Source: Candidatus Falkowbacteria bacterium (GTDB lineage: Bacteria; Patescibacteriota; Patescibacteriia; Patescibacteriales; UBA12465). Taken from it: DNA of 55,420 nucleotides. Shown in pieces: positions 1 through 55,420 of this stretch; positions within the stretch are counted from its first letter, which is position 1; each line of letters starts with the position of its first letter. Location: contig JAAZJO010000015.1 in NCBI GenBank assembly GCA_012800315.1, forward strand, positions 1 through 55,420, given 5' to 3'. The notes under the pieces were generated by a model that ran no database searches, had not been told where the DNA came from, and saw only the letters and a list, made by a program, of their open reading frames with translations. The translations under genes and the position numbers were made by a program.

Positions 1-71
1 ACTTTTTATCTGCTTTATCAAAATCTTATTATAAAAAATCAATTTTTCTAATAATATTCTTAATAAAATTT

Positions 72-100
72 ATTATAGAGATAAGCGTTTAAATTGTCAA
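72..100 (-). promoter_or_regulatory. Consensus sigma70 promoter pointing out of the left end of the window
   Basis: Minus strand TTGACA (100-95), 17-bp spacer, TATAAT (77-72); perfect consensus. Confidence 0.7.
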
Positions 101-133
101 GAGTTCGCTTTAAAAATAGCCAAAAATCAATAA

Positions 134-2014
134 TTACTCTAAGATTGCTTTAATTCTTCTCACTCCAGCACTAGAAGCTTCTTCTTTTTGAATCTTAAAA
201 TGCCCTAATGTTCCAGTATTTTTTACATGAGGACCACCACAAATCTCTTGAGAAAAAGCACCTTCAATATCAGGTTGCTGATCTGCTTTTAAATGACAAG
301 CGCTATATACTTTTACTTTCTCGCCATACTTAGATTCAAAAACACCCATCGCTCCTCTCTTCTTTGCCTCCTCAAGTGATAATTCTTCACAAATAACTTC
401 ATAATTTTCCGCAATCGCCTGATTAACTAAATCTTCAACTTTTTTTAGTTGCTCGGCAGTCATTTTTTCTGGATGAGAAAAATCAAGACGCAAACGCTCT
501 GCTGTGATATTACTTCCTCGCTGAAAAACATGATCACCTAAAACTTGACGTAAAGCAGCTAATAATAAATGAGCAGCTGTATGCAGCTTAGTAGTCGCCT
601 CACCAGCATCCGCTAAGCCACCTTTAAATTTACCAGCTGCGGCCGTCCGAGAAAGTGCCTGGTGTTTTTTTAACTCTGCCTCAAAACCAGCCCGATCAAT
701 AGTGATGCCATTTTCCTTAGCTAGCTCTTCAGTTATTTCAAAAGGAAAACCGTAACTTTGATATAAATTAAAAGCCGCCACACCATCAATGCCATTAACT
801 GCTATTTTTTTAAACTCCGCTAAACCTTTTTCTAAAGTACGCAAAAACTTTTCTTCTTCTTTTTTAAATTCCGTAAAAATAAATTCTTTATTTTTAACTA
901 ACTCCGGATAAGCAAGAGCATAATCATCAACCACTACTTGAGCAATCTTATCTACCCAGGCTTCTTGAGTGATTCCTAATTGACGACCAAAACGAATCGC
1001 GCGACGCAACAAACGACGAACAATATAGCCTTGATCAGTATTTGAAGGAGCAACTCCCTTATTATCACCAACAATAAAAGTAGCTGCCTTAATATGATCA
1101 GCAATTACTTCAAAACTACGTGTATCTTCCTCATATTTTTTACCAGACAATTCCTCTATCTTAGCAATTATACGACTAAATAAATCACCTTTAAAAATAC
1201 TATCTTTTTCTTGCAAAACCATAGCAATTCTTTCTAGACCACCACCAAAATCAACATTTTTATTTTTTAATTCCTCCCAACCTGCGGCCGTCTTCTTGTA
1301 CTGCATAAATACTGAATTACCAATTTCTAAAAAACGTCCGCAATCACAATTAAGGTGGCAATGAGGTCCAAACTTTGGATCATGTGGTTTGCCGGTATCA
1401 TAAAAAGTTTCACTATCGGGTCCACCTGGTTCACCAATTGTTTCCCCTCGCATCCACCAATTCTTATCTCTATAAGGGAAAATCCTCATGCGACTAAAAT
1501 CTATTTCTTGTCCCGGGCCATCCTCTCCTTTACCAAAAGTAGTTGGTCCTTCTTCGGCTGTAATTCCATATTTAGCAAATAGCTCTTTTAAAACTTTAAT
1601 AGACTCCTCGTCTTTTTCAATTTTTCCATCTTCACTACCAGCATAAACACTTTGATAAACTCTCTGAGGATCTAAACCTAATTCTTCAAACAGAAATTGG
1701 TACCACCAAGTCAACTGTTCAGTTTTAAAATAATCACCAAAGGACCAGTTGCCCAACATCTCAAAAAAAGTATTATGACGCTTATCGCCAACCTCATCAA
1801 TATCATCAGCGCGAAAACATTTTTGGCTATCAACCAAGCGCGAACCAGCGGGATGAGCTTCGCCTAATAAATATGGAATTAAGGGATGCATGCCAGCCGT
1901 AGTAAATAAAACTGTCGGATCATTTTCAGGAATTAAAGAAGCGCTTGAAATAACAGCGTGGCCACGAGCGGCAAAAAAATCTAAATATTTTTGTCTAATT
2001 TCACTTGAAGTCAT
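134..2014 (-). CDS. alaS: Alanine--tRNA ligase, short form lacking the C-Ala domain
   Basis: FTTAGM, HNTFFEMLGNWSFGDYFK, DFGGGLER; editing motifs HTAAH and CGGPH; ends just after AGVRRI. Confidence 0.97.
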   Translation of the reverse strand: MTSSEIRQKYLDFFAARGHAVISSASLIPENDPTVLFTTAGMHPLIPYLLGEAHPAGSRLVDSQKCFRADDIDEVGDKRHNTFFEMLGNWSFGDYFKTEQLTWWYQFLFEELGLDPQRVYQSVYAGSEDGKIEKDEESIKVLKELFAKYGITAEEGPTTFGKGEDGPGQEIDFSRMRIFPYRDKNWWMRGETIGEPGGPDSETFYDTGKPHDPKFGPHCHLNCDCGRFLEIGNSVFMQYKKTAAGWEELKNKNVDFGGGLERIAMVLQEKDSIFKGDLFSRIIAKIEELSGKKYEEDTRSFEVIADHIKAATFIVGDNKGVAPSNTDQGYIVRRLLRRAIRFGRQLGITQEAWVDKIAQVVVDDYALAYPELVKNKEFIFTEFKKEEEKFLRTLEKGLAEFKKIAVNGIDGVAAFNLYQSYGFPFEITEELAKENGITIDRAGFEAELKKHQALSRTAAAGKFKGGLADAGEATTKLHTAAHLLLAALRQVLGDHVFQRGSNITAERLRLDFSHPEKMTAEQLKKVEDLVNQAIAENYEVICEELSLEEAKKRGAMGVFESKYGEKVKVYSACHLKADQQPDIEGAFSQEICGGPHVKNTGTLGHFKIQKEEASSAGVRRIKAILE

Positions 2015-2052
2015 ATAACTTAAACATTATCATTACTAATTATTAACCCATT

Positions 2053-3072
2053 CTATATTACTCTAACTTCCTCCACTAAATCAACCCCAAATTTTTTATT
2101 AACTGCTTTTTTTACTTTCTCAGCTAACGCTAAAATATCTTTAGCTTGGGCGCCACCATGATTAACTAAAATTAAAGCTTGTTTTTCATACATACTCACT
2201 TTGCCAAAACGCTTTCCCTTAAAACCAGCTTGCTCAATTAACCAACCTGAGGGAATCTTAATTTTCTTATTATCACTCTGAAAATATGGCATCTCTGGAT
2301 ATTTTTTCAATAAAGATTTAAATTTTCGCTCGCTGATTTCAATGTTTTTAAAATAAGAACCAGCATTCGGCAGAACTCCGGGATTAGGCAATTTGCTATT
2401 TCTAATGTCAGTAATAACATTAACAATATCACGCAAACATGGTTCAGTTATTTTTCTTTTAGCTAATTCAGTCTTTAAGGGAGCATAAGTTAACTTAAAA
2501 TTAGGCTTCCGACTTAATTTCACCACCACCGAATAAATAAAATACTTCCCTTTTAATTTATTCTTAAAAATACTATCACGATAAGCGAATAAACAATCTG
2601 CTGCCGAAAAAATTTTTTCATGACCAGTTTTAAGATTAATCGCTTTTAAATGATAAAAAACATCTTTTAATTCTACGCCATAAGCACCAATATTTTGAAT
2701 TGGTGCTGCTCCCACTGTGCCATAAATTAAAAACAAATTCTCTAAACCATACAATCCTTGATTAACAGTGAAGTTAACAAACTTCGTCCATGATTCACCG
2801 CCTTTGCCCTCAACTAAAGCATAATCATCATTTTTATCAATAATTTCCATCCCCTTAATCTCATTCTTAATAACTAATCCTTTTATTTTTTGACTAATTA
2901 AAATATTTGAGCCACCCCCGAGAATAAAAATTGGCTGCTTATTTTCTTTGGCCCAAATAATTGCCGCTCTTAAATCTTGTACATTTTTAACAATCACAAA
3001 AAACTCGGCCGCTTGTTTAAGGCGAAAAGTATTAAATGGAGTTAAATCAATATTTTCCTTAATTTTGATCAT
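2053..3072 (-). CDS. murB: UDP-N-acetylmuramate dehydrogenase
   Basis: LGGGSN, GAAPIQNIGAYG, YRDSIFK, PNAGSYFKN, QALILVN, C-terminal EV. Confidence 0.96.
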   Translation of the reverse strand: MIKIKENIDLTPFNTFRLKQAAEFFVIVKNVQDLRAAIIWAKENKQPIFILGGGSNILISQKIKGLVIKNEIKGMEIIDKNDDYALVEGKGGESWTKFVNFTVNQGLYGLENLFLIYGTVGAAPIQNIGAYGVELKDVFYHLKAINLKTGHEKIFSAADCLFAYRDSIFKNKLKGKYFIYSVVVKLSRKPNFKLTYAPLKTELAKRKITEPCLRDIVNVITDIRNSKLPNPGVLPNAGSYFKNIEISERKFKSLLKKYPEMPYFQSDNKKIKIPSGWLIEQAGFKGKRFGKVSMYEKQALILVNHGGAQAKDILALAEKVKKAVNKKFGVDLVEEVRVI

Positions 3073-3075
3073 AAA

Positions 3076-4494
3076 TTATTTTTTCTTCAATAAAATATCA
3101 GCCACCCGAAAAATATCCCCCGCGCCCATCAATAACAAAACATCTTGATGATTTAGTTTCTTTTTTAAATATGTAGCTACTTGTGGGATGGTGGCAATAG
3201 CCTTCACTTTTTGCTTTATTCCCTGTTGCTGATTATGCTCTTTTATCTTTTTAGCTAATTGAGCGCTAGATACACCACCCTGTTTTTCACGGGCTGAACC
3301 ATAAATATCTAAAATAATCAGCTCATCAGTTAAAGCAAAACTAGTTACAAAATCTTTAAACAAAGCCTTAGTTCTAGTAAAAGTATGAGGATGAAAAACG
3401 GTAATTAAATTTTTCCTTTGTTCGCGTGCCCTAATCGCTTCTAAAGTAGCCTTTATTTCTGTTGGATGATGGGCATAATCATCAATAATCAAAGCTCCTT
3501 TATATTTCCCTAACACCTGGGCGCGCCGTTCTGTGCCTTGGAAACTGCCCAAATATTTTTTGATATCCGATAGTGAAACTCCAAGCACGCGACTAGCCGC
3601 AATAACTGCTAAAGCATTAAAAACATTATGTTTGCCCCAAAGACTAATTTTAAACTCTCCCCAATCATTAACGGAAAAATATTGATAACCATTTTTTATT
3701 TTTAAATTAGTCGCTAAATAATTAACCGTGGGCACAGTAGCCTCAGTATCAGCTACATCATAAGTAATCACCGGTCCACCACTATATTTTTTTATTTTAC
3801 TTATTTCCTGATCGCGATTATTAATTACTAAAAAACCAGTCGGCGAAATTTTCTTAATAAAATCAGCAAAAACCTTTGTATAAGCCGCTTGATTCGGAAA
3901 AAAATCTGGATGATCAAATTCAATATTATTTAAAACTACGCCCCAAGGTTGAAAATATTGTAATTTATTTTGATATTCATCAACCTCTGCTATAAAATAC
4001 TTTGACTGACCCAATAAACTACTACCATTAAACTGGGGCACTCGTGAACCAACTAAAACATTCGGTGATTTACCCGCCTGTTGTAAAACATAACCCAGCC
4101 AAGCAGAAGTAGTGGTCTTGCCATGACTACCACAAACAGCAATGCCACGATAATCATTAAACACTCGCCCCAGAGCTTCAGCATAAGAAATCACGGCAAC
4201 TTTCCTAAAACGCTCCGGATTATTCTTAATCATGGCCATTTCCGGATTATTGCTGGCAGAAAAAGCTGAAGAATAAATAATTACATCTAAGTGAGCAGGA
4301 ATATTTTTCTCGGCAAAAGGCGAAAAAACTTTTATTTTTTCCTTCTTCAAAACCTGATCCGTTAAAAATGTGTCCACAATATCAGAGCCAGAAACATTAT
4401 TTCCCTTCTCCTTCAAAAACTGAGCCAACATGGTCATGCCCACCCCCTTAATGCCAATAAAATAAATATTCTTTTTTTTAATCTGCTTCTTCAT
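3076..4494 (-). CDS. murC: UDP-N-acetylmuramate--L-alanine ligase
   Basis: FIGIKGVGM, GSHGKTTT, EVDEY, DDYAHHPTEI, MGAGDI; dcw context. Confidence 0.95.
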   Translation of the reverse strand: MKKQIKKKNIYFIGIKGVGMTMLAQFLKEKGNNVSGSDIVDTFLTDQVLKKEKIKVFSPFAEKNIPAHLDVIIYSSAFSASNNPEMAMIKNNPERFRKVAVISYAEALGRVFNDYRGIAVCGSHGKTTTSAWLGYVLQQAGKSPNVLVGSRVPQFNGSSLLGQSKYFIAEVDEYQNKLQYFQPWGVVLNNIEFDHPDFFPNQAAYTKVFADFIKKISPTGFLVINNRDQEISKIKKYSGGPVITYDVADTEATVPTVNYLATNLKIKNGYQYFSVNDWGEFKISLWGKHNVFNALAVIAASRVLGVSLSDIKKYLGSFQGTERRAQVLGKYKGALIIDDYAHHPTEIKATLEAIRAREQRKNLITVFHPHTFTRTKALFKDFVTSFALTDELIILDIYGSAREKQGGVSSAQLAKKIKEHNQQQGIKQKVKAIATIPQVATYLKKKLNHQDVLLLMGAGDIFRVADILLKKK

Positions 4495-5617
4495 TATTTT
4501 TATAATTAATAATTTTCCAAATAATGGCCGTTATGTTTTCTGCTCCAGCTGGTTTCATGCTTTGAGAAATATTATCACTTAACTCCGCTCTTAGTTTTTC
4601 ATTCTCTAAAACAGTTTTTATTTCTGCACTTAAACTTTTTGCTGATAACTGTTCCTGATCTAAGACAATTGCTGCTTTTTTATCTCTAAAAAAATCAGCA
4701 TTATCTTCTTGGTGGGAATGCGGTATGGGAATAAGAATAGCTGGTTTAGCATAAAAAGCAATTTCCGTTAAAGCGCTTAAACCACAGCGCGAGACAATTA
4801 AATCAGCTGCTCTCAATAAATTAATAAACTCCTTACTCTCCACAAATTCAATCGCTTGATAGCTACCAATAAATTGCTCTAATTCAGGTTTTATTTTTTT
4901 AGCTATTTCTGGATGCTTGCCTTGGCCAGTTAAATTAATAATCTGGCAAAAAGACAAGAGATTTGGTAAAGCTTCGGCAACTAAATCATTAATTACTGAG
5001 GCACCAGTGCCACCACCAGTGACTAAAACAAAAGGTAAATCTGGCTTTAAATTATATTTCTCCCTAATCTTAATTACATCTTCTGAGGCAAAGAAATTTT
5101 TAGTTGGATTGCCCGTTAAAACAGCTTTTGGCCCATAGTCAACCAATGATTTTTCAAAAGTAACCGTAATTACTCGGGCTAAAGGAGCCATTAGTTTATT
5201 AGCTAATCCTGGGCGAATATCTTGTTGATGAACTAAAACGGGAATTTTATAAAAAGCAGCCGCCCACACCAAAGGCACCGCCACAAAACTACCGGCTGTC
5301 ACAATAATCGCGGGGCGCTCTTGTCGCAAAAGAGAAAAAGACTTTAAAAAAGCAAAAAATATCTTAAAAATATCTAAAATATTATGTACTGAAAAATAGC
5401 GTCGCCATTTACCACTAGGTAAAGAAAGATATTTTATTTGACTAGAAAAATTAGCAAGCATCTTTCTCTCTACCCCATTTTTTGTTCCCACAAAAACAAT
5501 TTCTAAATTCTTATCTTCTTTTAACAACTCCTCAGCGACCACTAATAGAGGCGTCACCGAGCCGCCCGTTCCGCCACCGGCCAGCATAATTTTTCTATTG
5601 TTCTTTTTTTCTGACAT
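4478..5617 (-). CDS. murG: Lipid II GlcNAc transferase
   Basis: AGGGTGG, HQQD..PGLANK, TGNP, GGGTGA, HQEDNA; 17-bp overlap with murC. Confidence 0.96.
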   Translation of the reverse strand: MSEKKNNRKIMLAGGGTGGSVTPLLVVAEELLKEDKNLEIVFVGTKNGVERKMLANFSSQIKYLSLPSGKWRRYFSVHNILDIFKIFFAFLKSFSLLRQERPAIIVTAGSFVAVPLVWAAAFYKIPVLVHQQDIRPGLANKLMAPLARVITVTFEKSLVDYGPKAVLTGNPTKNFFASEDVIKIREKYNLKPDLPFVLVTGGGTGASVINDLVAEALPNLLSFCQIINLTGQGKHPEIAKKIKPELEQFIGSYQAIEFVESKEFINLLRAADLIVSRCGLSALTEIAFYAKPAILIPIPHSHQEDNADFFRDKKAAIVLDQEQLSAKSLSAEIKTVLENEKLRAELSDNISQSMKPAGAENITAIIWKIINYKNNEEAD

Positions 5618-5631
5618 GATTGTGTTATAAA

Positions 5632-6792
5632 TTAATATCGCCGACTAGTTGTTTTAGTCTGTTTACTGATATTAACCAATATTCCGATAGCTATCAAGTT
5701 AGCTAAAACCGCCGAGCCACCAGAAGAAATAAGCGGCAAAGGAACACCAGTCATCGGAATAAGATTAATCATTCCACCAATATTTAAAAATGTTTGTACC
5801 GCTAACCAAGTAACCACTCCAACCGCTAAAGTGCTACCAAAAATATCTGGCGCATCACGGGCAATCAATAAACCCCGATAAAAAATAAATAAGTATAAAA
5901 GAATTAATAACGTACTAGGAATAAAGCCAATCTCTTCAGCAATAATCGGAAAAATTGAATCCCCCCAAACTTCCGGTAAATACATAAATTTCTGACGACT
6001 CTGTCCTAAACCACGACCAAACCAACCACCAGAACCAACTGCAATTAATGATTGATTAATCTGGTAGCATTTATCTTGAGCACTATAACTAGGATCTTTT
6101 AAGCACATGAAACGATCAGATTTATAATCATCTATATTGTTCATACTCAGTACGGCCAACAAAGTTAAAGCCGCCACCATGCCAACTAAAAAAAGATGGA
6201 AAATTTTTCCACCTCCGACAAAAAAAACAACAACTGAGGTGAAGACAATAATAAATAAGGTGCCTAAATCAGGCTGCATAATCATTAAGGCACTAATGAC
6301 TCCCAAAATCAATAAAAAAGGAGCAATCCCGCCAGAAAAACTATTTAAATTATCTTTTTTTGCCTCTAACCAGGTAGCTAAATAAATTAAAAAAGATAAT
6401 TTTACAAACTCTGATGGCTGAAAAGACATGCCAAAAATATTAATCCAACTTCTAGCTGTCCCATACTCAGAACGTAAACCGGGTATAAAAACTAAAAGCA
6501 ATAAAACAATAGAGGCTAAAAGAAAAAAGCCAGCAAACTTTTTCCAAATATGATAATCAATTTTAGAAACTAAGAAAAAAACTAACAATGAAATAAGCAC
6601 CCAAACAAGTTGACGAACAAAATAATGATAAGTATTGCCAAAGCGTGAATAAGAAACTATCCAGGAAGCGCTAAAAAGCATCACTAAACCAAAAACAAGT
6701 AAAACAAAAACAGCTGAAAGCAAACTTTTATCAGCTTCATGTTCGCCAGAGCGAGGAGCAAATATTTTTCTTTTTAACCGGCCCAAAGCCAT
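5632..6792 (-). CDS. ftsW: SEDS peptidoglycan polymerase FtsW
   Basis: Multi-TM; FQPSEFVK, QPDLGT, GSGG.FGRGLGQS, YLPE..D.IF, PMTGVPLP.IS.GGS; between mraY and murG. Confidence 0.93.
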   Translation of the reverse strand: MALGRLKRKIFAPRSGEHEADKSLLSAVFVLLVFGLVMLFSASWIVSYSRFGNTYHYFVRQLVWVLISLLVFFLVSKIDYHIWKKFAGFFLLASIVLLLLVFIPGLRSEYGTARSWINIFGMSFQPSEFVKLSFLIYLATWLEAKKDNLNSFSGGIAPFLLILGVISALMIMQPDLGTLFIIVFTSVVVFFVGGGKIFHLFLVGMVAALTLLAVLSMNNIDDYKSDRFMCLKDPSYSAQDKCYQINQSLIAVGSGGWFGRGLGQSRQKFMYLPEVWGDSIFPIIAEEIGFIPSTLLILLYLFIFYRGLLIARDAPDIFGSTLAVGVVTWLAVQTFLNIGGMINLIPMTGVPLPLISSGGSAVLANLIAIGILVNISKQTKTTSRRY

Positions 6793-6813
6793 AAAAATAA
6801 ACTTTTACCCAAC

Positions 6814-7863
6814 TTAAAAATTTCTGTCCAGTAAGAAAATAATTAATCCAATAACCGCGCCAAAAGCAGCAATAATCCAAAAACGCATTACCACTTTAGC
6901 TTCCGTCCAGCCAATAGCTTGAAAATGATGATGAATTGGCGCTGACAGAAAAACTTTCTTTTTAAATACCCGCTTAGAAAAAACTTGAATTAAAACCGAC
7001 AATGACTCAATAACAAAAATAATTCCAATCGGAATAAGTAATAAGGCACTATTAGTTAGCATGGCAATAATGCCTAGAGTAATCCCTAAACTCATTGAAC
7101 CAGTATCGCCCATATAGAAACGGGCGGGTGGAATATTAAACCATAAAAAAGCAACTAAGGCGCCAATTATCACGCCGCAAAAAGTTGCTAAATCATAACG
7201 TCCTTGTGTAAAAGCAATAACTGCATACGATAAAAAAGCAACTAGCAGGGTGCCTCCCGCCAAACCATCTAGACCATCTGTTTCATTAACAGAAAAGGCA
7301 GTAGCTACAATAATAAAAATAAATAAAGGAATATACCAAGCCCCAATTTCAAAATTGCCCAAAAAAGGAATATGAAAAACTGTCCAATCTAGCTTAAAAT
7401 AAAACCACAAAGCACAAACAGTGGCAATAAAGGTAAAAATAAATAAACGATGACGTAGCTTTAGGCCACCGCCGCCCAACACTCCCTTGCCCCTAATATC
7501 TAACCAATCATCAAACAAGCCAATTATAGCTGTAAAAATCAATGCACCTAAAGGCAGCAAAGTTTCTGAGCGAGATAAAAAGTTTAAATGTTTAAAAAGA
7601 GTATCTGGAAAAATATCAGCTAAAAAAGAAAATAAAAAAATAAGAAGCAACAAAGTTCCCCAGATTAAAATCCCGCCCATTGTCGGCGTTCCCTCTTTAG
7701 CGGCATGTAACTTGCTAAAAATCGGAGTTTCACCATTATTTCTTATCCGCTTCCCTAATTTATATTTATATAAAAAGTGAGTAAGCAATGGCGTAAACAA
7801 AGCAGCCACCACAAAGGCAATCGTGGCGAAAAACAAAACTTTAATCAAATAAAACTCCAACAT
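6814..7863 (-). CDS. mraY: Phospho-N-acetylmuramoyl-pentapeptide transferase
   Basis: KEGTPTMGG, GLFDD, NETDGLDGLA, MGDTGS, APIHHHF. Confidence 0.97.
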   Translation of the reverse strand: MLEFYLIKVLFFATIAFVVAALFTPLLTHFLYKYKLGKRIRNNGETPIFSKLHAAKEGTPTMGGILIWGTLLLLIFLFSFLADIFPDTLFKHLNFLSRSETLLPLGALIFTAIIGLFDDWLDIRGKGVLGGGGLKLRHRLFIFTFIATVCALWFYFKLDWTVFHIPFLGNFEIGAWYIPLFIFIIVATAFSVNETDGLDGLAGGTLLVAFLSYAVIAFTQGRYDLATFCGVIIGALVAFLWFNIPPARFYMGDTGSMSLGITLGIIAMLTNSALLLIPIGIIFVIESLSVLIQVFSKRVFKKKVFLSAPIHHHFQAIGWTEAKVVMRFWIIAAFGAVIGLIIFLLDRNF

Positions 7864-7868
7864 AAAAA

Positions 7869-8282
7869 TTAACGAAAATTAATTAAATAAACCGATAAAA
7901 GCGCTATACAGAGAAAAGCGCCAAAAACATTAGCCGCGCCCAAAAAATAATGAACAAAAATCTTAAAATTATTATCTTTACGTAAGCTAGCTAAAATTAT
8001 TAAATTAACTAAAGAAACCACTAAACCAAGTAAGGGATAAAGATAAATTTGTGCCCGATCAGCAACTAAATCAATACCAAAATTAATATTATAATGAAGT
8101 ATCACTAACTCTGTACTTAAACTACGATAAATAAACCAAGCCTGCAGCCACGCCAAAACCTGCCAAAAGACCATTAAAGCAAGATAAATACGACTAGCAG
8201 TTAAGCGAAAAATAGCAGAAAAGGATTGTTTTATATTCTCTAAAATAGAATAAAAACGGGCATAAAAACTAGAATAAGACAT
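7869..8282 (-). CDS. Small membrane protein with 3 TM helices, DUF1648-like
   Basis: Three hydrophobic segments; LHYNINFGID resembles the DUF1648 HxxxxGxxD motif; 5 bp upstream of mraY. Confidence 0.6.
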   Translation of the reverse strand: MSYSSFYARFYSILENIKQSFSAIFRLTASRIYLALMVFWQVLAWLQAWFIYRSLSTELVILHYNINFGIDLVADRAQIYLYPLLGLVVSLVNLIILASLRKDNNFKIFVHYFLGAANVFGAFLCIALLSVYLINFR

Positions 8283-8344
8283 AAAAATACAAAAATAAAA
8301 TTTATAGCGACTCGTAACGCCTCTAAATACTGCTTAATATAATT

Positions 8345-8384
8345 ATTTTAACATATTTTATAATAATATAAAATAAGCTATAAT
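8345..8384. promoter_or_regulatory. Divergent promoter region
   Basis: Minus strand TGtTAAAAT (8353-8345) toward the dcw genes; plus strand TATAAT (8379-8384) 9 bp before ATG 8394; very AT-rich, so chance matches are possible. Confidence 0.4.
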
Positions 8385-8393
8385 AATAGTATT

Positions 8394-9413
8394 ATGAGTA
8401 AAAAAATTATATCTAATATTTTTAATTATGCCTCCCAAGAAGGAGCAAAAGACATCATAATTGAAAAATTACCTAAAAAAATAAATATTAATTACCTCTT
8501 CCCTGATAAAGAGACTCGTTCTTTTAGCTTGCCAGCTAAACTAGAGGAGGATTTTCGTAAAAACCTCCAAAAAGTCCTTGCTCTTGCTCCAGACGATTTA
8601 GTGACTCAAAAATATTGTAAACTAAAAAATAAAACTGGGTATTTTAATTTTTATTTAACCATTCTTTCTTCTGCTGACGGCGACCGCCTCATTATTAACT
8701 TAATTCCAAAAAAACAAAAACTTTTTAGTCTCAGGCAATTAGGACTAAAAAGCAGTGATGTAAAAGCTCTTCAAGCAGCCGCTCAACGCCATTCTGGTTT
8801 AATTTTAATCAGCTCGCCTGATAATCAGGGAAAAAGCTCTACCCTCTACGCTCTTCTGCGGGAAATAGATGCTTTTAACCGTAGTTCTTATTTTCTGGGA
8901 GAAAGCTTTGAACACTATCTTGATGGAATTAATTATTTAGCTGATACTAAAAATAATTGGAACAAAGTTTTAGATCTTGATTCTGATGTGATTATTACTG
9001 AAATAACCCAAGAAAAAAGTTTATACAATGCTTTTCTAGCTGCTTCTTCTGGTCGCCTAGTTCTAGCAACGATTAAAGCTAATTCTGTCTGGGAAGTAAT
9101 GCTCACCGTTTTAAGGCTAAACTTACCCTTAACCTTAAAACTTAATAGTTTACTTTTAATAACTGGGCAACGGATTGTTCCTTTAAAAAGAACGAAATCA
9201 AAATCAACTAGAAAAAAAATTAACAACCGCCAAGACATTGGCCTGTTTGAAGTTTTAAATATCTCTCCGGCAATCAAGAAGTTTATTATAAAAAAAGAAA
9301 AAGATAAAAAGAAAGAAAATTTCTGGGAAGATTTAGTCCGTTTAGCTCTAAAAACTGGTTATGAACCGCTCAGTTATGATAAAAAGAGTAAAATTAAAAA
9401 TGGAGTTATATGA
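8394..9413 (+). CDS. PilB/GspE-family secretion ATPase homologue with degenerate catalytic motifs
   Basis: GAKDIIIE, LGL, GLILISSPDNQGKSSTLY, SGRLVLATIKAN, QRIV, IGLFEVL are collinear with PilB/GspE. Confidence 0.8.
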   Translation: MSKKIISNIFNYASQEGAKDIIIEKLPKKININYLFPDKETRSFSLPAKLEEDFRKNLQKVLALAPDDLVTQKYCKLKNKTGYFNFYLTILSSADGDRLIINLIPKKQKLFSLRQLGLKSSDVKALQAAAQRHSGLILISSPDNQGKSSTLYALLREIDAFNRSSYFLGESFEHYLDGINYLADTKNNWNKVLDLDSDVIITEITQEKSLYNAFLAASSGRLVLATIKANSVWEVMLTVLRLNLPLTLKLNSLLLITGQRIVPLKRTKSKSTRKKINNRQDIGLFEVLNISPAIKKFIIKKEKDKKKENFWEDLVRLALKTGYEPLSYDKKSKIKNGVI

Positions 9414-10072
9414 AAATAGTCACCGTTATCCCAGCTTATAATGAAGCGGTTAAAATTGAAAAAGTGATCACCAAACTAAAACCTTATGTTACTGAAATTA
9501 TTGTAGTTGATGATGCCTCACAAGATAATACTTTTGAAATTGCGCAAGCTGCTGGCGCCCTAACCATTCGTCATATAATTAACCGTGGCCAAGGTGCGGC
9601 TCTCCGTACTGGTACCCAACTAGCTCTCGGGCGCGACGCTGATATTATTGTCCATTTTGATGCTGATGATCAATTCCAAGCAGAAGACATCCCTGAAATG
9701 ATTGCTCCAATATGCGACGGATCAGCTGATGCCGTTCTTGGTTCTCGTTTTCTAACAAAAAAATCAAAGCTGCCCAAAAGCAAAGAATATATCATCATGC
9801 CACTCGCTCGCTTAGTTAATCGCTTATTTTTTGGAATAAAGCTAAGTGATCCACAAAGTGGTTTCCGCGCCCTAAGCCGAAAAAGCGCCGAAAAATTAAC
9901 CATTGAAAATGACGGCATGGCACATTGCACAGAAATCATTCATAAATTATTTAAAAATAATGACCGTATTGTTGAGGTACCAATTACTGTTGTTTATCAT
10001 GAATTTGGACAAAAATTAAGCGGAGGCTTTAAAATCATTAAAGATATAATCATTCAAAAATTAATTAAATAA
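9410..10072 (+). CDS. GT2 polyprenol-phosphate glycosyltransferase (DPM/PpgS-like)
   Basis: IPAYNE, VVDDASQD, NRGQGAA, HFDADDQ, GSRF, DPQSGFRA; ATGA overlap with the upstream gene. Confidence 0.9.
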   Translation: MKIVTVIPAYNEAVKIEKVITKLKPYVTEIIVVDDASQDNTFEIAQAAGALTIRHIINRGQGAALRTGTQLALGRDADIIVHFDADDQFQAEDIPEMIAPICDGSADAVLGSRFLTKKSKLPKSKEYIIMPLARLVNRLFFGIKLSDPQSGFRALSRKSAEKLTIENDGMAHCTEIIHKLFKNNDRIVEVPITVVYHEFGQKLSGGFKIIKDIIIQKLIK

Positions 10073-10073
10073 T

Positions 10074-10394
10074 ATGTTTCAACAACTTTTAGCTATTATC
10101 ATTATTGCTTTTTTCTTAATTCGTCTTTTTGAACAAAAAAAGAAAAAACAGATCTCAGCCAATGAATTTTTAGTCTGGTTAATTTTTTGGTTAAGCGCTT
10201 TAATCGCTATTATTTTCTTAAAGCAAATTGACATCTTAGTGGCTAAACTTGGTTTCTCCGGTACTGGTATTAATGTTTTAGTTTATTTAGCTCTGCTCGC
10301 TTTAATATTTTTAGTTTTTCGCATGCGTTTAACGATTGCTAAAATGGAAAAAAATATCAGTGAATTAAACCAAGCCTTAACCCTGAAAAAATAA
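10074..10394 (+). CDS. DUF2304 family membrane protein
   Basis: 106 aa, 3 TM, W..FW, C-terminal coiled segment; follows a DPM-like GT2 as is typical for this family. Confidence 0.8.
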   Translation: MFQQLLAIIIIAFFLIRLFEQKKKKQISANEFLVWLIFWLSALIAIIFLKQIDILVAKLGFSGTGINVLVYLALLALIFLVFRMRLTIAKMEKNISELNQALTLKK

Positions 10395-10397
10395 ACT

Positions 10398-11525
10398 ATG
10401 AAAATTGCTTCAATTGTTTGCACCTTCCCTCCTTATGCTGGCGGTATTGGCAACAGCGCTTTTAGAATCAATGAATTGCTTAAAGATAAAAATGAAATAA
10501 CTGTTTTTACTCCAGCAACCACAAAACCCTGGTTTCGCTATGGCTTAGGGGCTTTTATGCCACAACTTTTTTGGAAATTAAATAAATTTGATTATATTTA
10601 TCTTCATTATCCTTTTTTTGGCACGGCTGAAGTTGTTTGGTTTTTTAAACTCTTTTTCAAAAAACCAAAACTCATTCTCCATTATCACATGGATGTCAGG
10701 GGTTTGCGCCCTCTGGCCCGCCTACTTAGCTGGCCTAGTCGCTTGATTCGTCGCTCCCTCTTAAATCAAGCCGAAACTATTATCACGGCCAGTCTAGATT
10801 ATATTAAAAAAAGCCAAATTAAAAATTATTATGCCGCTCAGCCAGAAAAATTTAAAGAAATTCCCTTTGGCGTTGATCTAGAAAAATTTCAACCTAAAAT
10901 AATTAACCAAAAAATTAACGATCAGGCAATTAGCAAGGCCCAAAAAATTGTCCATTACGTAAACGATAAGTTTATTAAAAAACATCGGGTAAATGTTTTG
11001 TTTGTGGGCGGACTAGATTCAGCTCATTATTTTAAGGGGGTGGAAGTTTTGCTCAATGCCCTGTTTTTATCCACTAACCGTAATTGGCGCTTAAGGATTG
11101 TCGGGGAGGGAAACTTGCGCACCCATTACGAAGAAATTGCTCAGCATTTAAAAATTAATAATCAAGTTGAATTTGTCGGCAACTTAAGTGAAGCTGATTT
11201 AATTCGCACTTTTCAAGAAGCTGATTTATTTGTACTTCCCTCAATTAACAGCAATGAAGCTTTTGGTCTAGTTCTAATTGAAGCCCTAGCTTGCGGTGTA
11301 CCTGTTATCGCTTCAGACTTGCCCGGTGTTCGCCGAGTGTTTGAGGATAATAAACAAGGATTATTAGTTGAAGCAGGCAATGTTAATGATTTAACAAAAA
11401 AATTAGAATTAATTTTTAATGATGAAAAACGCCGAAAAAATATGGCTTTAGCAGCGCGCCAATTAGCTGAACAAAAATATGATTTAAAAAAAATAAAAAT
11501 TCATTTAGAATCTTTATTTATTTAA
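10398..11525 (+). CDS. GT4 glycosyltransferase
   Basis: FPPYAGG, LFVG.L....KG, EAFGLVLIEALACGVPVI. Confidence 0.92.
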   Translation: MKIASIVCTFPPYAGGIGNSAFRINELLKDKNEITVFTPATTKPWFRYGLGAFMPQLFWKLNKFDYIYLHYPFFGTAEVVWFFKLFFKKPKLILHYHMDVRGLRPLARLLSWPSRLIRRSLLNQAETIITASLDYIKKSQIKNYYAAQPEKFKEIPFGVDLEKFQPKIINQKINDQAISKAQKIVHYVNDKFIKKHRVNVLFVGGLDSAHYFKGVEVLLNALFLSTNRNWRLRIVGEGNLRTHYEEIAQHLKINNQVEFVGNLSEADLIRTFQEADLFVLPSINSNEAFGLVLIEALACGVPVIASDLPGVRRVFEDNKQGLLVEAGNVNDLTKKLELIFNDEKRRKNMALAARQLAEQKYDLKKIKIHLESLFI

Positions 11526-11537
11526 AAATTTTAGAAA

Positions 11538-12650
11538 ATGAAAATAGTCTTAGTTAACAATCTCTATTACCCCTATAATCGTGGCGGGGCCGAAACAGTC
11601 GTTAAAAAAATGATTAGTGATCTCCAAGCACAAAATCATGAAGTTGTTTTATTGACTTTATGTCCGAAAAAAAAGAATCTAACTAAAAACTTAGAAATAG
11701 AAATTGAAAATGCTTTAAAAATATATCGCCTACCCTCCAATTATTCACGTTTAGCCGAATTTTCTCTTGGCAGAAAATTAGCTTGGCATATTGGCAATCT
11801 TTTTTCTTGTAAAAAAACTAATCTTCTTAAAAAAATATTAATCAACGAAAAACCAGACGTGGTTATTACTCATAATCTCATGGGGATTACTTTCTCTTTG
11901 CCACTAGCTATTAGAAAGCTTAATATTCGCCACGAACATTATCTACACGATATTCAACTTCTTCACCCCTCTGGCCTCATGATGCTTGGTCAAGAAAAAG
12001 AAATTGACAATTTAAGTGCTAAAATCTATCAATTTTTCACTCGTCACTTTTTTAATTCGCCAGCTAAAATTATTTCACCTTCCAGTTGGCTACTTAAAGA
12101 GCATAAGCAACGAGGTTTTTTTAAAAACTCTCTTGAGGAAATAAAAAGATTCAAAGTAGCTGAAGAAAAAAATGAACAAGAATTACTAGACAAAGAATTA
12201 TCAACTAACGACTTAAAAAACAATCAACAAAATAGCACCAAGAAAAATTTCTTATTCGTTGGGCAAATTGAAGCTCATAAAGGAATTATTTTTTTAATTG
12301 AATCTTTTAAAAAGGCGCAGCAAAAAAAGCCGGATATTTTTTTAACAATTGCTGGTGACGGTAGCTTATTAGCTAAAGCAAAAGAAATAGCAGGTCAAAA
12401 TAAGCAAATAAAGTTTTGTGGTTGCTTAGATAGCTCTGCCATAGAATCATTAATGAAGGCTAGTGATTGTTTAATTGTCCCTTCTCTATGTTACGAAAAT
12501 TCACCCACCACTATTTATGAGGCGCAAGCTATCGGTTTACCAGTAATAGCCGCTAATATCGGTGGTATTCCGGAAATAGTTGGGCCAAGAGATAAACTCT
12601 TCATACCTGGAGATGAAGCTAATTTAATTGAAAATATTTTAACTGAATAG
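11538..12650 (+). CDS. GT4 glycosyltransferase
   Basis: RGGAE, FVGQ...HKG, YENSPTTIYEA...GLPVI..NIGGIPE. Confidence 0.9.
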   Translation: MKIVLVNNLYYPYNRGGAETVVKKMISDLQAQNHEVVLLTLCPKKKNLTKNLEIEIENALKIYRLPSNYSRLAEFSLGRKLAWHIGNLFSCKKTNLLKKILINEKPDVVITHNLMGITFSLPLAIRKLNIRHEHYLHDIQLLHPSGLMMLGQEKEIDNLSAKIYQFFTRHFFNSPAKIISPSSWLLKEHKQRGFFKNSLEEIKRFKVAEEKNEQELLDKELSTNDLKNNQQNSTKKNFLFVGQIEAHKGIIFLIESFKKAQQKKPDIFLTIAGDGSLLAKAKEIAGQNKQIKFCGCLDSSAIESLMKASDCLIVPSLCYENSPTTIYEAQAIGLPVIAANIGGIPEIVGPRDKLFIPGDEANLIENILTE

Positions 12651-12656
12651 CTAAAA

Positions 12657-12678
12657 TTGACTAAATAAACTTAGTCAA
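12657..12678. terminator. Inverted repeat between convergent genes, putative terminator
   Basis: TTGACTAA-ATAAAC-TTAGTCAA; AT-rich, weak stem. Confidence 0.4.
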
Positions 12679-12692
12679 AAATCAAGCTTATA

Positions 12693-13715
12693 TTAAGCAC
12701 GAAATTCGTGTAATTTTTTATGAGCGCGAATATCAAAAATTGTTTTCTTTAAACCATTTTCCAAAGTCACTACCGGCATCCAACCCAATTCCTCTTTCGC
12801 TTGATGAATATCAGGCAAGGCCAATTCGGAAACAAAAAGCGGACTACCAACATAGCGGATTGTTGATTGTGAATTAGTTTGCTTAATAATAATATTAATC
12901 AAATCGGCTAATTTGATATCAACATCTGAACCAATATTAATCGGCCCGGGAAGATCCGTTGCCATAATTTTAGCCACCGCGTCTAAAACATCTTCAACAT
13001 AACAAAAAGAAGAAGAAAAACCTTCATCTCCTGGAATAATTATTTCTTTATTTTCTAAAGCGCTATTAATAAAATCAGGAATCATCTGGTCATCGTTAGA
13101 TTGCATACGGGGACCATAGATTCTAAACAAACGAATTATTTTCGCATCAATATTATAAATAGAGCGATAATTTTTAACGATAGTTTCCGCAAATCTCTTC
13201 CCTTCATCATAAGAACCTCTCTCTGATAAGTGATTAACTTTGCCTAAATCACTTTCTTTTAATTTTATTTCTGGGTGCCTAAGATCTCGTGGTCCATAAA
13301 CTACTGATGAAGAAAATTGTAAAAATTTACACTTATACTTCACTGCTAAATCAAGTAAATTTTTAACAACATAGGAATTCGCTTGAATATTGGCTAAGCG
13401 ATTATTTAAAAAATTACGCGGCGACATCGGGCAAGCCAAATTATAAATTTCCTGAATACCCTGAAATTCAATCTTAAACTTGCCTAACTCTGGTATTTTT
13501 TCCAAATCTAGCGGTTCACTTAAATCGTGATTAATAAAAACAAAATCTGGATTAGCTAATAAATGATCAATGTTTTTCTGGTGGCCAGTTAAAAAATTAT
13601 CAATACAAATGACTTTGCAAGTTTTAATTAGCTCATTACAAAGATGAAAGCCAATAAAGCCGGCTCCTCCGGCAATAATAACATTTTTCTTATCAAAAAT
13701 AATTTGTTTAGACAT
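12693..13715 (-). CDS. UDP-glucuronate decarboxylase (UXS)-like NAD-dependent SDR
   Basis: GGAGFIG, IDNFLTG, NLACPMSP, YDEGKR, YGPRM, LGW.P. Confidence 0.85.
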   Translation of the reverse strand: MSKQIIFDKKNVIIAGGAGFIGFHLCNELIKTCKVICIDNFLTGHQKNIDHLLANPDFVFINHDLSEPLDLEKIPELGKFKIEFQGIQEIYNLACPMSPRNFLNNRLANIQANSYVVKNLLDLAVKYKCKFLQFSSSVVYGPRDLRHPEIKLKESDLGKVNHLSERGSYDEGKRFAETIVKNYRSIYNIDAKIIRLFRIYGPRMQSNDDQMIPDFINSALENKEIIIPGDEGFSSSFCYVEDVLDAVAKIMATDLPGPINIGSDVDIKLADLINIIIKQTNSQSTIRYVGSPLFVSELALPDIHQAKEELGWMPVVTLENGLKKTIFDIRAHKKLHEFRA

Positions 13716-13719
13716 ATAA

Positions 13720-15750
13720 TTAATTACTCAATTTAATTATACCAAGATTAATGCCACCACTCCAATCTGCCTCCCAAGCATAAAAAGATTCTTGCAGTAC
13801 TCCCTGATTATCAAAAATTCTAATATGTGGGGCGCCTCCCGGATTAGCTCCTAAGGCAATTTCATTAATTCCATCATTGTTAACATCACCAGTGCTTAAA
13901 TTAGCTCCCCCTAACCAATTTTTCCCATAGGCAGTAAATTTATTTTTAAGCTGACCAAAGTTATTAAAAATTTTTACTTCTGCCTCTCGCCCTTTAGCTG
14001 GAACAGTGATTATCTCTGCCTGATCCCGATTTCCTCGGCCATCAATATTAGCTACCGCCACATTTACCCCACCACGAAATTTTTTCTCATAAGCTAAAAA
14101 AACACTAATCAATTTCCCATTTTTATCAAAAATTCTAATTTGTGGTTCTTGTCCTTCGCCAAAAGCAAGTACAATTTTATTCTCGCCCTTGCCTTCTACA
14201 TTACCAGCAGCAATACTCCAAGAACCAGCTATCCTTTTATCAACCGCTAAAAATTGACTTTGTATCTTGCCGTTATAATCAAAAATGCGCACTTGGGCTG
14301 TACTGCGTGATGCCGGCACAGAAACTATTTCTAATTGTTCATTATTATCAAAATTAGCTAAAGCAATCTTCACTCCCCCACGAAAATTTTTCTCATAGGC
14401 TAAAAATTTCTTTAATAACTTTCCCTCGGCATCAAAAACAGAAATATATGGCTCATCGCCCGCTGGAGCACCAACCACTATTTCATCAAAGTTATCACCA
14501 TTCACATCACCAATCGCAATACTAGAATTCGCTTTAATCTTATTATTTTGACTAAATGGACTTTTAACTAAATCTCCGTTAACTGCTGTTAGTTTCACTT
14601 CCTGATTGCCAGAAACTGGAAAAATAATCAAACGACCAAGTTTGCTATATAAATTTTCTTTAGCTAATTCAATCGCCCGATCAAGATTTAAACGACCATT
14701 ACCTAGCCGTCCGGCATAATTCGGATTAAGACGACTAATGTTTTCTGTTGAGGCAAAAAGAATATTAACAATTTCACGACGATTCAATTCTGGATTAGCC
14801 TGAGCAATTAAAGCTAATGAAGCAGAAACTAATGGCGCCGCCAATGATGTTCCCGACCAAAAACCATCATAGTATTTATTCTGATCAAAGCGATCACTGC
14901 CTGGAGTAACAGTACCAAAAAAACTTATTCCCGGAGCTGTAATATCAACACAACGAGAACCATAACTAGAAAAAGAGGCTTTTTGATCAAGTGCATCTGT
15001 TGCAGCCACACCAATCACCATATTTTCTCCAAAATTTCCATCATAACAAGCTGGATAAATTGGTGTTTTATCAATATCATAACCCTCTCCCGTAGCCTGC
15101 TCATTACCAGCGGCCGCGACAATTATAACGCCTGCCCGATGCGCCCGAGCAATAGCTTCTTGCATCGCTTCACTATAATTAAAATTTACAAAACTCAGAT
15201 TAATAATACTAGCTCCATTATTCGTAGCATAATCAATTGCCCGAATAACATCGCTAATCTTTCCCTCCCCTTTATCATTCAAAACTTTTAGTGGCATAAT
15301 CTTTGTTTTCCAAACCACACCAGCAATACCCTCATGGTTATTGCCTTGAGCCGCAATTATCCCAGCCACCATTGTGCCATGCGAAACCCCTGCTTCAGTC
15401 CAGCCACTAGAAAATTTTGGTGATGGGTCTGGTGTATTCAAAACAAAATCCCAACCATGAACATCATCAGCAAAACCGTTATTATCATCATCTTTATTAT
15501 TACCCGGTATTTCACGACTATTACGCCAAATATTATTTTTTAAATCCGGATGATTAATATCAATCCCCGAATCTATAACTGCAATAACAATATCCGGGCT
15601 TTCAGAAATTTTCTCCCAAGCATTATTAGCGTTAATTTTAGCTAAATACCATTGATTACGATAATATGGATCATTGGGAATAATACCGGCTAGAGCCGGC
15701 TTAGCTAAAATGAAAAAAAATATAAAAAAAGATGTTATTAATTTCTTCAT
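13720..15750 (-). CDS. Secreted S8 subtilase with C-terminal FG-GAP-like repeats
   Basis: Signal peptide ending PALA; triad IDSG, HGT.VAG, GTSLAAP; AAAGN; about 5 repeats of F.AY..F.GGV.A.G.....EI....P.VRIF. Confidence 0.92.
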   Translation of the reverse strand: MKKLITSFFIFFFILAKPALAGIIPNDPYYRNQWYLAKINANNAWEKISESPDIVIAVIDSGIDINHPDLKNNIWRNSREIPGNNKDDDNNGFADDVHGWDFVLNTPDPSPKFSSGWTEAGVSHGTMVAGIIAAQGNNHEGIAGVVWKTKIMPLKVLNDKGEGKISDVIRAIDYATNNGASIINLSFVNFNYSEAMQEAIARAHRAGVIIVAAAGNEQATGEGYDIDKTPIYPACYDGNFGENMVIGVAATDALDQKASFSSYGSRCVDITAPGISFFGTVTPGSDRFDQNKYYDGFWSGTSLAAPLVSASLALIAQANPELNRREIVNILFASTENISRLNPNYAGRLGNGRLNLDRAIELAKENLYSKLGRLIIFPVSGNQEVKLTAVNGDLVKSPFSQNNKIKANSSIAIGDVNGDNFDEIVVGAPAGDEPYISVFDAEGKLLKKFLAYEKNFRGGVKIALANFDNNEQLEIVSVPASRSTAQVRIFDYNGKIQSQFLAVDKRIAGSWSIAAGNVEGKGENKIVLAFGEGQEPQIRIFDKNGKLISVFLAYEKKFRGGVNVAVANIDGRGNRDQAEIITVPAKGREAEVKIFNNFGQLKNKFTAYGKNWLGGANLSTGDVNNDGINEIALGANPGGAPHIRIFDNQGVLQESFYAWEADWSGGINLGIIKLSN

Positions 15751-15761
15751 ATAACATCCTT

Positions 15762-15770
15762 ATCATAGCA
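15762..15770 (-). promoter_or_regulatory. Extended -10 element of the S8 protease gene
   Basis: TGcTATGAT, 11 bp upstream of the ATG. Confidence 0.45.
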
Positions 15771-15801
15771 CATTTATTTATTTTTTTGTAGAGATTTTTT
15801 A

Positions 15802-17013
15802 TTAGAGTTTTTCAATAACTTGCAAGGTTTCTGCCGCACATTTATGCCAGCTAAAATTCTGCACTCGCTGCAAACCCTTTTCTCTTAATTCAGCCCGCAG
15901 TTTTTCATCCTTAACTACTTTAGTCATCGCGGCCGCAATAGATTGCTTATCTTCTTGATCAAAATATAAAACGCTATCACCAGCAATTTCTCTTAAAACA
16001 TCTAAATTAGAAACAACTGTTGGCAAACCGCAGGCCAGTGATTCTAAAACCGGGATGCCAAAGCCCTCATGCTTTGAAGGAAAAATAAAAGCACTAGCTG
16101 CGTTATAAATATAGGGCAAATCTTTTTCCTCCACCCAACCCGGAATACAAACCTCTTGGTTAAGGTTAAATCCGGTGATTGTATACTTAACTTCATCAAA
16201 ACCAAAACTAGCATTGCCAATCAACACTAATTTTTCTTTAATTTCCGGATTGTTTTCCCTAACGATTGACAAGGCTTCAATAAGCGCTGGCGTATTTTTT
16301 TTCTTCTCCAGGCGGCCAACATAAAGGAAAAAAGGCTTAGTAATCCCATATTTATTTAAAATTTCAGTTATTTTTTGCTCATCATTAATAGGATGAAATA
16401 ACTCTTGATTATAACCATTATGAACAACCGTTATTTTATCTAATTTCGTTTCTGGATAAAGATTTAGAATCTCATTTTTAGTAAACTCTGAAACCGTAAT
16501 TATCTTTTTTGCATGCTTAAGAGCAAAGGCAGTTGACCAATAAAGATAATCAACTGATTCGGAAGAATATTTTCCTAAAGTAAAAAGTTTAACTAAAAAA
16601 TTTATTAAGTGTCTAGCCAAAGCACTTTTTGTTTTTACCTTTTCTGAAAAATAAAGATTCTGTTCACGAATAAAAGCCACATCATGAATTGTGTTTATTG
16701 ATTTACGTGGACTAAATAAGGGCAAGGTATGCGCCGGCACAAATAAAACATCTGGCCGACAAAAAATCATTTCCAAAGACAGACGCCCTAAAGTCCAAAA
16801 AGCGTTAAATGGCCATTTTAAATATTTAAAAACAAAGTTAGGATTATCTTTAACGGCGGCCACTAATTCAGGCGATGGTGGTGCATTTAAATATAGCCAA
16901 TATTTATTAGTTTTATCAATAATAGCCAGATTTTTTATTAGGAAAAAAGAATACCATTCGGTACCAGTTTTTAATTTTCGGTTGGCGCGTGAAGCATCAA
17001 TTCCAATAATCAT
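15802..17013 (-). CDS. GT4 glycosyltransferase (mannosyltransferase-like)
   Basis: IGIDASR, TGTEWY, TIHD, YVGRLE.KKN, EGFGIPVLE. Confidence 0.92.
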   Translation of the reverse strand: MIIGIDASRANRKLKTGTEWYSFFLIKNLAIIDKTNKYWLYLNAPPSPELVAAVKDNPNFVFKYLKWPFNAFWTLGRLSLEMIFCRPDVLFVPAHTLPLFSPRKSINTIHDVAFIREQNLYFSEKVKTKSALARHLINFLVKLFTLGKYSSESVDYLYWSTAFALKHAKKIITVSEFTKNEILNLYPETKLDKITVVHNGYNQELFHPINDEQKITEILNKYGITKPFFLYVGRLEKKKNTPALIEALSIVRENNPEIKEKLVLIGNASFGFDEVKYTITGFNLNQEVCIPGWVEEKDLPYIYNAASAFIFPSKHEGFGIPVLESLACGLPTVVSNLDVLREIAGDSVLYFDQEDKQSIAAAMTKVVKDEKLRAELREKGLQRVQNFSWHKCAAETLQVIEKL

Positions 17014-17030
17014 ATTTTCTTATTCTTTTT

Positions 17031-17065
17031 AAAAAAACCAACTTACTTTTTCAAGAAGTTGGTTT
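17031..17065 (-). terminator. Rho-independent terminator after the standalone mreB
   Basis: AAACCAACTT (17035-17044) pairs with AAGTTGGTTT (17056-17065); ends in a T7 run on the minus strand. Confidence 0.7.
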
Positions 17066-18071
17066 ATTTAGTCGCTAAAATACTGCGCTTATATGAATCT
17101 AAATTATCCAAAGCAATTCCCGTTCCTCTAGCAACGCAAAGCATGGCGTCATCGGCAATATAAGCTGGCACCCCAGTCGTACGAGAAATTAATTGATCAA
17201 TATTGCGAAGTAAAGCGCTGCCACCAGTTAAAACTATTCCCTTGTCCATAATATCAGCTGATAATTCTGGGGGAGTTTTTTGTAAAACTTTTTTAGCCGC
17301 TGCAATAATTGCCTCTAACTCATTTTGGATAGCCTCAGTCACATCATCACTAGAGACATTAATGCTGCGAGGCAAACCAGTAACAATATCACGTCCACGA
17401 ATTTCCATGTGCAGTTTATCTTCCATATATAGAGCTGAACCAATATTTATTTTTATTTCTTCAGCCGTTCTTTCACCAATAGCTAAATTATATTTCTTAC
17501 GCACATATTCTAAAATAGCCGCATCAAATTTATTGCCACCTACTCGCACAGAAGTTGAAGCAACAACGCCACCTAAAGAAATAACGGCCATTTCTGCTGT
17601 TCCACCACCAACATCAACCACCATGTGGCCAGTTGCTGAACCAATCGGAATATCCGCTCCAATAGCGGCGGCTACTGGCTCTTTAATAATATAAGTAGCC
17701 TTGGCTCCAGCAGCAATCGTCGCCTCAATTACCGCCCGCCGTTCAGTTGAGGAAATTCCAGCGGGCACAGAAACCATAACTTCCGGGCGAAAAAAACGAA
17801 TACCGCCCAAAGTTTTATTAATAAAATAACGAATCATTGCTTCCGTTGCCCGATAATCAGCGATTGCTCCATCTTTAAGAGGACAAACCGCCATAATCGT
17901 ATCTGGGGTACGGCCAATCATATCCTTAGCTTCGTTGCCAACCGCTAAAATCTTCTTATCCGTAATTGAAACAGCCACCACGCTTGGTTCATTAATAACA
18001 ATGCCACGCTTTGGCAGATAAACTAAAGTATAAGTTGTTCCGAGATCAATCCCGATTTTCTTAATAAACAT
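17064..18071 (-). CDS. mreB: MreB/Mbl actin homologue, standalone copy
   Basis: IGIDLGT, EPSVVA, EPVAAAIGA, DVGGGT, TPPEL..DI, LTGGSALL. Confidence 0.95.
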   Translation of the reverse strand: MFIKKIGIDLGTTYTLVYLPKRGIVINEPSVVAVSITDKKILAVGNEAKDMIGRTPDTIMAVCPLKDGAIADYRATEAMIRYFINKTLGGIRFFRPEVMVSVPAGISSTERRAVIEATIAAGAKATYIIKEPVAAAIGADIPIGSATGHMVVDVGGGTAEMAVISLGGVVASTSVRVGGNKFDAAILEYVRKKYNLAIGERTAEEIKINIGSALYMEDKLHMEIRGRDIVTGLPRSINVSSDDVTEAIQNELEAIIAAAKKVLQKTPPELSADIMDKGIVLTGGSALLRNIDQLISRTTGVPAYIADDAMLCVARGTGIALDNLDSYKRSILATK

Positions 18072-18091
18072 AATAAAAACTTAACTAACTT

Positions 18092-18120
18092 ATATTAGTA
18101 TTTTTAGATCTTTTAGTCAA
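18092..18120 (-). promoter_or_regulatory. Sigma70 promoter of the standalone mreB
   Basis: TTGACT (18120-18115), 17 bp, TAATAT (18097-18092). Confidence 0.5.
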
Positions 18121-18126
18121 ATTAGC

Positions 18127-18558
18127 TTATTCTTCATAATCACGATCTTCATTTTCATCTATGCCGTCTCTGCCCTCTTTTTTAGTGATAATATTAATCA
18201 CTTTTTCAGCAAATTCAAAAGTATCAAACTCTTCTTTAAAGAAAACATAGTCCGCGCCTAACTCTAAAGAGCGACTACGACTATCCTCATCACTTAAATC
18301 AGTGAAAATAAAAATTTCTTTTTCATTTAACTCATGATCACTCTTAATTCTTTTAACCACCTCAAAGCCATCTATCTTCGGCAAAATTAAATCTAAGACA
18401 ATATGATCTGGATCATATTCCTTAATATTAGAAATTAATTCATCAATTTCCTCATCCGCTTCACTCACTTCTACCTCTAAACCAGCCATTTGAAATTGTG
18501 ACTCTAGCCCATATAATATATTGGCGTCATCTGCAACGATAAATATTTTTTGAGACAT
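18127..18558 (-). CDS. Single-domain response regulator (receiver)
   Basis: ADD acidic pocket, VLDLILPKIDG, FT, GADY..K; acidic tail; no output domain. Confidence 0.9.
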   Translation of the reverse strand: MSQKIFIVADDANILYGLESQFQMAGLEVEVSEADEEIDELISNIKEYDPDHIVLDLILPKIDGFEVVKRIKSDHELNEKEIFIFTDLSDEDSRSRSLELGADYVFFKEEFDTFEFAEKVINIITKKEGRDGIDENEDRDYEE

Positions 18559-18587
18559 AAATTTTATTTTTTATAATTAATTTTATA

Positions 18588-19556
18588 TTAATTTTGTTTT
18601 AATGGTTTCCACCAAGCAAAATTATTTTTATACCACTCCACCGTCGCCGCCAAACCAGTTGCAAAATCTATTTGTGGCTCCCAGCCTAATTCATTTTTAG
18701 CCTTAGTATAATCAATCGCATAACGTAAATCATGACCCAAGCGATCTGTAACATGTTCAATCATTTCCTCTCCCTGATCCATTAACTGTAAAATTAATTT
18801 AGTAATTTCTAAATTAGTCTTTTCATTATTAGCACCTAAACAATAAGTTTCACCAATCCGCCCTTTTCTGATAATAAAATCTACTCCCCGATTATGGTCA
18901 TCAACATGAATCCAATCACGAATATTTTTTCCAGCACCATAAACTGGCAGCTTCTTCCCCTCAATCAAATTAGTAATAAAAAGCGGAATTAGTTTTTCTG
19001 GATATTGATATGGTCCATAATTATTAGAGCAATTAGAAATCGTAACTGGTAAACCATAGGTGTGAAAATAAGCACGCACTAAATGGTCAGAGCCTGCCTT
19101 AGAGGCGCTATAAGGTGAGCGAGGACAATACGGATTTTCTTCATTGAATTTCGGGCTATCCATTTCTAAGGAACCATAAACCTCATCAGTAGAAACATGG
19201 TGAAAACGAATATGCCCATTATTTTTAGCGGCCTCTAATAAAACCCGGGTGCCCTCAATATTAGTTTTAATAAAAGCTCCACTATCTTTAATTGAACGAT
19301 CAACATGGCTTTCGGCCGCAAAATGAACAATCACATCCACTCCCTTAACTACTTCATTTACTAATTTTTCATCAGTAATATCACCTTGCACAAATTGATA
19401 ATGCTGATTATTTTCTAAATCACGTAAATTTTCTAAATTACCAGCATAAGTTAAAACATCAAGATTGATAATAAAATCTTCTGGATAATTTTTTAACCAG
19501 TAATGAATAAAATTTGAACCAATAAAACCGGCGCCACCGGTAACTAACAACTTCAT
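18588..19556 (-). CDS. rfbB: dTDP-glucose 4,6-dehydratase
   Basis: TGGAGFIGSN, FAAESHVDRS, STDEVYG, YSASK, NNYGPYQ.PEK, DRLGHD.RY. Confidence 0.96.
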   Translation of the reverse strand: MKLLVTGGAGFIGSNFIHYWLKNYPEDFIINLDVLTYAGNLENLRDLENNQHYQFVQGDITDEKLVNEVVKGVDVIVHFAAESHVDRSIKDSGAFIKTNIEGTRVLLEAAKNNGHIRFHHVSTDEVYGSLEMDSPKFNEENPYCPRSPYSASKAGSDHLVRAYFHTYGLPVTISNCSNNYGPYQYPEKLIPLFITNLIEGKKLPVYGAGKNIRDWIHVDDHNRGVDFIIRKGRIGETYCLGANNEKTNLEITKLILQLMDQGEEMIEHVTDRLGHDLRYAIDYTKAKNELGWEPQIDFATGLAATVEWYKNNFAWWKPLKQN

Positions 19557-19591
19557 AATTAAACTGTTAATTTTTTAATAACTGCTCCTGT

Positions 19592-19620
19592 AGTATAAAG
19601 ATGATATTAATCTTAGTCAA
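19592..19620 (-). promoter_or_regulatory. Sigma70 promoter of rfbB, with -35 inside the end of rfbC
   Basis: TTGACT (19620-19615), 17 bp, TATACT (19597-19592). Confidence 0.55.
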
Positions 19621-20065
19621 TTTTATAAGGACTATCTTCCCTGTTTTCCCACCTAATCTCATCCACTTCTTCTTTTTTACCTACTCCTTTATATAATTTA
19701 TCAGGAAAATTAATAGAAGTCGCGGAATGATCGGAAATACATTTATAACCATGAACCACTCCCGGCGGAACAACAACCGTACAAGGATAAGTTTCGCCAA
19801 CAACCATTTCTAACTTTTCACCCTGCGTGCTTGACCCTTCGCGTCTATCCCAAAGATAAAGTTTAAAATCACCAGGACCCGGAAAAATAAAATAATCTGT
19901 TTGATAAACATGTTCATGTGGACCACGAGCAATCCCCGGCAAAGTAACACTTAGATAAGACATGGCCACTCCTAAATCAACTTCATCACGACGATAAATT
20001 TCCATTAAATAACCACGATTATCTTCGTATTTATTTAATTCTTTAATAATAACCCCGTTAATCAT
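19613..20065 (-). CDS. rfbC: dTDP-4-dehydrorhamnose 3,5-epimerase family cupin
   Basis: D.RGYL.E, RGPH.H..Q.D, VPPGVVHGY; adjacent to rfbB. Confidence 0.85.
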   Translation of the reverse strand: MINGVIIKELNKYEDNRGYLMEIYRRDEVDLGVAMSYLSVTLPGIARGPHEHVYQTDYFIFPGPGDFKLYLWDRREGSSTQGEKLEMVVGETYPCTVVVPPGVVHGYKCISDHSATSINFPDKLYKGVGKKEEVDEIRWENREDSPYKID

Positions 20066-20075
20066 ATAGCTTATA

Positions 20076-21056
20076 TTAAATTTTAATTAAACTATTCTGC
20101 GCTCCAATATGAGCTACTTTAGCCGCCGCATTTCGCAAACTTAACTGCAAAGCCTGATCAATATTACCATCAAAAAGTGTCCAGCCAGCGGCAAAGGAAG
20201 AATTAAAAATATCACCAACACCGGTTGTGTCCACAGTTTTTCGCTCTTTAATAATTTCACGCGCCACCACTTGATGTCCATCATAGACAACTGCCCCCTC
20301 TTTACCTAAAGTAATCACTACAATTTTCGGACCAAAACTATGAATAATTTTAATTAATTTTTCAGTATCATTAAGAACTTGATGGCTAGTTTTTTTATAT
20401 TCTTCCGAATTAACCACTAAAGACAAGGCCTCATCCTTATTGCAAGCAAACACCGTTGTTTTTTTTAAATACTTACTAATCTTTGATACCCCTCCCAGGA
20501 GCTGAGTCATGCCAGGATTCCAAAACACTTGTGGTCCCTGTGGTCCAACCGTTGAAAAAATCTTTTTTAAATTAGCCTGCCAATTACCAGCCAAAGAGGC
20601 GATATAAATAGCTTTAGTCTTTTTTAAATTAGCTATCTCCTTTTCACCTATCACTAATTTATTATTAGCGCCTCGCTGAGCAAAAATAATTCTTTCACCA
20701 TCTGGAGAAATCAGAATAAAAGAAGAACCACTCTCTTCATTATTTATTTTCTTAATCAAGCTAGTATTAATACCTCGTTTTTGTAAATTTTTCTTAATTA
20801 ATTTTCCCCGATCATCATTGCCAATTGGAGCAATACAGGCTACTCGCAAACCAAAATTAGCTAAACAAGCCGCTGCGTTCGCTGCACCCCCGCCAAAAGA
20901 ATAGTGAAATTTATCTACTTTTATTTTTGCACCAGACTCAAAAGCTAAAAGTTTTTGACGCAAAATATCACTAGCATTATCAATTAAAACTCCTTGATCA
21001 GTGAAAAAAGAAATGTCATAAGTGGTGCCTCCAATTGTAATAAAATCGTATTTCAT
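20076..21056 (-). CDS. PfkB/ribokinase-family carbohydrate kinase
   Basis: GGGAANAA, IG.D..G, N..EA, ITLG.EG, DTTGVGD.F. Confidence 0.9.
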   Translation of the reverse strand: MKYDFITIGGTTYDISFFTDQGVLIDNASDILRQKLLAFESGAKIKVDKFHYSFGGGAANAAACLANFGLRVACIAPIGNDDRGKLIKKNLQKRGINTSLIKKINNEESGSSFILISPDGERIIFAQRGANNKLVIGEKEIANLKKTKAIYIASLAGNWQANLKKIFSTVGPQGPQVFWNPGMTQLLGGVSKISKYLKKTTVFACNKDEALSLVVNSEEYKKTSHQVLNDTEKLIKIIHSFGPKIVVITLGKEGAVVYDGHQVVAREIIKERKTVDTTGVGDIFNSSFAAGWTLFDGNIDQALQLSLRNAAAKVAHIGAQNSLIKI

Positions 21057-21076
21057 AAATATTTATGGTGTTATAT

Positions 21077-21085
21077 ATTATATCA
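21077..21085 (-). promoter_or_regulatory. Extended -10 element of the pfkB gene
   Basis: TGaTATAAT overlapping the mreD stop codon. Confidence 0.4.
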
Positions 21086-21625
21086 TACCAACGACTTCTT
21101 ATCCAAGAAAAATGGCTTAATTCTTTTTGAAACCAAAACAGCTAAATTAAATAAAATAACCGCAGACAAAAGACTCCAGAGACATTGATAAGCGGTTGTT
21201 AACCAAAAACTTTTTTGCCAAAGAAAAAAAACAAGCTTCTCCGCACTAAAGATATAAAAAAGAGTAGCCACTAAAAAATTATAAAAAAAGGTTATCCCTG
21301 TCATAATCGCCAACAAAGAATAAAAAGAGCGATTAGTTAATAAGTTTTTTAAAATCCATTCGGCAAAAAAAAGACAAATGAAAAAAACGATCAAATAAAG
21401 ACCAAAAAAACTAAAAGACATTAGATCTAACCAAAAACCAGCAATTAAGGCAGAAATTAAAGCGGTGCGAAAATCTAAAAAAAATAAAGTAAAGATCAGA
21501 ACGATGAGAAGCAGATTTATTTGACAAAACGGACTCGGCAAAGAACTAATAAAAGAAAATTGCAATAAAGCTAAAAAAGAAGTAATGATAATTAAAATTA
21601 ATATTTGCCAAATGTTTTTAAACAT
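21083..21625 (-). CDS. mreD: Rod shape-determining protein MreD-like; ATG 21625 preferred over GTG 21631
   Basis: About 5 TM, LLQ.S, G.WLD..S...FG; directly after mreC. Confidence 0.8.
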   Translation of the reverse strand: MFKNIWQILILIIITSFLALLQFSFISSLPSPFCQINLLLIVLIFTLFFLDFRTALISALIAGFWLDLMSFSFFGLYLIVFFICLFFAEWILKNLLTNRSFYSLLAIMTGITFFYNFLVATLFYIFSAEKLVFFLWQKSFWLTTAYQCLWSLLSAVILFNLAVLVSKRIKPFFLDKKSLV

Positions 21626-21630
21626 AAGCA

Positions 21631-22440
21631 CTAAGGAATAATAACTGTCACCACTGTTAAATTATCAAGATTAACTAAGGGCTCAATAGTAGCGTCCTGC
21701 CAAACTTCATTGCTTTCATTGCGAATTTCAATCACCTTTCCAATAACTAAGCCACGTGGAATTTTATCACCTAGACCAGAGGTAATCACTCTATCGCCAA
21801 CCGAAACAACTTCTAATTGTGGAATATAATTCATTTTAATAGTTAAGCCTAAATCTCCATCAGTAATTCCCTGCGTTCGGGTTGAGTTTTGAATAGCTGC
21901 TGCCAATTTACATCCACGACTAGTCGTCAAACAAAGCTTCGCACTATGATCTTTTACTTCAACAATTTTGCCAATAATTATCCCTTCTTCACTAGTGACT
22001 CCTTGTCCCACAGCTAAACCATCTTTCAGGCCCTTATTAATAATAATATCTTGTCCAGCGCCACTGCTCTCAATCAGAGATTCACGAGAAATAACTTCGG
22101 CTGCCACTGCTTTAAAATTATTAGTCTTCACAAAATTTAATTGACTACGTAGCTTAGCATTTTCTTCTCTCAATTCTTGTTCTTGCGAACTAGCCACAGT
22201 TAAAACAGCTACCTCCTTAGTTAATTCATCAATTTTAGCCAAAAGAGATTCCTGAGTAGCCTGTTCTTGATAGGAAGCCTGAAAAGAATTACCCCAAGAA
22301 TAAAAACGACTGTTTAAAGAGCTAAAAGATTTCAAAATAAAATTTTCCAGAGGACGCAAAAGACCGACACCATGTAAAAAAATAAGTAATCCCAAAACTA
22401 CCAAAAAAATCAAAATTAGATTATTTTTTTTAATTCTCAT
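21631..22440 (-). CDS. mreC: Rod shape-determining protein MreC
   Basis: N-terminal TM, coiled coil ELREENAKLR, INKG..DG, VITSGLG..IPRGL.IG. Confidence 0.95.
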   Translation of the reverse strand: MRIKKNNLILIFLVVLGLLIFLHGVGLLRPLENFILKSFSSLNSRFYSWGNSFQASYQEQATQESLLAKIDELTKEVAVLTVASSQEQELREENAKLRSQLNFVKTNNFKAVAAEVISRESLIESSGAGQDIIINKGLKDGLAVGQGVTSEEGIIIGKIVEVKDHSAKLCLTTSRGCKLAAAIQNSTRTQGITDGDLGLTIKMNYIPQLEVVSVGDRVITSGLGDKIPRGLVIGKVIEIRNESNEVWQDATIEPLVNLDNLTVVTVIIP

Positions 22441-22459
22441 GCCGGAAAATATTATTTTT

Positions 22460-23500
22460 TTATTCAGTAATATTAGCTAAAACAACTTTTTCTAATAATT
22501 CTTTATTGCCTAATAATAAACCGGTCCCCCGCGCAACACAGGTGAGTGGATCATCAACAATCTTAACTGGAATTTTAGCTGCTTGCGAGATTGCCTGATC
22601 TAGACCACGCATTAAAGCGCCACCACCCGAAAGATATAAACCTCGTTCATAAATATCAGAAACTAACTCGGGGGGAGTTGTTTCAAGAATTGTTTTAATC
22701 GTTTCAATTATTTTATTAACTGTTCGGCTAATTGCTTCACGCACTTGCTTATCATTAATCATAATCGCTTTTGGCAGACCAGTTAAAAGATCCCGTCCCC
22801 GGACTTCCATTTCCTTTGTCTCCTCCAAGGGAACAGCTGAACCAATGTTAATCTTAATGCTTTCCGCTAATTGCTCACCAATTAAAATATTAAATTCCTC
22901 ACGAATATATTCAATAATATTATTATCAAATTCATTACTAGCCGCCTTAATAGATCGCCACGCCACTACACCGCCTAAAGAAATAACAGCAATCTCGCTA
23001 GTCCCGCCACCAATATCAACAATCATAGTGGCGGTAGCTTCCGTCACTGGCAAACGCGCTCCAATCGCAGCGGCCATTGCTTCTTCAATTAAATAAACCT
23101 TTCTCGCTCCAGCTGAACGTGCCGCATCTTCAACTGCTTTCTTTTCTACTTCGGTTAAATCTAGCGGAATACCAATAACTACCCGCGGACGAGCAATTAA
23201 GGCAAAATTTTCACCATGCACTTTAGTGATAAAATATTTCAACATCTTTTCGGTAATTTCAAAATCAGAAATAACTCCCTCAACTAAAGGCTTAATCGCT
23301 TCAATATGTCCCGGGGTTTTGCCAACCATTTTTTTAGCTGCCTCACCAACTTCCAATATCTCATTAGTACGTTTATTAATAGCCACCACACTAGGCTCAT
23401 TAATCACCGTCCCCTTATCAGCCATATAAATCAAAGTATTTCTAGTACCTAAATCAATACCTAAATCATGACTAAATTTTCCAATGAGATTATTAAACAT
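22460..23500 (-). CDS. mreB: Rod shape-determining protein MreB (mreBCD operon)
   Basis: DLGIDLGT, EPSVVA, AAAIGA, DIGGGT, TPPEL..DI, LSGGGAL. Confidence 0.95.
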   Translation of the reverse strand: MFNNLIGKFSHDLGIDLGTRNTLIYMADKGTVINEPSVVAINKRTNEILEVGEAAKKMVGKTPGHIEAIKPLVEGVISDFEITEKMLKYFITKVHGENFALIARPRVVIGIPLDLTEVEKKAVEDAARSAGARKVYLIEEAMAAAIGARLPVTEATATMIVDIGGGTSEIAVISLGGVVAWRSIKAASNEFDNNIIEYIREEFNILIGEQLAESIKINIGSAVPLEETKEMEVRGRDLLTGLPKAIMINDKQVREAISRTVNKIIETIKTILETTPPELVSDIYERGLYLSGGGALMRGLDQAISQAAKIPVKIVDDPLTCVARGTGLLLGNKELLEKVVLANITE

Positions 23501-23517
23501 ATATCCTAAAATTATAA

Positions 23518-24744
23518 CTATCTTAATTTTTCAATTAGTTCTTTAGCTGTCATTAATTGACTTTCAGTATTAGAGCGTTGTTTTAATTCAAGTTTTCCGG
23601 CAGCTAATGTTTTTTGACTAACTACCACACGATAAGGACAACCAATTAAATCAGCGTCCACAAATTTTTCACCAGCTTGTAATTCACGGTCATCATACAA
23701 AACATCAATGCCCTCTTTAAGTAAGTCTTGATAAATCTTTTCAGCTGCTTCATTCTCGTTAAGAGATAAAAGATGGACTTTGAAGGGGGCAATACTAGCT
23801 GGCCAAATAATCCCTTTTTCATCATGACAAACTTCTACAACTGCGCCCATTAAACGACTAATTCCTAAACCATAGCAACCCATGATAACTGGCTTTTTCT
23901 CACCATCTTTATCTTGAAACTTTAAATCAAAAGGATCTGAATAATTAGTGCCTAGTTTAAAAATATTACCAGCTTCAACTGCTTTCTCCTCTCTTAAATC
24001 CTGGCGTCCACATTGCGGACAAATATTTTGCTCAGCAATAATTTCTTTATTAACTGCCATTTTACAATTATCGCAAACATAAATTATATCTTCACCAGCC
24101 TCTGTTAAAACCTGAAACTCATGAGAGTATTTAGAAAAACTACCACCAGAGGCATAAGTCAAATAAGTGTTCTCTTCTAAACCAATACGGCGAAAAATAT
24201 TTTGATAGGCTAAAATTACTCTATCATAATAATGATCTAAATCTGCTTGGTTAGCGTGAAAGGAATATAAATCTTTCATTAAAAATTCTCGCCCCCGAAT
24301 TAAGCCCGACTTGGCTCTTTTCTCATTACGAAACTTATTTTGAATTTGAAAAACAGCTAATGGAAGTTCGCGATAAGAATTAATAAATTTTTTAGCTAAA
24401 GGAGTAACCACTTCTTCATGGGTTGGGTTAAGCGCATATTCTTTTTCATCTAAACCACTAGTTTTAAATAAAACATCTAATGTATCCCAACGTCCAGTAG
24501 CCTGCCAATTTTCACGCGACGTCAAAGAAGGCATATTTATTTCCTGTCCCTCAATCGCTTCCATTTCAGTAATAACAATATTTTTTAACTTATTAATTAC
24601 TCTCCAACCTAATGGCAAAAAAGAATAAACCCCAGCCGCTGTTTTGTCAATAAAGCCGGCCCTAATCAAAGCCTGAGCATTAAAACTAGTTTCATCTTTG
24701 GGCAATTCTTTTATGGTTCTAGTAAAAAGTTGAGATTGTTTCAT
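23518..24744 (-). CDS. proS: Proline--tRNA ligase, short form without the INS editing domain
   Basis: NPTHEE, KFRNE.R...GL.RGREF.MKD.YSF, IFKLGT.YS, MGCYG.G.SR, anticodon-binding domain. Confidence 0.96.
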   Translation of the reverse strand: MKQSQLFTRTIKELPKDETSFNAQALIRAGFIDKTAAGVYSFLPLGWRVINKLKNIVITEMEAIEGQEINMPSLTSRENWQATGRWDTLDVLFKTSGLDEKEYALNPTHEEVVTPLAKKFINSYRELPLAVFQIQNKFRNEKRAKSGLIRGREFLMKDLYSFHANQADLDHYYDRVILAYQNIFRRIGLEENTYLTYASGGSFSKYSHEFQVLTEAGEDIIYVCDNCKMAVNKEIIAEQNICPQCGRQDLREEKAVEAGNIFKLGTNYSDPFDLKFQDKDGEKKPVIMGCYGLGISRLMGAVVEVCHDEKGIIWPASIAPFKVHLLSLNENEAAEKIYQDLLKEGIDVLYDDRELQAGEKFVDADLIGCPYRVVVSQKTLAAGKLELKQRSNTESQLMTAKELIEKLR

Positions 24745-24763
24745 ATATTCAATAATTATCTTT

Positions 24764-24792
24764 ATCCTATCTTAAAAATATTGGTCTGTAAA
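24764..24792 (-). promoter_or_regulatory. Putative proS promoter
   Basis: TTTACA (24792-24787), 17 bp, TAGGAT (24769-24764). Confidence 0.45.
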
Positions 24793-24793
24793 G

Positions 24794-25375
24794 TTAGCGC
24801 TTAACCATTTTTTTAAGAGCAGCCTTAACTCGTTCGCCACTATCTGTAATATTCTGCTCAACCATATTTAAAGCCGTTCGTGCCTCATTCAAGGAATAAC
24901 CTAGGGTCATTAAAGCATCAATTTCATCACTACCAGAAACACCTAATGTATCTAAAGTGGAAATTTCACCAGCCCCTCGCAAAACTTTAGTTTTTAACTC
25001 TAAAACAATTCTCTCAGCAGTCTTCTTACCAATACCAGCAACCTTAGTTAATAAAGCAGCATCACCACGGATAATTGTTTCTTTTATATCTTCAGAGCTA
25101 GCGATGGAAATTACTCCTAAAGCCGATTTCGGTCCGACTCCAGAAACCGTTAATAATAATTTAAATAATTCTAAATCAGCTGCTGTTTTAAAACCATAAA
25201 GATCATCAACATCCTCTTTAATCTGATGATGTGTAAATATTTCTGCCTCCCCACCAACCTTTAATTCATTTAAAAAATTTTCTCCAGCAAAAATTTGATA
25301 ACCGATATTATTTACTTCTAAAATAATGTAATTTGATGATTTACTAATAATTTTTCCCCGTAAATAAGCAATCAT
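24794..25375 (-). CDS. ruvA: Holliday junction branch migration protein RuvA
   Basis: MIAYLRG, LYGF, VSGVGPKSA, GIGKKTAERI..EL, AL..LGY. Confidence 0.97.
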   Translation of the reverse strand: MIAYLRGKIISKSSNYIILEVNNIGYQIFAGENFLNELKVGGEAEIFTHHQIKEDVDDLYGFKTAADLELFKLLLTVSGVGPKSALGVISIASSEDIKETIIRGDAALLTKVAGIGKKTAERIVLELKTKVLRGAGEISTLDTLGVSGSDEIDALMTLGYSLNEARTALNMVEQNITDSGERVKAALKKMVKR

Positions 25376-25413
25376 ATTTTAAAAATTAAACTTTCAATTA
25401 ATAAAAGCAAAAC

Positions 25414-26691
25414 CTACCGCTGATTTAATCTTCTAAGCACACTTAACACCGGCAAAGTTCCCAGACCATTGGGTATAGCATCAAAATCATATTCTAAATA
25501 AGCGATTGTACCGCCGCCGCCACCGTGTGCCTTCGTTAATGCCTGCTCAGTTTTCGCCTCCCAAAGATTCTCCAACTTAATTTTAATTATATCATAATTC
25601 GGTTTAATAATCTCAACTTTATCACCTATTTTAAGCGTATTATGGACCTGAAAATAAATCCTTAATTTTTTTCCTTGCCTTTCCTCTAGGTTTATTACTT
25701 GACCACAAAACTCCCAAGAACTGACATTATGAGAATCAAAAATATTTTGATCAGCCTTATCCCCCAGCAAAAACCCGGTAGTATATCCTCGGTGAACCAA
25801 TTTTGTTTTTAATTCTTTTTCTAAAAAATCTAATTCTTGGTTTAATTTAGTTGCTGGTGTTTTTTTAGTAATTAATTCCAGGGCCTGACGATAAATACCA
25901 CAAACTACTGCTTGGTAATAAACACTTTTTGCCCGACCTTCAATTTTAAAACTAGTCACTCCAGCCGCCGCTAACTCTTTCAAATATTTCAGCAAACATA
26001 AATCTTTTGAATTTAATAAATAAGCTCCATGACGCTCTTCAACTATTTCTAATTCCTCTGGATGATTAGCACTTCTTAACAAAACATCATATTCCCAACG
26101 ACAAGGCTGAGCACAATCGCCGAGATTAGCACTACGATCAACTAATAATTTTGACAAAAAACAACGACCAGAATAAGTCATACACATTGCTCCATGGACA
26201 AAATATTCTAAATCAACTTGAGGCGCTGCTTGATGAATTTCTTTAATTTCTTTTAAGGTCACTTCTCGGCCCAAAATTATTCTTTTCACTCCCTGCTTCT
26301 GCCAAAACTTAACCGCTGCTAAATTAGTACAATTCGCTTGAGTTGATAAATGAATTTCTGCTTTTGGCCAATACTTCTTAACTAAAGCCAAAATACCCGG
26401 ATCAGAAATAATCAAAGCATCAACCTTCAGCGCTTTTAATACTTTAATATAAGCTGGTAGTTTTGATAAATGCTGATTATGAGCAAAAATATTTACCGTA
26501 ACATAAACTTTTTTCTGTCTATCATGAGCATATTTCACCGCCTCTTTTATTCCTTGTAGATCAAAATCATTAATACGTACTCGCAAAGAAAAATCTGGAA
26601 TACCTAAATAAACCGCATCTGCTCCGTAAGTAAAAGCTGTTTTCATTTTCAAAAAATTTCCAGCTGGAGCTAGTAATTCTAGGTTGTTCAT
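25414..26691 (-). CDS. Peptidase U32 family protein, TrhP/YegQ-like tRNA hydroxylase
   Basis: ELLAPAG, GADAVY, HLSTQAN, HGAMC..YSGRC, C.QPCR, KIEGR.K. Confidence 0.9.
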   Translation of the reverse strand: MNNLELLAPAGNFLKMKTAFTYGADAVYLGIPDFSLRVRINDFDLQGIKEAVKYAHDRQKKVYVTVNIFAHNQHLSKLPAYIKVLKALKVDALIISDPGILALVKKYWPKAEIHLSTQANCTNLAAVKFWQKQGVKRIILGREVTLKEIKEIHQAAPQVDLEYFVHGAMCMTYSGRCFLSKLLVDRSANLGDCAQPCRWEYDVLLRSANHPEELEIVEERHGAYLLNSKDLCLLKYLKELAAAGVTSFKIEGRAKSVYYQAVVCGIYRQALELITKKTPATKLNQELDFLEKELKTKLVHRGYTTGFLLGDKADQNIFDSHNVSSWEFCGQVINLEERQGKKLRIYFQVHNTLKIGDKVEIIKPNYDIIKIKLENLWEAKTEQALTKAHGGGGGTIAYLEYDFDAIPNGLGTLPVLSVLRRLNQR

Positions 26692-26699
26692 AAAAAATT

Positions 26700-29615
26700 T
26701 TACTTTTTTAAACTTAAAATAAATTTACAATCATCAATTTTTACTTCTTTACCTGAGCTTATTTCAGTTACTAAGTGGATTGCTGAACTTAAAGTTTCTT
26801 TCATAATTTCTGCGCCCTTCTCTTTGAATACTTCATTAATTTCTGCACTAGCGCCAACTACAAAAACTTGGGCCGAATCTGAAAGTGATAAATTATTATC
26901 TTTTCTTAAATTATTAATCAAACGAATTAATTCTCTCTTAATTCCCTCTTTCTTTAATTCTGGAGTAATTACTGTATCTAATTCAACTTCAGTATTACCC
27001 TTCATCTTAATAAACTTAACCGCTGCTAAATTTAATTCATCTTTAACTAAAGCCGCATATTCATCAGTTAATTCATCCTCTCCCTTAACTGTAATTAAGC
27101 TCAGTCTTTGTCTAATCTTGATACCGGCTTCATCGCGCTTCGCCAAACCAAGCTCAACAATCTTGCGAGCAATCTCCATTTCTGTTAAAACCTTATTTTC
27201 TTCTGCACTTAATTCAGCAAAGTCGGTCCAGGTCTCAAGATGAATTGATTTATCTTTATCAGAAAAATTATTACCGCTAACCTTCTGCCATAAATTTTCC
27301 GCTATAAACGGCATTGCCGGCGCCATTAACTTAGTTAATTCTATCAAAACATAACGCGTAGTCACTAAAGCATTTTTTTTATCTTCCTCATCATCCGCTT
27401 TAAAACGATCACGACTGCGGCGTAAATACCAAGTAGAAAGCTCATCAATAAAATCAGCCAGCGGACGAGTTGCTTTCGGCAAATTATAAGCCTCCATCGC
27501 CTCAGTAACTTCTTTATTCAATAATTTTAATTTAGCAATAATCCAAATATCTAAAACATTGCTGCTGACTGGCACAACAATCTCCCCCTGAACTGCAGTA
27601 GCATACATTTCATAAAATTTATAAACATTCCATAAAACCATAATGTTTTTACGCAAAGCCTCCTCTACACCCTTCTCAGAAAAATTAAGATTCTCTGCTA
27701 ACATCACTGGTGAAGATAATAAATAAGCGCGTAAAGCATCTGAGCCATATTTTTCCATGACCACTAATGGATCAGGATAATTTTTCAACTTCTTAGACAT
27801 CTTTTTTCCATCTTCAGCTAAAACGATGCCATTAGCAATAACATTTTGAAAGGCTCGCTCACCCCTTAAAGCCCCAGAAATAACATGGAGATAATAAAAC
27901 CAGGTACGACATTGATCAACGCCTTCGGCAATAAATTGTGCTGGAAAACTTTCTTCTAATTTTTCTTTATTTTCAAACGGATAGTGTAGCTGCGCATAAG
28001 GCATGGCGCCAGACTCAAACCAACAATCTAAAACATCAGGCACTCGTTTCATTGTCTCGCCACATTCTGAACAGGTAAACGTTAATGGGTCAACTTTGTC
28101 TTTATGAATATCGTTAATTTTTTCACCAGTTAACTTTTCTAATTCAGCCACACTACCAATTACCCGGCGATGACCATTAGCACATTCCCAAATCGGAATG
28201 GCGCTGGCCCAAAAACGTTGACGAGAAATTGACCAATCGCGCGCCCCCTCAAGCCACTTACCAAAACGACCATGCTTTAAATAATCAGGCGACCAATTTA
28301 TTTTTTTAGCCTCTTCAAGTAGTTGTGGCTTTAAATCAACAACATTCACAAACCAAGAAGAAGTTGTGTAATTAATTAAAGGAGTATCGCAACGCCAACA
28401 ATGCGGATAACTATGTTCATATTTTTCCTTATGAAATAATAAACCATGGGCAGCTAAATATTTAATAATTTCTACATCGGTAGCTGTATGATCCTCAATT
28501 GGTTTAACACTTAGACCAGCGAAATCTTTAACCTCAGCTTTAATTAAACCATCTAAACCAACGTGCTGAATAAATGGCAATTTCTCCACCTTCCTTAAAT
28601 TCATATCATCTTCTCCAAAAGCGGGCGCAATATGTACAACTCCCGTACCCTCTTCAGTCGTCACAAAATCAGCCGCATAAACTGTCCAGCCACGCTCACG
28701 ATATTCTAAAGTTTGATCATGATAATAATAATCAAATAATGGTTGGTATTTTTTACCAACTAATTCAGAGCCTTTAAATTCATAAATAAGCTCAAATTCT
28801 TTCTCCTTCATGACTTCCGCTAAACGTTCTTTAGCTAAAATATAATTTCCCTCGGCTGTTTTTATTTTTACATAATCAATTTCCGCGCCCACAGCTAAGG
28901 CAACATTAGCAATTAATGTCCAAGGGGTAGTCGTCCAAGCCAAAATATAAGTTCCTGGCTCAGTAATTAATTCAAATTTAGCTATAGCTGATAAATCTTT
29001 AATATCTTTATAACCTTCAGTCACCTCCGATTGTGATAAGGTCGTTTCACAATGCGGACAAATATGCATAGAGCGATAGTCTTGATAAATCAAACCCTTA
29101 TCCCAAATCTGTTTAAAAACCCACCAAATACTTTCCATGTAATTTAAATCCATGGTACGATAAGAATTTTCCATATCTGCCCAGCGACCTAAACGCTTAA
29201 TCACTTTTTTCCAGTCATCAATATAAGTAGAAACCCGAGAACGACATAAATTATTAAACTGCGCGACCCCTAATTCCTCAATTTCTTTTTTAGTTTTTGT
29301 ACCCAATTCTTTCTCTACAATATTTTCAATTGGTAAGCCATGACAATCCCAACCCCATTTACGATTAACCCGATAACCACGCATAGTCCAATAACGCGGC
29401 ACCACGTCTTTCATAATACTGCCAACCAAGTGGCCATAATGTGGTGTGCCAGTAGCAAAAGGCGGACCATCATAAAAAACATATTCACCTTGTGGTGCTT
29501 CTTTGTTTAATGATTTATGAAAAATATCTCCCTCATCCCAAAATTGTAAAACTGCTTCTTCCATACCCGGAAAAGATGTTCTCTCTTTTTTTTGTTCTTT
29601 TTGCTGTTCACTCAT
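26700..29615 (-). CDS. ileS: Isoleucine--tRNA ligase, type 2
   Basis: DGPPFATG.PHYGH, GWDCHGLP, WTTTPWTL, DWSISRQR.W, KMSKK; IleRS2-type C-terminus. Confidence 0.97.
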   Translation of the reverse strand: MSEQQKEQKKERTSFPGMEEAVLQFWDEGDIFHKSLNKEAPQGEYVFYDGPPFATGTPHYGHLVGSIMKDVVPRYWTMRGYRVNRKWGWDCHGLPIENIVEKELGTKTKKEIEELGVAQFNNLCRSRVSTYIDDWKKVIKRLGRWADMENSYRTMDLNYMESIWWVFKQIWDKGLIYQDYRSMHICPHCETTLSQSEVTEGYKDIKDLSAIAKFELITEPGTYILAWTTTPWTLIANVALAVGAEIDYVKIKTAEGNYILAKERLAEVMKEKEFELIYEFKGSELVGKKYQPLFDYYYHDQTLEYRERGWTVYAADFVTTEEGTGVVHIAPAFGEDDMNLRKVEKLPFIQHVGLDGLIKAEVKDFAGLSVKPIEDHTATDVEIIKYLAAHGLLFHKEKYEHSYPHCWRCDTPLINYTTSSWFVNVVDLKPQLLEEAKKINWSPDYLKHGRFGKWLEGARDWSISRQRFWASAIPIWECANGHRRVIGSVAELEKLTGEKINDIHKDKVDPLTFTCSECGETMKRVPDVLDCWFESGAMPYAQLHYPFENKEKLEESFPAQFIAEGVDQCRTWFYYLHVISGALRGERAFQNVIANGIVLAEDGKKMSKKLKNYPDPLVVMEKYGSDALRAYLLSSPVMLAENLNFSEKGVEEALRKNIMVLWNVYKFYEMYATAVQGEIVVPVSSNVLDIWIIAKLKLLNKEVTEAMEAYNLPKATRPLADFIDELSTWYLRRSRDRFKADDEEDKKNALVTTRYVLIELTKLMAPAMPFIAENLWQKVSGNNFSDKDKSIHLETWTDFAELSAEENKVLTEMEIARKIVELGLAKRDEAGIKIRQRLSLITVKGEDELTDEYAALVKDELNLAAVKFIKMKGNTEVELDTVITPELKKEGIKRELIRLINNLRKDNNLSLSDSAQVFVVGASAEINEVFKEKGAEIMKETLSSAIHLVTEISSGKEVKIDDCKFILSLKK

Positions 29616-29642
29616 ATTTTTTCTAGTGATCTATATTTATTT

Positions 29643-32366
29643 TTATTGTCCACAACACTTTTTATATTTCTTGCCGCTCCCACAAGGACAAGGGTCGTTG
29701 CGGCCGACTTTCCCTCCATCTTCAGTTTTTATTTTTTCACGCACTAAATCAAGGGTATTGCGTTCCCCAGCCTGCTTATGCATCTCTTTTTGAGCACCAC
29801 TAAATTCTAATTTTGTTTCTGGTTCTTGAGCAAATTTATTTAAACCAAAATTATTTGCTATCGTTAAAGCTTCAGCTGTTTTAAAAATAGAATAAACTAC
29901 ATTTTTATTAATTGACTGATTAAGCCCTTGATATAAGTGCCAAGCTTCTTTTTTATATTCCACTAACGGATCACGTTGACCATAACCACGCAAGCCAATA
30001 CCACGACGTAAATAACTAATTGTCTCTAAGTGCTCAACCCAAAGCTGATCAATCGCCCGAATAAGTATTCCCTTTTCAATTTCCTTAAATTCAATATTAG
30101 CTGCCTTAAATCTTTCTGGTAAAGTCGCATAAACTTCTTTGGCTGCCGAAATTAAATATTCAATCATCTTTTCCTTAGCGGCCACCTTGTCATTAGCTCC
30201 ATCAGCCACTAATTCCTCCAACTTAATTTTTAAATCTTCTTTTGGTGACCAAATTGTACGCATGGTCTCAGCAATTTCTTTAATATTCCACTCTTTAACA
30301 TCATCAGCCGCTGTGTGAAAATGAACTACAGCCGTAATTTCTGAACTAATCATTTCTGTAATGATCATTGATAAAGTTTTCGGCTCTACTCCCTCAGTCA
30401 CTTCCGCCACACCTTCAGTAATTTCTAAAATCTCCCGACGACGGCGATAAATAGCTAAACGATGCTTATTAATCACATCATCATATTCAACCAAGTGCTT
30501 TCTGATATCAAAATTATTCCCCTCAACTTTCTTTTGAGCAGATTCAATTGATTTAGAGATCATTTTATTTTCAATCGGCATATCTTCCGGCACTCTCAAA
30601 GTCAACATTAAATTTTTCATTCTATCACCACCAAAAATACGCATTAAATCATCTTCAGTAGAAACATAAAACTGAGAAGAACCAGGATCGCCCTGACGTC
30701 CAGCTCGGCCTCTTAACTGATTATCAATTCGGCGTGATTCATGACGCTCAGTGCCAATAACATGTAGTCCACCTAAAGCTCGCACTTCCGCCTGCTCCTC
30801 TTTGATCGGCGGATTACCACCTAAAATAATATCCACACCACGTCCAGCCATATTAGTGGCTAAAGTAATCGCCCCCTTACGTCCAGCCTGAGCAATAATT
30901 TCAGCTTCTCGTTGATGATTTTTCGCATTCAACATTTGTGGCTTAAGTCCTTCACGCTCCATCATCTCGGCTAAAAGCTCATTTTTCTCAATAGAAATAG
31001 TGCCAACTAAAACTGGCTGACCTTTAGCACTCCGTTCTTTAACATCACGAATAACTGCTTTAAATTTACCTTCTTCGGTACGATAAATTAAATCATTATC
31101 ATCTTGGCGAATATTAGGTTTATTGGTTGGAATAACAATCGTATCTAAATTATAAATTTTATGAAACTCCTCCGCCTCTGTTGCTGCCGTACCAGTCATA
31201 CCAGACAATTTTTTATATAAACGAAATAAGTTTTGAAAAGTAATCGTGGCCATGGTTTGTGATTCTTTTTGTACTTTCACTCCCTCCTTAGCCTCAATCG
31301 CTTGGTGTAAACCTTCACTATAGCGACGACCTGGCATTAAACGCCCCGTAAATTCATCAACAATAATAATTTCCCCATCCTTAACTACATAATCCTTATC
31401 TTTCTTAAATAACACATTAGCCTTTAGGGCCTCCTCTAAATGATGCACCTCATTTACACTACCTTCTACATAAATATTGCCCAGACCCAACATCTTTTCT
31501 ACCTTAGCAATCCCCGCCTCAGTTAAAGTAGCCGCTCGCATTTTTTCATCAACATTATAATCTTCATTTTCTTGTAAATTTCTAACTAACTGAGCATATT
31601 TAACATATTTATCAGTTGACTCTTCAGCTGGCGCAGAAATAATTAACGGCGTGCGTGCTTCATCAATTAAAATAGAGTCAATTTCATCAACAATCGCATA
31701 ATTAAGCGGACGTTGCACAGTCTGGTTCAAGCTATAAACCATATTGTCGCGCAAATAATCAAAACCAAATTCATTATTAGTGCCATAAGTAATATCACAA
31801 GCATAAGCTTCACGGCGCGGGATTTTCTTAAAATGTTTTAAGCGCTCATCATATTGACTTTCATCAGTATAGTCCGGATCATAAACAAAGGCGCTATCAT
31901 GGACAATCACACCAGTGCTTAATCCTAAAGAATAAAAAACTGGCGCCATCCAACCAGCTCCCAAGCGAGCCAAATAATCATTAACAGTAATTAAGTGAAC
32001 ACCCTTCCCCTCAAGCGCATTTAAATATAACGGTAAAGTAGCCACCAAGGTTTTTCCCTCACCAGTTTTCATTTCCGCAATTTGGCCACGATGTAAAACA
32101 ATACCACCAATCATCTGCACATCAAAATGACGTTGATTTAAAATACGACGTGCTGCCTCACGCATCACGGCATAAGCTTCCGGTAAAAGATCATCCAGTG
32201 TTTCACCATTAGCTAAACGTTCTTTGAAAAAAGCCGACTTAGCTTTTAAACCAGCTTCATCTAGTTTTTGCAACTCCGGCTCAAAACTAGCAATCTTTTC
32301 TAATATCGGTTTCATGGCCTTAATTACCTTTTCGTTCGCATCGCCAAAAATACTAAATAATTTCAT
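29643..32366 (-). CDS. secA: Preprotein translocase ATPase SecA
   Basis: EMKTGEGKT, DEIDSILIDEARTPL, ATNMAGRG.DI, QLRGRAGRQGD, GRNDPCPCGSGKKYK. Confidence 0.99.
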   Translation of the reverse strand: MKLFSIFGDANEKVIKAMKPILEKIASFEPELQKLDEAGLKAKSAFFKERLANGETLDDLLPEAYAVMREAARRILNQRHFDVQMIGGIVLHRGQIAEMKTGEGKTLVATLPLYLNALEGKGVHLITVNDYLARLGAGWMAPVFYSLGLSTGVIVHDSAFVYDPDYTDESQYDERLKHFKKIPRREAYACDITYGTNNEFGFDYLRDNMVYSLNQTVQRPLNYAIVDEIDSILIDEARTPLIISAPAEESTDKYVKYAQLVRNLQENEDYNVDEKMRAATLTEAGIAKVEKMLGLGNIYVEGSVNEVHHLEEALKANVLFKKDKDYVVKDGEIIIVDEFTGRLMPGRRYSEGLHQAIEAKEGVKVQKESQTMATITFQNLFRLYKKLSGMTGTAATEAEEFHKIYNLDTIVIPTNKPNIRQDDNDLIYRTEEGKFKAVIRDVKERSAKGQPVLVGTISIEKNELLAEMMEREGLKPQMLNAKNHQREAEIIAQAGRKGAITLATNMAGRGVDIILGGNPPIKEEQAEVRALGGLHVIGTERHESRRIDNQLRGRAGRQGDPGSSQFYVSTEDDLMRIFGGDRMKNLMLTLRVPEDMPIENKMISKSIESAQKKVEGNNFDIRKHLVEYDDVINKHRLAIYRRRREILEITEGVAEVTEGVEPKTLSMIITEMISSEITAVVHFHTAADDVKEWNIKEIAETMRTIWSPKEDLKIKLEELVADGANDKVAAKEKMIEYLISAAKEVYATLPERFKAANIEFKEIEKGILIRAIDQLWVEHLETISYLRRGIGLRGYGQRDPLVEYKKEAWHLYQGLNQSINKNVVYSIFKTAEALTIANNFGLNKFAQEPETKLEFSGAQKEMHKQAGERNTLDLVREKIKTEDGGKVGRNDPCPCGSGKKYKKCCGQ

Positions 32367-32504
32367 ATATTTTAAAATTTAATTTATCTAATATTACAAA
32401 AAATAAACCAGACATAAAGATGCCTTGCTAACTAATATTAGTATAATACGTTTTCTTAAGAAAATAAATATTGACGATTATGTAAATAAATTGTGATAAC
32501 TTAT

Positions 32505-32535
32505 AAAAAGCCGTTTTTTGACCAAACGGCTTTTT
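32505..32535. terminator. Rho-independent terminator downstream of hpf, symmetric A/T tails
   Basis: AAAAAGCCGTTT-TTTGACC-AAACGGCTTTTT. Confidence 0.85.
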
Positions 32536-32563
32536 AAATATTTTTTAAATTTTTTAACTAATT

Positions 32564-32878
32564 TTAATTTCTGTCTGCTGATTTTTCCTTATATTTTTTA
32601 ATTACCTCGGCCAAATGATCTTTAACCTTATCAATCGCCTTATATAAATCCTTTTCTGTTTTCTCTACCCGCAAGATTTCTCTCGGCACTTCCAGATTAG
32701 CTTCTGCACGAAAAATATCTCCCTTACGCTGATTACCACGAATTCTTTCAACCTCAACATCACAATTAAGTACCTGGATATCACCTAGATATTTTTCCAA
32801 CATATCCATTTTTGTTTGGCAATATTCACGAATCGCCTCAGTTAATTCTAAACGTGTTGCTTTAATTTTGATGTTCAT
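32564..32878 (-). CDS. raiA: Ribosome hibernation factor (short HPF/RaiA)
   Basis: MNIKI....ELT.AIR.Y...K, DLY.AID; 104 aa; upstream of secA. Confidence 0.92.
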   Translation of the reverse strand: MNIKIKATRLELTEAIREYCQTKMDMLEKYLGDIQVLNCDVEVERIRGNQRKGDIFRAEANLEVPREILRVEKTEKDLYKAIDKVKDHLAEVIKKYKEKSADRN

Positions 32879-32889
32879 ATTTTTTATAT

Positions 32890-34056
32890 TTATTTAATAA
32901 CTAATTTAGCAATATCTTTATAAGTAATAAAAAGCACTAAAGCAATTAATAAAAAGAAACCGATATTATGAATAACATTTTCCATTTCCCGCTTAACTGG
33001 ACTCCCCTTAATCCTTTCAATAATTAAAAACAATAATCTCCCACCGTCTAGCGCTGGAAAAGGTAAAATATTAATCACCGCTAAATTTAAAGATAGAAGA
33101 GCGATAAATTGCAGTAGATAAATAAAGCCTTCGCGTGCCGCCTGCCCCGTGATATTAGCGATGCCAACTGGTCCAGCAAATTGATCAGCCACTGATTGTC
33201 CATCAAAAATACTGGAAAGTAAATTGCCAAAAGCGACAAAAATTTCTTTAGTCAACCAGCCAGTCGTCTTTGCTCCCTCAACAATCGCCGAGAAAAAAGG
33301 ATAGCGAATTAAGGCTGAGGCATAAATACCCACACCAATAGTTGCGCGTGAACCGCTTTGAATAGTTGGGGTGACCATAATTTTTTCTTCCTGATTGTCT
33401 CTTCTGACCAATAACTCTGTATCTAAACCATCGTTAGCTGCTATAGCGTCTTGCAAAGCAACTTCTGTACCGACCGCTTCACCATTAACAGCTAAAATAG
33501 CGTCTCCCACTTTTAATCCAGCGCTTTCCGCTGGTGAATCAGGCAAAACCGCTGAAAGCATCACACTTGATTCAGTGATAATTGCTTTTGGACCAGCCAT
33601 ATCAGTGGACTGCGGCAAACCAAACATATAGCCAAGCGAAAACAATAACCAAGCAAGCACGACATTCATTAAAACACCCGCCACTAAAATAATGGCTCTC
33701 TGCCAAATTTTCTTAGCAGCGAAACTATCAGCCTCACCTTGTCCTTCCCCGTTCTCCCCTTTAATTTTTACAAAGCCCCCTAAGGGCAACCAATTTAAAG
33801 AATAAAGTGTTGCTTTCTCAGCTGGGCGAACATTTTCATCAAGACTAGTTTCTAAATTTTCAACTGGCTGATTATTAAATAGCCACACTCTCTTCCCGCG
33901 TCTATTTTTATAAAACCCCAAAATACGTGGCGGAAAACCAAAACCAAACTCCTCCGCTCTAACACCAAAAAGACGAGCGGTAAAAAAATGGCCAGCCTCA
34001 TGAGCAAAAACTATCACTGACAAAACGATAATAAAGATAAGAATCGTTGAAAACAT
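32890..34056 (-). CDS. rseP: RIP metalloprotease RseP (M50 plus PDZ)
   Basis: HEAGH, FGFGF, PLGGFVKI.G, PDZ SPA..AGL..GD, NILPFPALDGG. Confidence 0.95.
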   Translation of the reverse strand: MFSTILIFIIVLSVIVFAHEAGHFFTARLFGVRAEEFGFGFPPRILGFYKNRRGKRVWLFNNQPVENLETSLDENVRPAEKATLYSLNWLPLGGFVKIKGENGEGQGEADSFAAKKIWQRAIILVAGVLMNVVLAWLLFSLGYMFGLPQSTDMAGPKAIITESSVMLSAVLPDSPAESAGLKVGDAILAVNGEAVGTEVALQDAIAANDGLDTELLVRRDNQEEKIMVTPTIQSGSRATIGVGIYASALIRYPFFSAIVEGAKTTGWLTKEIFVAFGNLLSSIFDGQSVADQFAGPVGIANITGQAAREGFIYLLQFIALLSLNLAVINILPFPALDGGRLLFLIIERIKGSPVKREMENVIHNIGFFLLIALVLFITYKDIAKLVIK

Positions 34057-34080
34057 AAATTATTTTTTTATTATCGTTTA

Positions 34081-34635
34081 TTAAATCTCCATGATATCGG
34101 TCTCTTTACGATCACGAATTTGTTTTAATTCATCATTTTTCTTAGCTGAAAACTCATCTAATTCTTTCATGAATCTAAACTTATCATCTTCGCTAATTTC
34201 TTTATTATTAAAAGCAGCTTCTAGTAAATCTTTTACACCCTCACGCGCTTGACGTAAAATAACTCGCGCTTTTTCCATTTTTTCATTTAAAGTTTTTACC
34301 AAGGCTTTTCTATTTTCTTCAGTTAAAGCCGGAACAGTTAAGCGAATTTTGTCGCCTTCATTAGCCACGCCAAAACCAAGACCGGCATCAATAATTGCTT
34401 TCTCAATTGCTTTCGCCACCGATTTATCCCAAGGAACAATAATAATGCTGCGCGCATCAGAAACGGCAATATTGCCAACCGCATTAATTGGGTTCATTAC
34501 ACCATAGGCCTCAACTTGCACATTATCAAGCACTGCCGGGTTAGCACGTCCCGTTCTTAAAGTGGCAATATCTTTCTTAAAGAAATCTAAAGCATTAGTG
34601 AAGTCATCTTGTTTTTTCTGTAAAAATTCATTCAT
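34081..34635 (-). CDS. frr: Ribosome recycling factor
   Basis: LRTGRANP, PWD, P.LTEE.R..L.K, ISEDD. Confidence 0.97.
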   Translation of the reverse strand: MNEFLQKKQDDFTNALDFFKKDIATLRTGRANPAVLDNVQVEAYGVMNPINAVGNIAVSDARSIIIVPWDKSVAKAIEKAIIDAGLGFGVANEGDKIRLTVPALTEENRKALVKTLNEKMEKARVILRQAREGVKDLLEAAFNNKEISEDDKFRFMKELDEFSAKKNDELKQIRDRKETDIMEI

Positions 34636-34668
34636 ATAATTTATTTAATTAACAATTAATTTATTTTT

Positions 34669-35784
34669 TTATTTTTCTAATTTTCTAGTTCCCAAATAAA
34701 TAATATTCGGATTCTTGTAATCAATCAACAAATCTCGTCCAGCTCGCTTGGTCGGCAAATTCTTTGAAGTCCAAGTAACTCCACCATCTATAGATTTTAT
34801 AAAAGCGGTGTTCGTTACATAATATATTTCATCAGAATTTTCTGGATTAACCGCAATCGCATTAATGACTGCATCTTTTTCTGTTTGAATCAAATTAAGA
34901 TTCTCCCAGGTCATGCCATTATCTGCTGAACGCAAAATAACTTTTTCAGTCGCCAAAAAAATCAGATTATCTTTCTTGTTAATAATTAAATCTCTAAAAT
35001 ACGGACCGGGATTGAATGACTCTAAAGCGGTATTAATATCAGTCCAATTTTCTACTTGAAAATTAGCGTCTATATCTGCTGAGGCAACCGCATTAGTGTT
35101 AGTGTTAGAATTAAAACTATAAATCTTACCCCGGTTAGTAGCTACAAAAATTAAACGGCTATCCAGTGGCGAAATAACTAATCGCAAAACTCCATCATTT
35201 AAACGATGAATAGTCCGCCAAGAAGCTCCACCATCTATACTTTTAATAATATCACCGCGACTAGTTCCTAAATAAATATTTCTAGTATTGTAATGGTCAA
35301 TAGCGATTGATCTAACAAGCACACTGGTATTGCTATCAAAATAGATCTGTGTCCAGGAACGTGAACAATCATCAGAACGATAAACTTGATTGCCAATGGC
35401 CGCATAAATTATACATTTTGACTTCGGATCAACTTTCACATCATTAATTGTTGTTCTTGGTAAACCAGAAACAGCACGCCAACCTTCAGTGATATTATAA
35501 GTATAATATAAACCTCGCTCAATACTTGCTAAATAGATTGCTTGACTGTCCTGCGGATCCATGGACATTAAATTAACATTAATATCAGCGATACTTCCTG
35601 GACGAGCAGCCACACTTGGCACAGCGGTTAATAATTTCCAAGTATTGCCTTTATCGCTACTGGCAAAAACACTACCATCAACCGTCTGCGATTTAGAAGA
35701 GGTGCTAGTTGAAAATGAACAGGCAGAAGTAATTAACATCACAGCCACCAGAGTTAAAATCAATTTAAAAGATTTGTTAAACAT
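34669..35784 (-). CDS. Putative lipoprotein with Asp-box/BNR beta-propeller repeats
   Basis: Lipobox-like ITSAC after a hydrophobic stretch; S.D.G.TW repeats (SSDKGNTW, SDDCSRSW, SIDGGASW, SADNGMTW, SIDGGVTW). Confidence 0.85.
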   Translation of the reverse strand: MFNKSFKLILTLVAVMLITSACSFSTSTSSKSQTVDGSVFASSDKGNTWKLLTAVPSVAARPGSIADINVNLMSMDPQDSQAIYLASIERGLYYTYNITEGWRAVSGLPRTTINDVKVDPKSKCIIYAAIGNQVYRSDDCSRSWTQIYFDSNTSVLVRSIAIDHYNTRNIYLGTSRGDIIKSIDGGASWRTIHRLNDGVLRLVISPLDSRLIFVATNRGKIYSFNSNTNTNAVASADIDANFQVENWTDINTALESFNPGPYFRDLIINKKDNLIFLATEKVILRSADNGMTWENLNLIQTEKDAVINAIAVNPENSDEIYYVTNTAFIKSIDGGVTWTSKNLPTKRAGRDLLIDYKNPNIIYLGTRKLEK

Positions 35785-35790
35785 ATATTT

Positions 35791-36789
35791 CTATAAATTA
35801 ATAATTAATTGTTCAAGAATTAAACGTGGATTAACATTCGCATTTAGATATTCTTTCGCTTGGGCAAGCAGTTTTAAGCAATTAAGCAGCCCCACTGCTT
35901 TGATACCATTCTCTTCAGGAAAATCAAGTAAAATTTTTTGTAAAGAATCTCGTAAAACTTGGTGCTGCAATAAATTCTCCTGCCCTAAAGACAGCAGCAA
36001 TAAATCACGCAATAAAGCTTCAAGCATCATAATTATTTCTAAAGCACTAGCCACCGCCTGACGACTATAAGTTTTATCAGCAAAAAGGCTGTCTAATATT
36101 TGTAAACGACCGTTTGTATCTGCCTTAAAAATTTCTAAAATCTTTTCCGCTTTTTCTAAATATTTTTTATATTCTTCCGGATTTTCTAAATAATAAATGG
36201 CTCGTAACGGCCGACCCAGCGCTAAAAAACTTAAATCTTTAGCCAATGAACGATTAGCGCCATAATGATCAATTAAATAATCATAGATTGTCGGCGCTGG
36301 CACTGGATAAAAATAAAGTTTTTGCCCCCGTGATAAAATAGTAGCTGGTAAATTCTCTTCAGAATTAACTAAGAGTATAATCACCACTTTATCCCGCGGC
36401 TCTTCTAAAGTTTTTAACAAAGCGCTTTTAGCCTCCTCACTTAATAAGTCCGCCTCTTTTATTATACCGACTTTATAAGAATCAAGGAAAGAGCTAAGGT
36501 TTAACATCTTAATAAACTCTCTAACCGCCTCAATGCTAATATTTTTTTTATCTGCCTCCGGACTTAAAATATATAAATCACTATTCAACCCCTCATAATT
36601 TCCTTGGAGATTACGCGCAAAAGCAAGCGCAATAGTTGACTTTCCTAATTCCTCCGAACCAATAAAAATATAAGTCTGAGCTAATTTGCCACTTTTTAAA
36701 CTTTTATTCAAAAAATTAATCACCTTCTCATTGCCAATATTAGGCCAGGAATATTTAGCAGTAGTTAGTTTAGATACAGACTTAAGCAT
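35791..36789 (-). CDS. holB: DNA polymerase III delta-prime subunit
   Basis: YIFIG...LGK, ISIE.VR, KV.II..AD.L...A..ALLKTLEEP, TILSR. Confidence 0.88.
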   Translation of the reverse strand: MLKSVSKLTTAKYSWPNIGNEKVINFLNKSLKSGKLAQTYIFIGSEELGKSTIALAFARNLQGNYEGLNSDLYILSPEADKKNISIEAVREFIKMLNLSSFLDSYKVGIIKEADLLSEEAKSALLKTLEEPRDKVVIILLVNSEENLPATILSRGQKLYFYPVPAPTIYDYLIDHYGANRSLAKDLSFLALGRPLRAIYYLENPEEYKKYLEKAEKILEIFKADTNGRLQILDSLFADKTYSRQAVASALEIIMMLEALLRDLLLLSLGQENLLQHQVLRDSLQKILLDFPEENGIKAVGLLNCLKLLAQAKEYLNANVNPRLILEQLIINL

Positions 36790-36791
36790 AA

Positions 36792-39479
36792 TTATTCAGC
36801 GGAGCTTATTAAATTTAAATTACCCGTACTCACTCCCAATCCGAGATTAGTCATAATGTTAAAAGCATCAAGCGGACGCCCCAGATAATATAATTTTAAA
36901 TTATTTGGATTAAAATAATAAGCCTTGCCACTATCTTCTGGTTTAAGCAATATACGCCCAGCTAAACGTTTCCAGGAATTCGGATTTTTTTCTATTGAAT
37001 TAAAATTAACATTAGATACACCTAGAGCTAATTTTTTCATTAAACTAAAAGCATTGTCTGGACTGCCTAAACTATATTTTTTTCCATTAACCGGATTAAC
37101 ATACCAGGCCTGGCCCTTATCCTCAACTTGTAATAAAATTCTACCTTTCAATCTCTCCGCTAATGGAGAGTTCACTGCCGAAGATCCAGAAGATGAGCCA
37201 GAAGATGAGCTAACAGATGAAGCAGTGGCTACGACCGCATCCGCATCCGCTGCTCGTGATAAAGAAAAGCTAGTCTTCCCAGCTAAAGAATATTTAGCGA
37301 CTGAGGATAAATTAACTGTATACGGTGTAGCATTTTTTGCGTAAAAAGCTTGACCATATTCAATCGTAGAGCCAGAAGAAGATGAGCCAGAGGATTTAGT
37401 TGAACTAGTATAAGAAACTAAATATGGACCAGCCGCTAAAGCCAAAGAAGCTCTCCCGTTAGTTAACTTAATTGTGCCAGCCGATGAACCTTTATAATAA
37501 GTTCCCTGGTTTCCAGTTAAATAATATAACTTTAAAGAAGTAATATCAGTTGGCGCCTTAAAAGTTATTAAACTATATTTTAACTCTTTTAATTTTTTAC
37601 TAGAATCAACCGAAACATTCCAAAACTTTTGCTGATTCCCTAAATCATCAGTCGTCACTAACGCATATTTTCCCTCTTGATATTCAAAAGAAAATTGACC
37701 GCTCGCATTTGTTTTAGTGGTAAATAATTTATTACCTAAATTATAATACCCATTATTCTCTTTCTGCTCATATAACATTATTGTTTTATTAGTGAGCAAG
37801 CGCCCCTGAGCATCACTCAATTCACCAGTGATACCACTAAAAGAAGAATCAAAATTATAATCCCGATCGGCCGCCATTTGAATGTTATAGAAATTTTTTA
37901 CATTACCATTTGTATCCTTGGTACTTAAAACATAAATCCCCGATTGAGCCTCATTATAAGCATCATAAGATGGAACAAAAATAGTCGCCCGACCAGCCGA
38001 ATCAGTCTTTAAGTTAGCAATTAAATCGCTAGAACTAAAAGTCGGCTGACCATCAATATCAAATTTTTGCTCATATAAAGAAAAAGCATAATTATATTTT
38101 GGCGAACCAGACGAATCACGTAAAACAATATTTAAAGACGGTAAATTACGGACAATCGTTCGCTCACTCCCACAAGTAAATTTAGCCACATTAAAAATTG
38201 AGAAAACTCCTTTATCTTTATTTTTATCCCAAACTTTTAAGGCATAAGTTAAGGCTGTGTTTGGTTTAAAAGAAACGGTTGCCTGCCCATAGGCATCAGT
38301 TTTCCCAGCCGCTACTTCCTTTGCTCCGATAGTTGGCAGACCATTAATGCTTGTTCCTTGCTCATAAACCTTAAAACTCAAATTAGCGGCCGCAGCGCCA
38401 GACATATCTTTCAAAACAATTTTTAATTTTGACTCAGTGGCACAATTAGTAGTGGTGTTGCCAGAAGAAGAAGTTTCCGTGTCCTTAAGAGTTAAAGTAG
38501 AATCAGAAGTTAAACCAGCTAAAACATAAATATTCCAAAAAATTTGATATTCATTACCAACTTTTACCCGCACAGCATAATCCCCTTCTGACACCTCTAA
38601 ACTACCGTAACCATTCGTGCCGGTAGTTAGGGTGCCTACCCTTTTGCCCAGTTCTTCATTACCAGCGCTACTCACCTGCTTGGTGTATACTTCTGCCGTT
38701 AAGCCAGTGACTACTGAGCCATTGGCATATTTAAAACGTAAACGTAAATTACCAGACCCAAAACCAATGCGTGACATTTCTTGATCAACTACCCGAATAT
38801 TATAACGATAAGTATTTACTCCTTTATAAGTTGTTTTTAAAACATAATAATCTTTTTGGTTACTAATTCCCCGCAAACTGCCTTGAGGTAAATAAAGACG
38901 ATAATGGCCAGCCGCATTAGGTGTAAAAGTACCTAAAAGCTCATTAGTCGCTTCTTGTATTTCGTCATCAACATCATAAAGCTGAGTATAAACACTAAAA
39001 TTAACATCCGTTAAAGCATTACCAACAGCATCCGAAAAAACAAGCTCTACCCCACTCAAAGTTTCCTCAACAGTTACCGTTTCACCGCAAGAAAAATTAT
39101 AATCATAAAAATAAAAACTAGCCGAGTCTTTAGCAATAGTCCGCATCCTGATTGCATAAGTAGCTGATTCCGCTTCTCTGTTAGTAAAAGAAATGGAAGC
39201 AATTCCTAAAGTAGCATCAGTTGTGCCGCCTCCTACTCTAACTCCCGGTTTTTTTTGACCATCAGCGTCCACTGTTTGCTTATAAATATCCACGCTCACC
39301 TTCGGAATATACTCACCGTTAGCATCCCGCGCAACTACCTTGACCTTAGTCGCTTCTCGGCAAACCGTCTCAGCAGCCTTAACTGAATCAGGGCAAAATA
39401 AGAAAAAGGCAAAAATAAACAAAAAAGATAAACTTAATTTAAAAATCCTTGATTGAAACATTTTATTTAAAATTAGCAT
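36792..39479 (-). CDS. Large exported repeat protein (tandem beta-sandwich domains, Ser linker, duplicated C-terminal module)
   Basis: Signal peptide ending VKA; about 6 repeats of D..G......Y.Q.....G......T...G; SSSSGSSSGSS linker; two GRILL..E..G.A.Y.NP units. Confidence 0.8.
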   Translation of the reverse strand: MLILNKMFQSRIFKLSLSFLFIFAFFLFCPDSVKAAETVCREATKVKVVARDANGEYIPKVSVDIYKQTVDADGQKKPGVRVGGGTTDATLGIASISFTNREAESATYAIRMRTIAKDSASFYFYDYNFSCGETVTVEETLSGVELVFSDAVGNALTDVNFSVYTQLYDVDDEIQEATNELLGTFTPNAAGHYRLYLPQGSLRGISNQKDYYVLKTTYKGVNTYRYNIRVVDQEMSRIGFGSGNLRLRFKYANGSVVTGLTAEVYTKQVSSAGNEELGKRVGTLTTGTNGYGSLEVSEGDYAVRVKVGNEYQIFWNIYVLAGLTSDSTLTLKDTETSSSGNTTTNCATESKLKIVLKDMSGAAAANLSFKVYEQGTSINGLPTIGAKEVAAGKTDAYGQATVSFKPNTALTYALKVWDKNKDKGVFSIFNVAKFTCGSERTIVRNLPSLNIVLRDSSGSPKYNYAFSLYEQKFDIDGQPTFSSSDLIANLKTDSAGRATIFVPSYDAYNEAQSGIYVLSTKDTNGNVKNFYNIQMAADRDYNFDSSFSGITGELSDAQGRLLTNKTIMLYEQKENNGYYNLGNKLFTTKTNASGQFSFEYQEGKYALVTTDDLGNQQKFWNVSVDSSKKLKELKYSLITFKAPTDITSLKLYYLTGNQGTYYKGSSAGTIKLTNGRASLALAAGPYLVSYTSSTKSSGSSSSGSTIEYGQAFYAKNATPYTVNLSSVAKYSLAGKTSFSLSRAADADAVVATASSVSSSSGSSSGSSAVNSPLAERLKGRILLQVEDKGQAWYVNPVNGKKYSLGSPDNAFSLMKKLALGVSNVNFNSIEKNPNSWKRLAGRILLKPEDSGKAYYFNPNNLKLYYLGRPLDAFNIMTNLGLGVSTGNLNLISSAE
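37186..37209. repeat. 12-bp tandem repeat encoding the Ser/Gly linker
   Basis: CCAGAAGATGAG twice; related copy near 37371-37390. Confidence 0.6.
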
Positions 39480-39551
39480 AATTAAACCTAAAATAAAGAC
39501 ATTAATATAATTAAATCGCCTTTATTCCTTAAATATTTCTATAATAATATA

Positions 39552-39629
39552 ATTATAACATATTTTTAAAAAAATGAAGCATAACTTTAGGTGATTCTCA
39601 TTGATTTTTTAAACTGATATTGCTATATT
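39552..39629. promoter_or_regulatory. Divergent promoters for the surface-protein gene and the glycan-initiation operon
   Basis: Minus strand TGtTATAAT (39560-39552); plus strand TTGATT (39601-39606), 17 bp, TATATT (39624-39629) with TGn extension. Confidence 0.55.
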
Positions 39630-39652
39630 AAAAGTATTAAATTAATAAAAAT

Positions 39653-40978
39653 ATGCTGAGCCGCCTTAAAAAATTTATCCTTTTTTTTGGTGATTTAATT
39701 TTTTTAGCCATTTCCCTTTTTTTAATGATTGCTATTCGCTATCCGCAAGCAAGTTGGTTAACTAATTTTCAAAACCACCTTCCTCATTTTTTAGTAGTTT
39801 TTGCTATTTGGCTAATTGTTCTCTATATTAATGGTCTCTATAACTTAAACCTTAAAACTAATAGCCAAAAATTCTTCTCAGCTACTATCAGCACAGTAAT
39901 TTTAAGTGGCCTCATATCAATTATCTATTTTTATCTCAGTGTCCAGTCAACAATTACCCCGAGAACTAATCTTTTCATCTTCATTGCTATCTTCACTCTG
40001 CTCTTCTTTATTTGGCGCAATCTCTATCAAGCCTTAGTTAGCCCCCTAATTCCTAAAAGCAATTTAGCTATTATTGGTTTTAATAAATATACTGAAACCC
40101 TAATTGAAGAATTAAAAAATAATCCGGGCGCTGGTTATCAAACTGCTTTAATTTTTAAAGAACCAAGTGAAATGGCTAAACTAGTTGAAAGTGTAAAGGA
40201 AAATAATATCCGCGCCATTGTAGTTACTGATGATTTTAAACAAAATGAAAAATTACGCGAAACTCTGTTTAGCTGCTTAGCCTCCAATGTGGTTTTCTTT
40301 AACTATCCAGACTTTTATGAACTTTTAACTGGCAAAATACCAGTTGAAGCGATTGATGCCAGTTGGTTTTTAAATAATATTCGGGGTGGCGAAAAAAATT
40401 ATTATAATTTCATTAAACGTGTCCTTGATTTTATTGGTGCTATTTTACTTTTAATTATTAGCGCTGTCTTCTGGCCAATAATTGCGCTCGGCATAAAATT
40501 AGGTAGTCGCGGTCCAGTTTTTTTCACCCAAGAAAGATATGGTCAAAATGAAAAAGTGTTCAAGATGATTAAATTTCGTACTATGCGAGAAGATGGCAAT
40601 AACCGAAGCATGACGATTGAGGGTGATAAACGGATAACTAAATTTGGTTCTTTTTTAAGAAAAACTCGTTTAGATGAAATTCCCCAAATCCTCAATATCA
40701 TTAAAGGCGAAATGAGTTTTATTGGTCCACGCCCAGAAAGACCAGAAATTGTTTCCGATCTTGAACACCAAATTCCTTTTTATAAAACAAGATTATTAAT
40801 TAAGCCCGGTATTACTGGTTGGGATCAGGTTTCTGGCAAATATCACTCCCCATCTTTAGAAGATACTCTAGAAAAACTCCAATATGATTTATTCTATTTA
40901 AAACACCGCTCCTTTTATCTTGATTTAATTATTACCCTAAAAACAATCGCGACGATGCTCAGTCGTGAAGGAAGATAA
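39653..40978 (+). CDS. Polyprenyl-phosphate hexose-1-phosphate transferase (WcaJ/WbaP family)
   Basis: 4 N-terminal [44 protein letters not shown]. Confidence 0.93.
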
Positions 40979-40988
40979 TATAATTTTT

Positions 40989-42026
40989 ATGAAAAAAGCT
41001 TTAATCACCGGCATCACCGGACAAGATGGTTCTTATTTAGCTGAACTTCTTCTTAGCAAAGGCTATGAAGTTCACGGCATTATTCGTCGTGCCAGCACAT
41101 TTAATACTGATCGTTTAAACGATATCTATCAAAATCCTCAAGATATCAGCCGTCGCTTATTTTTACACTATGGCGATATTTCTGACAGTAGCAATATTAG
41201 TCGTTTAATTGAAAAAATTAAACCAGATGAAATATATAATCTTGCTGCCCAAAGTCACGTTCGTGTTAGTTTTGATTTACCAGAATATACAGCCGATACA
41301 ACCGGCCTAGGAACTGTTCGTATCTTAGACGCTATCAAAAACTCTGGAGTCAAAACAAAATTTTATCAAGCTTCTTCCAGTGAAATGTTCGGCAAAGTTA
41401 AAGAAGAAGATTTGCCCATCACTGAAAAAACTTTATTTCACCCTCGCTCGCCTTATGGCTGCGCCAAGGTCTATGCTTATTGGATAACAAAAAATTATCG
41501 TGAAAGCTATAATCTTTTTGCTGTTAATGGCATACTTTTTAATCATGAATCACCGAGACGCGGTGAAACCTTTGTCACCCGCAAAATTACCAGAGGATTA
41601 GTTAGAATAAAATTAGGTAAAGAAGAAAAATTATATTTAGGAAATTTAGATGCTAAACGTGATTGGGGCTATGCTCCAGATTTTGTTGAAGGTATGTATT
41701 TAATGATGCAACAAGAAAAACCAGATGATTACATTTTATCTACCGGCGAAACACATACCGTTAGAGAATTTGTAGAATTAGCCGCTAAAAATTTAGGTAT
41801 GGAAATAGAATGGCAAGGAAACGGATTAGATGAAAAAGGGATTGATAAAGTAAGTGGTAAAGAAATAATTGCTATTGATCCAGCTTATTTTCGGCCAGCC
41901 GAAGTTGACATCCTGCTGGGCAATCCAGAAAAAGCCAAAAAAGAGCTGGGCTGGGAGCCAAAAGTAAAATTTCCAGAATTAGTAAAAATAATGGTCGCAG
42001 CTGATTTAGAAAAAGAACAAAAATAA
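40989..42026 (+). CDS. gmd: GDP-mannose 4,6-dehydratase; ATG at 40989
   Basis: [52 protein letters not shown]. Confidence 0.97.
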
Positions 42027-42027
42027 T

Positions 42028-42957
42028 ATGCTAAAAAAATCAAAAATATATGTAGCTGGACATAGAGGCTTAGTTGGTTCAGCGATTTTAAGAAAACTAA
42101 AAGAAAAAGGCTATAAAAATATAATTGTCAAAAGTCATCAAGAGCTTGATCTTTTAAATCAGGCAGCTGTTGACACCTTTTTCAAAAAATATAAACCAGA
42201 ATATGTTTTCTTGGCAGCAGCTAAAGTTGGAGGAATTTTAGCAAACAAAGAAAAACCGGCTGAATTTATTTATGAAAATTTAATGATTGCTGCCAATGTT
42301 ATTAATGCCGCTTATAAATATAAGGTGAAAAAACTACTCTTTCTTGGTAGTTCTTGTATATATCCGCGACTAGCGCCTCAACCAATAAAAGAAGAATATC
42401 TCCTCACTTCCCCCTTAGAAAAAACCAATGAGGCTTACGCGATTGCCAAAATTGCCGGTTTGAAGTTGTGCGAATTTTATAACCGACAATATAAAACAAA
42501 TTATATTTCTGTAATGCCAACCAATCTTTACGGTCCAAATGATAATTTTGATTTAAACAGCTCTCATGTTCTGCCAGCCCTAATTAGAAAATTTCATGAC
42601 GCTAAAATGAAAAATAATAAATCAGTTACACTTTGGGGGAGCGGCCGACCAAAAAGAGAATTTTTGCACGTTGATGATTTGGCCGAAGCCACAATCTTTT
42701 TAATGAATAAATATAATGGTCAAGAAATAATTAATATCGGCTGTGGTGAAGATTTAAGTATCAAAGAATTAGCTAATAAAGTAAAAGCTATTACTGGTTA
42801 TAAAGGAAAAATAATTTGGGATAAAACTAAGCCAGATGGTACACCCAGAAAATTACTTAATATTGATAAATTAAAAAAATTGGGCTGGAAGCCCAAAATT
42901 AATCTTGATAAGGGAATCTTGGGAACATACCGCTGGTTTGTAGAGAATTATAAATAA
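42028..42957 (+). CDS. fcl: GDP-L-fucose synthase
   Basis: [53 protein letters not shown]. Confidence 0.97.
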
Positions 42958-42979
42958 AAATAAATTAAAAAATATATAA

Positions 42980-43015
42980 TAAATAAAACCGCAATAATTA
43001 TTGCGGTTTTATTTA
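42980..43015. terminator. Perfect 36-bp palindrome, bidirectional terminator between convergent glycan operons
   Basis: TAAATAAAACCGCAATAATTATTGCGGTTTTATTTA equals its own reverse complement. Confidence 0.85.
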
Positions 43016-43026
43016 ATTAATTGTCT

Positions 43027-43776
43027 TTACGATTTAACCAAATTAATTATCAACCTAAAAATAGTCTTTAATCTTGCTTTAAAATATCTTGGATAATTAT
43101 TCTTATAACGACGAATTATTTTATCAGTAACCAAAATAGTTTTTAATCTTTTTTGTTTCGTTATACTTTTATCATGAATTAAATAGGCTGTCATAATATC
43201 GGGTAAATTAGCTAATTTATAATCACAACCAATTTTTAGCCATAAATCATAATCTTCACCAATATCTAATGAATCATTATAACCGCTAAAAGCCTTTTTT
43301 TTAAATAAAACACTAGATTGAGCAAATTGATTTTTCCAAAGAAGTTTATTTCTAATATTTTTATCATCCGTTTCAAAAATATCCTCTTTCAATACTGTGG
43401 CCCTCTCATCCTCACATCTAATAGCTGTGCCAATTAAAGCCACGTCTAAATAAGTATCTAAATAAACTACCTGTCTTGTTAATTTATCTCTAGATATCCA
43501 ATAATCATCGCTATCCAACATAGCAATATATTCTCCAACAGCCAAAGAAATACCTTTATTACGACTTTTAGCAATACCTAAATTTTTTTCGTTTAAATAA
43601 TACTTAATCCTATTATCATTAAAGGCTCTAACTATTTCACTAGTATTATCCGTGGAAGCATCATCAATAATCAAAAGCTCAAAATCTTGATAATCTTGGA
43701 ACAAAACACTATTTATTGCCCTGGATAATAAATCGGCACGATTATAAGTAATAATAATAACAGATACTTTTGGCAT
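43027..43776 (-). CDS. GT2 glycosyltransferase; ATG 43776 preferred
   Basis: PKVSVII.TYNR, IDDASTD, N.GI, LDSDD, EDYDLW. Confidence 0.93.
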   Translation of the reverse strand: MPKVSVIIITYNRADLLSRAINSVLFQDYQDFELLIIDDASTDNTSEIVRAFNDNRIKYYLNEKNLGIAKSRNKGISLAVGEYIAMLDSDDYWISRDKLTRQVVYLDTYLDVALIGTAIRCEDERATVLKEDIFETDDKNIRNKLLWKNQFAQSSVLFKKKAFSGYNDSLDIGEDYDLWLKIGCDYKLANLPDIMTAYLIHDKSITKQKRLKTILVTDKIIRRYKNNYPRYFKARLKTIFRLIINLVKS

Positions 43777-43777
43777 A

Positions 43778-44590
43778 TTATTTAACACTTATTTGAAGCC
43801 AGCTTGGTGGCAATAAATCATTATATTCATCCATAAAAACGTTATTCCATTTATTAGGGGCAATAACTATTTTATTTGGATTTTGATTAAGCCAAGCACC
43901 CCAAAAACTAAAAGTGGAATTAGAAATTATATTATGTTTACATCTGGACATGATTATTAATTCTTCACAATTCGTTAATTCAGGACTAGAAACAAAAACT
44001 AGATTATCTTTGTTATCCAGATTTTCTTTTGCCCAAACAATATCATCAGAAAAAATATAAAATACTGGATCAACAACTTTTTCCTTAATAATTCTAAAAG
44101 CCCTATTATAATATTCTAGTCCGCAAATAAAACACTCTTTATTATTCACATAATCACCACGCCGAATATGAACTGATATCGCATTAGATTGTAATTTATA
44201 ATCAATATCTTCCTTTAAAGTTATTTCTTTTAATAATTGCTCTTTAATCGGTTCTAAATATTTATAACTCTGAAAAAATCCTTCAATATAATTAGCTTTA
44301 GTTTCTAAAATATTTTTTTCGTAGCCAATATGATACTTTTTAAAAATCTTCTTATATATTTTAATTAATAGAGAAAATTTTGGCTTTACTCGCTTAATCT
44401 CACTATCAGAGGCAACCGTAGCACTAATATTAAAATTGTCTAAATCATAAAAACGAACGGTATCAGAACCAGAAAATAAATTATTATTATCAATCTTCAA
44501 TTCTTCTCCTCTTTTTTTAGCTAGAAAAAGTCCAAAAGCATATTGAAAAAGCTGATTACCCAAACCACCTTTTAATTTAATTATTATCAT
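43778..44590 (-). CDS. GT11 alpha-1,2-fucosyltransferase
   Basis: GGLGNQLFQYA, G.FQS.KY, HIRRGDY, FSDD..W, NSTFS.WGA.L. Confidence 0.93.
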   Translation of the reverse strand: MIIIKLKGGLGNQLFQYAFGLFLAKKRGEELKIDNNNLFSGSDTVRFYDLDNFNISATVASDSEIKRVKPKFSLLIKIYKKIFKKYHIGYEKNILETKANYIEGFFQSYKYLEPIKEQLLKEITLKEDIDYKLQSNAISVHIRRGDYVNNKECFICGLEYYNRAFRIIKEKVVDPVFYIFSDDIVWAKENLDNKDNLVFVSSPELTNCEELIIMSRCKHNIISNSTFSFWGAWLNQNPNKIVIAPNKWNNVFMDEYNDLLPPSWLQISVK

Positions 44591-44607
44591 GAAATTATGA
44601 ATTATTT

Positions 44608-45537
44608 TTAATAAATAGCTTCATTTACAATATCTAATAATTTTTTAGCACAAATAGAATCAGTAAAATTTTCTAAATAATATTTTCTAGGCGAAAATGT
44701 CAACTTATTTTTATCAAAATCTAACATTATTTTTTTTAACTCTTCAAGTGAAGAAAAAAATAAACCTGACTCATTATTTAAATATGGAGCTGAGACATCA
44801 TTACCACTAATACTTTTCCCTTTTATTTCATATACACCTTTAGTCCAAACAAAAGTTGGAACATCCTTCATCCAAGCCTCTAATAAGCTTATACCCTGTG
44901 ATTCTGATTCTTGTAAATATATAACACAAGAAGCTTTTTCTAATTTTTGTAAATAATCGGCTCTTAAATATTTTCCATAATATATTATTTCAAAATTATT
45001 ATAAACACCTTCCAAAAATAATATTACCTCTCTTATTAAATTTTTCGGCGCATTTTTTATATATAAAAGAGGCCCTGTTTTTTGTTTATTATTAAATCCA
45101 AGATCTTCAACCCCTGACGGCCAAATAAATAATTTATCTTTAATGTCTTTATTAAAAGATAACCAAACCTTTTTTACCCATTCGCTCGGAACTAATATAT
45201 AATCAATTTCTGAAGACAAAATAATACCATCAAAATCATCTGGCGTAACTACTAAATTTGGCCCAGCAATTAATTTTTTAATTTTCCCTTCTTTTTTTAA
45301 TTTTATCGCCCATCTTAAAGCATCAAGACTGCTATTAACAAAAAAAGTTTCTATTCCATTCAGTTTAGGATTATTTTTATTAAGAAAAAAAATAACCCCG
45401 AGCTCCTTTAAGCCTCTAATAAGACTCTTGTTAACAGCCTGGGGGCCACGATTTTTTCTAAAAATAAAGCGAGCAATTTCTTTGAAAAATTCTCTAGAAA
45501 AATAATTATACGGTTTTTTAATGTAAATATAAAACAT
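44608..45537 (-). CDS. GT-B (GT4-like) glycosyltransferase
   Basis: GP.AV, VPSEWV, ESQGISLLEA...DVP; TGATG overlap with the upstream stop. Confidence 0.7.
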   Translation of the reverse strand: MFYIYIKKPYNYFSREFFKEIARFIFRKNRGPQAVNKSLIRGLKELGVIFFLNKNNPKLNGIETFFVNSSLDALRWAIKLKKEGKIKKLIAGPNLVVTPDDFDGIILSSEIDYILVPSEWVKKVWLSFNKDIKDKLFIWPSGVEDLGFNNKQKTGPLLYIKNAPKNLIREVILFLEGVYNNFEIIYYGKYLRADYLQKLEKASCVIYLQESESQGISLLEAWMKDVPTFVWTKGVYEIKGKSISGNDVSAPYLNNESGLFFSSLEELKKIMLDFDKNKLTFSPRKYYLENFTDSICAKKLLDIVNEAIY

Positions 45538-46760
45538 CAATATATCTTTTTAAAATAATCTCTTACCTTTCTCAAGGTCTTATAATTATATTTATTTATC
45601 AACAATCTTTTTAATAAAAAATTAAAAAAATGATAAACTGCTCTTCTAATTTTATTTGGAAAAGGTCTCTTAATTACATCTTCATATATACTTATTATAT
45701 TATCCATTTGTCCGCCCAACTCATATTTTTCAAAAAATCTTTTTTTCGCTTTCTCGGATAAAGAATTATAATATTCTCTATCTTTTTCCATTCTATTTAA
45801 CTCTTTAGCATAATCATTGATATTAGAAAAAACTGCTCCAGCATTACCAATACATTCAACATGTCCATTATTGATTTCTGAAAAATGACTAATTATTGGA
45901 CAACCAAAATATAAAGCCTCAGCCATTGCTGTTGAATTAACCTCTCCGTCCTTTCTACCATGAGCATAAACATTTAATGTATTTAAAAACTTATAAACAA
46001 ATTGTTGATCAGCACTATGATCTAAAAATATAATATTTTTTATACCAAGACTTTTTGCCTGCTCACGATATTTTTTACTTCCACCGAGAATAATAAATAC
46101 ATTACTCTCTGATTCAACCATTTTATAAGCCAACAATGGGATTTCTGAAAAAATACTATCTTCATTTCTCTGATGAAAACCAAAAACAAATTTATCTTTA
46201 ATATTATACTCATCTCTCAAATCGCCTCCTTTAAATTTTATATCCATAGGATGAGATACTAAAACCACTCTTTTTTTATCTCCACCTTTTTTTATCCATT
46301 TATTAGCATTCCACTTACATATATGCATTACACGAGAAATATTATATTGATTATCTACCATTCCAGATAAATGTAAAGAATCAATTATTGCTGTCTTTTT
46401 TATTTTATAAAAAGGATACTCGGGGTTGCCAGCTCTTCCTGTTTGAATTATGTCATACTTATTTTCCGAAAATTTATCCCAAAAATCTGTATTAATCCAA
46501 TCATGAGTATAAACACCTAAATCAACATAATCTAAATTAAATTTTATCAAATTAACTCCAGCCTGCCGCATTAATGCAATCTTCTCACTATCATCATGAA
46601 CTACTGGATCGCTGTCCGGATTCTTGCAGACAACAGGATCACTATAATAATAATCAACCTTAAATCTATCTTTGGGTAAATTCATGGCTATTGTTTGTAA
46701 AAATTTTTCAGTACCGCCAGGAGAGAGGCCGTTAATTTTTATAATCGCTAATTTTATCAT
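45537..46760 (-). CDS. GT4-like glycosyltransferase
   Basis: GGTEK at the N-terminus; GE.NS..MAEA...G.PII. Confidence 0.8.
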   Translation of the reverse strand: MIKLAIIKINGLSPGGTEKFLQTIAMNLPKDRFKVDYYYSDPVVCKNPDSDPVVHDDSEKIALMRQAGVNLIKFNLDYVDLGVYTHDWINTDFWDKFSENKYDIIQTGRAGNPEYPFYKIKKTAIIDSLHLSGMVDNQYNISRVMHICKWNANKWIKKGGDKKRVVLVSHPMDIKFKGGDLRDEYNIKDKFVFGFHQRNEDSIFSEIPLLAYKMVESESNVFIILGGSKKYREQAKSLGIKNIIFLDHSADQQFVYKFLNTLNVYAHGRKDGEVNSTAMAEALYFGCPIISHFSEINNGHVECIGNAGAVFSNINDYAKELNRMEKDREYYNSLSEKAKKRFFEKYELGGQMDNIISIYEDVIKRPFPNKIRRAVYHFFNFLLKRLLINKYNYKTLRKVRDYFKKIY

Positions 46761-46798
46761 ATTTATAAAACTTATTTCTAATCTAATAAATATAAAAA

Positions 46799-47737
46799 CT
46801 AATTAATTATTTTATTTTTTATTTTATTTAAATACACTAACCATTTTGAAAAAACTTTACTCCTCGGCTTCCTGCCCACTCTTTTAATAAACTCTTCACG
46901 CAACTTCTCTATATCCCAAATCTGTAACGGCTCAAAAAATTTTATTCCATATTGATCAAAAAATTTAATAATCTCTTCAATATACCAATTATCATTTGAT
47001 AATCGTAAATCAATATTATTAATAAATTTTGAACTTAATTTCTCAGGAAGATTATTCTTCTGCCATTTTTTATTATCAATAGTTATTGAATAAGTATTAT
47101 TTATTCTTTTTGCGCTTCGTTTTCCCTCAACTAATTCTGAGCACCTATACCATGCTTGTTTATAATCATTTCTCTTTTTATTTAAATATTGCAGATGAAG
47201 AACAGCGCCATCGTCTGGCGGCACTATTATTGAATTTGCACCCCCCCCTCCTGGCGTTCTTTCTTCAGATAATTTTTTGTCTTTAAATTCCAATGTTCCA
47301 TCATCAAATACTATAAAGTCCTTATAAATTTCCCAAAACACTCCATCAGATCTATAACTTTTATGATCTAAAAGAAACACCCATTTCATCATTATTTTCT
47401 GACCCGGGACCATTCTTTCCAAATATTTATGATATGTAAGAAGAAAATTATCAGAAAAAACCTCATCAGCATCTAGCCAAATAAAATGGGTCCCCCCTCT
47501 TTCTCTCCCAATCTTAAGCAAGGTTTTTCTTTTTGTGGACATATTAACTGTTTGTCCATCAAATACTTCATTTTTAAAAACTATAGCCTTAGGAAATTTT
47601 GATAAAATATCTTTATAATCATCACTGGAATTATCATCTAATATAATAATTTCATCTGCGATAAGACTAAGTGATCCCAAACAAGCACTTAATACCCAGG
47701 CTTCATTTTTAATTGGCAACAAAGCTATTATTTTCAT
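46799..47737 (-). CDS. GT2-like glycosyltransferase; ATG 47737 preferred over TTG 47746
   Basis: LLPIKNEA, LDD.S.D, WLDADE, LH.Q. Confidence 0.82.
   Translation of the reverse strand: MKIIALLPIKNEAWVLSACLGSLSLIADEIIILDDNSSDDYKDILSKFPKAIVFKNEVFDGQTVNMSTKRKTLLKIGRERGGTHFIWLDADEVFSDNFLLTYHKYLERMVPGQKIMMKWVFLLDHKSYRSDGVFWEIYKDFIVFDDGTLEFKDKKLSEERTPGGGGANSIIVPPDDGAVLHLQYLNKKRNDYKQAWYRCSELVEGKRSAKRINNTYSITIDNKKWQKNNLPEKLSSKFINNIDLRLSNDNWYIEEIIKFFDQYGIKFFEPLQIWDIEKLREEFIKRVGRKPRSKVFSKWLVYLNKIKNKIIN
47241..47248 (-). repeat. G8 homopolymer on the coding strand of a glycosyltransferase
   Basis: C8 on the plus strand; codons GGA GGG GGG GGT. Confidence 0.8.
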
Positions 47738-47786
47738 TTTTATCAAAATTATTGTCCCCTACTTTACCACAACAACAAACTCTACG

Positions 47787-48752
47787 TTAACTATCTTTAA
47801 AAAATACTTTTTTAAAGCGCTTCAAAATGGTTCTTATATAATTCCTAATTTTTTTCAATCCTCTAACTATCGGCTTAAATAAAAATATCTTTTTAAAAAT
47901 GTATTTATTTAAACCAATATTTATTAATCTTTTATTTTTCTCTAAAACATCTAAATAGCCAGGCACATATTTATCAATTTTGATAAAATTACCATCTAAA
48001 TAACAATTATTTATATCATACTTAGTCGCTCTAGCCACTAAATCATAATCAAGTTTATCAAAAATTCCATACCTCAATTCTATTGCCGTCCTTTCAAGAG
48101 CTTGAACTGAATTTGGTCTTGTACTAGCTCCGAGTCCCTCATTTAAATAATATCCAAGCAAACCAGAAGTATATGCGGCCTTCGTATGGAAAGATAGTCT
48201 TATAGAAAAATCAAAATCGGCACCAGATCTAAATTGCTCATCAAAAAATCCAACTTTTTCACAAAGACTTTTTTTAAACATAAAAAATGGACCAAAAACC
48301 ATTGAACGAAAAAAATCATTATCAGAAAATTTACTACAATCAACTAGCCGACCACTCGTTGCGCCAAAAGTTCTCACAATCATAAAATCACCAAAAACTA
48401 CCCCACAATCACTTTCTTTCATTTTTTTATATTGTAGTTCTAGAGAATTCTCAGTACGCAAATCATCAACATTCCAAATAGCTAAATATTCTCCTGAAGA
48501 CTCTCTTATACAACGATTCATTGAAACACCAATCGGATCAACCTTATTAATAATAATATGTTTTAATCGTCCAGGATATTTATTTTGAAAATCTTTAATC
48601 CAAGAAATTTCTTCCTCATCTGGTTCATTATGATCTAAAACCACTTCCATTTGATTAAATATCGTCTGTTTTGGAAGTTCGTCAAGAAAGCGTTTCAAAT
48701 AACGCTTCATTCTAAAACAAGGAGTTATTGTACTCACTAATATTTCATTCAT
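47787..48752 (-). CDS. GT2 glycosyltransferase
   Basis: VS.ITP, N..I..S.G.Y....NVDD, G.FDE....ADFDF..R. Confidence 0.88.
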   Translation of the reverse strand: MNEILVSTITPCFRMKRYLKRFLDELPKQTIFNQMEVVLDHNEPDEEEISWIKDFQNKYPGRLKHIIINKVDPIGVSMNRCIRESSGEYLAIWNVDDLRTENSLELQYKKMKESDCGVVFGDFMIVRTFGATSGRLVDCSKFSDNDFFRSMVFGPFFMFKKSLCEKVGFFDEQFRSGADFDFSIRLSFHTKAAYTSGLLGYYLNEGLGASTRPNSVQALERTAIELRYGIFDKLDYDLVARATKYDINNCYLDGNFIKIDKYVPGYLDVLEKNKRLINIGLNKYIFKKIFLFKPIVRGLKKIRNYIRTILKRFKKVFFKDS

Positions 48753-49549
48753 ATATTTTCTTTTTTTACAAGCTCTATCATTTCCCTCAGGCCAGTTTCT
48801 AAATCAACTTTTGGAAACCATCCTGGAATTTTCCCCTTAATTGGTGTTATAGGTGTTGAGCCAATCTTTTTACCAGGAATAACCTTAGCACCCGTAATTT
48901 TCGCAATCAGATTAGCAACATCAATAACCTTGACCCACTCAAAACTTGTCACATCATGAATACCCTTTAAATTATTAGAAATAGCTATGTGCCAAGCTTG
49001 ACAGACATCTGATATATTAATAAATTGCCTTTTTTCCTCACCAGTGGTCATCATTCTTATTTCGCCTGTTTCTACTGCTTGTCTAACAAAATCAGAAACA
49101 ACATGACTTCTTTCAGAATTATTTTCTACTGGACCATATACGTTCCATTGTCTTATAAAAACTCCTCCTAACAACCTAGTCCAAACCTCTCCCAATCTCT
49201 TAGTAACCCCATACACTGTATCATATTCCTCGGCTAATTGGCTTGAAATAAATAGAAAAGGTTTTCCACTTTTTCCTATCTGAGGCATTAAATTGGATAA
49301 TAACTTAAGATTCCACTCTAATTGATATAATTGAGCGCTTTCTTTATAAAGATACTTTGCACCACCAACATCCCAAGCTAAAAAATAAATGCGATCAATT
49401 TCGCTAAAATCAATCTTAGCTTTACGGGCATCCTCGTGCTCTCCTCTTTTAATATCAAAGCGCACAACAGACTCTCCTTGTTTCTCAAGAAAATCACATA
49501 AATAATTACCAATAAATCCATCTGAGCCAATAACTAAATTTTTGATCAT
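48749..49549 (-). CDS. Short NAD-dependent epimerase/dehydratase
   Basis: GSDGFIG, YGVTK, NVYGP, G.E.RQF....D. Confidence 0.88.
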   Translation of the reverse strand: MIKNLVIGSDGFIGNYLCDFLEKQGESVVRFDIKRGEHEDARKAKIDFSEIDRIYFLAWDVGGAKYLYKESAQLYQLEWNLKLLSNLMPQIGKSGKPFLFISSQLAEEYDTVYGVTKRLGEVWTRLLGGVFIRQWNVYGPVENNSERSHVVSDFVRQAVETGEIRMMTTGEEKRQFINISDVCQAWHIAISNNLKGIHDVTSFEWVKVIDVANLIAKITGAKVIPGKKIGSTPITPIKGKIPGWFPKVDLETGLREMIELVKKENI

Positions 49550-49588
49550 AATTTTATTTATAAATTAAAAATTAATAAAAAATTAAAA

Positions 49589-50461
49589 TTAAATTATCTT
49601 AAAAAATTTTTTAATAACTAAATTTAAATTTTTAATAAAAATCACTACTTTTAAAATTAATCTATTCAATAATCCTATAAAAACTCTATTAGAAAATATT
49701 TCCGAATTATTTAATTTCTTATAACTAAGTCTCAAATTCCAAATATATTGATCACCCCCAATTAGTTTATCAGAATATTCTTGAACTTTTTCCATAATTA
49801 ACGTTTCCCCAAAAATCTTTTTAGAAAAAATTGATAACAATGTCGTGTCATGCCTAAACATCTCGCAATCTCTAATAAAATAATTCTTATCTTTTCCTTT
49901 ATTTCTCCAAGAGTCTTTTTTAGAAAAACCCAAACAAAGACCAGTCACTCCTGCCTCATAGGTCAATTGAGTAACTTCTTTTATTTTAGCAGATCCCCGC
50001 TTAAAGCCAAAAATGCCAGCCGTAACAGGTTCTGAATCCAATAATAAGCTATCCAAATTAAAAATACCAATATATTCTGAAGGTGTCATTTTCCTAATAG
50101 TGTTCTCTTTACCAACACCAACTAAAAGATATCCATTATTATTAATTTTATTAAAAATATTATCAAGTGGTCTCAATATCTGACACCCAGCATCTATATA
50201 AAAATTATTTTCAGCAAGCGGATTATTTAAAATATATGTTTTCCATGTATAACAGGATCTCCAATACTTTACAAAATGAGGAACCTCTAAAACTGTAACG
50301 CCCTCTATTGCTTCAATTTCCTTTCTAAAAATACTAAATAAACCAAGATCGTAGACATAAATTCTGGGATGATTATGATAAATCTTTTTTATTGACCCTA
50401 ATAAATTAATCAAAGATGGGAAAAATTTATTTGAAGCTGACGTGATTATACAATTATCCAT
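49589..50461 (-). CDS. DUF1647-like putative GT-A glycosyltransferase
   Basis: ITSAS..FF..L..L..SI, YDLGL, Y.WK, YIDAG, RHD. Confidence 0.6.
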   Translation of the reverse strand: MDNCIITSASNKFFPSLINLLGSIKKIYHNHPRIYVYDLGLFSIFRKEIEAIEGVTVLEVPHFVKYWRSCYTWKTYILNNPLAENNFYIDAGCQILRPLDNIFNKINNNGYLLVGVGKENTIRKMTPSEYIGIFNLDSLLLDSEPVTAGIFGFKRGSAKIKEVTQLTYEAGVTGLCLGFSKKDSWRNKGKDKNYFIRDCEMFRHDTTLLSIFSKKIFGETLIMEKVQEYSDKLIGGDQYIWNLRLSYKKLNNSEIFSNRVFIGLLNRLILKVVIFIKNLNLVIKKFFKII

Positions 50462-50488
50462 ATTAATTAAATTTATATTTTTATATTA

Positions 50489-51811
50489 TCAATTATTACG
50501 AATCACTCTATAAACCATCTCTCGGCTCTCCTTAAATAAAAACAAACTTAGAGACATTAAAATATAAGAAATAAAAGTAGCCCAGGCTGCACCAACAATA
50601 CCAAAACGAGAAATCATAAAAAAATTAAGAATAATATTAGCAGTCATGGAAATAAAAGATGAAAATAGTACTATACGACGATAATTTTCAGCTATTAAAT
50701 AACTATTACATAAACTACCAATTGCCGTTCCAACATTAGACCAAATATATACTTGTAAAACAGCGATACTACCTAAAAAGGCTGGACCATAAAGAATTGA
50801 AACTATTGGCTTAGCCAAAACAGAGGTAATTACAGAAATAGTGATTGAAAAAAATAAAAGAAAAAGAAAAAGATAGCGCAAACGTTTAACATATTTAACA
50901 TCACTTTCCTTTTTGGCATTAATAATAGCCGGAAAGAGAGAACTAACAATAATGCCAGGAATAAAATACCAAACCTCCGTTAAACGAACAGCGGCATCAT
51001 AAAGACCAACTGCTGAAGCGTCTATCATATTCTTAATCATCACTTGATCAACACGAGCATAAATTGTAGCAAAAGCATTAGAAACTATTAATGGCCATGA
51101 ATCATGAAGTATTTTTTTAGCAACAGCACTATCGTAACGCCAAGCAAAAACACTTTCCTTTAATTTCTTTTTATATATATATAAATAAAGAACTGCATAA
51201 AGAATTGATTCTAAAAGAAGAATTAAAGCTAAATAAATAATTCCCTTGCCTAAAATAATGATAATAATTTTTAAAATATTTAAAGTAATAGAAATAATTA
51301 AAGAAATCAAAGAAGGATATTTAGATTGAACTCGAGCTTGAAATTCATAAATTATTATTTGAAAAGCATTAAAAATAAAAGTTGAGGCAATAATAAATAT
51401 CAAAATATTAGAAATCACATCTTTGTTGATCAAAAGCGTTGTAATACAACAAATAATCATGGTAACCAAGCCAGCTAAGACTCTCATTAAAAACGAAGAT
51501 CCAAGATAAGTTGAGCGCTTTTCCGGGTACTTTACCAAATCTCTAAATAAAATTTGATCAATTCCTAGTGTAGCGATAAAAGAAAATAAACCAACAAAAC
51601 TAACGGCATAACTTAATTGTCCATAATTTTCTGGCCCAAGACTTCTAGCGACAAAAATAGTAGTAACAAAAGATATGGCCAAACTTAAAATTCTAGCTAT
51701 CATCATCCACCCCGTGTTCTTAAAATATTTACGAAAACCACTGTGGCTCAATATCCATTGCCATTTCTTGGGAATAAAGCGATTAATTTTATCAAAAGTT
51801 GCGTCAATCAT
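50489..51811 (-). CDS. Wzx-type polysaccharide flippase
   Basis: KNT.W, AR.LGP..YG, D.VMI, VG.Y.AA.R, G..GAAWAT; about 12 TM. Confidence 0.93.
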   Translation of the reverse strand: MIDATFDKINRFIPKKWQWILSHSGFRKYFKNTGWMMIARILSLAISFVTTIFVARSLGPENYGQLSYAVSFVGLFSFIATLGIDQILFRDLVKYPEKRSTYLGSSFLMRVLAGLVTMIICCITTLLINKDVISNILIFIIASTFIFNAFQIIIYEFQARVQSKYPSLISLIISITLNILKIIIIILGKGIIYLALILLLESILYAVLYLYIYKKKLKESVFAWRYDSAVAKKILHDSWPLIVSNAFATIYARVDQVMIKNMIDASAVGLYDAAVRLTEVWYFIPGIIVSSLFPAIINAKKESDVKYVKRLRYLFLFLLFFSITISVITSVLAKPIVSILYGPAFLGSIAVLQVYIWSNVGTAIGSLCNSYLIAENYRRIVLFSSFISMTANIILNFFMISRFGIVGAAWATFISYILMSLSLFLFKESREMVYRVIRNN

Positions 51812-51832
51812 TTTAAATAAATAAAAAAGAGC

Positions 51833-52081
51833 TTACCACTCTTTTGTTTTTTCAATTACTTTATGTTTTAAATCTAAATAAGTTTTCGCAGTCTTTTCTT
51901 CCGCTTTAGGAGATACTAATTTTAAAATTTCCAATCCCAAAATCCGATATTGCTTCCCTACCTTATTAGCCTTAAGTAAGCCACTTTTTAGTAAGCGCTT
52001 CATTGTACTATTACTGATCTTTAATAATTTTTCAGTTTCACTAGTTGTATAAACAGCCTGCGGTTTTATTTCCTCCGTCAT
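51833..52081 (-). CDS. Small HTH_17 (Xis/BldC/MerR-like) DNA-binding protein
   Basis: YTT.E...LLKIS.ST..RL.K.G.LKA.KVG.QYRI plus a C-terminal helix. Confidence 0.88.
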   Translation of the reverse strand: MTEEIKPQAVYTTSETEKLLKISNSTMKRLLKSGLLKANKVGKQYRILGLEILKLVSPKAEEKTAKTYLDLKHKVIEKTKEW

Positions 52082-52089
52082 ATAAAAAC

Positions 52090-52140
52090 ATTATACTCTT
52101 ATCAAGAGAAAAGGGTCAATAGGTGTCTTTAAGTGCCAAA
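52090..52140 (-). promoter_or_regulatory. Promoter of the HTH-wzx cassette with candidate operator
   Basis: TTGACC (52119-52114), 18 bp, TATAAT (52095-52090); CTCTT-ATC-AAGAG in the spacer; three 10-bp direct repeats at 52111-52140. Confidence 0.65.
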
Positions 52141-53229
52141 TTAATGCTTATAAACCTCTAAATACCCCTTAATCATCCGTTCTAAAGCAAAAATCTCTTT
52201 ATTAGTTTTCACTAATTTAACATTTTTAATCAACTGTAAAAAATCAGCCTGATCATTTAATTGAAAACAATTTTCAATTCCCACAATTTCTTCATTGCCG
52301 CCCACTCTACTAGCTATAGCTGGGACACCAGCACTAATTGCTTCTATCAAACTAAGAGATAGTCCCTCAAAAATTGATGGCAAAACAAATAAATCAAATG
52401 CTTTTAAATATTTACTCGCCTCCATTATTTCCCCTGTCAAAATAATTTCATTCTCTAATTTATATAAAGAAATTAAATTTTCATACTTAACTCTTTCTGG
52501 TCCTTCGCCAATTAAAACTAATTTAGCTCCGGGCTTAATCTCTTTTAACGCCTGATGAGAATTAATTAAAAATTCATAATTCTTCGGATAGGCTAAGCGA
52601 CCAATAGAACCATAAACATAATCATCCTCATTTAACCCCAGCTCCCTTCGTGCCTCCTCACGATTTAAATAATAATCTGATCTTTGCTCTATGCCATTAT
52701 AAATTAAATGACTTTTTGCCTTTAAACCCTTAAGCAATCCTGAGTTATAAGCATAATCTAAATTTAATTTACTAACAAAAACAATATCAGCTAGTTTTTT
52801 AAAAGCTGCCCGAAAAAAAAGACGATATGCTTTTCTAAGCAATGCTGAAGACTTATGTTGTCTGTCTAATAATGATAGACCATGAACGGTGAATACTAAA
52901 CGTGGCCTTGTGTTCAAACTAGCCAGCCCCCAAGCACCCAACAAAGCATTAGTGCTATTTAAATGAACTACTTCAAATCCTTCTTTTAACACATATTGCC
53001 TTAATTCTGAAATAAACTTTAAAGTTTGTAGAGGATTATAGCTTCTAGTTAAATTATTGAAACGTTTAAAAGTAATTCCCAATTTATTCAATTCTTTAGG
53101 TAAATAATCGCCCGCTCCACCAGCTACCACAACCTCTTCTCCCGCCTCTTTTAAACCACGCGCTAAATTAAGCGCAAAAACTTGTGCTCCACCTATTTCT
53201 GATTTAGTTATAACTAAAAGAATTTTCAT
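52141..53229 (-). CDS. GT4 glycosyltransferase
   Basis: GGAQ, TVHG, IYNGI, IGRL..PKN, EGL....IEA...G.P.IAS.VGG..E. Confidence 0.92.
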   Translation of the reverse strand: MKILLVITKSEIGGAQVFALNLARGLKEAGEEVVVAGGAGDYLPKELNKLGITFKRFNNLTRSYNPLQTLKFISELRQYVLKEGFEVVHLNSTNALLGAWGLASLNTRPRLVFTVHGLSLLDRQHKSSALLRKAYRLFFRAAFKKLADIVFVSKLNLDYAYNSGLLKGLKAKSHLIYNGIEQRSDYYLNREEARRELGLNEDDYVYGSIGRLAYPKNYEFLINSHQALKEIKPGAKLVLIGEGPERVKYENLISLYKLENEIILTGEIMEASKYLKAFDLFVLPSIFEGLSLSLIEAISAGVPAIASRVGGNEEIVGIENCFQLNDQADFLQLIKNVKLVKTNKEIFALERMIKGYLEVYKH

Positions 53230-54686
53230 ATTATATTTTTTTCTTTAACAAACAAATAATTAAAAATATTTAATATTAAAAAATAAACTACCACTATAAA
53301 ATATATTGGCATTGAAAAATAAATCCAAATAATTAACGCCAACAAAAATTCAAACAAAAAGAGTTTAACTTTAAAACTTCTCACCTTCTTTAATTGAACC
53401 TTGTTACGTCTCTTTAGAAAATAAAAATAAATTTCTGAGGGAGCATCAAACAAAAAAAATGATAAAAATATATTTATAAAAATATTATTGTTAACCGAAT
53501 TTACTAGTACAAGTAACGGAACAGCTTTTCTAAAAATCTTTAAAAGAAAAAAAGTAACTATACGCAAATTATTTTTTATAAGAGAATGAATTATATATGC
53601 AACCAAACACAAACCCAAACATAAAATATAAATATTACTGCAATACCCTAAATTAAATAAAAACAATAATATAATGGCTGCAAAAATAATTCTAATAAAT
53701 AGAAATAACGCAAAATTAATTTTAATGCCACTTTTTATTCTTAATGTGCCATTGCCATCCTTTTCTTTATGAGCAAGTAAATCATTATATAAGCCCCCAA
53801 CTTCATAAACCGAATAAAATACAAGGAAAGATAGGGGAATAACAAAAAAATTACTCAACTCTTGATTAGTAAAGAAATAAACTATTAAGGTAAAGGGAAT
53901 TATTTCTTTAAGAAATAAATGATAAAAAAAACTAGAATGCCATCTACTAACCGCATAATAAATAACTGGAATATAGATCCATTTTACAGTTTTTTCATTT
54001 ATAGAGCCTACATCTTTATTTCTATATTCATAATTATTTAAATACAAAAAATTAAAATTATTATTATTCTCTTCTAGTAGCTTATTATTAGAATCATGAA
54101 CCACAAAATAACTTTTTCCAAAACTTTTCATAAAATTTAAATCCTCAATATTATCAGAATATACTGATGAGTAATTTAAATCATATAAAGATAATTCCAG
54201 CGCTTCCTCCTTCCCTCCTAATAAATCTTTTTTTAATTTGCCCGTATACCTTCCTTCTTTTTCCTCCAATTCAGATGAGACATATTCAATATTTAATATT
54301 TTAGCCAATTCTTTAATAGGGGGATTGATTGATGAGGACACTATCATTACCTTATCTTTATTTTTTTTCTCCTCATCAATCATTCTTATTATTTCTTCAT
54401 TTAAATACTCCCTGCTAATCACTTCAATATATTCTTTAGCCCTTTTTCCTACTAAATCTACAGAAAAATTCTTTAACAATCCAATGCTCCACTCACGTAT
54501 AATGTCTCGTTTTATTAATTTATAAATTTTTGTATAATTTATAATTATTGAAAATAATAAAAATATCTTAAAAATTATAAATCTAAAAAATTTATCTTTT
54601 TTTAAAACATAATTTATAAAATCAAACGTATTATTTGTTTTAGTTATTGTCCCACAAGCATCAAAAACAGCTATCTTTTTTTCCAT
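53226..54686 (-). CDS. HAD-IB phosphatase fused to a UbiA-like membrane domain
   Basis: VFDACGT, IVSSS, K, YSDN.ED in the N-terminal half; multi-TM C-terminal half with YEVGGLYND.....E....T.R. Confidence 0.75.
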   Translation of the reverse strand: MEKKIAVFDACGTITKTNNTFDFINYVLKKDKFFRFIIFKIFLLFSIIINYTKIYKLIKRDIIREWSIGLLKNFSVDLVGKRAKEYIEVISREYLNEEIIRMIDEEKKNKDKVMIVSSSINPPIKELAKILNIEYVSSELEEKEGRYTGKLKKDLLGGKEEALELSLYDLNYSSVYSDNIEDLNFMKSFGKSYFVVHDSNNKLLEENNNNFNFLYLNNYEYRNKDVGSINEKTVKWIYIPVIYYAVSRWHSSFFYHLFLKEIIPFTLIVYFFTNQELSNFFVIPLSFLVFYSVYEVGGLYNDLLAHKEKDGNGTLRIKSGIKINFALFLFIRIIFAAIILLFLFNLGYCSNIYILCLGLCLVAYIIHSLIKNNLRIVTFFLLKIFRKAVPLLVLVNSVNNNIFINIFLSFFLFDAPSEIYFYFLKRRNKVQLKKVRSFKVKLFLFEFLLALIIWIYFSMPIYFIVVVYFLILNIFNYLFVKEKNII

Positions 54687-54785
54687 TTTTTAACAATTAT
54701 AATAAAATGAAACCATCCTCTCTATTATCTTAAAAAATTTATCTAACATCTTATCTTAAATCTTTAGTAAACCCAGACTCCCCCC

Positions 54786-55420
54786 CTACTTCGCTGTCCA
54801 GCCGCCATCAATATATAAAACCTCGCCAGTCACATATTTTGATTCATCAGAAGCTAGATAAACAGTCGCAGCTGCAATATCCTCAACTTCACCGACCCGT
54901 CCCAAAGGGGTTGAGGAAATAATCATCTTATTAAATCGCTTAGCTCCTAGCGCATTTTTAGTCATGGCGGTAGTAATAAAACCTGGAGCAATCGCATTAA
55001 CACGGATATTAAAAGGTGCTAAATCAAGCGCACTAGCGCGTGTTAATTGAACCACACCACCCTTAGAGGCACAATAAGCAATAGAGCCCTGAAAACCAAC
55101 TTTGCCAAGAATAGAGCTCATATTAATAATTACCCCGCCCCGACCCTGTTTTTTCATTATTTTAGCGGCCGCCCGAGCACCATACATTGCCCCCGATAAA
55201 TTAATAGCCAAGGTTTGATTCCAATTCTCGTCTGTCACCTCTAAAACACCTCCTGTGCCACCAATTCCAGCATTATTAATAATAATGTCCAATCCGCCAA
55301 ATTTAGCCACAGTAGCGGCAATTAAGCTATTTACCTCCTCTGAATTAGCCACATTACACTTCATAAACATCGCCTTGCTACCAAACTTAGCCACCAATGA
55401 CTTATCACCATTAATGTCTG
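54786..55420 (-). CDS. Classical SDR oxidoreductase (FabG/glucose dehydrogenase-like), 5' end outside the window
   Basis: NNAG, NMSS, YCASK, VNAIAPG.I.T, DGG; the frame stays open to the window end and the TGxxxGIG motif is not yet reached. Confidence 0.92.
   Translation of the reverse strand, partial: DINGDKSLVAKFGSKAMFMKCNVANSEEVNSLIAATVAKFGGLDIIINNAGIGGTGGVLEVTDENWNQTLAINLSGAMYGARAAAKIMKKQGRGGVIINMSSILGKVGFQGSIAYCASKGGVVQLTRASALDLAPFNIRVNAIAPGFITTAMTKNALGAKRFNKMIISSTPLGRVGEVEDIAAATVYLASDESKYVTGEVLYIDGGWTAK

Follow-up and report, generated by a model that had tools for sequence, protein, structure and literature searches.

A small winged-helix protein of the Xis/BldC type appears to be the dedicated regulator of a surface-glycan locus in the window, i.e., the whole stretch of 55,420 nucleotides of Candidatus Falkowbacteria bacterium DNA that was analysed, and is proposed to act by self-repression of a leaderless promoter, a reading that is somewhat more probable than not. 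On comparative sequence evidence, the protein is most likely a head-to-tail binding autoregulator of the promoter driving the hypervariable glycan genes, and it is probably a repressor; this sign is argued from the geometry only, and BldC-type proteins can also activate. The features of the locus are collected in Table 1.

Table 1. Features of the regulator locus and its neighbourhood, in window coordinates
Feature	Position	Strand	Description
Putative operator	52110..52139	-	three head-to-tail 10-bp repeats; from uniqueness in the genome and conservation
First repeat	52139-52130	-	TTGGCACTTA; putative operator unit
Second repeat	52129-52120	-	AAGACACCTA; putative operator unit
Third repeat	52119-52110	-	TTGACCCTTT; putative operator unit, contains the -35
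Sigma-70-type promoter	52090..52119	-	TTGACC (52119-52114), 18-nt spacer, TATAAT (52095-52090)
CTCTT-GAT-AAGAG palindrome in the spacer	52096..52108	-	judged to be due to chance
Predicted transcription start	52079..52083	-	at or at most 2 nt from the ATG (52081-52079); leaderless, without a Shine-Dalgarno motif
Regulator gene	51833-52081	-	82-aa winged-helix protein, HTH_17, Xis/BldC-like; Pfam and NCBIfam matches
Weak AT-rich hairpin with T-run	51819..51851	-	spans the regulator stop codon; inverted repeat I18
Downstream co-oriented glycan cassette	43027..51811	-	presumed regulated operon; Pfam
GT4 glycosyltransferase	52141..53229	-	upstream, co-oriented; stop codon abuts the first repeat; Pfam
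HAD-IB fusion gene	53226-54686	-	upstream, co-oriented
SDR gene	54786-55418	-	upstream, co-oriented; runs off the window

The 82-aa HTH_17 gene and the 59-bp upstream gap reported in the preliminary description stand, the open reading frame, the Pfam score and the interval 52082-52140 from the regulator ATG to the upstream stop codon being in agreement, and the TTGACC-18-TATAAT pair read in this gap is the best sigma-70-like match (11/12) within 49500-55420. An equivalent -35/-10 pair is present in the homologous loci, with spacers of 16–18 nt. In the window the -10 element ends 8 nt before the regulator ATG, and 44 of 83 loci show a distance of 6–9 nt; in 66/83, the ATG nearest downstream of the -10 is in frame and open. 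In several homologous loci the start codon moves along with the promoter, and about ten loci are not leaderless, their promoter being located 60–215 nt upstream. A Shine-Dalgarno-like motif precedes the start in one of 79 loci of the window's subfamily versus 50 of 73 in a sister subfamily. This promoter geometry supports a predicted leaderless regulator mRNA, in line with the nearly leaderless transcript originally suggested. The CTCTT-N3-AAGAG palindrome is indeed present in the spacer, but the significance given to it did not hold: a perfect inverted repeat of at least 5 bp with a 3–8 nt loop is found in 29% of gap shuffles (7% when the loop is fixed at 3), 315 of 939 59-nt tiles of the window contain one at least as good, and the palindrome is absent from the homologous spacers. 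MerR proteins are ligand-sensing coiled-coil dimers whose palindrome is located in a 19–20 bp spacer; the window system shares with them the N-terminal winged-helix fold but shows 16–18 nt spacers, direct repeats that include the -35 itself and no effector domain, and the analogy with a MerR-like long-spacer operator was discarded.

The three adjacent 10-mers described upstream of the gene are real: the 10-bp units fill the whole array and are absent from shuffles, a relaxed array pattern giving one match in the window and none in 100 shuffles. The register first proposed, with the plus-strand consensus ARGKGYCWWW, is one base off the conserved unit, which in the best register reads TTGACMCCTW on the gene's strand. 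When scored with a weight matrix made from the copies of other genomes only, the window array reaches 30.2 bits and the next-best site in the 634-kb genome 9.0; with a matrix including the window's own copies the two values are 32.7 and 8.4, and the maxima in five simulated genomes are 12–16. Positions T2, G3, A4 and C5 of the repeat are conserved, followed by C7 (78–96%), which lies outside the -35 hexamer, and T9 (73–79%). Every repeat holds a TTGAC(A/C) hexamer, degenerate in the first two copies of the window (TTGGCA and AAGACA), and one copy always coincides with the -35 element. This role falls to the last copy in 20 loci and to the penultimate one in 52, the last copy then being inside the spacer; in the window's genus the copies are located at about -55, -45 and -35.

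The array and the regulator gene are strictly paired. Conservation of the upstream repeats among homologues, named in the preliminary description as a test that could refute its proposal, was found in 83 of 87 unique loci, within 330 nt and with a spacing of exactly 10 bp (three copies in 60 loci, two in 23); the array is missing in three of the 86 loci with enough upstream sequence, L113, L125 and the N-masked L081. A strict triple pattern gave 12 matches in 61 related genomes versus none for the reversed control, all 12 (one of which is a contig-end duplicate) being directly upstream of a homologue, with no match in the 40 genomes without a protein match. In 401 phylum-wide genomes a strict two-copy pattern gave a single match, in front of a 68%-identical homologue at a distance of 62 nt, versus four reversed-control matches, and the main outcome of this search was the rarity of the strict motif beyond the lineage of the gene itself. 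In one genome (G040) the regulator is present twice, at separate glycan loci, and each copy has an array of its own. Roughly 900 relatives were counted, and many metagenomes contain the locus.

The sister subfamily is located at the head of nonulosonic-acid operons and is preceded by a shifted repeat, WTGAC[T/A][A/T]YTA, in which C occupies position 7 in only 2% of the copies. In the recognition helix, residue Lys28 is present in 67/67 sequences of the window's subfamily and is replaced by Thr or Met in 42/42 sister sequences, a protein-operator co-variation that rests on two clades only. The combination of Lys28 with C at repeat position 7, and of Thr/Met with A/T, may represent a readable recognition code, for which about 140 natural protein-operator variants are available.

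The regulator scores 36.7 bits against HTH_17 (PF12728; Pfam cut-off 27) and 29.8 against the TIGR01764 'excise' model (NCBIfam cut-off 28.8), misses the equivalog threshold of MamR (NF040990; 43.9 bits, cut-off 100) and is the single HTH_17 match of its own 634-kb genome. The AlphaFold2 model (pLDDT 83) has the order b1-a1-a2-wing-a3 plus a long a4, i.e., a predicted N-terminal winged helix and a single extra helix in 82 aa, without an effector domain. The C-terminal helix is modelled at residues 58-81 (24 residues, ~36 Å, roughly one DNA turn; pLDDT 60–72) and displays a conserved face followed by an invariant Trp (W82); the alignment of 67 homologues is ungapped, with a mean column identity of 80%. 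The best Foldseek match of the model is BldC on direct-repeat DNA (6ama, 6amk), with a TM of 0.74–0.84 on the target and an rmsd of 1.3–1.8 Å over 50–51 residues (TM 0.84 and 1.3 Å over 50 columns for chain 6amk_B), at a weak E of 0.03, a value usual for a 50-residue domain. The highest structural Z in VIA-align belongs to Pukovnik Xis (Z 8.1, rmsd 2.1 Å, 53 residues aligned), followed by BldC (Z 7.1), RdfS (Z 6.5) and the GIsul2 excisionase (Z 6.4), and the P2 Cox/Apl chain 4lhf_A is a weak match (Z 5.0, rmsd 9.3 Å over 70 residues). At the sequence level, a 30-sequence profile of homologues retrieved no BldC or Xis chains from the PDB at E≤1 and only a marginal MarR-type match, AdcR (E 0.049); small fast-evolving domains are often missed by profile searches. 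The model thus read supports an Xis/BldC-type winged-helix fold.

BldC is described as binding head-to-tail to direct repeats that vary in number and follow one another at intervals of about one DNA turn (PMC5859096). BldC of Streptomyces resembles the window protein as a small stand-alone MerR-like winged helix, and its direct-repeat binding matches the two or three phased repeats found here; it differs in its AT-rich sites (AATTxxxxC) and in being a pleiotropic developmental regulator, whereas the putative site of the window system is a TGAC core doubling as -35, present in a single place per genome and associated with glycan loci. In addition, the solved BldC chains (51–57 residues; 6AMA, 6AMK) lack the 24-residue C-terminal helix. 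The excisionases, including Pukovnik Xis (4J2N), lambda Xis, RdfS (8DGL) and TorI, belong to the same domain family (HTH_17/TIGR01764); according to a further report (PMC11963761), Xis and RdfS form head-to-tail oligomers on DNA, RdfS is a repressor of its own promoter, and the oligomerisation of P2 Cox is driven by additional C-terminal helices. In contrast to the excisionases, the window gene has no nearby integrase, attachment site or mobile element and is retained in many lineages at a chromosomal glycan locus. P2 Cox and 186 Apl bind direct-repeat arrays, such as the cox boxes, and repress a promoter; with a winged helix and extra C-terminal helices they provide a model for phased-array repression, although they are phage-encoded, double as excisionases and match the structure weakly. 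Bacteroides UpxY/UpxZ and enterobacterial RfaH/ops are locus-specific regulators heading polysaccharide operons, NusG-like antiterminators that work on RNA polymerase or leader RNA. They resemble the window system in that each variable polysaccharide locus has one small regulator gene at its 5' end, whereas the window protein is a winged-helix putative DNA binder with its operator within the promoter. A described counterpart of the regulator/repeat system was not found in the literature searched, in which subscription journals were thinly covered.

The downstream co-oriented run to 43027, reported to contain wzx, glycosyltransferases, an epimerase and GT11, is read from Pfam matches as wzx, unknown, epimerase-like, GT2, GT2, GT1-like, unknown, GT11 and GT2; the regulator is not, as had been stated, the first gene of a co-oriented run, the GT4, HAD-IB fusion and SDR genes being upstream on the same strand. 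GT4 is 56–64% identical in same-genus loci and represents the conserved flank of the locus, and the regulator is 76–84% identical within the genus and 62–84% across families; wzx identity within the genus is 39–45% in six of seven comparisons (61% in locus L032) and most genes downstream of the regulator have no counterpart within the genus. The regulator gene sits exactly between the conserved flank and the hypervariable cassette. When linkage to glycan genes was scored across loci, 79 of 84 had a same-strand +1 gene for glycan export or glycan biosynthesis, in agreement with the proposed link, and the gap between the regulator and the next gene was below 100 nt, mostly below 40, in all 57 loci measured having one. 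The reported absence of a nearby integrase was borne out as well: the 222 neighbouring genes scanned, made up of 93 at positions -2 to +4 of 18 loci plus an additional 65 +1 and 64 -1 genes, included no integrase or recombinase, and the genome's only tyrosine recombinase (Phage_integrase match) is located on another contig (C8, not C10). The core of the preliminary proposal came through all of its named refuting tests that are open to computation. An invertible promoter was also considered and rejected, the gap being flanked only by AT-rich imperfect inverted repeats.

Three metatranscriptome runs plus one probable DNA run gave short low-depth contigs over 51721-53034 and no coverage of wzx. 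An RNA-library contig (51940-52208) bridges the gap between GT4 and the regulator, a weak hint of read-through; such contigs are uninformative about start sites and may stem from DNA carry-over, and read-through from GT4 could feed the operon regardless of its own promoter. The hairpin after the regulator gene is possibly an attenuator; it misses the criteria of the terminator scan, which returned no terminators in 49500-55420, and it is not conserved, most homologous loci having too short a gap.

In the proposed mechanism, two or three protomers would bind head-to-tail, on one DNA face, to the 10-bp-phased TTGACMCCTW repeats, with the C-terminal helix and its terminal invariant Trp probably providing the contact between neighbouring protomers. 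The repeat core is a -35 hexamer and the bound protein would cover the site needed by sigma region 4; since the core doubles as -35 and the sigma site would be occupied, the protein would therefore repress its own near-consensus promoter. The leaderless mRNA starting from the regulator ATG is expected to run on into the glycan exporter and glycosyltransferase genes, so that the variable part of the glycan cluster would be expressed at a level set by negative feedback.

The protein might instead bind the same repeats as a BldC-like architectural factor, activating or remodelling the promoter through DNA bending, recruitment of the polymerase from -45/-55 or counter-silencing; positive feedback would then generate an on/off glycan switch. 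This reading is unlikely, even if the copies at about -55 and -45 in the window's genus, with the last copy as -35 in 20 loci, would suit it, the 'switch' of the preliminary description would require positive feedback, and BldC is described as distorting DNA and controlling many promoters (PMC5859096). An activator is not needed because the promoter hexamers are already near consensus (11/12, 17–18 nt spacer), and in the 52 loci where the penultimate copy is the -35 and the last copy lies inside the spacer, that placement would collide with sigma. The repeats could instead be stacked -35-like elements that raise polymerase occupancy with no dedicated protein-DNA pairing, the protein acting elsewhere; the TTGAC(A/C) hexamer inside every repeat is compatible with this, and yet it is very improbable, given that conservation extends past the hexamer to C7 and T9, that the array occurs nowhere else in the genome and is present only alongside the gene, and that it changes together with the protein subfamily.

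Slightly less credible still is a recombination directionality factor or anchor whose repeats mark a site of glycan-cassette exchange or inversion. The TIGR01764 excisionase match, the Xis proteins among the best structural matches and the position of the gene at the boundary between conserved flank and hypervariable cassette all point in that direction; against it are the absence of integrases and recombinases among the 222 neighbours and the remote position of the only tyrosine recombinase, the lack of inverted repeats of note flanking the promoter, and the constant overlap of the repeats with a promoter whose distance from the start codon is fixed, a geometry needless for a recombination site. 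The least probable reading is a promoter-loaded processive antiterminator like Q or AlpA, riding the polymerase through the ~9-kb glycan operon, as RfaH and UpxY do at other polysaccharide loci. Its binding element would lie within the promoter, as reported for AlpA and Q (PMC9371919), and the long operons and the weak hairpin with a T-run after the regulator gene would fit; however, the hairpin is not conserved, and a sigma-dependent pause site is lacking because the transcript is predicted to be leaderless. In the same article, AlpA and Q are larger and built of several helices, with a ring at the N-terminus that enters the RNA exit channel and an HTH at the C-terminus; AlpA has eight helices and residues numbered to at least 142 (PMC9371919). 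An AlpA-type antiterminator was rejected on architecture, the window protein being predicted as a winged helix plus one helix in 82 aa.

A broader extension of self-repression, tentative and on balance doubtful, is that the regulator, the operator and the leaderless promoter constitute a portable, self-contained expression module for glycan cassettes, acting as a fixed 5' anchor. Here the operator would mimic the -35, the protein would compete directly with sigma for the same hexamer and the one-turn C-terminal helix would lock adjacent protomers together as a short filament; conservation of the module far exceeds that of the genes that follow it, and the module would therefore be the fixed anchor next to which cassettes are swapped by homologous recombination. 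If this were true, a newly gained sugar-coat cassette would be expressed immediately, at a fixed level limited by feedback, and nonulosonic-acid operons in other bacteria would run on the same logic, repeat and recognition residue having co-evolved, making the system a widespread undescribed class of polysaccharide-locus governor.

To our knowledge, little is known about gene regulation in candidate-phyla-radiation bacteria, which have tiny genomes and few cultured members, and whose surface glycans are thought to be important for host attachment and phage evasion. The locus offers a complete testable unit, made of an 82-aa protein, a 30-bp operator and a consensus promoter that the E. coli polymerase should read, and provides comparative evidence for leaderless translation in these bacteria. 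The regulator gene delimits, as its conserved edge, a hypervariable, serotype-like cassette, and the head-to-tail binding mode of BldC/Xis would be extended to a new role, the control of polysaccharide loci. The analysis points to a so far undescribed mode of sugar-coat control in the window organism and in many relatives.

The regulator gene encodes an HTH_17 protein (Pfam, 36.7 bits for a cut-off of 27) that is the sole match to this family in its genome (634 kb in 17 contigs, 97.75% complete); its score against the NCBIfam excisionase-domain model TIGR01764 is barely above the cut-off (29.8 vs 28.8) and that against the MamR model is far under it (43.9 for a cut-off of 100). On the gene's strand, the 5'-to-3' sequence from the preceding gap to the start codon is T TTGGCACTTA AAGACACCTA TTGACCCTTT TCTCTTGATAAGAG TATAAT GTTTTTAT ATG. 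In the 6 kb scanned around this gap TTGACC-18-TATAAT is the top sigma-70-like match (11/12); the ATG begins 8 nt past the end of the -10, and no Shine-Dalgarno motif is present before it. The three adjacent 10-mers that the preliminary description placed over this promoter are real, the better register being 52139-52110 on the gene's strand; with a matrix made solely from copies in other genomes the triple scores 30.2 bits vs 9.0 for the next-best site of the genome; the top scores in five simulated genomes are 12–16, with the copies of the window included in the matrix. The palindrome noted in the promoter spacer is without significance, being equalled or bettered in 29% of shuffles and in one third of 59-nt tiles, and being missing in relatives.

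Features of the regulator locus and its surroundings in the window
Feature	Position	Strand	Remarks
Regulator ORF	51833-52081	-	82 codons; lies 59 bp beyond the GT4 glycosyltransferase stop codon
Three repeat units	52139-52110	- (gene's strand)	TTGGCACTTA, AAGACACCTA, TTGACCCTTT
AT-rich hairpin and T-run	51819-51851	-	across the regulator stop codon; 13-nt arms, 85% complementary, 7-nt loop
HAD-IB fusion gene	53226-54686	-	486 aa; N-terminal HAD-IB phosphatase domain at residues 5-200
Cassette gene	44608-45540	-	310 aa; no convincing Pfam/NCBIfam family
Cassette gene	49589-50461	-	290 aa; no convincing Pfam/NCBIfam family

Downstream of the regulator, as far as 43027, Pfam confirms wzx, an epimerase-like gene, GT11 and several further glycosyltransferases. 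The regulator is not the first gene of the co-oriented run, as had been supposed: the GT4 gene, the HAD-IB fusion and an SDR gene lie upstream on the same strand, to the window edge. The GT4/regulator gap is bridged by one low-depth RNA-library contig, which DNA carry-over may explain, and read-through from the upstream genes into the regulator is possible. The C-terminal half of the HAD-IB fusion product (about 280 residues) has no Pfam or NCBIfam match. The hairpin across the regulator stop codon, which could attenuate transcription into wzx, is not kept in relatives. At least 10 studies from 2015 to 2025, on biogas fermenters and bioreactor sludge, include metagenome runs with DNA nearly identical to 51500-52600; the strain therefore recurs in such reactors.

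The promoter-operator module is widely conserved, as the preliminary description required: a tandem pair or triple with exact 10-bp spacing lies at most 330 nt upstream of the homologue in 83 of 87 unique loci (three copies in 60, two in 23), and the other four comprise one whose upstream sequence is too short, one that is N-masked, L113 and L125. The conserved positions of the unit are T2, G3, A4, C5 and C7. One copy is always the -35 element: the last one in 20 loci, those of the window and its genus among them, and the penultimate one in 52, where the last copy falls in the spacer; eleven are unclear. The first ATG past the -10 is in frame and open in 66/83 loci and 6–9 nt away in 44/83, and an SD-like motif precedes the start in only 1 of 79. 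In several loci (L027, L029, L031, L033, L034) an N-terminal extension of the protein by a few residues keeps the ATG 8–9 nt from the -10, so that the start codon tracks the promoter, matching the prediction of a leaderless mRNA. In two apparent exceptions, L041 and L043, the array lies 180–215 nt upstream, and an ATG directly after the repeat-bearing promoter opens an ORF of 9–11 codons, with a strong hairpin also following in L043; both loci may carry a version of the module with a leader peptide or an attenuator.

The proposed linkage to glycan genes is borne out by ORFs called in 18 loci of related genomes and in 68 further loci, whose neighbours were scanned against Pfam: the next gene is glycan-related in 79/84 loci and an exporter in 55/84. 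In the window and the 18 loci the next gene, on the same strand, encodes Wzx (9), GDP-mannose dehydratase (5), a fused ABC exporter (2), Wzm, a PseB-type dehydratase or a radical-SAM/B12 protein (1 each). The 65 new loci having a downstream gene show fused ABC exporters (22), Wzx (13), Wzm (7), Wzt (1), dehydratase/epimerase (12), GT4 (2), PseB-type, cytidylyltransferase, NeuB, sulfotransferase and radical-SAM/B12 proteins (1 each), a small 23S-IVP protein (2) and one product of no family. Only their context identifies the fused ABC proteins as glycan exporters; their genes are followed by PseB and DegT genes in L040 and L043, and in L040 also by a capsule-synthesis gene. The gap to the next gene is below 100 nt in all 57 listed loci with one. 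The upstream neighbour, on the same strand in 53/82 loci and divergent in 29/82, is often a glycan gene (GT4, epimerase, Bac_transf, Wzy_C, Capsule_synth). Genes for small four-helix-bundle "23S rRNA intervening sequence proteins" adjoin the regulator gene, or lie inside the glycan operon headed by it, in four unrelated loci (L037, L081, L102, L106), and a Fic/DOC-domain gene lies upstream in six (L029, L034, L036, L057, L059, L070), adjoining it in all of these except L036, where it is one gene further up.

Comparison of 43027-53229 with the same-genus loci L027-L034 gives identities of 76–84% for the regulator, 56–64% for the upstream GT4 where a homologue is present, and 39–45% for wzx in six of seven comparisons (61% in L032); most genes behind wzx, including most glycosyltransferases, have no counterpart within the genus. 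The module thus marks the border that separates a conserved flank from a hypervariable, serotype-like cassette.

Relatives of the regulator in a large protein database number 480, nearly all of 82–97 aa. A strong full-length homologue occurs in 9/36 same-genus genomes and in 8/24 genomes of the order's other families, and a scan of one genome per species gave 304 stretches encoding homologues, with record titles naming Falkow-, Kuenen-, Komeili-, Magasanik-, Buchanan-, Taylor-, Yonath- and Wolfebacteria, Paceibacterota and Parcubacteria, and some titles bearing other labels. Sixty-seven distinct homologues align without gaps (mean column identity 80%), with invariant residues including K28, R29, N39-G42, Q44-I47, S57, P58, K72 and the C-terminal W82. 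Some database proteins of 216–280 aa (P0129, P0156, P0158, P0181) are made up of the HTH domain repeated four or five times in tandem, and may represent covalently linked counterparts of a head-to-tail array on direct repeats.

The AlphaFold2 model (30 aligned sequences, pLDDT 83) comprises b1 (10-12), a1 (13-20), a2 (24-33), a two-strand wing (38-48), a3 (49-56) and a long helix a4 (58-81, pLDDT 60–72). The top Foldseek matches are BldC chains bound to direct-repeat DNA, followed by RdfS, Pukovnik Xis, RacA and MerR-type domains; an independent structural alignment places Pukovnik Xis first (Z 8.1), then BldC (7.1), RdfS (6.5) and a transposon excisionase (6.4), while P2 Cox reaches merely 5.0 with a poor rmsd. 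Sequence profiles detect none of these structural matches. In the model, the 24 residues of a4 would span roughly one DNA turn, and its conserved residues (E61, A64, Y68, K72, W82) all lie on one face, which suggests an interaction surface.

A sister subfamily, sampled as 80 loci (L139-L218) from metagenome contigs, is 45–55% identical to the regulator and has a different tail (...YNKxRxWxH). It heads pseudaminic/legionaminic-acid-type operons with WTGACTACTA-like repeats. Three to five 10-bp-phased TGAY units are found in 45 of the 78 loci with enough upstream sequence (logo WTGAC[T/A][A/T]YTA). Here too sugar genes follow downstream, the majority belonging to nonulosonic-acid pathways (56 loci: PseB-type 19, dehydratase/epimerase 10, DegT 7, NeuB 4, cytidylyltransferase 2, methyltransferase 5, other 4, none 5). 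Sister genes have leaders, with an SD-like motif in 50/73, so that the predicted leaderless start is peculiar to the small-genome subfamily. Repeat position 7 is C in 2% of sister copies vs 78–96% in the window's subfamily, and sister proteins carry Thr or Met (42/42) at the recognition-helix position of the invariant Lys28; within the window's subfamily, K43/L50 proteins have TTGAC[C/A]CCTA and G43/K50 proteins TTGACACYTT. All of this co-variation, an apparent recognition code, is confounded by descent and comes from few independent clades.

Stacked -35 boxes without a dedicated protein are an unlikely rival reading of the repeats. The strict three-copy pattern has 12 matches in 61 related genomes vs none for the reversed control, all directly upstream of a homologue (one being a contig-end duplicate), and none in 40 genomes without a protein match. 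Across 401 phylum-wide genomes the strict two-copy pattern has one match vs four for the reversed control, and the match is located 62 nt before a homologue of 68% identity; in the related genome G040 two gene copies at two glycan loci each have their own array. In these scans, the array accompanies the regulator gene and nothing else. Regulator and repeats might instead serve recombination, and excisionases are among the structural matches; the scanned neighbours of homologues include no integrase or recombinase, in line with the absence noted in the window, and the one tyrosine recombinase of the genome is on a different contig. Other rival readings are a Q/AlpA-like antiterminator and an activator or architectural factor. 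Repression by sigma exclusion would be expected on binding, since every repeat resembles a -35 box and one is the actual -35.

The HTH domain and the binding mode are already known: BldC, Xis and RdfS bind DNA head-to-tail (PMC5859096, PMC11963761). No description of such a regulator was found in the full-text literature searched, most subscription journals lying outside it. What is new is the combination of dedicated glycan-locus pairing, a -35-mimicking phased operator, leaderless design, an extra C-terminal helix and the apparent recognition code. In the simplest reading, for which we infer DNA binding, cooperativity, sign of regulation and co-transcription alike, the regulator is a dedicated autoregulator of the glycan cassette: protomers would occupy the phased repeats head-to-tail, in the manner of BldC, Xis and RdfS, and the bound protein would keep sigma off and repress an otherwise near-consensus promoter. 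The leaderless regulator mRNA would extend into the genes for the exporter and transferases, and feedback would thereby cap the expression of the cassette.
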